Origin: Bacteroidota bacterium
Lineage (GTDB): Bacteria; Bacteroidota; Bacteroidia; Chitinophagales; CAIODY01
Length of the DNA: 36,146 bases
Assembly (NCBI GenBank): GCA_041192505.1
Contig: JBEEMV010000185.1
Location: forward strand, 1 to 36,146
Direction of reading: 5' to 3'
Shown: positions 1 through 36,146 of the stretch, one piece after another
How positions within the stretch are numbered: position 1 is the first letter of the stretch
Layout: the number at the start of each line of letters is the position of its first letter
Position numbers and translations under genes: made by a program
The notes under the pieces: model-generated
Databases searched by the model: none
The model's input: the letters and a program-made list of their open reading frames with translations, nothing else
What the model was told of the DNA's origin: nothing

Positions 1-666
1 GAAATTTTAGTGATTGATGACGAACCACAAATTCGTAAACTGTTAGAAATTGCTTTAGAAAGCAACGACTATAAAGTCTGGCAAGCCGCCACAGGAAAGG
101 AAGGTGTGATAATGGCAGCCAATCATCCACCCGAATTAATTTTGCTGGATATTAATTTACCCGATAAAAGCGGACATGAAATTTTGAAAGAATTACGAAC
201 CTGGTACAACAAACCAATCATCATGCTTTCGGTGCAACACAGCGAAGAAGATATTGTAACGGCTTTGGATAATGGAGCAACCGATTATCTTACCAAACCC
301 TTTCGTACAGGCGAATTGCTGGCTCGTATTCGTTCTTCCATTCGTAGAAATAATACGGATGAAAGCAGCAGCATAATTGTGTGTGGCGATTTACAAATTG
401 ATTTTGCAGCACGAACAATTTCGCAAAATGACACTATCATAAAACTAACCGCCACCGAATATAATTTGATGGCATTGTTTGCAAAAAACGAAGGCAAAGT
501 TTTAACGCATCAATTTATTTTAAAAGAAATTTGGGGCGTAGGTGCACAGATGGAAACGCAGTATCTACGGGTATTTGTAGCCCAATTGCGTAAAAAAATT
601 GAAGCCAATCCGAACCAACCAAAACATATAATTACGGAAAGTGGAGTGGGTTATCGCTTCTGTTGA
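1..666 (+). CDS. kdpE: KdpE-type OmpR-family response regulator (5' end truncated by window edge)
   Basis: Receiver domain (ILVIDDE, LILLDINLPD, GATDYLTKPF) plus winged helix with KdpE-like YLRVFVAQLRKKIE..P..P.HIITESGVGYRF. The frame is open from base 1 (EILVIDDE), so the true start is upstream. Lies directly before kup. Confidence 0.88.
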   Translation, partial: EILVIDDEPQIRKLLEIALESNDYKVWQAATGKEGVIMAANHPPELILLDINLPDKSGHEILKELRTWYNKPIIMLSVQHSEEDIVTALDNGATDYLTKPFRTGELLARIRSSIRRNNTDESSSIIVCGDLQIDFAARTISQNDTIIKLTATEYNLMALFAKNEGKVLTHQFILKEIWGVGAQMETQYLRVFVAQLRKKIEANPNQPKHIITESGVGYRFC

Positions 667-676
667 TAGCATTCTC

Positions 677-720
677 TTTATAATTTCTTTATACAATCGC
701 CCATACTCTTTACACTTTAC
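677..720 (+). promoter_or_regulatory. Putative KdpE binding site: direct repeats TTTATA (677), TTTATA (688), TTTACA (709), TTTAC (716)
   Basis: TTTATA half-sites 11 bp apart resemble the E. coli KdpE box (TTTATA..TTTACA). Followed by a non-consensus -7 element GACTTTTG (736-743) upstream of kup. Confidence 0.6.
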
Positions 721-765
721 CCATAACCATTCACCGACTTTTGCATCGTACTAATTCTATACGAA

Positions 766-2760
766 GTGTCGCAAAATTCAACAACAAATAATTCGCATTC
801 TACTTTAAATAAAGTTACGGTTGCATCTCTTTTAGTTGCACTCGGAATTATTTATGGCGATATTGGAACCAGCCCCCTGTATGTGTTTCATGCCATCATC
901 GGCAATCGCCCGATTGAACAAACATTGGTTTATGGCGGCATTTCTTGTGTATTTTGGACATTAGTTTTTCAAACATCCATCAAATATATTTGGCTCACTT
1001 TACGAGCCGATAACGAAGGCGAAGGCGGTGTATTTTCTTTGTACGCTTTGGTTCGCCGCTATGGAAAAAAATTAGTGATTCCAACCATTTTAGGAGCAAC
1101 AACTTTGTTGGCTGACGGAATAATTACACCACCCATTTCCGTGGCATCAGCCATCGAAGGATTGAATATGGTACATGGTTTGGAAAATGTGATTGTACCC
1201 GGAAATGCTTTAACCATAAGCATTGTAGTCGCCATTCTTTCTGCCTTATTTTTCTTTCAACGATTTGGAACGGATATGATTGGAAAATTTTTCGGACCAA
1301 TAATGGCAATTTGGTTTGGAATGTTGTTGATTGTTGGCAGTGTAGAAATTTTACACTATCCTGACATTTTAAAAGCGTTAAGTCCGCATTACGCCTACAC
1401 TTTGTTGGTGCATTACCCTCAAGGATTTTGGTTACTTGGGGCAGTATTTCTTTGTACAACGGGTGCTGAAGCGTTGTACTCCGACCTTGGACATTGCGGA
1501 ATAAAAAATATTCGTATCACTTGGGTGTTTGTAAAAATTAGTTTGGTGGCTTGTTATTTAGGGCAAGCCGCTTGGTTGATGCATCAAGGCGAAGCAACAT
1601 TAAACGATAGAAATCCTTTCTTCGAAATTATGCCACATTGGTTTCTGTTGCCGAGTATTTTAATTGCCACAGCAGCTACCATCATTGCTTCGCAAGCTTT
1701 AATTAGCGGCAGTTTTACCTTGATTAGCGAAGCGATGAATTTGAATTTTTGGCCACGAGTTACGCTTCGTCAACCCACCAATTTGAAAGGTCAAATTTAT
1801 ATTCCTAGTGTAAATTCTATTCTGTGGTTTGGTTGTGTGTTGATGATTTTATACTTCAAAGAATCGGGCGCAATGGAGGCTGCGTATGGCTTTTCCATCA
1901 CAGTTGCGATGTTGATGACTACCGTTTTGCTAGGTTATTTTTTATACTACAAATTGAAATGGAATAAAATTTATGTGGTGCTAATTCTTGCCATGTTTGG
2001 TGTTATAGAATTCTCCTTCTTCATTGCCAATGTGGCTAAAATAAAGCAACGCTGGATGTTTTTATTTTTTGAATTGGGAATTTTTATGACAATGTATGTG
2101 TGGTATTTTGCTAGAAAAATCAATAATCGTTTTACCAAATTTTCGCAACTCGGAAAATATAGTTTGCAACTAAAAGAGTTGAGTGAAGATGATGCCATTC
2201 CAAAATTTTCAACGCATTTAATTTATCTCACCAAAGCAAATAATAGAAATGATATTGAAGATAAAATCATCAAATCTATTTTTTCAAAAAAGCCGAAACG
2301 TGCTGATGTGTATTGGTTTGTGCATATTAACAGAACTGAACAACCTTACACTTTAAATTATGAAGTGAGTGAATTAGTGGATGATAAAGTAATCAAAGTG
2401 AACATCAATGTAGGCTTTAGAGTGCAACCACGAACCGAATTATACTTCAAAAAAATTGTGTGTGATTTGGTTGCCAACAAAGAATTGAATTTGCACATTC
2501 GCCCTGATGGTTCAACAAAATATAATGCCGAACCTGATTTCAAATTTGTGGTAATTGAAAAATTTCTTTCCGTTGAAAATGAATTTGCACTTCGTGATGG
2601 AATGCTTTTGCGTTCTTATTTCTTCTTAAAACATTTTAGCCAAAGTGATGAAAAGGCATTTGGGTTAGATAAGTGTGATGTAGAATTAGAGCAGATTCCA
2701 CTGGTTTATCAACCGATTCAAAATATTGAATTAACACGACAAATCAATTTGAAAAAATGA
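766..2760 (+). CDS. kup: KUP/HAK/KT family potassium transporter
   Basis: Signature ALGIIYGDIGTSPLY, ADNEGEGG, DGIITPPISV, TGAEALYSDLGH, GQIYIP, AAYG; many TM helices; GTG start. Confidence 0.96.
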   Translation: MSQNSTTNNSHSTLNKVTVASLLVALGIIYGDIGTSPLYVFHAIIGNRPIEQTLVYGGISCVFWTLVFQTSIKYIWLTLRADNEGEGGVFSLYALVRRYGKKLVIPTILGATTLLADGIITPPISVASAIEGLNMVHGLENVIVPGNALTISIVVAILSALFFFQRFGTDMIGKFFGPIMAIWFGMLLIVGSVEILHYPDILKALSPHYAYTLLVHYPQGFWLLGAVFLCTTGAEALYSDLGHCGIKNIRITWVFVKISLVACYLGQAAWLMHQGEATLNDRNPFFEIMPHWFLLPSILIATAATIIASQALISGSFTLISEAMNLNFWPRVTLRQPTNLKGQIYIPSVNSILWFGCVLMILYFKESGAMEAAYGFSITVAMLMTTVLLGYFLYYKLKWNKIYVVLILAMFGVIEFSFFIANVAKIKQRWMFLFFELGIFMTMYVWYFARKINNRFTKFSQLGKYSLQLKELSEDDAIPKFSTHLIYLTKANNRNDIEDKIIKSIFSKKPKRADVYWFVHINRTEQPYTLNYEVSELVDDKVIKVNINVGFRVQPRTELYFKKIVCDLVANKELNLHIRPDGSTKYNAEPDFKFVVIEKFLSVENEFALRDGMLLRSYFFLKHFSQSDEKAFGLDKCDVELEQIPLVYQPIQNIELTRQINLKK

Positions 2761-3350
2761 AAAAACAATTTACTTTTTTGCTGCTATTTTTTTGTTTGAT
2801 AAGTTCAATACTTTTTGCACAATCATCTTCAACAGGAATTTATTTAACAGCAAAAGATTTTCAACAACACAAAATTTCGTTCGCTTCATCACCTCAAAAA
2901 AAATATAAAATCAGCGTTGGCGAAATTTTTTATTCGCCACTTATAAAAATTTCGTCTGGAGATTCAACCATTAAATTAAGTAAGAATGTTGTTTATGGTT
3001 ATCGCAACGCCGACAATATTTCCTTTCGATTTTTCAACAAAAATGAATTTGAAATCTTGAATCCAATGGAAACTATTTTACTCTACAAGCTAACAGTGGC
3101 GGCAGGTGCAAGAGGTTCGGCAACGGTTACAAAATATTTTTTTAGCAAAGATGCTTCATCTCCAATTGTGCCGCTTTCTATCTACAATCTTCAAAAAGTA
3201 TTTGCAAATGATGCATCCTTTCAAGAGTGGATAGCCATTTATTTTCATAGTGATGATGAGTTGTTAAAGTATGATGCCGTGAATAAAATGTATCAACTCA
3301 ATCATGTTTTTCAAATCAGTAAAACCAATATTTTAAATTCAAAAAGATAA
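2757..3350 (+). CDS. Hypothetical exported protein
   Basis: Sec signal peptide (MKKQFTFLLLFFCLISSILFA-Q); ATGA overlap with the kup stop indicates operon coupling. Confidence 0.75.
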   Translation: MKKQFTFLLLFFCLISSILFAQSSSTGIYLTAKDFQQHKISFASSPQKKYKISVGEIFYSPLIKISSGDSTIKLSKNVVYGYRNADNISFRFFNKNEFEILNPMETILLYKLTVAAGARGSATVTKYFFSKDASSPIVPLSIYNLQKVFANDASFQEWIAIYFHSDDELLKYDAVNKMYQLNHVFQISKTNILNSKR

Positions 3351-3353
3351 ATC

Positions 3354-4697
3354 ATGAACAAAAACTTACTTATTCTTTCCTTCACATTTTTGATTTCATT
3401 TTCTGCTATTGCACAAGAAAAAATTCCATTTGAAGGCATGGATTTAACTTGGCTAAATGGAAACGACAGACGAGATTCTTCGGTGTTTCATAACCCCTAT
3501 TTTGCTCCGTCAATTTTAATTGATGCCAATTATACTTATTCATTCAACAACCCGAATGACAACACAGTAGTGGGTTCAACAGCTTTGGCAAGAAATAATG
3601 AAATGGAATTATCAGGCATTCATTTCGGTGGCGATTTTACTTTTAAAAATGCAAGAGGAAGAATTATGACGCAATTTGGCACTCGTTCAACTGTAGTTCC
3701 GAGAAACGATTTTAGCGTTTATCGTGGGCAATATGATTTAGCAAATGTGTATCGCTATTTGAGTGAAGCCTACGCTGGTTACCACTTTAACAAGTGGTAC
3801 GGCATCAATGTTGACTTCGGAATGTTTATGAGTTACATCGGTTTGAATTCGTATTATCAGCCCGAAAACTGGGAGTATCAAGCATCCTACACATCTGACA
3901 ATACACCTTGGTTTTTTAACGGAATGCGTTTGCAAATTTTTCCAACCAAAAAATTAAAGCTCGAAGGTTGGGTAATTAATGGTTGGCAAAGTTACGGAAA
4001 ATTCAACACCATGCCGGGTTTGGGTGGCAATATCACTTATTGCGCTAACGAAAATTTTAAAATTTTAACTAACGATTATTTTGGAACAGATGCTGCTGGC
4101 ATTCCAAATCGCAAACGATTTCATTCAGATAATAGTTTACTGTATCGCTATTACAACAAGCCAAACGCAAGCGGAATCAGCAAAGCAGCGTTTTCATTAA
4201 CGGGTGATTTTGGTTTTGAAAATGGCGGTGGTGTAAAAGCATTCAATGGCGATTCGACTACGCCATCACAAAATTTTATCAGTGGAATGTTTTACAATCG
4301 AATTTGGTTTTGCAAAAATAAATTTGCTTTCACATTTGGTGGCGGCATGATGACAAACCCCGGACGCTATCTGGTGCTGTATCCTACGGGTGATGCAAGC
4401 CCGTTGCCGAATCCAACAAACCCAACAACTACAGCTGGCACACATCCCTTTTCTGCAAACCCAGGCGACCAATTTAAAGGTTGGGATGCCTCAACAAATT
4501 TTGATTGGATACCGAATCAAAGCATCACTTTTAGAATTGAGTTTGTACATCGAGAAGCTAATGTACCTTATTTTGCTGGTGCTGGCGGCGTTACCTCACC
4601 AACTGGCTATACTACCACATCGCTGCCAATTAACTGGAAACCTGATTTAGTAAAATCAGAAAATAGAATTATTTTCGCAACATTATTTAGGTTATAA
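3354..4697 (+). CDS. Outer membrane beta-barrel porin (putative beta-barrel porin 2 / OmpL-like, often kdp-associated)
   Basis: Signal peptide; EAY, G.FMSYIG, NWEYQ.SY...NTPWF..G.R and NGWQ motifs; C-terminal amphipathic strand IIFATLFRL. Confidence 0.75.
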   Translation: MNKNLLILSFTFLISFSAIAQEKIPFEGMDLTWLNGNDRRDSSVFHNPYFAPSILIDANYTYSFNNPNDNTVVGSTALARNNEMELSGIHFGGDFTFKNARGRIMTQFGTRSTVVPRNDFSVYRGQYDLANVYRYLSEAYAGYHFNKWYGINVDFGMFMSYIGLNSYYQPENWEYQASYTSDNTPWFFNGMRLQIFPTKKLKLEGWVINGWQSYGKFNTMPGLGGNITYCANENFKILTNDYFGTDAAGIPNRKRFHSDNSLLYRYYNKPNASGISKAAFSLTGDFGFENGGGVKAFNGDSTTPSQNFISGMFYNRIWFCKNKFAFTFGGGMMTNPGRYLVLYPTGDASPLPNPTNPTTTAGTHPFSANPGDQFKGWDASTNFDWIPNQSITFRIEFVHREANVPYFAGAGGVTSPTGYTTTSLPINWKPDLVKSENRIIFATLFRL

Positions 4698-4706
4698 AAT
4701 CATTGT

Positions 4707-5438
4707 ATGAAAAAAAATAGAAAGCAAAAATTAATAATACTGATTTCATTTTCGTTTTTTATTTTAACTACAATTATTTTTTTAATGCAATACCCAGTTT
4801 ATAAAACAATGATGCCAGGGTATCATTCGCTAATTTATACAACCTCAAAATATCATCAATTGCTTGGCAATAATTCAGATGAATTAATTGAGCTTTCTGC
4901 AACAAAAATTGAAGGTGATAAGAAAATGTTGCAATCGGAAAAATTGTTTGAAAAGCATATCATTACTATGTTTCCATATTGGTATGGTACACGTTGGAAT
5001 TTTAATGGTAAAACAGAAATACCGGGCAAAGGGAGCATTGCCTGTGGTTATTTTGTGACTACAGTTTTAAAACAATCGGGATTAAATATTGAGAAAAATG
5101 CATTGGCAAGATTAGGTAGTGAAGAAATGATAAAAGCTATTTGTGACGATGCAATACTATATCGATTTACTAATTATTCAATGATTCCATTTTTAGAAAA
5201 AATTAAACTGCAAGGTGTTGGAATTTATTTGCTCGGCTTAGATACACATACGGGCTTTATTTGGAATGATGGTAATGAAATTTACTTTGTTCATGCAAGT
5301 GGCAGATTTCCTTATTGTGTAAAAAAAGAAATAGCTAATGAGTCAATTACACTTTGGAAATCGAAGTATAAAGTAATTGCAAAAATTAGTGGCGATACAT
5401 CAGTTTTAAATAAATGGCTAAATCATAAGCCATTTTAG
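4707..5438 (+). CDS. Membrane-anchored hypothetical protein, possible NlpC/P60-like cysteine hydrolase
   Basis: N-terminal TM helix; WYGTRWNFNG...IACGYFV...HTGF...VHAS parallels the NlpC/P60 Cys-His-His arrangement. Confidence 0.55.
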   Translation: MKKNRKQKLIILISFSFFILTTIIFLMQYPVYKTMMPGYHSLIYTTSKYHQLLGNNSDELIELSATKIEGDKKMLQSEKLFEKHIITMFPYWYGTRWNFNGKTEIPGKGSIACGYFVTTVLKQSGLNIEKNALARLGSEEMIKAICDDAILYRFTNYSMIPFLEKIKLQGVGIYLLGLDTHTGFIWNDGNEIYFVHASGRFPYCVKKEIANESITLWKSKYKVIAKISGDTSVLNKWLNHKPF

Positions 5439-6769
5439 CTTTCATTTAATTTTTTATTTCTAATTGGTATTAAAATAATTAATCCGATGATGAAAAATAC
5501 CATTATTGCTAATATCGAATTGCGCATATTACCCGTTAATTCTTCAATATAGCCATAGCTTAATAATCCTATAACAATGGCTACTTTTTCGGTTACATCA
5601 AAAAAACTGAAGTAGGATGTAGTGTCTTTATTAGCAGGTATCATTTTGCTGTAAGTGCTTCGGCTTAAGGATTGTATGCCACCCATCACAAAACCTACAA
5701 AGGCACCTAATATGTAAAAATGAACTTGAGTTTTGATATAATAAGCAGCTATCAAAATTATTATCCAAAAAATGATAACAGAAATAAGCGCTTTCATATT
5801 GCCAATTTTATCAGATAATTTGGCAATTAAAATAGCACCAGGAATGGCTACAATTTGAATTAAAAGAATGGTTACTATTAATCCTTCGGTGGGTAATTGC
5901 AATTCTTTTTTACCAAATAAAGTAGCTACCAACATTACTGTTTGTACACCCATATTGTAAAAGAAATAACTGAACAAAAATGTTTTTAAAACTTTTTTGT
6001 GTTTCAATTCTTGCCATACTTTTTTTAATTCTAAAAAACCATTTTTAATTAAATTAGAATCGCTTTTTTGTTTGGTTGATGGTGTGCCTTTTGGCAAAAT
6101 GGCTAACGGAATTTGAGCAAACCCAAACCACCAAATACCTACCATTACAAATGAAATTTGTGCTGGCAAGGCATTGTTTTCGGCAGCAATGCCAAACCAC
6201 TCTTTTTTAAATACCACCACAAAACAAAGCAATTGTAAAATGATGCTTCCTACATAGCCAAATGTAAAACCTTTAGCGCTTACGTCATCTCGTTTTGCAT
6301 CGCTTGCTATTTCTGGTAAATAACTATTATAAAAAACCAAACTACTCCAAAAGCCAATACAGGCAAGTATTACAAATATTAATCCTATTACAAAATGATC
6401 CATGGTAAAGAAAAATAGCATCGAACAACTTATGCTTCCTAAGGTGCTAAAAAATCTTAAAAACGATTTTTTATTTCCTTTATAATCGGCTATTGATGAT
6501 AAGATAGGAGAGAGCAAAGCCACTATTAAAAAGGCAAAAGCCAACACATAATTATATAAAGCAGTGTTTACAAATGTTCTTCCAAATAAAACTATTTCGC
6601 CATTATTGCCGCTGGTAATACCTTCGTAATAAGCAGGAAAAATGGTAGATGTAATTACCAAATTATAAACCGAATTTGCCCAATCATACAATGCCCATCC
6701 TCTAATAATTTTTGGGTTATCAATTTGTTGATTTTCCAGAATTGGTGTTGATGTATTTGAATTTTGCAT
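5435..6769 (-). CDS. MFS transporter, UMF1/ATG22 family
   Basis: WALYDWANS, SPILSSIAD, FYNSYLPEIA, GYVGS, GGIQSLSRS motifs; about 12 TM helices. ATG at 6769 preferred over TTG at 6775. Confidence 0.9.
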   Translation of the reverse strand: MQNSNTSTPILENQQIDNPKIIRGWALYDWANSVYNLVITSTIFPAYYEGITSGNNGEIVLFGRTFVNTALYNYVLAFAFLIVALLSPILSSIADYKGNKKSFLRFFSTLGSISCSMLFFFTMDHFVIGLIFVILACIGFWSSLVFYNSYLPEIASDAKRDDVSAKGFTFGYVGSIILQLLCFVVVFKKEWFGIAAENNALPAQISFVMVGIWWFGFAQIPLAILPKGTPSTKQKSDSNLIKNGFLELKKVWQELKHKKVLKTFLFSYFFYNMGVQTVMLVATLFGKKELQLPTEGLIVTILLIQIVAIPGAILIAKLSDKIGNMKALISVIIFWIIILIAAYYIKTQVHFYILGAFVGFVMGGIQSLSRSTYSKMIPANKDTTSYFSFFDVTEKVAIVIGLLSYGYIEELTGNMRNSILAIMVFFIIGLIILIPIRNKKLNES

Positions 6770-6772
6770 TTT

Positions 6773-6780
6773 CAAAAGTA
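6773..6780 (-). promoter_or_regulatory. Bacteroidota -7 promoter element (TACTTTTG on minus strand)
   Basis: Exact TAnnTTTG consensus ending 3 nt before the MFS ATG. Confidence 0.55.
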
Positions 6781-6837
6781 ATTTTTTTAATCATGATTTT
6801 TTATCATTTATCTTTAAGAAATTTTAATCTAAAAAAT

Positions 6838-7887
6838 ATGACAAGCAGACGAAAATTTATAACCCAAACAGCATTAGCAACTGCCATACTTCCGTTGGCT
6901 TCGGTAGCTAATTCGGTAATGAAAAAGCGACCAAATTATCCTCTGGTAATTAGCACTTGGGATGCAGGATTACGTGCCAACACAAAAGCTTGGGAATTAT
7001 TAAATGATAACAAAAGTGCTTTAGATGCTGTTGAAGCTGGCGTAAGAATTACCGAAAGCGAAATAAATTGTTGTGTGGGTTTAAATGGTAATCCTGATAG
7101 AGAAGGCATTGTTACATTAGATGCATCAATTATGGATGAACAGGGTAACTGTGGCTCGGTAGCAGCCCTTGAACAAATTGAACATCCCATATCTGTAGCC
7201 CGAAAAGTTATGGAAAATTCGCCACATGTAATGTTGGTTGGGCAAGGTGCACAGCAATTTGCTTTGCAAAATGGTTTTCAATTAATGCCGAAAAAATTAT
7301 CGGCAGATGCTGAAAAAAATTATAAAGAATGGTTGAAGAAAAATGAATATAAACCTATTATGAATATTGAAAATATAGGAAATAAAAAACATCACCGCCA
7401 TCATTTATTTGGTCCCAATCCACCCGATATTTTTGATAATGGAGAATATAATCATGATACAATAGCCATGTTGGCTTTAGATTCTAAAATGAACATTAGT
7501 GGCTCATGTACTACAAGTGGTATGGGGTTTAAATATCGTGGTAGGGTAGGCGATTCGCCAATTATTGGTGCAGGGTTGTATGTAGATAATGAAGTGGGTG
7601 CGGCGGCAGCTACGGGGCATGGTGAAGAAGTAATCAGAATTGCAGGTAGTCATTTGGTAGTTGAATTAATGCGCCAAGGCAAATCGCCAAAAGATGCTTG
7701 TAAGGCAGCTTTAGAAAGGGCTGTAAAAATGAGAGGCGAAAAATTAAAAGATAAACAGATTGCATTTATAGCTATTAATAAAAATGGTGAAGCCGCAGGA
7801 TATGCACTACGAAAGGGCTTTAGCTATGCTTTGTGTTCATCATTTCATAATAATGAATTAATAAATGCAGATTTTTTGATGGATTAA
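6838..7887 (+). CDS. N(4)-(beta-N-acetylglucosaminyl)-L-asparaginase (glycosylasparaginase, Ntn hydrolase), Tat-exported
   Basis: Tat signal MTSRRKFI at ATG 6838; VISTW, LDASIMD, autocleavage HD/TI, TTSG, GRVGDSPIIGAG, ATGHGE. Confidence 0.93.
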   Translation: MTSRRKFITQTALATAILPLASVANSVMKKRPNYPLVISTWDAGLRANTKAWELLNDNKSALDAVEAGVRITESEINCCVGLNGNPDREGIVTLDASIMDEQGNCGSVAALEQIEHPISVARKVMENSPHVMLVGQGAQQFALQNGFQLMPKKLSADAEKNYKEWLKKNEYKPIMNIENIGNKKHHRHHLFGPNPPDIFDNGEYNHDTIAMLALDSKMNISGSCTTSGMGFKYRGRVGDSPIIGAGLYVDNEVGAAAATGHGEEVIRIAGSHLVVELMRQGKSPKDACKAALERAVKMRGEKLKDKQIAFIAINKNGEAAGYALRKGFSYALCSSFHNNELINADFLMD

Positions 7888-7931
7888 AATAAAAAAACTG
7901 AAAATATTTTAAAAAATAAAAAACAAAAACA

Positions 7932-7939
7932 TACATTTG
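7932..7939 (+). promoter_or_regulatory. Bacteroidota -7 promoter element (TACATTTG) for tRNA-Phe
   Basis: Exact TAnnTTTG followed by C, ending 27 nt before the tRNA. Confidence 0.7.
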
Positions 7940-7966
7940 CACTCCGTTAAAAAAAGCAGAATAAAT

Positions 7967-8039
7967 GGTGCGGTAGCTCAGTTGGTAGAGCAATGGACTG
8001 AAAATCCATGTGTCGCCGGTTCAACCCCGGCCCACACCA
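7967..8039 (+). tRNA. tRNA-Phe (GAA)
   Basis: Cloverleaf: acceptor GGTGCGG/CCACACC, D arm GCTC-AGTTGGTA-GAGC, anticodon arm ATGGA-CTGAAAA-TCCAT, T arm GCCGG-TTCAACC-CCGGC, discriminator A; CCA not encoded. Confidence 0.97.
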
Positions 8040-8043
8040 CATT

Positions 8044-8074
8044 AAAACCTCAACAATATTTGTTGAGGTTTTTT
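8044..8074 (+). terminator. Rho-independent terminator after tRNA-Phe
   Basis: AAAACCTCAACAA-tat-TTGTTGAGGTTTT hairpin with T tail. Confidence 0.85.
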
Positions 8075-8079
8075 AATTT

Positions 8080-8157
8080 ATGAAGGTGTATATAATTTAT
8101 TCAAAAAAAATTGATAAGTATTATGTAGGCTAATGTGAAGATTTTGAAATCAACTAA
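8080..8157 (+). pseudogene. Truncated GIY-YIG nuclease remnant
   Basis: Reads MKVYIIYSKKIDKYYVG*CEDFEIN*, matching the N-terminal VYI..S....YYVG motif of small GIY-YIG proteins; in-frame TAA at 8131. Confidence 0.7.
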
Positions 8158-8170
8158 AAAATAATTAAAT

Positions 8171-8204
8171 AAAAAAAAGGAAGCTATTATATAGCTTCCT
8201 TTTT
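8171..8204 (-). terminator. Rho-independent terminator (probably bidirectional) for the minus-strand PepSY-like gene
   Basis: AAAAGGAAGCTAT...ATAGCTTCCTTTT hairpin with A/T tails on both sides. Confidence 0.8.
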
Positions 8205-8222
8205 AAAATATTTGTCAATCTA

Positions 8223-8651
8223 TTAAGCAGGCTGTTTTCTTAAAAAATTTCCTTTAGCATCAAATATATAATCTTCGCCACTTATTTCAGCTTCATAGGT
8301 AATATTTCCTTTAGCATCAATAGTTTTAGCGGCTTCTTTAATTTTTTTACCTGCTAAATTTTTGCTAATATATTCGATTACTGAAATAGGCAATACATCA
8401 ATTTTAATATCAGTTTCGGTTTGTAACCATTGTCCTGCTGGCGAAAATAAAGCTGATGTTTCAATCTTATTTAATGTAAATTCTGCTTCATAATTTCCGT
8501 ACTCAAATTCCCATTTTGATACATTTTGATTAGGAAACATTTCGGCAAACTTAGTTTTTACTTCTTTAGGTACTTCGTATTCGCTAATTTTTCCAGCAAA
8601 TAAAAATTGCGATGTAAATAGCAGCGCAATAAGAATATTTATTTTTTTCAT
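8223..8651 (-). CDS. PepSY-like / BLIP-like periplasmic protein
   Basis: Signal peptide; repeated VP..V...F...FP....W.....YEAEF and LP..V..YI...YEAEI...IFDAKGNFL motifs. Confidence 0.85.
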   Translation of the reverse strand: MKKINILIALLFTSQFLFAGKISEYEVPKEVKTKFAEMFPNQNVSKWEFEYGNYEAEFTLNKIETSALFSPAGQWLQTETDIKIDVLPISVIEYISKNLAGKKIKEAAKTIDAKGNITYEAEISGEDYIFDAKGNFLRKQPA

Positions 8652-8716
8652 TGTTTTAAATTTTTGTCGAAGTTAAAATTGAATTTTCAATTAATCAAGA
8701 ATCTGTTGGTATGAAA

Positions 8717-9397
8717 TTATTGTTTCATGATTTTTTTAAAATAAATTTCTCCATTTATTTCTTCTATTTTTAAAAAGTAAATAGCCGCTGGTAAATCAGC
8801 CATTAACAATCGGATATTATTGTTGAAGTACTGAATTGCAACCTCCAATTTTTGCCCATTACTATTTAATACTTCTACTGATTTAAATACATTATTATAG
8901 GGTTGAAGTACTAATTCATTTGTAGTAGGGTTTGGATAAATGATTGATAATTTACTTGCATCAACAGTATTTATAGAGGTAGAATTTACTATCAAAATAT
9001 AAGATAATGTATCTTTTAGCATCTTGTTGGCTGTATCATTTACAGCATAAGTTAAAACTGCAATTCCATTATTAACTTTTGCTTCAATTGCAATATCTAA
9101 ATTGGCTATACCATTTGGCACAATAGCAGTCATAATAGCTGAAGCCGCAGATGAAGGATAGCTTGCATAATTATCATTGATATAAAATGCCCAATTTGGT
9201 GGCAATGCTTTACTTATTAATGTCCATTGTAAAGCAATATTATTAGTAGAAATATTTTTCAAATTAATGTTTAAATATTCGATTGAATCCAGTTTGCCTT
9301 TTCTTACAATTGAATCGTTAGGCAAATGAATAAAACTTAGTTGTGCTTGGCAAACTAAACTTGTGATTACCAAACAGAATGAAAAAAATAATTTCAT
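8717..9397 (-). CDS. Small T9SS type A sorting domain protein
   Basis: Signal peptide; C-terminal IYPNPT...NSNGQ...LPAAIYFLKI...KKIMKQ. Confidence 0.85.
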   Translation of the reverse strand: MKLFFSFCLVITSLVCQAQLSFIHLPNDSIVRKGKLDSIEYLNINLKNISTNNIALQWTLISKALPPNWAFYINDNYASYPSSAASAIMTAIVPNGIANLDIAIEAKVNNGIAVLTYAVNDTANKMLKDTLSYILIVNSTSINTVDASKLSIIYPNPTTNELVLQPYNNVFKSVEVLNSNGQKLEVAIQYFNNNIRLLMADLPAAIYFLKIEEINGEIYFKKIMKQ

Positions 9398-9423
9398 GGT
9401 ATAAATTTTCTCGAAGTTAAAAT

Positions 9424-11604
9424 CTAAATATTTATTTTTAAACTTAAGTTTATTATTCTGCCATCAATAGGAGCCCAAAGTGGCTTAAATTGTGGGTTTT
9501 GAATAGTGCCTACATACAAGCTTTCTTTTCTTGATTGACGATAATCTAACAAGTTTTCGGCATTTAAAACTAAGCTACCAAATTTAAATTTCCGTTCAAT
9601 CATAGCTGCAAAAAACCAGTAGTTTTTTGCCTTCGATAAATTAGGTAAATATTGATTGGCATTATAACTAGCTTCAATGCCTGTTCGCCATTTACCTTCA
9701 ATTTCATAAGCCAAAGTGGTTGAAAATTTATCTTGCGGAACAAGCGTTAAAAAAGACGAAACTTGGTTTACTATTTTTTTACCAATAGTATGATTGTAGC
9801 CTACATAACATTCTATATCATCATATTTAAACCGAATATAAGTATCTGTTCCATCGCTTTTAACCAACCCATCTGAATTGAAAAAATGCAAAAAATTATT
9901 GCTTTGCAATTGCACAAACACAGCATCTTTTATTTGCGTATAATACAATGCTTGATTGATGGTGATTAATATTTTTTTGAAATGGGTATGATAATTTATA
10001 TCGGCATTTAGGCCAAATGAATTTTCGGGTTTTATGCCCTGCGTAGGCATAGTAAATTGCAAAAAATAATATTCAGATGTTTGTTTACTAAATAATGCTG
10101 GCGATTTATAACCGCTACCACCGCCTATTCTAACTGATAATTTATTTTTAGGGCGATATAAAATGCTTAACCTTGGTAATACAAAATTGCCGTATCTGTT
10201 ATGATTATCTAATCTTAAACCCAGCTCGGTTGATACTTTTTTGGTGATAGCAAAATCGTGTTGAATAAATGCTGAAAGCGTTGTGTATTGATAATTAAAA
10301 ATAGAATCAAAAGCATTTTTTTGCTTGGTGAAATTTTCGTTATTCATTGAAACGCCATACACCAATTTATGTTTATTGTACTCTATAGCATCGCTTATTT
10401 CAACAAAATTTTGCAATTGATTTCCACTAAAAGTAGTAGCCATTTGAAAGGTTGATTTATCATACAAGCTGCTTATTGCTTTTATATTTAGATGATGATG
10501 ATGAATAAAAAAATTGGATTTTACATCAACTGAAATTCTATTACTTTTATTTTTTTCGATAAAAGAATGAGCAATATTTTCGCCTACATTAATAGCTTCC
10601 ATATCGCCACCTATTCTATTTTCATGAACAAAATGTAATCCAAAAATGATGTTTGATTTTTTAGTAGGATATACAAAAAATTGAGGATGTACAATAGTTT
10701 GACGAAGGTATGGCACATCCGATAAGCCATCTTTATTTACATCAACCGCTTGTTGAAAATTTTGTGCTGCAAAAAAAGTATAGCCCGTTTTCTTATTTCG
10801 TTTTGCTAAAAACAAATTCACATTGCTTTCTTTTAATGATGATTGATTGAGCAATAAAGTGCCTTGCAAACTATCGGTTGGTTGTTTCGAAACTAAATTA
10901 ATTAAACCTGCAATAGCGCCACCACCATACAATGTAGAGGCAGAGCCTTTTATTATTTCGGCTTGTTTTAAATCTAATGGCGGAATAGATAATAAACCAA
11001 AACTACCCGAAAAGCCTTCATACATGGGTAATCCATCTCTTACCATTTGGGTATATTGTCCATCTAAACCTTGCATTCGTACTACCGAACTGCCATTAAC
11101 AACAGATGTTTGCTGAATATGAATAATAGATAAATCGCCTAATAAACTAGCAATATTGCCTGGTTTAATGGTGCTTTCTTCCACCATTTCTTCTTCGCCC
11201 AATACTTCTACTTTGGTTGCAATATCTTCAATTCGTGCATTGGTTCTATTTGCCGAAATATGAACTTCGTTTAATTGATTATTGAGTGGCTGTAATTCGA
11301 TTTTAATGTGTACATCATTTTTCGAATTTGCATTTACAATTTTAATTTGTTTTTCGTAGCCAATAAATGAAATTGTAAATTGATAAATTGAATCGTTTGT
11401 AAGTATAAAAGAAAGCTCTCCATTTTCATTTGTTACGCCACCAGTTGGTACTTTAGTATCTGTGCCATTATGAGCTACCACAATTACACCTTGCAGTGGC
11501 AAAGTAGTAGCAGCATCTTTTATTTTAAATTTAATATTGCTTTGTGCAATAACCGATACAGCAGAAATTAAAAATAGATGGATAGCAAGAATGAAAAATT
11601 TCAT
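9424..11604 (-). CDS. TonB-dependent receptor with N-terminal carboxypeptidase-regulatory-like domain
   Basis: TNENG/ISFIGY domain, LNEVHISA TonB-box region, plug RMQGLDG..EIIKGSASTLYGGGAIAGLINL, C-terminal ENLLD...GRIINLSLKINI. Confidence 0.92.
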   Translation of the reverse strand: MKFFILAIHLFLISAVSVIAQSNIKFKIKDAATTLPLQGVIVVAHNGTDTKVPTGGVTNENGELSFILTNDSIYQFTISFIGYEKQIKIVNANSKNDVHIKIELQPLNNQLNEVHISANRTNARIEDIATKVEVLGEEEMVEESTIKPGNIASLLGDLSIIHIQQTSVVNGSSVVRMQGLDGQYTQMVRDGLPMYEGFSGSFGLLSIPPLDLKQAEIIKGSASTLYGGGAIAGLINLVSKQPTDSLQGTLLLNQSSLKESNVNLFLAKRNKKTGYTFFAAQNFQQAVDVNKDGLSDVPYLRQTIVHPQFFVYPTKKSNIIFGLHFVHENRIGGDMEAINVGENIAHSFIEKNKSNRISVDVKSNFFIHHHHLNIKAISSLYDKSTFQMATTFSGNQLQNFVEISDAIEYNKHKLVYGVSMNNENFTKQKNAFDSIFNYQYTTLSAFIQHDFAITKKVSTELGLRLDNHNRYGNFVLPRLSILYRPKNKLSVRIGGGSGYKSPALFSKQTSEYYFLQFTMPTQGIKPENSFGLNADINYHTHFKKILITINQALYYTQIKDAVFVQLQSNNFLHFFNSDGLVKSDGTDTYIRFKYDDIECYVGYNHTIGKKIVNQVSSFLTLVPQDKFSTTLAYEIEGKWRTGIEASYNANQYLPNLSKAKNYWFFAAMIERKFKFGSLVLNAENLLDYRQSRKESLYVGTIQNPQFKPLWAPIDGRIINLSLKINI

Positions 11605-11646
11605 TTAATTTTTTTTGCAAGATACCAATAATAAAAAAAAGTAATT

Positions 11647-12243
11647 TTATTCCTTCACAAATTTCCCATTCATCACATTGCCGTTTGTATCAGTAGCTTT
11701 AATAAAATAAATACCACTTGGTAATGCTGAAACATCTATAGAGATGCTTCGTTCCTCAGCATGGCTAACTATCGAACTGCCGTCATGGTTAGCTTGTCGA
11801 ACCATTTGTGTTCTACCCAACACATCCGTGATTTGTATTGTATTATCTAATAACTGATAACCAGTAACTAATAACTTCTCTCCACATGGATTCGGATAAA
11901 TACTAAAATGATTATCGGTTGTTAAATTATTTTCAATGCCATTTAGCAATGGATTTTTTATATTGATAGTAAACCCTGCATTTTTAATAATATGCCCTTG
12001 ATAATCTTTACCGATAATGTGGCAGTAAGAACAAACATCGCCAAATTCTGTACTGATTTGCAAACACAAATTATAGGTTGTATCAACAGTATACATATGC
12101 GTTGGTGTGGCTGATGTTGAGGTAGAACCATCACCAAAATTCCATAAATAACTATTAGCCTGTTGTGAAGTAATAGAATCAATGGTTACTATAAATGTAT
12201 TATTTAAGGTATCATAATTAGTATTGAAATGGGCAATACAATT
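11647..12243. repeat. High-identity DNA repeat (copy 1) shared with 16099-16695: PKD and T9SS CTD coding region
   Basis: Colinear at an offset of 4452 bp; for example 11767-11827 is identical to 16219-16279. Confidence 0.9.
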
Positions 12244-15200
12244 TTGGTAATAGTAAAGACAATCTGATGTATCAATGCAATTGCCTTTTGTTACAATTAC
12301 TGCATAAATACCTGTAGTTGATGGAACGAAATTTTTGTTTGTAGCATTCGGAATTGGGGCATTCAAATTTATACAATCAATCCATTGATAGTTTGCTAAA
12401 GAACTTGTTTCATCAGATTCTAATGCTATTCCATTTTGAGTAATTCCATTATCAATACTATCTACATTTAAATATAGAATATTCAAAGAATCGCAACCAA
12501 ATTTAGATATAAATGAGTCGATATAAATACCACCCAAACTTAAATTCATATTCTTAAAGTAATAGCTTGAGCCTTTACAAATAGAAACATGTTGTGTATT
12601 GAAATAGGAGTTATTTACACTTAAGTTTAAGATTAAAATAGTATCACATGAATGAGGAGTTAGTATCGTATCATAGTACAATCCACTTGTAAATAAATTT
12701 TTGCCATTAAACTGGTAGAAAGAACCATTGCATATTGAAGCATTCATCAACTTTGTATTATAATTAAAATTCAAATTTAATTGTTCAATTGTATCACATC
12801 CTAAAGTGGTTTGAATGGTATCATAGTAGGTGCCATTTGTTGTTAGCATTTTACTATTAAAATTATAATTAATACCATGGCATGAATTGGCATTTATAAA
12901 TTTTATAGGAATGTTTTTTTTGTATACATTTAAAAAAATAATTGTATCGCAACTTGAAACACTATTTAAGGTATCAACATAAATTCCTGCAACTTTTATT
13001 GGTTTATTGTTGAATATTAAATTGTGAGAACTACAGATAGTATCATATTTATACAAATAGATGTATTGATCAACACTAAGCGCCAATTGGATAATTGTAT
13101 CACATGTATTAATACCATTTATCGTATCATAATAATAACCAGTTGTTGTTAAAATTTTACCACCAAAGTTGTATGATAATCCTTGACATATTGAGATATT
13201 CAAATTCTTACTTTCATAATACATATTTAAATTTATTGTTAAAATAGTATCACATCCATTTAATGCAATTATAGTATCAGTATAATTGCCAGGATTGCGG
13301 TATGTTTTATTATTGTAAATAAAAGATTGTCCATGACAAATGTTTTTTTGAATATTATCATAATTATATAATACATTTAAATTCAAGTATAAAATTGTAT
13401 CACAATTATTTGCAGATGAAATAGTGTGGCTGTAGGTTCCAGCATTTTTTAAATAAGTATTGTAAAATAAAAATGAATCTTTTGGACAAATAGTTTCAAA
13501 TTTGTTGATGTTAAAATTGAAATGTCTTAGTTTTAAATAAGTGATAGTGTCGCATCCAGAAGCATGCATTGTGGTATCATAAAAATCTCCACCGTTTAAA
13601 TATGTTTTACCATGGAAAATAAATGGAAAGCCACAAATATTTTTTATTAATGTATCATGATAAATAGTACTAATTTTAATAGGATGATTTATTGTAGAAA
13701 TGCAATTGTTTGATGAAATTGAAACTGTGTAAATTGTATTCACTGTTTGTGAAATTGAAACTGTATCATTATTCGAATTAAAACCAATTGGATTCGAACT
13801 CCAACTAATTGAATAATTTGAAGAGTTTATAGTTGAATTACATCCTTTAATAATTAAATCTGGTCTATTTAAAATGGTAGAGATATAACCATTTTTTGGA
13901 TAGCTATTATTAGAGGCATCTAGCAAGTTATTATCAGATTGCGAAAAATTGCAATACCCTTGACTTGGCATTGTAGTTTGTGCTACAAAATCCGAATTTG
14001 AAAAATTTATTGTTCCGTTATCGTAACAAATTTCAACCAATAAATTAGATAAGCCATCCCACTGAAATGCTTGATTTAGCATAAATGTATTATATCCAAT
14101 TGTAGAATTATAAGCTGCATTTGAATATACAATTGTTTTAGTACTTGTGGTATCAAATTTACCAAATGGTAAAGTGTTATAAAAAACAGCAGCTAACTTA
14201 ATGGTATAATTTTGATACGGTTTTATAGATGATTTATTAATTACACTCCAAGTTAGTTCAGAAATTATTCCACCATAAAACCCAGCTTGATTTAATTCGG
14301 CTTTTGTATAAATTAATTGAGTTCTTGATTCTGTATAAAGCCCATTAAAAATTGTTGGCGAATATCCTGCTGAAGTTTGAATATTGTTTCCTATCGCCAA
14401 AAAAGTGGATTGACTTGTGCAGTTATTTACTGTAGGTCCGCTATTTAAAGGTCGTGATAAGAGAATTAAGTTTGTGGAATTATTTGAACAAACAGAATCT
14501 ACTCCAACAAGCGTAATATTGGGAGCCATGCCTTTTACATAGATATTCTTGGAACCGAATGTAGGACAAAGTGTATCAAACATTGGAGGAGATGTAATTA
14601 GATTAACAATATGGTTTCCACCTTTAATAAATTTAACAATTATTGGATTGGAAGAAGTTAAACTGCCTGAAACCAAAATGGTTGATGAATCTATTTCCCA
14701 ATTATAACTTAGGGTTGAATTAATTGTGTTAAGATAAAATGTAACAGTATCAGACAATCCACATACTGAATCTTTTGATGCATAAATGGTAGTTGATTGT
14801 GCTTGATTCCGATTAATACTAATCAATTGCATCGTGGTATCATAAAGACAATTATTATAATTTGCAATTAGCTTTATCGTATATGTTCCAAGGGTACTAT
14901 AGTAATGTGTAGGGTTTTTAATGGTGTCAGTATTTGGATTATTTAAAGTTGAATTTGGATCACCAAAATCCCAAAACCAATGATTTATGTTTGCCCCTGG
15001 TAAATTTGAAAATGAATTATCTGAAAAATGAACTTTTGAATTTGTGCAATAAGTAGTAGGAGAAAAACAACCACTTTGAACTTGAGCATTTGATTGATAA
15101 GATGTTGTTAAAGTGTCGTTACATCCCCAATTATTTAATGGTTGAGTGATACAATTCACCTGTAAATTTCCACTAGGTGTGTTCGGAATTGTTAGGTTTT

Positions 15201-16038
15201 GGGAATTGCCAAGTATGTTTACATAGCCCGAATCATACCAATTATAAGAATAGAATCCTACCGGTGCTGAAAATATAGTTGGTCCATTTATTTGAGAGCA
15301 ATTGTAACTTTGTATTAATGTTCCGTTACAATTATTTGGAAAATCTAAATAGGCATATCCAAAGTGGCCACCATAAGCACAATCCCCTGATTCAAAATTT
15401 AAGTAAATTGTTTTACCTGCAAACCCTTTAATATTAATTTTTGAAGCCAGCCATGATGTACACATGGTTGATGAATTTCCAAAGAATGTACCTAATAGGA
15501 ATTGGGTAGAATTTATAGCTGATATTGAAAAATTTGAGCAAGAGGGAATAATACTATTTGTTATTGAATCTATTATTTTTACCCGAAAACTAGATTGTCC
15601 ATCTACAGTATGTGACCCATCTTGTAATACTAATGCGTAGTAAAAAATTAAATCATAATCATTGTTGTTGGCAGGAATTGTTAATTTGTATTTTAATTGA
15701 GCAGCAACCATAGATATGTTGTCATCACCTAATCTGATTGAACTTAGATTGTTCGGTATTAAAGGGCACACCATTGGTATTCCACTATATGGATCCAATC
15801 CTCCACTAACTAAATAGTGTTGTATGGGGGATATTCCTGTAGGAATTAATGGGAAATTTAATATAGTTGGATTACTCTGTACTGTTCCTTGAGAAACATT
15901 TCCTACATTACATTCCCAATTCGCTAAATTGCCGTTTTCAAATCCAATATTGGGTGGGCAATAGGTTTGCGCTTTTGCAGTAGTTAAAAATAATGGCAAT
16001 AAAGTGCATAGTAAAAATGATAAGGTTAGTTTTTTCAT
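11647..16038 (-). CDS. Large T9SS-secreted PKD-domain protein with 8 Cys-containing ~50-aa repeats (probable adhesin)
   Basis: Signal peptide; DC..GGHFGYAYLD N-terminal domain; PKD motifs WDFGDP and WNFGDG; 8 IC.G...YDT....GCDT repeats; CTD IYPNP...SGIYFIK...KFVKE. Confidence 0.88.
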   Translation of the reverse strand: MKKLTLSFLLCTLLPLFLTTAKAQTYCPPNIGFENGNLANWECNVGNVSQGTVQSNPTILNFPLIPTGISPIQHYLVSGGLDPYSGIPMVCPLIPNNLSSIRLGDDNISMVAAQLKYKLTIPANNNDYDLIFYYALVLQDGSHTVDGQSSFRVKIIDSITNSIIPSCSNFSISAINSTQFLLGTFFGNSSTMCTSWLASKINIKGFAGKTIYLNFESGDCAYGGHFGYAYLDFPNNCNGTLIQSYNCSQINGPTIFSAPVGFYSYNWYDSGYVNILGNSQNLTIPNTPSGNLQVNCITQPLNNWGCNDTLTTSYQSNAQVQSGCFSPTTYCTNSKVHFSDNSFSNLPGANINHWFWDFGDPNSTLNNPNTDTIKNPTHYYSTLGTYTIKLIANYNNCLYDTTMQLISINRNQAQSTTIYASKDSVCGLSDTVTFYLNTINSTLSYNWEIDSSTILVSGSLTSSNPIIVKFIKGGNHIVNLITSPPMFDTLCPTFGSKNIYVKGMAPNITLVGVDSVCSNNSTNLILLSRPLNSGPTVNNCTSQSTFLAIGNNIQTSAGYSPTIFNGLYTESRTQLIYTKAELNQAGFYGGIISELTWSVINKSSIKPYQNYTIKLAAVFYNTLPFGKFDTTSTKTIVYSNAAYNSTIGYNTFMLNQAFQWDGLSNLLVEICYDNGTINFSNSDFVAQTTMPSQGYCNFSQSDNNLLDASNNSYPKNGYISTILNRPDLIIKGCNSTINSSNYSISWSSNPIGFNSNNDTVSISQTVNTIYTVSISSNNCISTINHPIKISTIYHDTLIKNICGFPFIFHGKTYLNGGDFYDTTMHASGCDTITYLKLRHFNFNINKFETICPKDSFLFYNTYLKNAGTYSHTISSANNCDTILYLNLNVLYNYDNIQKNICHGQSFIYNNKTYRNPGNYTDTIIALNGCDTILTINLNMYYESKNLNISICQGLSYNFGGKILTTTGYYYDTINGINTCDTIIQLALSVDQYIYLYKYDTICSSHNLIFNNKPIKVAGIYVDTLNSVSSCDTIIFLNVYKKNIPIKFINANSCHGINYNFNSKMLTTNGTYYDTIQTTLGCDTIEQLNLNFNYNTKLMNASICNGSFYQFNGKNLFTSGLYYDTILTPHSCDTILILNLSVNNSYFNTQHVSICKGSSYYFKNMNLSLGGIYIDSFISKFGCDSLNILYLNVDSIDNGITQNGIALESDETSSLANYQWIDCINLNAPIPNATNKNFVPSTTGIYAVIVTKGNCIDTSDCLYYYQNCIAHFNTNYDTLNNTFIVTIDSITSQQANSYLWNFGDGSTSTSATPTHMYTVDTTYNLCLQISTEFGDVCSYCHIIGKDYQGHIIKNAGFTINIKNPLLNGIENNLTTDNHFSIYPNPCGEKLLVTGYQLLDNTIQITDVLGRTQMVRQANHDGSSIVSHAEERSISIDVSALPSGIYFIKATDTNGNVMNGKFVKE
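11741..11805. repeat. In-frame REP-doublet-like palindromic insert, copy 1
   Basis: CGTCATGGTTAGCTTGTCGAACCAT (11781-11805) is 24/25 identical to the GIY-YIG-flanking repeat. It faces a related arm GAGATGCTTCGTTCCTCAGCATGGC (11741-11765). Confidence 0.85.
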
Positions 16039-16098
16039 TTTAGGTTAAATTTAGATTTCAAAAAATCAATTGATGGATTATTTTAAAAAAATACACAT

Positions 16099-16695
16099 CT
16101 ATTCCTTCACAAATTTCCCATTCATCACATTCCCATTTACATCAGTAGCTTTTATAAAATAAATACCACTTGGTAATGCCGAAACATCAATAGAGATGCT
16201 TCCTTCCTCAGCATGACCAACTATCGAACTGCCGTCATGGTTAGCTTGTCGAACCATTTGTGTTCTACCCAACACATCCATAATTTGTATTGTATTATCT
16301 AATAACTGATAACCAGTAACTAATAACTTCTCTCCACATGGATTAGGATAAATACTAAAATGATTATCATCCATTAAACTATTGCCTATACCATTTAGTA
16401 ATGGATTTTTAATATTTATAGTAAAGCCTGCATTTTTAATAATATGCCCTTGATAATCTTTACCGATAATATGGCAATAGTTACAAGTATCGCCAATAGC
16501 AGTAACTATTTGTAGGCAAACATTATACGTTGTATCAACAGTATACACATGTGTTGGTGTGGCTGATGTTGAAGTAGAACCATCACCAAAATTCCATAAA
16601 TAGCTTGTGGCTTGTTGGGCTGTAATGGTATCAAGGGTTACTATAAATGTATTATTTAAAGTGTCGTAATTAACAGAGTAATTAGCTATGCAATT
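16099..16695. repeat. High-identity DNA repeat (copy 2)
   Basis: Colinear with 11647-12243. Confidence 0.9.
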
Positions 16696-19600
16696 TGTAT
16701 TAAAAACAAAACAAGCAGATGTATCAGAACACATTCCATCTGAAATTATAACGGCATACGAACCAGAATTGAATGGCGTAAAAAAGTTTTGATTAAATTG
16801 GGTTAGAATATTTGATGGAGTATTACAATCTATCCATTCATAATAAAAAATATTAGGCGATGTATTAACAGCATATAATGTATTGCCATTTTTTATAACA
16901 GTAGTTGGCGCAAAATACGGTGTAAGTATTAAAGTATCAATGGTTGTACAACTTCCAGTATGAATTGTATCAATATAAATACCTGGACTATTGTATACTT
17001 TATTTGAATAATAATATGGAGTTCCGTTACAAATTAAACCATTATGTGTTGAGGTAGTTGGTAAATAAATATAACTAAGTGATGCAATTGTATCACAGCC
17101 ATTGGTTGTAGATGGAATTGTATCGAAATAATAACCTGTTGTTGATATCCAATTGCCATAGAAAAAATATGGAGCACAATCAGTTACAGTTATATATTTT
17201 GAAAAATTAGTAAATAATAAATTTAAAATTAACATTGTATCACAACCAACACTTGTATGAATGGTATCATAATAAACCCCAGTTGCAGTATAAGTTTTAC
17301 CATTGAAGGTATAAACTGAACCCATACATAATGATTGATTTATTTGTACATTAAAAAGTGATGCAATTTTTACAACATGGTTTTTACTAAACATACATCC
17401 ATTATCATTAGCAGTAACTGTATAGGTAGTATTTGCTGATGGACTAACAACAATATTTTGATTTGTTGATGAAAATCCTGATGGATTTGATGACCAATTA
17501 AAAGTAGTATTAGTTGGAAATACATTCAAGTTACAACTTTTAAAAGTTATATCAGGTCTATCATTAGCATTAAAAGTAAATGTAGCAGGGTAAATAACAT
17601 TACCATCGTATAATACATCGCAGCCGTCTAAAGGGTCATTATCCGAAAAAGCATAAACACATTTAATATTCCCAACCCCCAAGTTTGATTTTTTAACATT
17701 ATCAGCTTGTGTGTAATTAGTTGTTCCGTTGTCAAAACAAACCTCTACTAACAAATTTGAAGTACCATCCCAAGAATAATTGGCAATATTGAATGGAAAA
17801 CTATTTACACCAACAATAGTACTATATGCATTATTTGAATAAACTATAGTTTTAGAAATTGAAGTATCAAATGTGGCTGGTAAATTAAAATCAGAATAAG
17901 AAATACAAGCCAATTTAATATTAAAATTTTGAAATGGAGCAGTGCTTCCTTTTGAAGTAATGTCAAATGCAATTTCCGAAATTTGACCGCCATAAAATCC
18001 AGCAGCATTTAATTCGGCAGCAGTATAAATCATCTGCATTTTTTGCTCGGTATAAAATCCATAAAATGGTGTAGGCAAACCAGCAGTTGTTGAACTATTT
18101 GTACCAATTGTTGAAATATTGGTTGAAGAATTACAGGGAACTATTGCAGCGCCACAATTATTAGCCGTATTATTAACAGAAAGCGTTGTTGTATTATTGG
18201 GGCAGATAGAATCAACGCCCATAATAGATATAAATGGAATAATTGCTTTCACATAAACCTGCGTTATAGCAGTAGTAGTGCAATTTGTATCTGTAGGTGG
18301 TGGTGTGGCAACAAACTGAATAGTATGATTGCCTGTTGTTTTATATTTTAATACAATAGGTTGATGAGCATTTAAATTGCCCGATACTACTATTGCATTT
18401 GGGTCTATTATCCATTGATAAGTATAGCCTACAATTGCTGAGCTTATAGGATATATAGTAGTGGTATCGCCTAATCCACAAATAGAATCTTTTGTAAATT
18501 TAATGATAGAAATAGGGGCAACTCTATTAATATTAATGGTTTGGCAAATGGTATCGGCTAAGCAATTAATATTGGAATGAGCAATTAAACAAACTGTATA
18601 ATTTCCCATTGCCGAATAAATATGAGTTGGATTTTCTGTGCTATCTGTATTCGGGTTATTTGATGTAGCATTAATATCACCAAAATTCCAAGCCCATTCA
18701 TTAATATATGCGCCTGTAATTGTTGTAAATGAGTTATCAATAAAATGAGTAGCGCTATTTACACAATAAGATGTTGGATAATTAAAATTGGCTACTGCCA
18801 CTGGATTTGGATTGTATTTAATAGCAACCGTATCCATGCATCCCCAATTATTTAATGGCGTAAGTACACAATAATGTAATGAAGTATCAATGGGCGAAGT
18901 GGGAATAAAAAATGTATCACTAGTACTCAATAAATTAGTAAAGCTAGAATCGTACCATTGATAAGCACTATAGCCACCAGGAGCAATTAATTGTGGTAAA
19001 TTAGCTGAGGAACAAGTTGAACCTTGAGTAAATGAATTACCATTACAATTATTTGGTAAATCAACATAAGCATACCCAAAATGACCAGCATAAGCACAAT
19101 CGAAAGCATCAAATTGTAGATAAATAGTTTTCCCTGCTAAGCCCGAAAAATCAAGTGTTGAGGCAGTCCAACCTTTATAATAAATGGAATCCCAAGAAGG
19201 CGAAATAGGTGAAACTAAAAATCCATTTAACATGCCGCTTACAGGTTGAACTATATAAAAATTAGAACATAGATTAACGGGTAAGTTAGTAGCAGAATCA
19301 ATAATAGTAACACTAAAGCCAGGCTGTGCTTCAAAAGGGTGTCTTGGTTGTTGAAATACTAAAGCGTAATAAAATGTTAGCGAAAAATTATTATTGTTTG
19401 TAGGCACATTTATTTTATAATTCATTCGAGCACAAATTGCACCTATTTGCTCATCACCTAATCTAACTGAAAAATGATTGCCATTTATGTAATTACAAAC
19501 TGTAGGAAATTGTCCGAAAGTGTCTAAACCACTTGTTTTAAGAACGTGTTGAGTTATACTTGGTCCTGTTGGATTGATAGGATAGGTAAGTGTAGCAGCA

Positions 19601-19764
19601 TTACCAGTTGTGCCTGATGTTACAGCGCCTACATTGCAAATCCAATTTGTAAAACCACCATTTTCGAAATTAATATTTGGTGGGCAATAGGTTTGCGCTT
19701 TTGTAGTAGTAAAAAATGATAGCCATAAAGTACATAGTAAAAATGATAAGGTTAGTTTTTTCAT
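16099..19764 (-). CDS. Large T9SS-secreted PKD-domain protein with 3 Cys-containing repeats, paralogue of 11647-16038
   Basis: Same architecture; near-identical signal peptide and C-terminal ~200 aa. Confidence 0.88.
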   Translation of the reverse strand: MKKLTLSFLLCTLWLSFFTTTKAQTYCPPNINFENGGFTNWICNVGAVTSGTTGNAATLTYPINPTGPSITQHVLKTSGLDTFGQFPTVCNYINGNHFSVRLGDEQIGAICARMNYKINVPTNNNNFSLTFYYALVFQQPRHPFEAQPGFSVTIIDSATNLPVNLCSNFYIVQPVSGMLNGFLVSPISPSWDSIYYKGWTASTLDFSGLAGKTIYLQFDAFDCAYAGHFGYAYVDLPNNCNGNSFTQGSTCSSANLPQLIAPGGYSAYQWYDSSFTNLLSTSDTFFIPTSPIDTSLHYCVLTPLNNWGCMDTVAIKYNPNPVAVANFNYPTSYCVNSATHFIDNSFTTITGAYINEWAWNFGDINATSNNPNTDSTENPTHIYSAMGNYTVCLIAHSNINCLADTICQTININRVAPISIIKFTKDSICGLGDTTTIYPISSAIVGYTYQWIIDPNAIVVSGNLNAHQPIVLKYKTTGNHTIQFVATPPPTDTNCTTTAITQVYVKAIIPFISIMGVDSICPNNTTTLSVNNTANNCGAAIVPCNSSTNISTIGTNSSTTAGLPTPFYGFYTEQKMQMIYTAAELNAAGFYGGQISEIAFDITSKGSTAPFQNFNIKLACISYSDFNLPATFDTSISKTIVYSNNAYSTIVGVNSFPFNIANYSWDGTSNLLVEVCFDNGTTNYTQADNVKKSNLGVGNIKCVYAFSDNDPLDGCDVLYDGNVIYPATFTFNANDRPDITFKSCNLNVFPTNTTFNWSSNPSGFSSTNQNIVVSPSANTTYTVTANDNGCMFSKNHVVKIASLFNVQINQSLCMGSVYTFNGKTYTATGVYYDTIHTSVGCDTMLILNLLFTNFSKYITVTDCAPYFFYGNWISTTGYYFDTIPSTTNGCDTIASLSYIYLPTTSTHNGLICNGTPYYYSNKVYNSPGIYIDTIHTGSCTTIDTLILTPYFAPTTVIKNGNTLYAVNTSPNIFYYEWIDCNTPSNILTQFNQNFFTPFNSGSYAVIISDGMCSDTSACFVFNTNCIANYSVNYDTLNNTFIVTLDTITAQQATSYLWNFGDGSTSTSATPTHVYTVDTTYNVCLQIVTAIGDTCNYCHIIGKDYQGHIIKNAGFTINIKNPLLNGIGNSLMDDNHFSIYPNPCGEKLLVTGYQLLDNTIQIMDVLGRTQMVRQANHDGSSIVGHAEEGSISIDVSALPSGIYFIKATDVNGNVMNGKFVKE
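16193..16257. repeat. In-frame REP-doublet-like palindromic insert, copy 2
   Basis: GAGATGCTTCCTTCCTCAGCATGAC (16193-16217), a 15-bp spacer, then CGTCATGGTTAGCTTGTCGAACCAT (16233-16257); the CATGAC/GTCATG ends are complementary. Confidence 0.85.
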
Positions 19765-19856
19765 TTTTGGTTAAATTTAGAATTTCAAATATATCATATT
19801 ATTAAATAAAATCAATAAAAAATACTAACTCAATTTTTATTTTCTTTGCAATCAAT

Positions 19857-20678
19857 ATGTCAGCACACCAACCCATATTATCCGAAAAATTTTATGCACC
19901 CGATTGGGAACAATCTCGTACTAAAGGTTTAAGATTATTTGCCGAAATAGATGGCAATAATTTTTATATAGCAGGCGCACCTATACACGATGCAGCCCCC
20001 ATTTTTTTCGAACATTATTCGTTAAATAATACCGAAACATTTTTTGATGCCGAAAATATTAAAGCCATCCGAAAACAGTTGAATTGGCTAAGCGAACTGG
20101 CTGTAAGTAAGTTTACAGTTTGCTTTCAGAATATTAATTTTCAATTATTGCCTAAAGAATTTTCGGCAAAAAAATCAACAGATAATTGGCAAAATACGGA
20201 TGATGTAGATTTACTAAATGCAAAATTGGTGTATGAAATAAATAGTAAAATTAATATAGCCTTACAATCATTTTGTAGCAATATTATTACCAAACATTCT
20301 TTAACAGGGCTAACACATCAAGTAAAAGAATTGATGCAAAATAATGAAGATGCTATTTTGTGTAATATTCATTCCAACTCGTTTGATATTGCTTTGTGGC
20401 AAAATAAACAACTTAAAATGTTGAACACTTATGCCATCACCACACCCGAAGATATTGTATATTTTTTGCAATTAGCGGCGCAACAACATCAAATGGTTCA
20501 ACCACAATTATTAATTGGTGGCGAAATAGTTCAGCAATCATTATACTATACCACACTTAGCAAATTTTTTCAACAAATAGAATTAACCAACAGAGCGGCG
20601 CTTAAACATCAAGGTGTTTTTAAAGCATTAGTGCCCAACCGATTTTTAACCTTATCAGGAATTATAGCATGCGAATAG
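19857..20678 (+). CDS. DUF3822 family protein
   Basis: About 270 aa; FQLLP, L.MLNTY...TPEDIVYFL and L.IGGEI motifs; directly upstream of and overlapping rsmD, the usual Bacteroidota context. Confidence 0.75.
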   Translation: MSAHQPILSEKFYAPDWEQSRTKGLRLFAEIDGNNFYIAGAPIHDAAPIFFEHYSLNNTETFFDAENIKAIRKQLNWLSELAVSKFTVCFQNINFQLLPKEFSAKKSTDNWQNTDDVDLLNAKLVYEINSKINIALQSFCSNIITKHSLTGLTHQVKELMQNNEDAILCNIHSNSFDIALWQNKQLKMLNTYAITTPEDIVYFLQLAAQQHQMVQPQLLIGGEIVQQSLYYTTLSKFFQQIELTNRAALKHQGVFKALVPNRFLTLSGIIACE

Positions 20679-21208
20679 TAGGAGGAGAATTTAAAGGCAG
20701 AGTGTTTTCGCCGCCAAAAATAATGCCGGCAAGACCCACCACAGATATAGCCAAAGAAGGCTTGTTTAATATTTTAATTAATGAATTTGATTTTGAAGAA
20801 ATTCATTTTTTAGATTTATTTGGTGGCACTGGCAGCATAAGCTACGAAACGGCTTCACGTGGATGCAGCTATATGCACACAGTTGAAATTGATGCAAAAT
20901 TGGTACAATTTATTAAAGGCAATTTCGAGTTGTTAAAACTGCCGCCAACTTGCATCGTTTTTAAAATGGATATTTTTAAATACTTACAAAGTGCTACCGA
21001 AAAATTTGATTTAATTTTTGCTGGACCGCCTTACCCATTGCCTACTTTAAGTACCATTCCTGATAAATTATTTGAAGCTAATGTGTTAAATCAAGATGGA
21101 TGGTTTGTGATGGAACATAACCCCAATCATAACTTTGAGAATCATCCTAATTTTTTTAAGAAACGAAATTATGGCTCAACTATCTTTTCGATTTTTAAAA
21201 ATAAATAA
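20669..21208 (+). CDS. rsmD: 16S rRNA m2G966 methyltransferase RsmD
   Basis: MRIVGGEFKGR, RPTTD.AKEGLFNIL, LDLFGGTG, FDLIFAGPPY, RNYG. Confidence 0.93.
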   Translation: MRIVGGEFKGRVFSPPKIMPARPTTDIAKEGLFNILINEFDFEEIHFLDLFGGTGSISYETASRGCSYMHTVEIDAKLVQFIKGNFELLKLPPTCIVFKMDIFKYLQSATEKFDLIFAGPPYPLPTLSTIPDKLFEANVLNQDGWFVMEHNPNHNFENHPNFFKKRNYGSTIFSIFKNK

Positions 21209-21214
21209 CCACCA

Positions 21215-21736
21215 ATGGCAAAAAAAATGGAATGGGTAAAAGCTGGTAAATTGGGTGGTGCACATAAACTTAGTGGCGAAATAAAATTGCATTTCGAAAC
21301 ATCTATTACACCCATAAATTTAAAATCTATAATGATTGGTAAAAGCCCCGAAACGGCTTTACCCTTTATTGTTACCAATATTAAAAACTTTACTAATCAT
21401 ACTTTAATAGTTGAATTAGATGAAATAAAAACTAGAGAAGCGGCTGCAAAATTAAGCGGTATAAGTGTTTGGATGAAAGATGCAGATGTTGAAAAATCGG
21501 AAACTATTGTAGATGAAAAAATAATTGGCTACAAAATAAATGATTTGAATTTAGGCGAAATAGGCATTGCAAAAGATGTGTATCAAATGCCATCGCAAAC
21601 TATTTTGGTGTTTGATTACAAAACATTTGAAATAATGATGCCTTGTAATGACGAAAGCATTGTAAAAATTTATCATCGAAAAAAAGAGATTGAAATTAAT
21701 ATTCCTGAAGGATTGATTGAAGTATATAGCAGTTAA
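21215..21736 (+). CDS. rimM: Ribosome maturation factor RimM
   Basis: GKLGGAHKLSGEI, IKTREAAAKLSG, PRC-barrel IIGYKI.D...GEIG, C-terminal IPEGLIEVY. Confidence 0.88.
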   Translation: MAKKMEWVKAGKLGGAHKLSGEIKLHFETSITPINLKSIMIGKSPETALPFIVTNIKNFTNHTLIVELDEIKTREAAAKLSGISVWMKDADVEKSETIVDEKIIGYKINDLNLGEIGIAKDVYQMPSQTILVFDYKTFEIMMPCNDESIVKIYHRKKEIEINIPEGLIEVYSS

Positions 21737-21739
21737 TTT

Positions 21740-23713
21740 ATGTACACATTTATAAAAAAAACGATTGTTCTGTTTTTCATTTTTCTAATTGCATTTGCTT
21801 GCGATAGATTGTTTTTTTTACTTTTCAATTCATCTCAACATCTACATAATTTTGATGTAATTGATATTCTGAAATTAGTATACAAGCCACTACCATTAGA
21901 TATTTCAACCGCTTGTTATGCCATTGCTTTACCATTAGTTTTGGGTTTATTTATCATTTATTTAAAACCAAAATGGGTTGATTGTTTTCAGCAATATTAT
22001 GTAGTAATAATTTTATTTTTAACCAATCTTTTTTCAGCAATTGATATTGTGGTATATCGAGAAATGGGTGTAAAAATTCATTTCAAATTATTTTCGCATG
22101 TTCAACATCCAAGCGAAGTTTTTAAATCTGTAGCCTTATCTTATTGGATAATTGGCATTACGGCAATTGTGATTTTTACCTACATCCAATTTTATTTTGC
22201 CAAAAAAATAATGCAATTTTTTCAGCATAATAACAGACTTCTTCAGAAAATACCATTCTTCTCTGTTGGAGAAGATAAAGATGAGGTCATTAATAATCAT
22301 TTTCTGAAGAAGTCTAATTCATCATTACCAATTCAACAAACTTCTATTTTTAAAAAAATGTTGTATGCAATTTCAACCTTATTAGTAGGTGCATTTTTAA
22401 TTGCGGTAGGTATTCGTGGAGGCTTACAACCAGTACCAATTAATGAAAGTGAAGTATATTTTTCGAAAACAAATTTCTTGAATGAATCGGCTGTAAACCC
22501 CTGTTGGCGTATTGTTCATAGTTATTTAGAAAACAAAAAAAACGGAAATACTAATCCTTATATTTTTATGGATAAATCTGTTGCCCAAAAAAATGTGGCA
22601 GATTTATTTGCTGTAAAAAGTGATACAACCATTTCAATATTAAATTCAAATCGACCAAATATTTGTTTTATTATTTTAGAAAGTTGGAGCGCAGATATGA
22701 TTGAATGTTTAGGTGGCTTAAAAGGCATTGCACCCAATTTTGAGCAATTTAAAAATGAAGGAATTTTATTTTCAAATTGTTATGCGTCAGGCACATTAAG
22801 TGATCAGGGCATTCCTGCTGTATTAAGCGCTTATCCTGCCCAACCCATCACATCTATTATTGCCAACGAAGAAAAATATCCTAAGATGCATTGCATCAAT
22901 AAAAATTTAAAACAAATTGGTTATCACACCTCATTTTATTTTGGCGGACAATTAATTTATGGCAACATTAAAAGCTATTTATACTACAATAATTTTGATG
23001 AAATAAAAGAGCAGAAAGACTTTACTAATCTTCCTTCGGGCACACTAGGCATACATGATTCATTAATGTTGGACGAATGGTTTAAGCATTTAAATCATAC
23101 ACCCAAACCTTTTTTTTCAAGCATATTTACGGTTAGTACACATTCGCCATTTGATGCGCCCATGCAAAATAAATTTAGCGAATATGGCAGTTTGAATAAA
23201 TACACCAACTCAATCCATTACGCCGACAAATGTTTGAAAGATTTTTTTGATAAAGCAAAAAAAACTAATTGGTATGCAAACACTCTTTTTGTTTTAGTAT
23301 CCGACCATAGCCATGATACGCCCATGAATTGGGATTATTTTAATGCAAAGCGTTTTCATATTCCATTATTAATGATGGGCGGCGCCATAAAAAATGAATA
23401 TCGAGGTAGTGTATTTAATCAAGTTTGTTCGCAAAATGATATTGTATCTACTGTATTGCATCAGGTAAATGTTTCGGCAAAAGATTATAATTGGAGCAAA
23501 AATTTATTCAATCCTACTACAAAACACTTTGCCTATTTTAGCTTTACCGAAGGCGGCGGATTTGTTACAGATAGCTCACAATTCACTTACAATAAGACTT
23601 CTAACATTTCTTTATACGAATCAACAAATAAAAATGAAACAGATAAGAAAAAACAACAACAAAATATGCAATCTTATTTGCAAATTTTATTTGAAGAATA
23701 TTTAAGTTTTTAG
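21740..23713 (+). CDS. LTA synthase family / sulfatase-like membrane protein
   Basis: N-terminal TM helices; IRGG, RPNICFIILESW, TVSTHSPF, YADKCL, NTLFVLVSDH, HIPLL. Confidence 0.92.
   Translation: MYTFIKKTIVLFFIFLIAFACDRLFFLLFNSSQHLHNFDVIDILKLVYKPLPLDISTACYAIALPLVLGLFIIYLKPKWVDCFQQYYVVIILFLTNLFSAIDIVVYREMGVKIHFKLFSHVQHPSEVFKSVALSYWIIGITAIVIFTYIQFYFAKKIMQFFQHNNRLLQKIPFFSVGEDKDEVINNHFLKKSNSSLPIQQTSIFKKMLYAISTLLVGAFLIAVGIRGGLQPVPINESEVYFSKTNFLNESAVNPCWRIVHSYLENKKNGNTNPYIFMDKSVAQKNVADLFAVKSDTTISILNSNRPNICFIILESWSADMIECLGGLKGIAPNFEQFKNEGILFSNCYASGTLSDQGIPAVLSAYPAQPITSIIANEEKYPKMHCINKNLKQIGYHTSFYFGGQLIYGNIKSYLYYNNFDEIKEQKDFTNLPSGTLGIHDSLMLDEWFKHLNHTPKPFFSSIFTVSTHSPFDAPMQNKFSEYGSLNKYTNSIHYADKCLKDFFDKAKKTNWYANTLFVLVSDHSHDTPMNWDYFNAKRFHIPLLMMGGAIKNEYRGSVFNQVCSQNDIVSTVLHQVNVSAKDYNWSKNLFNPTTKHFAYFSFTEGGGFVTDSSQFTYNKTSNISLYESTNKNETDKKKQQQNMQSYLQILFEEYLSF
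22235..22315. mobile_element. 81-bp MITE-like element inserted in frame in the LTA synthase gene
   Basis: Perfect 17-bp terminal inverted repeats AGACTTCTTCAGAAAAT (22235-22251) / ATTTTCTGAAGAAGTCT (22299-22315); inner hairpin TCTTCTC-tgttg-GAGAAGA; length is exactly 27 codons. Confidence 0.7.
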
Positions 23714-23745
23714 TGAATAAAATTTTTGTGTTTTTTATTCTTTTT

Positions 23746-23753
23746 TATCTTTG
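23746..23753 (+). promoter_or_regulatory. Bacteroidota -7 promoter element (TATCTTTG)
   Basis: Exact consensus followed by C, ending 33 nt before ATG 23787. Confidence 0.7.
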
Positions 23754-23786
23754 CTAAACTTACAAACACTACAAACCTATTTTACA

Positions 23787-24377
23787 ATGTCAGTATTTAA
23801 ATTCAGAGTAGCCTTAGAACAAGACGATACCATTTTCAGAGATATTGAAATTAAACCAGCGCAGTTGTTTTCAGATTTTCATACTGCTATTTTAAAATCA
23901 TTTGGTTTTGATTCAAAACACGAAGCTTCATTTTATAAAACAAATGATAGATGGATAATGGGCGAAGAAATAAGCCTAAACAAAAAAGATGGCATAAAGC
24001 AAATGTCGAAAATGGCAATGGCAATGGCTATTGACGACCCACATGAAAAATTTATTTATGTGTATGATGTTGAAATGGAATGGACATTTTTAATTGAATT
24101 GTTGGGCGTTGTAGAAGATTCGAAAAAAGATGAGTATCCACGAATTGCAAAAACTGAAGGTATTGCACCTAAGCAATATGGCAACGAACCAATTGTTGGA
24201 AAAGATATAGAAGGTTTTGAAGCCGAAGAAATTTATGATGCCAGCGAAACTGATGATATGGGCGAAGAAGGAGAAGACATTGAAAAAAATGATAACGACG
24301 AAGATGGAAGCGGTAACGATGAATTTGGTGAAGACGAATTTGGAACTGAAGAATCGGCAAGTGGCGAAGAATATTAA
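23787..24377 (+). CDS. Plasmid pRiA4b ORF-3-like family protein with acidic tail
   Basis: VFKFRV...IFRDIEI...FH.AI..SFGF...ASFY...KFIYVYD...WTFLIEL...YP; D/E-rich C-terminus; ATG 23787 follows the promoter. Confidence 0.75.
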   Translation: MSVFKFRVALEQDDTIFRDIEIKPAQLFSDFHTAILKSFGFDSKHEASFYKTNDRWIMGEEISLNKKDGIKQMSKMAMAMAIDDPHEKFIYVYDVEMEWTFLIELLGVVEDSKKDEYPRIAKTEGIAPKQYGNEPIVGKDIEGFEAEEIYDASETDDMGEEGEDIEKNDNDEDGSGNDEFGEDEFGTEESASGEEY

Positions 24378-24395
24378 TATTATAAAATGATTTTT

Positions 24396-24433
24396 TAAAA
24401 AGGTGTTATCTGAAAATTGATAACACCTTTTTA
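24396..24433. terminator. Rho-independent terminator (bidirectional type)
   Basis: TAAAAAGGTGTTATC-tgaaaatt-GATAACACCTTTTTA, a perfect 15-bp stem. Confidence 0.85.
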
Positions 24434-24485
24434 GTTTTATCAAAATTGAATTACCAATTTAAATGCTAAATTGCAGCTACAAAAC

Positions 24486-25373
24486 ATGAAAGTATTAATC
24501 ATAGGCTTAGGCTCAATTGGAAAGAAACATATTGCTGCATTGCAGCAGATTAATTCTGCTGTTGAAATTTTTGCTTTGCGTTCTTCTAAAAAATTTGAAG
24601 AAGTGAAAGGTGTACATTCTATCACTTCAAAAAAACAAATTCCGAATCAGTTGGATTTCATCATTATCAGCAATCCAACAGCCGAACATTATTCTACTAT
24701 TAAAGAATTTTCAGAAAAAAACATTCCGCTGTTTATCGAAAAACCTTTGTTTCATCAATTAGAAGAAATTGATTTTAAAACGCCAATCACTTATGTAGCC
24801 TGCAATTTGCGGTTTCACCCCTGCATTATTTGGTTGAAAAAAAATATTGGCTTCCTCGAAAAAATAAATGAAGTGAGTGTGTACTGTGGCAGCTATTTAC
24901 CCGATTGGCGTAAGAATGTTGACTATAACAAAATTTATAGTGCTAATGCTGCAATGGGTGGTGGTGCTCATTTGGATTTGATTCACGAGTTGGATTATTG
25001 CTACTATTTATTTGGCAAACCAATATCATCGCATAAATTATTGAAGCATAAATCATCATTAAAAATTAATGCTGTTGATTATGCAAACTATCAACTCGAC
25101 TATGAAAATTTTGCGGTAAATGTTACGTTAAATTATTTTCGCCGAGATGTAAAACGACAAATTGAATTAGTTTGTAAAAATGAAACTTATACCATTGATT
25201 TGGTGAGTAATGAAATTATAAAAATGGATGAGGTGATTGAAAAGTACCATACAGAGCCACTTTATACTTACATTGAACAACTGAAATATTTTATGGATTG
25301 TTTGCAACATCACAAAAAACCGATGAATGATTTGCAAGAAGCAAATGAAGTTTTGAAAATTTGTTTAGAGTAA
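24486..25373 (+). CDS. Gfo/Idh/MocA family oxidoreductase (type seen in nonulosonic acid clusters)
   Basis: IIGLGSIGKKH Rossmann motif, FIEKP, NLRFHP, GSYLPDWR, GGGAHLDLIHELDY. Confidence 0.9.
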   Translation: MKVLIIGLGSIGKKHIAALQQINSAVEIFALRSSKKFEEVKGVHSITSKKQIPNQLDFIIISNPTAEHYSTIKEFSEKNIPLFIEKPLFHQLEEIDFKTPITYVACNLRFHPCIIWLKKNIGFLEKINEVSVYCGSYLPDWRKNVDYNKIYSANAAMGGGAHLDLIHELDYCYYLFGKPISSHKLLKHKSSLKINAVDYANYQLDYENFAVNVTLNYFRRDVKRQIELVCKNETYTIDLVSNEIIKMDEVIEKYHTEPLYTYIEQLKYFMDCLQHHKKPMNDLQEANEVLKICLE

Positions 25374-25417
25374 AAGTTTCCCACAGATTATTTGTAAATA
25401 AATCTTCAAAATTAACC

Positions 25418-25758
25418 CGTCATGGTGAGCTTGTCGAACCATATTCAGAAATGAAAAACATGTACGTTTACATATTGCTTTGTTCCGATAACTCTTATTA
25501 CACAGGAGTTACAAACGATGTTGAGGGAAGATTTAAGGAACATCAAGATGGCTTTGTTAATGAATGTTATACTTATGCACGAAGACCTTTGCAATTAAAA
25601 TTCTATGAATTATTCAATACACCGCAAGAAGCCATTAAATTTGAAAAGCAAATAAAGAAATGGAGTAGAGCAAAGAAAGAAGCATTGATTGAAAGAAATT
25701 GGGAAAAACTCAAATTATTGTCAAAATCAAAAAATGGTTCGACAAGCTCACCATGACG
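25418..25758. mobile_element. GIY-YIG cassette bounded by a perfect 25-bp inverted repeat
   Basis: Left CGTCATGGTGAGCTTGTCGAACCAT (25418-25442) and right ATGGTTCGACAAGCTCACCATGACG (25734-25758) are exact reverse complements. Confidence 0.75.
25451..25756 (+). CDS. Small GIY-YIG nuclease family protein (UPF0213/YhbQ-like)
   Basis: YVYILLCSDNSYYTGVTND...R..EH..G....YT..RRP......E.....AIKFEKQIKKWSRAKKEALI. ATG 25451 is chosen because the upstream ORF extension is translated repeat (RHGELVEP). Confidence 0.93.
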   Translation: MKNMYVYILLCSDNSYYTGVTNDVEGRFKEHQDGFVNECYTYARRPLQLKFYELFNTPQEAIKFEKQIKKWSRAKKEALIERNWEKLKLLSKSKNGSTSSP

Positions 25759-25799
25759 AGGTAATTTATAGAGTTTAGATTAAAATCAAAAAAAAAATT

Positions 25800-26531
25800 A
25801 TGACACAAAAAATAATCGTCATCACTGGCGCAAAAGGATTGTTGGGTAGTGAATTTGTAAATCACTGCCGCAGCAAAGGTTTTAGAGTGATTGAAGCCGA
25901 TGTAAAAACAGAAACTGATTTGGCTAACGACCAATATCAATTAGATATTACAAATGAAGAATCGGTTGAAACCTGCATCAAATCTATTGTTGCGATGCAT
26001 GGCAAAATTGATGGTTGGGTAAATAATGCTTATCCACGAACGGCAGATTGGGGAATGCCCGATGAAGATTTACCTTTTGAAAGCTGGCGAAAAAATGTAG
26101 ATATGCATTTAAACGGTTACTATTTATGCTGCAACAAAATCATTAAACAAATGAAGCAACAAGGCTTTGGCAGCATTGTGAATTTGGCTTCTATCTATGG
26201 TGTGCAAGCGCCTGATTTTTCAATTTATGAAGGCACACAAATGGGCAATGCCATAATTTATTCAGCCATAAAAGGTGGTATCGTTAATCTTACAAGATAC
26301 TTAGCTTCGGCAAATGGGCAATTTGGAATTAGAGTAAACACGGTTTCACCAGGTGGAATTTTTGATAATCAAAATGAAAATTTTGTAAAAAATTACAACA
26401 AAAAAGTACCGCTTAAAAGAATGGGTTTACCAAAAGATATTGCACCCTCAATTGCTTTTTTATTGAGTGATGATGCAGCTTATATCACTGGTCATAATTT
26501 AATGGTAGATGGTGGTTGGACGATAGTGTGA
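25800..26531 (+). CDS. SDR family oxidoreductase, PtmA (flagellin modification protein A)-like
   Basis: ITGAKGLLG, VNNAYPR..DWG, ASIYGV.APDFSIY, YSAIK, VSPGGI.D.Q, ITGHNLMVDGGW. Confidence 0.9.
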   Translation: MTQKIIVITGAKGLLGSEFVNHCRSKGFRVIEADVKTETDLANDQYQLDITNEESVETCIKSIVAMHGKIDGWVNNAYPRTADWGMPDEDLPFESWRKNVDMHLNGYYLCCNKIIKQMKQQGFGSIVNLASIYGVQAPDFSIYEGTQMGNAIIYSAIKGGIVNLTRYLASANGQFGIRVNTVSPGGIFDNQNENFVKNYNKKVPLKRMGLPKDIAPSIAFLLSDDAAYITGHNLMVDGGWTIV

Positions 26532-26566
26532 TGAATTTAAAATTTCAAATTACAGATTTCAAATTG

Positions 26567-27280
26567 ATGAAAAAATCAAGTTTGGTTTTATTGAGTATTT
26601 TATTTTTTTGCAAAATTTCGGTTGCACAAAAAATAAATTTGCCCGATTCATTGCCATTCACTTTAGAGTATATTGATTCAACAACTTTTGCAAAAGCAAA
26701 ATCATTAAATATTGAATTTGTAAGGGATACAAGTGATTTTAAGTGGGATAAAGACTCCTTATTACTATATAAAAACGGAATTTTAAAATATGGAATGATG
26801 AATCACAAAATCAAAAACTATTATCCTGATTTGATGGTAATACATGAAAATTCGGGAAATTCTTTTGAATATTTAGGAACAATAAAAAATAAAAACAATA
26901 ACGTTTACTTAATTAATGAATTTGATTCATTTCTCCCAACTTATAGTTTTCGATTTGCAATTATTCCAACAAAAAATGCTTATGAGCAAATTTATGGCGA
27001 ACAATTTTTAGTTTCAAATGATTGCATTTTCATCATGAATCAAAATGAAATAGGGGATACTTATAGAGTAAGTTTTTATGTTTTTAGAATGCGACATGAT
27101 TTTTTTGAAAATTCATTTCAGTACAATTTAAAATGCGAAGGCTATCCTTCAAAACTTAATCCGTTCAATTGTTTTTTCTTTCAAGAAAGTAAAATGTTAA
27201 GTAACGAAATATTTTTAATAAAAGGTGCTGATAATCTTTTCTATAAAGAAATTTATTTAAAACTCACTCTCAAAAAATAA
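26567..27280 (+). CDS. Hypothetical exported protein
   Basis: ATG 26567 gives signal peptide MKKSSLVLLSILFFCKISVA-Q; no recognisable motif. Confidence 0.65.
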   Translation: MKKSSLVLLSILFFCKISVAQKINLPDSLPFTLEYIDSTTFAKAKSLNIEFVRDTSDFKWDKDSLLLYKNGILKYGMMNHKIKNYYPDLMVIHENSGNSFEYLGTIKNKNNNVYLINEFDSFLPTYSFRFAIIPTKNAYEQIYGEQFLVSNDCIFIMNQNEIGDTYRVSFYVFRMRHDFFENSFQYNLKCEGYPSKLNPFNCFFFQESKMLSNEIFLIKGADNLFYKEIYLKLTLKK

Positions 27281-27285
27281 TCCCA

Positions 27286-30282
27286 TTACCGCTCTACACT
27301 CCATTTTTTCGAAATAACATTTCCATTCTCTGTCATACATTTTACTAAATAAATACCAGCAGCAAAGCTTAAAGTATTGATTGTTGTGGTATTTGAAGTA
27401 ATATTATTTTTAACGAAAATTAATTGCCCTTGCATGTTATACAATTCAATGTTTTTCAAATTTCTATTCGAAATCCATTTAACAATTAGTTGCGATGCAT
27501 CATTATCATGTGTAATAATTAAGTTTTCATTTTCATCTATTTTACGCTCTATGCCCGATGCTGTGGTAATGATTACTGTATCTAAAAATATGGCTGCACA
27601 ATTTCCATTTTGAGCCGTAAGTGTGATGGTAAACATTCCATTTTTTGTATAGTTATGAATGGGGTGCTGAACTGTACTTTGTGTGCCATCGCCAAACGAC
27701 CAATTATACGAAGTAGCGCCAGAGCTTTGATTGGTAAAGGTTACGGCAGTGCCTATTTTTGCAAAAATAAATTTAGCAGTAGGCAATGGGTTTACATTAA
27801 TAATATTAGCAGCTGATGAAACACAATTATTATCACTCACATTTAAGGTTACATTTTTTGAACCAGGTAAACTCCAATTAATTTGATAAGGGCCAGCGCC
27901 ATTGCCCGATGCTATGTTGCCGCCGCCAAATGTCCAAGTATAAATAGCCGTACCCGATGTAGTACCTGAGTAAGCAATGATAGAATTATAACCCACACAA
28001 ATATTGCTTACATAAGAAAAGTTAGCATTGGGTGTTTGCGTTATCGTTAACGAATCTAAATAAGTACGAGTGCCTAAAGTATTGCTAACAGTAAGGCTTA
28101 CAAAGTGCTTACCTGCTTTTGAATAGGCTATAGTAGGATTTTGATTTGGCGATGATGGTTGGCTGGCAAAGCCATCAAAATTCCATTGCCATGATGTAGG
28201 ATTGTTTTTCGAACTATCTATAAAGTGTATAGAATCGGCTGTACAAAACCCTGTAAGCGGTATTTTAAAATAGGCAATTGGCCCAAGATAAACGCAGCTT
28301 CCATCATCTATTTTAGCTAACGAATTATAATTTGTCATAGCGGCATTTGTACATCCTTGGCAGTTTAGCATTTTAAAAGCATCTAATTTGCCATAACCCC
28401 ATACATTGTTTGGTAAAGCGGTGCCTGTAAAATTATCAGTTGCTACGCAAGTGGTTAATGAAGCTTTTGCATCATTCCAATTGGCTGTTGGTCGTTTTTG
28501 AAAATATAAAGCAACTGCGCCACTAACGCATGGTGCGGCGGCCGATGTGCCTTTATGTGGCCCATGTAAAGTATCAACCGAAATTGAATTTGGGTTATTT
28601 GTTTTTGCCCAATTTAACCAATACAAATCATTGGCAGCTAATGTCCATTCGCCCGAAGCTGAAATATCTGGCTTGTTTAAACCCAATCGTGTAGGGCCTT
28701 TGCTGCTTGTTGGGTAGTGATTACCCACCGTATGAGCATCGCAATTATTTACATTACCTTGCCATGTTGTATAATTATTTCTATTCAAATAATTGCCTAC
28801 CGAAATTAATTTTGAAGAGCAATTCCAAGTACCTACAATTGTTTGTTCGGTATCGGGCATCATATAGTGTGATATGTCAGGTAATTGAGCTGTGGTAGGT
28901 AATCCTGTATACATTATGGCTGAACTTCCTGTATAATTTGGATGGCTCCATACATCAAATTTTCCTGTGCCTTTGGTCATAAACCGCCAGGTGTAATTAG
29001 TTACAGAATCTACATACACACCAAAGTACATAAAGTAATGTCCGTTTTGTTTTTCGCAATACGATTCTAAAATGCCCAATCGCTGCCCACTATTGTTTTT
29101 TATGGTATCGTATTTTGTAAATAATGTTTGCGAACTCATTTGATAATCACTCATCACATTCATCCAGTTGGTTCTGTTTCTATGATTAAATGATGGCGAA
29201 GTAACATCGGCTCCCACAGCAAAATAAGCATTATTCCAATCGGCATAATCGCTAAATAATTCGAAGTAAGCCACATATTTTCCACCACCTATTCCAAAAG
29301 AATTAAAATAAGTATATGCCGAATCGCTTGGTAGGTTATAACCTAAGTGCATATACTTTCCACCCGAATTGCCTGCCGAAGCTACAAAGGCTCTGCCGCT
29401 TTGCGCTGTTACTAAATTTTCGATGGCTTGTGTTGCTAAATCTGTAGCATCGTGTGAACCATTGTAAGTACCAAGGCTGGCATTAATTACACAAGGCTTA
29501 CCTAATGCGGCTGCTTTGGCAAAGCAATAAGCAGCGCCATCTGCTACACACGATTCAAAACTATTGCCCGTAATACCATTAAAATCTATGGCTACAAATA
29601 TTAAATCGGCATTGGGCGCAATGCCTCTATAATTGCTATGTTGCTGGCTATTGCCACAAGCCACACCGGCCGTTAATGTACCATGGCCATAAAAATTTTG
29701 TGGCGGTGTATGCGTACAGTTCCCATTATTAATAGCTGTGCTATCCCAATCTTTACCATAGCCAAATGGCGATGGATGAAGGCTTCCAGCGGTATCAATT
29801 TGGCTCCATAAATATTTTATTCTTGTATTTCCATTGGGGCGTTTAAAATCGGGGTGATGAAAATCTAAACCCGAATCTAAAAAGCCAATAATAATGCCTG
29901 TGCCATCGTAAGCCTGTGGCAATGGTGCTGTACCTGCCTGAACAGCAACTACATTGTTGTTGGTGTTGGCTTGGTCTTCCATAGTATAGCCGCTATAATA
30001 GGGGCGTTGAACGCTTTCATAAAAATCGCTTTTTAAAAAATTATCGTATTGGTTAGCAGGGATAATAATGGATGAAATATTGCCTGCATTAAATTTAAAT
30101 ATGCCGCCCATTTGTTTTACAATGGCTTTTGTTTTTTCTACATCGCCTTTTACAAATAATGAAATGTTTTTGGGCGTTGGTTTGTAACCATTAAATTGCT
30201 TGGCAAAATGAGGGTGTAATTGGGCAAACAAAAAAGTGTGGCAACACAATATGAATACAATGGAAAGAAAATGTTTTTTCAT
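27286..30282 (-). CDS. S8 subtilisin-family serine peptidase with PKD domains and T9SS CTD
   Basis: Catalytic motifs FLDSG, GHGTLTAG, SAGNSG, GTSAAAP, WGYGKLD; PKD motifs WNFDG, WTFGG, WSFGDG; CTD GIYLVK. Start at MKKHF (30282). Confidence 0.92.
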   Translation of the reverse strand: MKKHFLSIVFILCCHTFLFAQLHPHFAKQFNGYKPTPKNISLFVKGDVEKTKAIVKQMGGIFKFNAGNISSIIIPANQYDNFLKSDFYESVQRPYYSGYTMEDQANTNNNVVAVQAGTAPLPQAYDGTGIIIGFLDSGLDFHHPDFKRPNGNTRIKYLWSQIDTAGSLHPSPFGYGKDWDSTAINNGNCTHTPPQNFYGHGTLTAGVACGNSQQHSNYRGIAPNADLIFVAIDFNGITGNSFESCVADGAAYCFAKAAALGKPCVINASLGTYNGSHDATDLATQAIENLVTAQSGRAFVASAGNSGGKYMHLGYNLPSDSAYTYFNSFGIGGGKYVAYFELFSDYADWNNAYFAVGADVTSPSFNHRNRTNWMNVMSDYQMSSQTLFTKYDTIKNNSGQRLGILESYCEKQNGHYFMYFGVYVDSVTNYTWRFMTKGTGKFDVWSHPNYTGSSAIMYTGLPTTAQLPDISHYMMPDTEQTIVGTWNCSSKLISVGNYLNRNNYTTWQGNVNNCDAHTVGNHYPTSSKGPTRLGLNKPDISASGEWTLAANDLYWLNWAKTNNPNSISVDTLHGPHKGTSAAAPCVSGAVALYFQKRPTANWNDAKASLTTCVATDNFTGTALPNNVWGYGKLDAFKMLNCQGCTNAAMTNYNSLAKIDDGSCVYLGPIAYFKIPLTGFCTADSIHFIDSSKNNPTSWQWNFDGFASQPSSPNQNPTIAYSKAGKHFVSLTVSNTLGTRTYLDSLTITQTPNANFSYVSNICVGYNSIIAYSGTTSGTAIYTWTFGGGNIASGNGAGPYQINWSLPGSKNVTLNVSDNNCVSSAANIINVNPLPTAKFIFAKIGTAVTFTNQSSGATSYNWSFGDGTQSTVQHPIHNYTKNGMFTITLTAQNGNCAAIFLDTVIITTASGIERKIDENENLIITHDNDASQLIVKWISNRNLKNIELYNMQGQLIFVKNNITSNTTTINTLSFAAGIYLVKCMTENGNVISKKWSVER

Positions 30283-30488
30283 TTCTACAGTTTTAATTAG
30301 CAATAAAATTAAGATTAATTATCAGTTGTAAAAATTTAGTTTTTAAATGAACAAAACAATAAGTTAAAATACTTAGCAATGGATATACTGGGCAGTTGGC
30401 GAACTGTTTAAAGTTTGCCAAACTTCTAATGCGTAATTCATATTAAACATTGTTGATTGTATTTATACAATTTTCATTTTCTTATTTT

Positions 30489-30496
30489 TACATTTG
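30489..30496 (+). promoter_or_regulatory. Bacteroidota -7 promoter element (TACATTTG)
   Basis: Exact consensus ending 19 nt before ATG 30516. Confidence 0.65.
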
Positions 30497-30515
30497 AAAT
30501 CTGAAAATCATTTGC

Positions 30516-33287
30516 ATGAAAAATAAATTACATCTTTTACTATTGGTTTTAATGGTAGCATCTGCATTCTGCGGTTATTATCATGCTCAACAAAAACCAA
30601 TTATTCGTTTGCCATTTGAAGCTAATGAAACTGGCGAACGGGAAGAAGTAAAAGAATGGGAAGAAGCCATGCTTGCCGATCCTGCAACAGGCGAAATACC
30701 CGAAGGCATTACTTTTTTAGAAAGACAATTTTCGCAACAATTTTTACAACAAGCATTTGCTAAATCAAAAGGCAATAAACAATTAGAACAGTGGCAAAAT
30801 CGTGGTCCATGGAATGTTGGAGGCAGAACAAGAGCATTTGCTATTGATATTACTAATGATTCTGTTTTTTTTGCTGGTGGTGTTTCGGGTGGTTTATGGC
30901 GTAGTAAGGATAGAGGAAATAATTGGCTGAGAGTTACCGACAAACATCATAACCCCGATGTAGTAGCCATTGCACAAGATACAAGAGCAGGACATACAAA
31001 TACTTGGTATTATAGCACAGGCGAATGTTTGGGAACATCGGCAAGTGGTGGAAGTGCATTTTATTTGGGCGATGGAATTTTCAAATCAACTAATGGTGGT
31101 TTAACTTGGGATTCGCTTACAACAACCAGTACAGGCAATCCTCAAGGGCCTTATCAATCATTTCAACTTACTTATAATTTAATTACCAATCATGCCAATA
31201 AAACGCAAGATGAATTGATGTATTGTTCGCTTTACTATGGCGCTTTTAGAAGCGTTGATGGTGGTGCTACATTTACACAAGTATTAGGTTCGGGGCAAAA
31301 TTGTGGTTATGAATCGGATATTGCAGTTGATACCAATGGTGTTTATTATGCTACATCCAGCTCGGATGCAAGCTCGGTTAAAGGAATTTTTAGAAGTACC
31401 AATGGAACAACTTTTACAAATATTACACCTCCAAATTTTCATACCACTTATGGTTTAACAAAAATTGGTATCAATCCATCTAACCCAAATGAAGTTTATT
31501 TTTTAGTTGCCGAGGCTGATACATTAGGATTAAAAACTACTAATGTTTGGGGCGATATTGAATACACAGGATTATGGAAATATACTTATGTAAGTGGCAA
31601 TGGAAGCGGCGCTGGCGGTACTTGGATTAATCTTTCACAAAATTTACCACAAGGTTTATTGAATTTTGATGGCTTTCATTCGCAAGGTGGTTATAATCTT
31701 TTAGTAAAAGTTCATCCTACACTGCCCAACACTGTTTTTATTTGTGGTACAAATATTTATCGTTCAACAAATGGCTTTGCAACCAATACACAAACCAAGC
31801 AAATTGGTGGCTATGCTATCGGAACACAATTGGCTACATTTCAGGTTTATTTAAATCATCATCCCGATCAACATGATTTTTGGTTCTTGCCTTCAAACCC
31901 TTCCATAGCTTATAGTGCATGCGATGGCGGTGTTTATCAAACCAATAATTGCATGGCTTCAACAGTGGCTTGGAACAGATTAAACAATGGCTATTTAACC
32001 ACTCAATTTTATTCTGTTTTGTTGCATCCCGATTATCAAAAAGATATTATTTTAGGAGGTTTGCAAGATAATGGTGTGTATTGGAACAATTCAAGCAATC
32101 CGAAAGCTGCATGGAAAATGCCTTTCAATGGCGATGGAAGTCATTTAGATATTAGTAACGATGGCAACACTTATTACCTTTCTATTCAACAAGGAAAAAC
32201 AATTAAAGCCACTTTAGATAATACAGGCGCTATTACACAATTTGCTCGTATCGATCCAAAATTTGCCAAACGAGATGATTATCAGTTCATCAATCAATTT
32301 GTAGTAGATAAGGCAGATGATAAAATAATGTACATGCCAGCTGGTAGAAAATTATTTAGAAATGATGATTTGAATGGAATTCCGTTTGCAGGCAATCGTG
32401 ATTCTATTGCTACAAATTGGATTCAATTTCCAGATACATTAAAAGGTACAAATGAATTTACTGCCATTGCTTGTTCAAAAACAGGACACACTTTGTATGT
32501 AGGTACTAAAACGAAAAAAGTGTACAGAATAGATAATGCAAATACTGGCTTGCCAAATATGACCGACATTACAGGTTCGTTTCCTTCTGCATTTGTAAAC
32601 TGTATTGCAATTGACCCTACGGATGCAAAAAAAGTAGTGGTAGTGTTTTCAAATTATAATACCTACAGTATTTTTTATTCTGTAGATGGTGGTGATAACT
32701 GGATACGTTGTTCGGGTAATTTAGAAACATCGGTAAGTGGCTCTGGCACAGGGCCATCGGTAAGATGGATTTCGATAATGCCTTATCAAGGACACATGAA
32801 ATATTTTGCAGGCACAAGCATTGGTTTATTCAGTGCCGATTCATTAACACTACATGATGTATCAAATGCAGGCACACAATGGACAATGGAAGGTGTAAAC
32901 GAAATTGGAAACACAATTGTACCTTATATTCAAATTCGTGAAGCAGACAATATGGTGGCTGTAGCTACCCATGGTAGCGGTGTTTTCACTATTCATTATG
33001 GTTGGAATGTAGGCGTAGGCGAAATTGAAAATACAGCCAGCGATATAATTGTATATCCAAATCCATCAAATGATTTTGTAAAATTAAATTGGAATAGTAA
33101 TGTTGCAGCCGAAATAAAAATGCAATTGTTTGATATTTCGGGCAAGCAAATTTTTATAAAATCAATTCATTCATTAATGGGAAAAAATACTGAAACTATT
33201 GATGTGAAAGGTTTTACAGCAGGCACATACTTTCTAAATATGAATGATGGCAAAAATAATTTCAACAAAAAAATAATTATTCAATAA
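30516..33287 (+). CDS. BNR/Asp-box beta-propeller protein (VPS10/GH74-like) with T9SS CTD
   Basis: [10 protein letters not shown], repeated S.D/NGG.TW Asp boxes, HPDQH, GGLQDNG, ATHGSGV, VYPNPS...GTYFL...KKIIIQ. Confidence 0.88.
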
Positions 33288-33292
33288 ATAAT

Positions 33293-33949
33293 ATGGCATT
33301 AGATAAATTTCAAATAGCAAAACGCATAGCACAAGAATTACAAGATGGGTATTATGTAAATCTTGGCATTGGTATTCCAACCTTGGTAAGCAATTATATT
33401 CCTGAAGGAATAAGTGTAATGTTTCAAAGCGAAAATGGTATTTTAGGAATGGGCCCATACCCAACCGAAGATGCTGTGGATGCAGATTTGATAAATGCTG
33501 GAAAAGAAACTGTAACGGTTGTACCAGGTGGTGCATTTTTCGATTCGGCTGAAAGCTTTGGAATGATACGGGCTGGAAAGGTTGATTTAACAGTGCTTGG
33601 GGCAATGGAAGTAAGCGAACATGGCGATATAGCCAATTGGAAAATACCGGGTAAAATGGTAAAAGGAATGGGTGGCGCAATGGATTTAGTAGCATCAGCC
33701 AAAAATATTATTGTGGCTATGATGCACACAAATCCAAAAGGCGAAAGCAAAGTTTTACCAGCATGTACATTGCCATTAACAGGTGTAAAATGTGTGAAAA
33801 GAATTGTATCAGATTTATGTGTGATGGATGTAACACCAAATGGTTTTAAATTGATAGAACGTGCACCAGGTGTAAGTGTTGAAGAAATAAAATCGAAAAC
33901 ATTAGGCAAATTAATAGTAGAAGGCGAAATACCAGAAATGAAATTATAA
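33293..33949 (+). CDS. scoB: 3-oxoacid CoA-transferase subunit B
   Basis: [15 protein letters not shown] (catalytic Glu), [24 protein letters not shown]. Confidence 0.93.
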
Positions 33950-34573
33950 TTGGCATTTAACCATATACATATTGAACATTTAAGCGATGCCGAATTGGTA
34001 TTGCAATACAAGCAAAGCGGCGATGATGCCTTTTTTGTTGAGTTGTATCAACGCTATACGCATTTGGTTTTGGGTACTTGCATTAAGTATTTAAAAAGCG
34101 AAGCCGCTGGCAAAGATGCGGTAATGGATATTTTCGAAAAACTATTAACCGATTTAAAACGGCATGATGTACAACATTTTAAATCGTGGTTGTATATGGT
34201 TTCAAAAAATCATTGCTTGATGCAATTAAGAAAGAAAGGCGATAATTTTGTGCCGATTGATTTAATCAAAACTTCATCAGATAGTTTTGTGGAAACTGCC
34301 GAGCAACAGCATCTGAATTTGCACACAAAAGATGCAGAAGAAAAAAAACTACATGAAGCCATTTTACAATTAAATGAGGAGCAAAAAGTTTGTGTAGAAA
34401 TGTTTTACTTAAATAATAAATGCTATCAGGAAATAGCTGATACAACTGGGTTTACATTAAATCAAGTAAAAAGTTATATTCAAAATGGTAAACGAAATTT
34501 GAAAATATATTTAGAAAAAAATGCGGTTAAATCTTCGGGTTTATTGCTTTTGATGATTGAATTATTAAAATAA
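33950..34573 (+). CDS. ECF-family sigma-70 factor
   Basis: Region 2 (LYQRY..LV...DAVMDIF...FKSWLY....NHC) and region 4 (L..EQ......FY......Y.EIA......VKS.IQNGKRNLK); TTG start abuts the scoB stop. Confidence 0.92.
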   Translation: MAFNHIHIEHLSDAELVLQYKQSGDDAFFVELYQRYTHLVLGTCIKYLKSEAAGKDAVMDIFEKLLTDLKRHDVQHFKSWLYMVSKNHCLMQLRKKGDNFVPIDLIKTSSDSFVETAEQQHLNLHTKDAEEKKLHEAILQLNEEQKVCVEMFYLNNKCYQEIADTTGFTLNQVKSYIQNGKRNLKIYLEKNAVKSSGLLLLMIELLK

Positions 34574-35740
34574 ATGGCAGAACAATACAAACATATTTTT
34601 TCTTCAAATGATGATGTACAGTGCATTAGCGCCGAGCAAATGAAATTGTATGTTCAAAATTTATTATCGCCCATTGAAAAACGTACTATTGAAAATCATT
34701 TATTAGAATGTGAATTTTGTAATGATGCGGTAGAAGGTTTAAAGCAAAGCAATTTTCAAGAATACAACAAAGTTCTTACTACTTTAAATAAAGAATTTAG
34801 AAGACGGAAACGAAACACCAGCCGTTTAAAAATTTTATACAGCCCTTGGAAAGTTACAGCCGTAGCAGCTTCCGTTTGTTTTTTATTAATTGGTACAGGT
34901 ATTTATTTCGATTTATTTTTAAATACTCGATTTCAAAATGTGGCACAAAATATCGAAAGTTTAAGTTCGCAAATTGGGCAATTAGCTAACTTGAATAAAA
35001 GCGAAAAGAAAGATACAGTAACTATTTTTAAAGAAGCCGTAATCGAAAATAATAACCTAAGCCAACCTACTGCAACCGATGATTTAACACCACCGATTGT
35101 AAACGAAGAAGCTGAAAAATTAGATTCAGTAGAAAAATCAGTAGCCGTAGCCGAAGATGTTACCAAAGATTTATCATTTGAGAATAAACCTACCGAAACC
35201 ATTGCAATGGCTGATGTTGAAGATGATGCAGTAAAAGTGGCAAGCAAAAAACCAATGGTAGAGAAAAAGGCAAAAGCTGAAGTTGATGTAAATAAAGAGG
35301 CTATTACAAAAACTGGAGCATCGCAAACATTCTCATCTTCGCCTGCTTCTGTTTCAAATATTAGTGTTTCAAATTTTGATAAAAATGCATCTTCATCCGA
35401 AAAAGCCGAGGGAATTAATTTGCTAAAAAATAAAAATTATACAAAAGCAATTTCGGTATTAAATACAGCAGCGGTTAAAGAACCACAAAATTTTGAAGTA
35501 AAATATTATTTAGGATTGAGTCATTATTTATCGGGCAATTATATTGAAGCCATTAAACAATTTGATTTTATAATGCTAAGTAATAATCAACAATGGTACG
35601 AAATAGCCCGATACCAAAAGGCTTTGGCGCATTTAAAAATAAATGATACCATTACTGCTAAAAATATATTTGATCAAATTATTTCGGAAAATGGAAAGTT
35701 TGCTAACGATGCTCAAAAGCAATTGGAAGAAATAAAATAA
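34574..35740 (+). CDS. Putative anti-sigma factor: zinc-binding ZAS motif, TM helix, C-terminal TPR
   Basis: HLLECEFC (HxxxCxxC), TM VTAVAASVCFLLIG, TPR-like YYLGLSHYLSGNY.EAI..F; directly coupled to the ECF sigma gene. Confidence 0.8.
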   Translation: MAEQYKHIFSSNDDVQCISAEQMKLYVQNLLSPIEKRTIENHLLECEFCNDAVEGLKQSNFQEYNKVLTTLNKEFRRRKRNTSRLKILYSPWKVTAVAASVCFLLIGTGIYFDLFLNTRFQNVAQNIESLSSQIGQLANLNKSEKKDTVTIFKEAVIENNNLSQPTATDDLTPPIVNEEAEKLDSVEKSVAVAEDVTKDLSFENKPTETIAMADVEDDAVKVASKKPMVEKKAKAEVDVNKEAITKTGASQTFSSSPASVSNISVSNFDKNASSSEKAEGINLLKNKNYTKAISVLNTAAVKEPQNFEVKYYLGLSHYLSGNYIEAIKQFDFIMLSNNQQWYEIARYQKALAHLKINDTITAKNIFDQIISENGKFANDAQKQLEEIK

Positions 35741-35842
35741 TTCGGTGTGATTGAAATTTAATTCTACTCCAATTTAATCTTCTGTATTGATTTCAATTTT
35801 TATTGTTCGATATTTTGAAATCATAAATTCATACTAAACTTG

Positions 35843-35850
35843 TACATTTG
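35843..35850 (+). promoter_or_regulatory. Bacteroidota -7 promoter element (TACATTTG)
   Basis: Exact consensus followed by C, ending 25 nt before ATG 35876. Confidence 0.7.
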
Positions 35851-35875
35851 CGGCTTATTCAAAAATAATTAATCA

Positions 35876-36146
35876 ATGAAATTTTCTACCAAAGCCATTC
35901 ACAACGGGCAAAAACCAGATGCTACTTCGGGTGCGATTATTCCGCCTATTTACATGACTTCAACTTATGTGCAAGAAAGCCCTGGTAACACCAAAGGCTA
36001 CGATTATACAAGAGCTGGAAACCCCAATTTTACTAACTTAGAAGAGGCTTTGGCATCATTAGAAGAAGGAAAATATGCAACCATTTTTTCATCAGGATTA
36101 GGAGCGATTACAGCATTAATTTCTACTTTGAAAAGTGGCGATAAAG
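35876..36146 (+). CDS. Cystathionine gamma-synthase/lyase family PLP enzyme (3' truncated by window edge)
   Basis: Not in the ORF track. Manual translation MKFSTKAIHNGQKPDATSGAIIPPIYMTSTYVQESPG..KGYDYTRAGNPN...LE..LASLE.G....FSSGLGAI is a trans-sulfuration signature. Confidence 0.92.
   Translation, partial: MKFSTKAIHNGQKPDATSGAIIPPIYMTSTYVQESPGNTKGYDYTRAGNPNFTNLEEALASLEEGKYATIFSSGLGAITALISTLKSGDK

Follow-up and report, generated by a model that had tools for sequence, protein, structure and literature searches.

To understand how a short repeat that flanks a GIY-YIG nuclease gene comes to be read in frame inside a secretion signal, we examined a 36,146-nucleotide stretch of DNA (the window) from a Bacteroidota bacterium and compared it with the rest of its genome and with genomes of related organisms. 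The window corresponds to contig C185 in a draft genome, designated G000, that comprises 2.91 Mb in 298 contigs with 32.6% GC and is 87% complete. An earlier note on this DNA had proposed that repeat sequence was recruited as protein within a T9SS C-terminal sorting domain (CTD), where it partly replaced native residues. We therefore asked what the repeat is, how far it has spread among sorting domains and which explanation best accounts for its position there.

Two tandem genes carry a facing repeat pair in their sorting domains

The first gene concerned, ORF1 (11647..16038, minus strand), encodes a protein of 1463 aa that is identified by Pfam as a PKD-repeat protein (PKD_4 at 7.7e-21) with a type-A T9SS CTD, and that has an N-terminal signal-like sequence. 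The CTD (11659..11901, minus strand) was recognised with PF18962, AlphaFold and Foldseek; the Por_Secre_tail family PF18962 matches residues 1380-1460 of 1463 with an E-value of 4e-11 and 43.5 bits, compared with a cut-off of 27, and the domain contains the YPNP and G-x-Y motifs and a near-terminal lysine. The C-terminal end of ORF1 reads ...DVLGRTQMVRQANHDGSSIVSHAEERSISIDVSALPSGIYFIKATDTNGNVMNGKFVKE, also given as ...IYPNPCGEKLLVTGYQLLDNTIQITDVLGRTQMVRQANHDGSSIVSHAEERSISIDVSALPSGIYFIKATDTNGNVMNGKFVKE, which together with the PF18962 match bears out the peptide and its location in the CTD that had been proposed. Comparison with the DNA of empty paralogs delimits a repeat-derived segment, TQMVRQANHDGSSIVSHAEERSIS, between DVLGR and IDVS at 11740..11811 (minus strand). 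Within it, unit A (11782..11805, minus strand) agrees with 23 of 24 consensus positions and is read in frame 1 as MVRQANHD, and unit B (11744..11765, plus strand) agrees with 21 of 22 positions, the coding strand carrying its reverse complement, which is read as HAEERSI. Positions 11781-11805 match 24 of 25 letters of the core present at either end of the GIY-YIG gene (25418-25442 and 25734-25758), as had been claimed, and the facing arm at 11744-11765, previously described only as related, proves to be a second unit in its own right, one mismatch away from a 22-nt sequence with seven exact copies in the genome. The avoidance of a stop was also read correctly, since the third frame of unit A encodes GSTSSP followed by the stop codon that closes the GIY-YIG ORF.

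ORF2 (16099..19764, minus strand), identified by sequence match and Pfam as a tandem paralog of ORF1, encodes 1221 aa and carries an equal insert at 16196-16257, with the CTD at 16111-16353, unit A at 16234-16257 and unit B at 16196-16217. The final 300 nt of the two genes are 92% identical, both including the repeat segment, and a 60-nt stretch of the doublet is found again at 16198-16257 with three mismatches, compared with no matches in 100 shuffles. Internally, both PKD proteins also contain several copies of a module, roughly 150 nt in length (window positions 12600-13450 and 17100-17300), which corresponds to the direct repeat families D3, D6 and D9 and appears in the protein as recurring ...CDTI...LN... 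units.

Three further CTDs in the window are repeat-free (8729..8941 and 27304..27489 on the minus strand, 33051..33281 on the plus strand). Counted by hand, the distance from the glycine of DVLG to the G-I-Y motif is 34 aa in ORF1, compared with 24 (to A-I-Y), 24 and 27 aa, respectively, in these domains, which reproduces the earlier figures. The reading that repeat DNA would be translated as protein within a T9SS CTD is supported at the level of sequence.

Architecture and distribution of the repeat units

Units of the A/B superfamily are about 21-24 nt long and GC-rich in a 33% GC genome. With substitution-only matching, G000 contains 39 copies of unit A (24 nt) at up to five mismatches, ten of them exact, and 22 copies of unit B (22 nt) at the same threshold, seven of them exact. 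These copies lie mostly outside long ORFs, and many belong to composite arrays that also include units of other kinds. A and B share an architecture of AT-NN-T, TCG, a short loop, CTC and A-N'N'-AT, followed by GAC. Of the 45 architecture matches in the genome, 32 have complementary bases at the two variable stem positions, compared with a chance rate that we estimate at 1 in 16, and these involve five different pairs (GG/CC in 13 matches, GC/GC in 12, AG/CT in 3, CC/GG in 3 and TC/GA in 1). Folding energies of the single units, a 71-nt doublet and an empty control were no better than those of shuffled sequences (z-scores from -0.24 to 0.72), so that it is covariation alone that argues for a stem or hairpin, and the proposal of a stable RNA or DNA hairpin was dropped. 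In a scan against Rfam, the sole match in the window was a tRNA; no family scored above threshold near the GIY-YIG cassette, and the units themselves were unmatched.

Four of the six reading frames through unit A are free of stop codons (A in frames 1 and 2, reversed A in frames 1 and 3). Unit B is used in two frames, encoding HAEERSI in doublets and VMLRNEAS when alone, which implies that the B-alone and doublet forms are not simple derivatives of each other. Facing doublets of units also occur on contigs C67, C120 and C207. Intergenic A units are found inside a longer composite element (C17:4250-4350, C207:3650-3740, C64:2660-2760, C81:880-960, C120:1680-1760 and C255:13880-13960), which consists of a conserved left flank (AACCCAnATTAAGCG.T.GRAA..GAAT), A, reversed A or a variant with an ATAGT stem, and the end GAGTCGAACCAT; it is possible that this element forms a multi-stem structure. 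At up to two mismatches, unit A is present in all six sister genomes of the genus, in none of four genomes of other genera in the family, and in one of the 20 genomes searched from other families, where the stem has co-varied.

Relationship of the units to GIY-YIG nuclease genes

The GIY-YIG nuclease gene of the window (25451..25756, plus strand; PF01541 at 4.7e-19) encodes 101 aa, and its last six codons and stop codon come from unit A. Exact copies of unit A form inverted arms around it, the left arm upstream of the gene at 25419..25442 (minus strand) and the right arm at its 3' end at 25734..25757 (plus strand). Within G000, flanking A units are confined to this GIY-YIG gene, and the other small GIY-YIG genes adjoin tRNA genes. 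Small GIY-YIG genes directly after tRNA genes are located at C49:~400-900, C114:16560-16862 and C193:1-120; on C49, the GIY-YIG gene is followed by a second tRNA 3' end and a terminator, as if a cassette had inserted beside the tRNA with duplication.

Homologs of the window gene (E<=1e-12) were detected in 26 of the 151 genomes of the order. Units were counted with a strict pattern (a regular expression) for the unit architecture at 30 homologous GIY-YIG loci from these genomes (L061-L065 and L102-L126). Within 200 nt of the gene, 12 of the 30 had a unit on one or both sides, including 5 with units on both. Unit density is 1.44 per kb near the GIY-YIG genes compared with 0.094 per kb elsewhere in the loci, an approximately 15-fold difference. 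Units at these loci are often inverted, and their stems and loops are lineage-specific, with co-varying stems. In G000, a single cassette underlies the description of the repeat as GIY-YIG-associated, and four of the six sister genomes (G001, G003, G004 and G005, the last with 22 copies) contain unit A with no homolog of the window gene at E<=1e-5. A fifth, G002, combines unit A with only a distant GIY-YIG match of 34% identity. The occurrence of unit A in these genomes argues against an obligatory partnership. No A or B units were found beside the four Y1_Tnp loci in G000. These Y1-transposase (RAYT/IS200-like) genes are located at C120:21370-21714, C70:126-470, C107:16156-16500 and C48:1451-1714, and three of the four have arrays of different short hairpin repeats, with no relation to A and B, on their flanks.

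Repeats occupy a hypervariable segment in one CTD subfamily

PF18962 has 148 matching places in G000, and our own iterated HMM identified 154 CTD tails, 32 of which form one subfamily. In a census of these tails the pattern proved to extend well beyond a single event in one gene, with repeat-derived sequence present in 20 of the 32 subfamily members, directly after DVLGR in 19 of these 20. The flanks of the segment are nearly constant (...NTIEITDVLGR ... I(D/N)VS.LP.GIYFIKATD..GN.MNGKFVKE) and the sequence between them is hypervariable. Six members contain A plus reversed B, one contains A plus a G-rich repeat, four contain reversed B alone and one a long-loop variant of reversed B; the G-rich repeat is found in six (two of them assigned by peptide only), a small TCCCGA..TCGGGA hairpin alone in two, and no repeat in twelve. 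At least three repeat families therefore contribute to the inserts, namely the A/B superfamily, the G-rich CCCCC..GGGGG repeat and the TCCCGA..TCGGGA hairpin, and the latter two also have copies outside CTDs in G000. The small hairpin has ten copies in the genome, four of them within CTDs (C34:160-177, C82:24156-24172, C82:37388-37404 and C159:9922-9939). The copy in C34 occupies a different CTD loop, β2-β3, where it is read as SPESNRE, and two copies of this hairpin are nested within the G-rich repeat. Counting A at up to four and B at up to two mismatches, 18 of the 53 A/B units fall within a subfamily CTD or directly beside one, a figure that overcounts insertion events because the genes are paralogs.

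The borders of the insert can be read from the DNA. Repeat-free subfamily members have DVLGR-VVFQQIKNSLTQQIQ-IDVS where the window copies have DVLGR-TQMVRQANHDGSSIVSHAEERSIS-IDVS. The empty members read GGTAGA-GTTGTATTT-CAACAAATC...ATTCAA-ATAGATGT, which encodes R-VVF-QQIKNSLTQQIQ-IDV. In the B-only form, represented by C57, GTTGTATTT is swapped for GTC ATG CTG AGG AAC GAA GCA TCT AAT and the native QQIKNSLTQQIQ is retained. In the window form, repeat DNA accounts for the whole sequence from the arginine codon to ATTGATGT, with none of the native 39 nt left, confirming that native residues were replaced and not merely added to. Taken with the secondary structure of two models described below, the DNA of the empty paralogs identifies the segment at 11740..11811 as a stand-in for the native β4-loop-β5 segment. 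ORFs of 1463, 1221, 843 and 515 aa, among others, remain open through the units.

Units are also read within genes of other kinds. A 530-aa FAD-dependent protein (PF21688) contains LVRQAHHDS (C159:730-753 and G004:C2:69694-70110), encoded by a clean 21-nt unit insertion in G000 and the sister genome G004, which are 93% identical over the matched 417 nt; the insertion is absent from the other five of seven genomes of the genus. ORFs would survive such insertions because the bounded unit is 21 nt long, a multiple of three, and four of its six frames are stop-free. An amidohydrolase-family protein (C230) contains VMVSLSNH, and was rejected as a bounded insertion since the flanks of its relatives are too divergent to fix the borders. 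A copy in C28 that encodes NGELVEPQ was likewise set aside; it has four mismatches, and the short piece searched had no Pfam match.

Relatives and recombination among sorting domains

A search of longer proteins with an 89-aa CTD query returned 72 matches, mostly from metagenome-assembled Bacteroidota, and 37 of the 72 contain repeat peptides, a share that is biased upward because the query itself bears the insert. Among these matches from other assemblies, 13 belong to the class with A plus B, 5 to A plus the G-rich repeat, 6 to B alone, 3 to a long B-like form, 1 to reversed A alone (VMVSLSNH) and 9 to the G-rich repeat, and 35 have no insert. A 1206-aa protein from another assembly (P0040) aligns with ORF2 from end to end with 62% identity (761/1227) and a 9-aa gap at the insert. 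Its CTD is repeat-free and matches the translated CTD of a sister-genome locus (L076, G004:C7), and P0040 is apparently the ortholog of ORF2 in a sister species. Similarly, a leucine-rich-repeat protein encoded on C285 (P0003), which carries an insert, is 60% identical (561/930) to an empty paralog encoded on C145 (P0031); the N-terminal halves of their CTDs are almost identical and a 9-aa gap again coincides with the insert. Full-length relatives that lack the peptide thus show a gap in its place, and the case that would have spoken against the earlier note's reading, the same peptide in homologous CTDs of genomes without the repeat family, was not encountered. Judged from these alignments, the insert is the derived state, absent as it is from the full-length relatives. 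The centre of the CTD differs en bloc between ORF2 and P0040, suggesting that it was replaced through recombination.

The subfamily is mosaic. Each type of N-terminal CTD half (CGEKLLVTGY.., (A/V)SQSIVISHQSL.. or V(S/N)NVLIC..) is combined with two to four insert states, and every insert state is in turn found with at least two types of N-terminal half, an arrangement that requires either recurrent insertion or recombination. In addition, orphan CTD halves that start or end exactly at a repeat unit are present in G000 at C44:7008-7175, C213:4348-4509 and C189:~16521-16769 (near 16611); two of them are 3' halves that lack a gene body, and the third, a 5' half, continues into unrelated DNA. As these half-domains are bounded by the repeat, breaks evidently occur at repeats. 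The DNA that flanks the inserts in CTDs is 80-86% identical, while unit A within CTDs differs from its consensus by 0-2 mismatches.

DNA contigs assembled from independent runs span the A unit together with its flanks, and other assemblies carry the insert, which argues against a chimeric assembly. One DNA contig that skips 11763-11815, with five other letters between, was considered as an empty allele and rejected, since it matches the CTD form with reversed B only, has just 26 letters on one side and is probably derived from a paralog. Three contigs from one RNA-library run align to 11994-12665 with 95-99% identity; they cover the gene body outside the insert and may be DNA-derived.

Predicted structure of the insert-bearing tag

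AlphaFold models were built with an input alignment of 60 CTDs from G000. With the insert, the CTD is predicted to fold as a seven-strand sandwich (pLDDT 84.5, pTM 0.75), in which β4 comprises residues 39-44 (TQMVRQ), a 13-residue loop residues 45-57, and β5 residues 58-64 (ERSISID). Confidence in the model is lowest for the repeat-coded loop, the two 10-residue blocks that cover residues 41-60 having a mean pLDDT of 69 and 61. The model of an empty paralog (pLDDT 87.9) has β4 at 38-43 (VVFQQI), a six-residue loop at 44-49 and β5 at 50-54 (QIQID). The repeat arms are therefore predicted to supply strand residues, with only the middle forming an extra loop, a strand assignment that the alignment may bias. 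The top Foldseek match is the CTD of mirolase (8qb1_A, TM 0.71-0.74), followed by 8glk_D and 5m11, all with E-values above 0.001. Positions P11, N12, P13, G37, G71 and K88 are conserved in at least 90% of the 60 CTDs and Y73 is invariant. The secretion machinery is itself encoded in G000, as evidenced by SprA_N (1e-155, in a 2432-aa frame) and PorV (1.4e-65).

Passages of Lauber et al. (2024; PMC10994853) describe the conserved motifs of type-A CTDs as setting the fold and not the contacts with the translocon, and the binding pocket as plastic. They also describe two bound conformers of a single CTD that differ in the β4-β5 loop, with no effect on PorV binding. On the strength of these passages (Lauber et al. 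2024; PMC10994853), tolerance of altered sequence at the β4-β5 site is plausible, and the range of inserts in the subfamily suggests that this part of the tag may tolerate foreign sequence.

Explanations for the inserts

In our preferred reading, selfish short repeats were probably tolerated in the β4-β5 hairpin of the sorting tag, which they now encode, and were spread and re-assorted by recombination among paralogous CTDs. Very short repeats would first have entered the DNA for the β4-loop-β5 hairpin in one subfamily of type-A CTDs. In the window genes, a facing pair consisting of A and then reversed B has put 24 repeat-coded residues in place of the native 15. The CTD of T9SS substrates is cleaved off after export. 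Such inserts most likely persist because the tag serves for sorting and is afterwards removed, because its conserved motifs set the fold and because the β4-β5 region is plastic. Insert variants may then have spread and been re-assorted through recombination among the near-identical 3' ends that encode these CTDs, and breaks at the repeats would have left the orphan halves. The sequences themselves establish the identity of the repeat, its in-frame reading, its absence from full-length relatives, the variety of insert types at a single site and the mosaic of CTD halves. Tolerance with no loss of secretion, recombination as the route of spreading and the mechanism of insertion are what we infer here.

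That three unrelated repeat families share a single short site exceeds what simple tolerance would predict, and fits a preference for a landing site equally well. Under this alternative, which we consider a live though unlikely rival, the machinery that moves the units would favour the conserved DNA that directly follows the DVLGR codons, or some structure formed in it, making the segment a true hot spot. At least three families that are unrelated in sequence occupy one interval of about 45 nt, where A and B are found in both orientations and in two frames, and all A/B copies detected inside CTDs belong to this subfamily; these counts are, however, inflated by copying and recombination among paralogs. 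The clean insertion outside CTDs, in the FAD-dependent gene on C159, has no evident motif in common with the CTD site, and neither site has a target duplication, as far as a comparison of these two sites by eye can tell. A small hairpin has moreover entered another CTD loop, in C34. A broader proposal, that A/B units and small GIY-YIG genes form a nuclease-repeat partnership paralleling that of REP and RAYT, with units of about 21 nt inserting in multiples of three and the β4-β5 segment acting as a preferred landing or breakage site through which the halves of sorting tags are shuffled among dozens of genes for secreted proteins, is likewise unlikely in our view.

Alternatively, the inserts might be of use to the cell, as recombination joints for tag halves, as hairpins at the 3' end that affect mRNA or translation, or as variation in the tag for the choice of carrier. 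Indirectly in keeping with such a use are the mosaic CTDs, the orphan halves that end exactly at repeats, the recurrence of insert-bearing CTDs in several assemblies and the close match of unit A to its consensus within CTDs compared with the identity of the flanks. However, predicted hairpins are no more stable than those of shuffled sequences, 12 of the 32 subfamily members and the full-length relatives manage with no insert, and we regard adaptive use as very unlikely. That the inserts mark decayed genes or chimeric junctions is also very unlikely: incompleteness, fragmentation into 298 contigs, CTDs at the ends of contigs C197, C229 and C234 and the orphan halves would lend themselves to pseudogenes or misassembly in a metagenome-derived genome, but ORFs of 1463, 1221 and 843 aa are open through the insert, ORF2 can be aligned over its full length with an intact relative, contigs of the gene body occur in one RNA library and the same junctions recur both in independently assembled runs and in further assemblies, so that the pseudogene alternative raised in the earlier note is disfavoured.

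Comparison with known systems

In the open-access literature searched, we found no description of repeats in T9SS CTDs, of repeats flanking GIY-YIG genes or of the wider implications drawn below. The CTD of ORF1 resembles other type-A CTDs (PF18962) in position and motifs and in a predicted seven-strand fold that matches solved CTDs, and differs from them in that β4, β5 and the loop between them would be repeat-coded, with a modelled loop of 13 residues compared with six in the empty paralog. Its subfamily amounts to a series of natural mutants of the T9SS sorting signal, in which the β4-β5 segment is native or is occupied by one unit, a doublet or a G-rich repeat and the remainder hardly varies. 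Provided that the tags are still functional, such a series shows which part of the CTD the translocon ignores, in agreement with the plastic pocket seen by cryo-EM.

REP and REPIN sequences are short imperfect palindromes that occur in tens of copies together with RAYT (Y1 transposase) genes, and REPs are extragenic by definition. The A/B units are comparable in being short, putative imperfect palindromes present in tens of copies, some of them in facing doublets, and in the presence of a small nuclease gene with inverted flanking copies. In contrast to REP/REPIN-RAYT systems, the gene flanked by unit A encodes a GIY-YIG protein and not a Y1 transposase, and the A/B units appear, from the open frames, to be translated. 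A GIY-YIG gene, rather than one for a Y1 transposase, is thus a candidate partner for a REP-like repeat family.

MITE-like elements such as ERIC and BOX are described in passages of PMC10969869 as small and non-autonomous, sometimes forming in-frame fusions with host ORFs. Unlike the A/B units, intragenic elements of this kind are longer and have terminal inverted repeats, and those passages (PMC10969869) mention no concentration in secretion signals. The same passages describe Rickettsia palindromic elements (RPEs) as interspersed repeats that lie between and inside genes, are in frame and translated, and are absent from orthologs, with 44 insertions in R. conorii (PMC10969869). The A/B units are likewise found between genes and in frame within ORFs, and are absent from the same position in orthologs or paralogs. 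In contrast, an RPE is about 150 bp long and RPEs enter many unrelated genes, whereas the units described here are 21-24 nt long, a roughly six-fold difference in size, and the doublet of the window is 65 nt. In further contrast to RPEs, the A/B units cluster in a single loop belonging to a single domain family, at a site that several repeat families share, and their host is a free-living freshwater member of the Bacteroidota. The colonisation of genes in frame by selfish repeats would thereby be extended from endosymbionts of the Rickettsia type to a free-living member of the Bacteroidota.

What the first reader, a model, noticed from the sequence alone, without database searches (positions are those of the whole stretch)
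25418..25758. Stand-alone GIY-YIG nuclease enclosed by a perfect 25-bp inverted repeat that also occurs elsewhere: candidate REP-associated nuclease element
Seen: a 101-aa GIY-YIG ORF sits between exact inverted copies of CGTCATGGTGAGCTTGTCGAACCAT, with 7 of the next 9 outer bases also matching. The right copy supplies the last codons and the stop (NGSTSSP-TGA). The cassette splits an otherwise coherent Gfo-SDR gene pair, and nuclease-free copies of the repeat occur at 11781 and 16233. Known: RAYT (TnpA-REP) HUH nucleases are flanked by inverted REPs and are thought to spread them. Inference: this is an analogous architecture using a GIY-YIG enzyme with no transposase, i.e. a minimal selfish cassette with dispersed non-autonomous repeats.
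Basis: partly seen in the sequence, partly recalled or inferred. Interest (0 to 1): 0.85.

Follow-up and report, generated by a model that had tools for sequence, protein, structure and literature searches.

The report
GIY-YIG nuclease flanked by hairpin repeats
A small DNA-cutting enzyme gene sits between two mirror-image copies of a short hairpin repeat that is scattered through the genome, which matches the "Ssn nuclease plus its target repeats" arrangement described in 2025, so it is real but a further example, not a new kind of element.

Summary
A 101-aa GIY-YIG ORF (25451-25756) lies between exact inverted 25-mers (25418-25442, 25734-25758), and the genome carries 36 copies at 5 mismatches or fewer.

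The link between gene and repeat is not chance:
- In 80 related loci from other species, the repeat motif is about 40-fold denser within 250 bp of the gene than beyond 1.5 kb.
- 42 of 71 loci have an exact flanking inverted repeat of 12 nt or more, against 1 of 63 displaced controls.
- Repeat class tracks the protein tree.

This architecture is already published. Chenal et al. 2025 (PMC11893778) describe single-domain GIY-YIG "Ssn" nucleases that cut single-stranded DNA next to flanking hairpin repeats, and they compare it with RAYT/REP. The repeats fit the CGTC-tagged REPs of Di Nocera 2013.

What I did not find in the main texts I read:
- This mainly Bacteroidota clade uses a repeat class (T/CGTC tag, 5-bp covarying stem, conserved GAGC-N-GTCGAA core) that the published search motif misses (0 of 80 loci).
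- Copies lie in frame inside T9SS tail domains and an HsdR gene.
- Two sister species keep the repeats without the small nuclease gene.
- One contig suggests the cassette inverts.

Mobilisation by the nuclease remains untested.

The parts
25418..25442 (+). Left hairpin repeat (SRM-like, CGTC-tagged REP unit). It reads CGTC tag, ATGGT stem, GAGCTTGTCGA core, ACCAT stem, and ends 8 nt before the start codon.
   Evidence: Stem covariation across 200 instances is.
25451..25756 (+). 101-aa single-domain GIY-YIG nuclease gene. The last 7 codons and the TGA stop lie inside the right repeat.
   Evidence: Pfam PF01541 at E 4.7e-19. PDB UPF0213 proteins 1zg2 and 1ywl match at E 5e-23 and 3e-19. Y7, Y17, R27, H31 and E65 are invariant in 7 relatives.
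25734..25758 (-). Right hairpin repeat, the exact reverse complement of the left one, with its tag facing outward.
25409..25767 (.). The whole cassette including the imperfect outer extension of the inverted repeat (32 of 34). It is absent between the same two genes in sister species, and G004 keeps only the first 12 nt of the left repeat.
11781..11805 (+). Repeat copy without a nuclease gene (1 mismatch). It is read in frame on the minus strand as MVRQANHDG inside the T9SS C-terminal sorting domain of ORF 11647-16038. By eye, a degenerate second unit lies on the other strand about 20 nt upstream.
16233..16257 (+). The same as the previous part, in the paralogous ORF 16099-19764 on the minus strand.

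Best explanation
This is an Ssn-type system. It consists of a small single-domain GIY-YIG nuclease gene bracketed by two inverted copies of its own cognate hairpin repeat. That repeat is one member of a family of about 33-36 copies of a CGTC-tagged REP in this genome.

**Inferred mechanism, by analogy with the tested SsnA enzymes.** The protein binds the repeat only when it is single-stranded, recognising the folded hairpin plus the 5' tag. It then cuts that strand a few nucleotides 5' of the tag. In this cassette both tags face outward. The predicted cuts would therefore fall just outside the cassette, one on each strand.

**Behaviour of the pair.** The nuclease-repeat pair is inherited as a unit, is passed between lineages, and is sometimes lost. 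The repeats persist on their own as singles, head-to-head doublets and in-frame inserts in tolerant protein loops.

**Shown here:** the anatomy, the gene-repeat association, the co-variation of repeat class with protein clade, and the presence/absence polymorphism.

**Inferred:** the enzymatic activity, the strand and site of cutting, and any role in ssDNA control or in repeat spread.
For: **Protein**
- It hits the GIY-YIG domain and PDB UPF0213 folds.
- Catalytic-type residues are invariant.
- At 101 aa it compares with the 94-aa SsnA.

**Association in relatives' genomes** (core 13-mer, 1 mismatch or fewer)
- G025: 6 of 9 genome copies lie within 1.4 kb of the gene.
- G013: 7 of 30.
- G006: 2 of 6.
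- G032: 6 of 67.

**Association in 80 loci from other species**
- Motif density is 4.45 and 3.9 per kb in the 250 bp upstream and downstream, against about 0.1 per kb beyond 1.5 kb. 61 of 80 loci have a motif within 300 bp.
- The nearest upstream copy is '+' and the nearest downstream copy is '-', as in the window, in 31 of 80 loci. That is 31 of the 43 loci with copies on both sides.
- A motif-free test finds an exact flanking inverted repeat of 12 nt or more in 42 of 71 loci, against 1 of 63 displaced controls.

**Hairpin**
- 161 of 200 instances pair at 4 or more of 5 stem positions, against 57 of 200 when the arms are dealt out at random.
- There are 16 different fully paired stems.

**Repeat class follows the protein tree**
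- 16 changes against a shuffled mean of 33.8 (minimum 28).
- Within Flavobacteriaceae, 3 changes against 11.7 (minimum 8).

**Published biochemistry and the same architecture**: PMC11893778.
Against: - **Published motif.** The SRM search motif matches none of the 36 repeats. It gives 1 hit in the genome against 1-6 in shuffles and is within 300 bp of the gene in 0 of 80 loci. My implementation matched 24 of 24 expansions of the NTS consensus.
- **Binding base.** The cytosine after the palindrome that is critical for Neisseria SsnA binding is not conserved here. A, T or C follows ACCAT.
- **Weak fold.** The single unit folds weakly, at -2.1 kcal/mol with z -0.36.
- **Family not tested.** Membership of CDD cd10448 could not be tested. 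The protein is about as similar to B. subtilis YazA (47%) as to alphaproteobacterial homologues (47-51%).
- **Repeats without the gene.** G005 and G001 keep 35 and 13 core copies, and their only GIY-YIG match is a roughly 600-aa frame.
- **No recent movement seen.** G006 has the cassette at the same site.
- **No experiment** exists for this clade.
Confidence: 0.8

Rival explanations
1. The cassette is an autonomous mobile element, IS-like or homing-like. The nuclease nicks at repeats, and host repair or recombination then copies the cassette or solo repeats into new sites, including existing repeat doublets. This reading can coexist with the best explanation.
For: - **Patchy in the genus.** The cassette is in 2 of 7 genomes, with a 12-nt footprint in G004.
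- **Cross-phylum similarity.** Relatives in Nitrospirota, Nitrospinota, Spirochaetales and Ignavibacteriales are 54-64% identical, as close as Bacteroidota relatives at 52-67%.
- **Graded series in orthologous HsdR genes.** G028 has no insert, G025 has repeat-GIY-YIG-repeat in frame, and G020 has another repeat type at the same three sites.
- **Inversion.** One contig shows the interior inverted between the repeats.
- **Decay.** One related locus is a pseudogene (L008, 3 stops), and 5 of 80 loci have in-frame stops.
Against: - There is one copy per genome here, at the same site in G006.
- No target-site duplication or clean empty site could be defined. Intergenic DNA is too diverged.
- GIY-YIG enzymes hydrolyse and do not join strands (recalled).
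- The repeats are just as numerous in a sister species without the gene.
Confidence: 0.25
2. The repeats are REPs of another system, or have no dedicated enzyme, and landed around an unrelated housekeeping GIY-YIG gene by chance.
For: In this genome 34 of 36 copies are not next to the gene. Other small GIY-YIG paralogues (C49, C114) have no such repeats and sit beside tRNA-like sequence.
Against: The roughly 40-fold flank enrichment and the conserved orientation across 80 species argue against chance. So does 6 of 9 genome copies lying around the gene in G025, and repeat class tracking the protein clade.
Confidence: 0.03
3. The inverted repeats act mainly at RNA or regulatory level, as terminator or stabiliser hairpins or as a long-range stem closing the mRNA. 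Alternatively they act as the arms of an invertible switch, and the nuclease is a passenger.
For: - The left copy ends 8 nt before the start codon and the right copy holds the stop.
- Doublets fold strongly, at -26.3 kcal/mol with z -12.
- One 373-nt contig from run X2, with 0 mismatches, shows the interior inverted.
Against: - Tested SsnA enzymes do not bind RNA or dsDNA.
- The same repeats occur inside coding regions and far from any gene end.
- The inversion rests on a single contig. It could be a chimera generated at the inverted repeat.
Confidence: 0.07

Closest known systems
Ssn nucleases with NTS/SRM repeats (Chenal et al. 2025, Nat Commun, PMC11893778)
   Same: - A single-domain GIY-YIG protein of about 94-101 aa.
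- A gene bracketed by inverted hairpin repeats carrying a 5' CGTCAT-type tag.
- The same repeat dispersed in tens to hundreds of copies.
- Enzyme and repeat that vary together.
- The authors already draw the analogy to RAYT/REP.
   Different: - The published SRM motif does not match this repeat class.
- The stem here is 5 bp and variable, around a conserved GAGC-N(2-4)-GTCGAA core, where NTS has an 8-9-bp conserved stem and a short loop.
- There is no conserved C after the palindrome.
- 11 of 36 copies lie in long open frames, against 2% of NTS inside genes.
- The main text never mentions Bacteroidota. Its supplements were not visible.
- cd10448 membership was not tested here.
CGTC-tagged REPs (Di Nocera et al. 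2013, PMC3733652)
   Same: - A CGTC or TGTC tag.
- A stem that starts with AT.
- Read as 8 pairs with two G/A mismatches and a 5-nt loop, the unit fits their description of 8-9-bp stems and 4-5-nt loops.
- Head-to-head dimers and intragenic in-frame units.
- Bacteroidetes are listed among the hosts.
   Different: They found no associated enzyme and wrote that these repeats 'apparently lack a dedicated transposase'. The usual CCA tail is not seen here. I could not see their Figure 2, so the family (1-4) cannot be assigned.
RAYT (TnpA-REP) with REP/REPIN elements
   Same: There is one nuclease gene per genome, flanked by inverted copies of a hairpin repeat that is dispersed in many copies. Inheritance is vertical with occasional loss. 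Recognition is of a single-stranded hairpin.
   Different: The enzyme is unrelated (HUH Y1 transposase against GIY-YIG). RAYTs form covalent intermediates and can rejoin DNA, whereas GIY-YIG enzymes hydrolyse (recalled). REPs carry a GTAG tag.
Rickettsia palindromic elements (RPE)
   Same: These are short palindromic repeats inserted in frame in protein-coding genes. Di Nocera classes RPE-4 and RPE-6 as CGTC repeats.
   Different: The host phylum and the sequence differ. No nuclease link is stated in the passages I read.
UPF0213 / YazA / YhbQ small GIY-YIG proteins (Slx1 relatives)
   Same: They give the best solved-structure matches (1zg2, 1ywl). Identity to YazA is 47%. They are grouped with Slx1 in PMC7017083.
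   Different: In the four such loci I looked at (Cupriavidus x2, Legionella, S. paeninsulae) no flanking repeats were found. These proteins lack the GWSRAKKEALI-type motif of the window's clade.

Membership tests
GIY-YIG nuclease superfamily | GIY-YIG catalytic domain with conserved Tyr, Tyr, Arg, His and Glu | tested here: met
   PF01541 at E 4.7e-19, 68.9 bits against a cut-off of 22.6. Y7, Y17, R27, H31 and E65 are invariant in 7 relatives. Assigning these residues catalytic roles rests on recalled I-TevI numbering.
Ssn family (Chenal 2025) | Single-domain protein of about 94 aa with no extra DNA-binding domain | tested here: met
   The protein is 101 aa. The only Pfam hit covers residues 4-76, and there is no NCBIfam hit.
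Ssn family (Chenal 2025) | Belongs to CDD cd10448, or is a homologue of N. meningitidis SsnA at E < 1e-10 | not testable with these tools
   No CDD library and no SsnA sequence were available. Indirect evidence only: alphaproteobacterial homologues at 47-51% identity are flanked by the same repeat class.
Ssn family (Chenal 2025) | Gene flanked on both sides by hairpin repeats that also occur dispersed in the genome | tested here: met
Ssn family (Chenal 2025) | Flanking repeats fit the published SRM degenerate motif | tested here: not met
   0 of 36 repeats fit, with 1 genome hit against 1-6 in shuffles. 0 of 80 related loci have a match within 300 bp. The positive control gave 24 of 24. The motif is a search string, not a definition.
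Ssn family (Chenal 2025) | Site-specific cutting of ssDNA next to the repeat, with no action on dsDNA or RNA | not testable with these tools
   This needs biochemistry.
CGTC-tagged REPs (Di Nocera 2013) | Terminal CGTC (or TGTC) tag next to a palindrome whose first two pairs are A-T | tested here: met
   The window repeat reads CGTC then AT...AT. In 200 instances from 80 loci the tag is TGTC in 157 and CGTC in 5.
CGTC-tagged REPs (Di Nocera 2013) | Stem of 8-9 bp, loop of 4-5 nt, 3-nt tail (mostly CCA) | tested here: inconclusive
   There are 5 Watson-Crick pairs, then G/A and A/G, then G-C, then a 5-nt loop, if read that way. ViennaRNA predicts only the 5-bp stem. No CCA tail is present.
RAYT/REP | HUH Y1 transposase gene and GTAG-tagged REPs | tested here: not met
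   The enzyme is GIY-YIG and the tag is CGTC. The arrangement resembles RAYT/REP but is not a member of that family.

The most novel reading that the evidence does not exclude
The T/CGTC-stem-GAGC-N-GTCGAA repeats may form a second class of Ssn targets. In this class the conserved interior, not the stem, would be read by the enzyme. The class would be spread over Bacteroidota, Nitrospirota, Nitrospinota and Alphaproteobacteria. Its cassettes would still be mobile: they would enter coding regions in frame, with or without the nuclease gene (T9SS tails, HsdR), and flip between their arms. On this reading a GIY-YIG enzyme is the long-missing mobilising or maintaining enzyme of CGTC REPs and of RPE-like in-frame elements.
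Probability: 0.2. Interest if true: 0.7.

Novelty: new member of a known kind. Interest (0 to 1): 0.35.

Why it matters
The finding extends a nuclease-repeat system that has been characterised by experiment, and so far mainly in Pseudomonadati, to a large and mostly Bacteroidota clade. That clade's repeats escape the published search motif. Surveys built on that motif may therefore undercount Ssn-repeat pairs.

The clade offers new ssDNA recognition sequences for the tool development the authors propose. The in-frame copies in secretion-tail and restriction-enzyme genes give natural material for two questions: how such repeats enter genes, and whether the nuclease is involved. The sister species with and without the gene help with the same questions.

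Tried and rejected
- **Rfam.** A search of 25300-25900 at E up to 10 gave only chance-level hits.
- **Literature.** Searches for GIY-YIG with REP, MITE or palindromic terms found no paper linking them other than PMC11893778. Follow-up searches found no later work. One search was wasted on a badly chosen term.
- **Empty sites.**
  - G001, G005 and G003 have a different intergenic sequence at the Gfo-SDR site, so exact insertion boundaries cannot be read.
  - Orthologous-site comparisons for three solo doublets gave non-collinear matches. The one site I aligned (C67) was too diverged in its intergenic DNA.
- **Canonical Ssn bridge.** I looked for plasmid homologues flanked by published-type SRMs. 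None was found in the 7 loci fetched.
- **ESM Atlas.** It returned only generic GIY-YIG/COG2827 clusters.
- **RNA run X24.** Only short pieces from relatives were laid, so nothing can be said about expression.
- **Parts without contig cover** are not evidence of anything.
- **Complex prediction, structure prediction and fold search** were not used. Pfam and PDB sequence matches already settled the fold.

Full report
**1. The observation**

The 25-mer CGTCATGGTGAGCTTGTCGAACCAT is at 25418-25442 on the + strand. Its exact reverse complement is at 25734-25758. Two further copies with one mismatch are at 11781 and 16233. That makes 4 matches in the window against 0 in 100 shuffles.

Seven of the next nine outer bases also pair (read). 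Between the arms lies an ORF, 25451-25756, of 101 aa. It matches Pfam GIY-YIG at E 4.7e-19. Its last codons and the TGA stop are inside the right arm.

The neighbours are a GFO_IDH_MocA oxidoreductase gene and an SDR gene. One correction applies: the copies at 11781 and 16233 are not intergenic (section 7).

**2. The repeat family in this genome**

The window is contig C185 of a 2.9-Mb assembly with 298 contigs, 87% complete. The assembly holds 36 copies of the 25-mer at 5 mismatches or fewer, 20 at 2 or fewer, and 6 exact.

The copies occur in several forms:
- Singles.
- Abutting head-to-head doublets, with the tags together in the middle (C67, C120, C207).
- Tandem pairs (C17, C64).
- Pairs in which one partner is a variant (C22, C217).

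Each unit reads as a CGTC or TGTC tag, then a 5-nt stem arm, then a GAGCTTGTCGA core, then the complementary arm. Variants such as ATGGT/ACCAT, ATCCT/AGGAT and ATAGT/ACTAT keep the pairing.

On its own the unit folds weakly, at -2.1 kcal/mol with z -0.36. A doublet folds strongly, at -26.3 kcal/mol with z -12. The case for the hairpin therefore rests on covariation, not on energy.

**3. Is the repeat tied to the gene?**

In this genome only one GIY-YIG gene of this clade exists, so 34 of the 36 copies are not next to it. The test had to come from other genomes.

*Relatives of the same order.* The protein is patchy: 15 of 41 genomes match at E 1e-5 or better, G000 included. Where close homologues exist, copies of the core 13-mer (1 mismatch or fewer) crowd around them:

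| Genome | Copies near the gene | Copies in the genome |
|---|---|---|
| G025 | 6 (within 1.4 kb) | 9 |
| G013 | 7 | 30 |
| G006 | 2 | 6 |
| G032 | 6 | 67 |
| G014 | 0 | 30 |

G014's locus is flanked by a sister class of repeat, GAGCGGAGTCGAA.

*Wider sample.* I fetched the 80 best of 584 confirmed relatives from one genome per species. The peptide patterns used to find them lie in the enzyme core, not in the repeat-coded tail. The results were:
- A loose motif, GAG[CT]N2-5[CT]CGAA, has 4.45 and 3.9 hits per kb in the 250 bp upstream and downstream of the gene. Beyond 1.5 kb it has about 0.1 per kb. 61 of 80 loci have a hit within 300 bp.
- The window's arrangement, nearest upstream copy '+' and nearest downstream copy '-', occurs in 31 of 80 loci. 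That is 31 of the 43 loci with copies on both sides.
- A test that uses no motif finds an exact inverted repeat of 12 nt or more flanking the gene in 42 of 71 testable loci. The same test on windows displaced by 1.5 kb finds 1 of 63.
- Loci without the main motif mostly carry another flanking repeat type, TTCTCGATACA.

The association is real and general.

**4. Hairpin and co-variation**

Among 200 motif instances within 400 bp of the 80 genes:
- 161 pair at 4 or 5 of the 5 stem positions. When the 3' arms are dealt out among instances, 57 do.
- There are 16 different fully paired stems.
- The 4 nt before the stem are TGTC in 157 instances and CGTC in 5.

On a quick maximum-likelihood tree of 82 proteins, repeat class changes 16 times. 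I dropped 5 of the 80 loci for in-frame stops and added the window plus 6 relatives. Only 92 columns were available and many forks are unresolved. With shuffled labels the mean is 33.8 changes and the minimum 28.

Within Flavobacteriaceae alone (26 loci, 4 classes) the class changes 3 times, against a shuffled mean of 11.7 and a minimum of 8. Related sequences share labels, so this supports enzyme-repeat pairing but does not prove co-evolution.

**5. Presence and absence**

| Genome | State at the Gfo-SDR site |
|---|---|
| G000 (window) | Cassette present |
| G006 | Cassette at the same site; protein 82% identical; arms 24-25 of 25 identical |
| G004 | Only the first 12 nt of the left arm, joined to the right flank |
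| G001, G005, G003 | The two genes are 72-87 bp apart with an unrelated spacer |

So the cassette is not fixed. However, clean insertion boundaries cannot be read from these sites.

Relatives in Nitrospirota, Nitrospinota, Spirochaetales and Ignavibacteriales are 54-64% identical to the query. That is as close as Bacteroidota relatives at 52-67% and suggests transfer between phyla.

One result goes against dependence on the enzyme. Copies of the core 13-mer (1 mismatch or fewer) across the genus:

| Genome | G000 | G005 | G001 | G002 | G004 | G003 | G006 |
|---|---|---|---|---|---|---|---|
| Copies | 33 | 35 | 13 | 12 | 11 | 8 | 6 |

In G005 (96% complete) and G001 (99% complete) the only Pfam GIY-YIG match is a roughly 600-aa frame. 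That is UvrC-sized, and I did not check it further.

**6. What is known**

Di Nocera et al. 2013 (PMC3733652; I read passages) defined CGTC-tagged REPs.
- The stems start with AT and are 8-9 bp. The loops are 4-5 nt.
- Head-to-head dimers predominate, and intragenic units exist.
- The hosts include Bacteroidetes.
- They concluded that these repeats 'apparently lack a dedicated transposase'.

Chenal et al. 2025 (PMC11893778) is the closest match. I read the abstract, part 1 of 4 of the Results, sections 10, 12 and 17, and passages.
- NTS/SRM hairpin repeats (NTS = CGTCATTCCCGCGMAVGCGGGAATCYRG) flank the genes of a family of single-domain GIY-YIG proteins, CDD cd10448, named Ssn.
- 71% of homologue loci have at least one repeat, and 42% have them on both sides.
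- Four purified enzymes bind the repeat only as ssDNA and cut a few nucleotides upstream. They do not act on dsDNA or RNA.
- Their Discussion already compares NTS-ssnA-NTS with insertion sequences and with RAYT/REP.

**7. How this case differs from what I could read**

- **The published motif misses this class.**
  - My implementation matches 24 of 24 expansions of the NTS consensus.
  - It hits the genome once, against 1-6 hits in shuffles, and hits none of the 36 repeats.
  - It hits within 300 bp of the gene in 0 of 80 loci.
- **Different conserved parts.** The conserved part here is the interior core and the stem varies. The cytosine after the palindrome, critical in Neisseria, is not conserved.
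- **Bacteroidota not mentioned.** The main text never mentions Bacteroidota or Flavobacteria. The supplements were closed and may do so.
- **The same class flanks an alphaproteobacterial homologue.** A Sphingomonas homologue at 51% identity has it on both sides.
- **Many copies are intragenic.**
  - 11 of 36 copies lie in long open frames or in frames running off contig ends. In N. meningitidis 2% of NTS are inside genes.
  - The two window copies sit in Por_Secre_tail domains at E 2.6e-12 and 8.5e-12.
  - Compared with a tail domain that lacks them, they add about ten residues around MVRQANHDG.

**8. Mechanism**

I commit to the Ssn reading. The protein binds its repeat in single-stranded form and cuts just 5' of the tag. 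Because both tags face outward, the predicted cuts bracket the cassette, one on each strand. This step is inferred.

What the system does for the cell is open. It may control incoming or replicating ssDNA, as shown for transformation in Neisseria, or it may maintain or spread the repeats. A direct RAYT-like cut-and-join is unlikely. GIY-YIG enzymes hydrolyse without a covalent intermediate (recalled), so any spread would need host repair or recombination.

**9. Verdict**

The feature is real, and the association is strongly supported. The kind is already known, so this is a new member, with a repeat class that the published motif misses. Interest is moderate.

Noticed in passing
L142/L006 (G025:C4:344477-347245), L143 (G020), L144 (G028): Three orthologous EcoEI-type HsdR genes, 80-89% identical, differ at the same three loop sites.
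- G028 has no inserts (800-aa open frame).
- G025 has repeat doublets in frame at two sites, and repeat-GIY-YIG-repeat in frame within the ResIII domain at the third (966-aa open frame).
- G020 has other hairpin-like repeat peptides (NGKLTLDNENV, STVNYQL) at all three sites (893-aa open frame).
   Followed up: partly
window 25418-25813, run X2: One 373-nt contig (depth 8.3, 0 mismatches) joins the reverse complement of 25418-25735 to 25759-25813. That places the cassette interior inverted between its two arms. A 200-nt contig from another sample (X3) shows the reference orientation at the left junction. This is either an inversion polymorphism or a chimera formed at the inverted repeat.
   Followed up: no
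G000 contigs C197, C229, C234, C285, C127 and window 11781, 16233: At least seven T9SS-tail-like coding regions share the same embedded repeat (MVRQAHHDG or MVRQANHDG) with conserved flanks. This suggests one insertion that then spread with the tail domain by duplication or recombination.
   Followed up: partly
G000:C49:509-742 and G000:C114:16723-16860: The other small GIY-YIG paralogues of this genome lack the repeat. They sit next to tRNA-like sequence and duplicated terminator-like hairpins, so they look like a different, tRNA-linked subfamily.
   Followed up: no
G000 C17, C64, C72, C81, C120, C133, C207, C222, C255: Many repeat copies are followed by a shared stretch of about 30 nt (attcaactttccatcgcttaatctg-like). 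The repeat may therefore be part of a larger composite element in these places.
   Followed up: no
window 23751-24377: An ORF with a PRiA4_ORF3 domain (E 9.3e-17) and an acidic tail lies just upstream of the Gfo gene.
   Followed up: no
L049, L061, L074, L075, L078, L080, L106 and L031: Eight of the 80 related loci have the gene within about 300 bp of a contig end. This is consistent with assemblies breaking at the flanking repeats. It means such genes may be under-recovered in draft genomes, which also bears on the apparent absence in G005 and G001.
   Followed up: no
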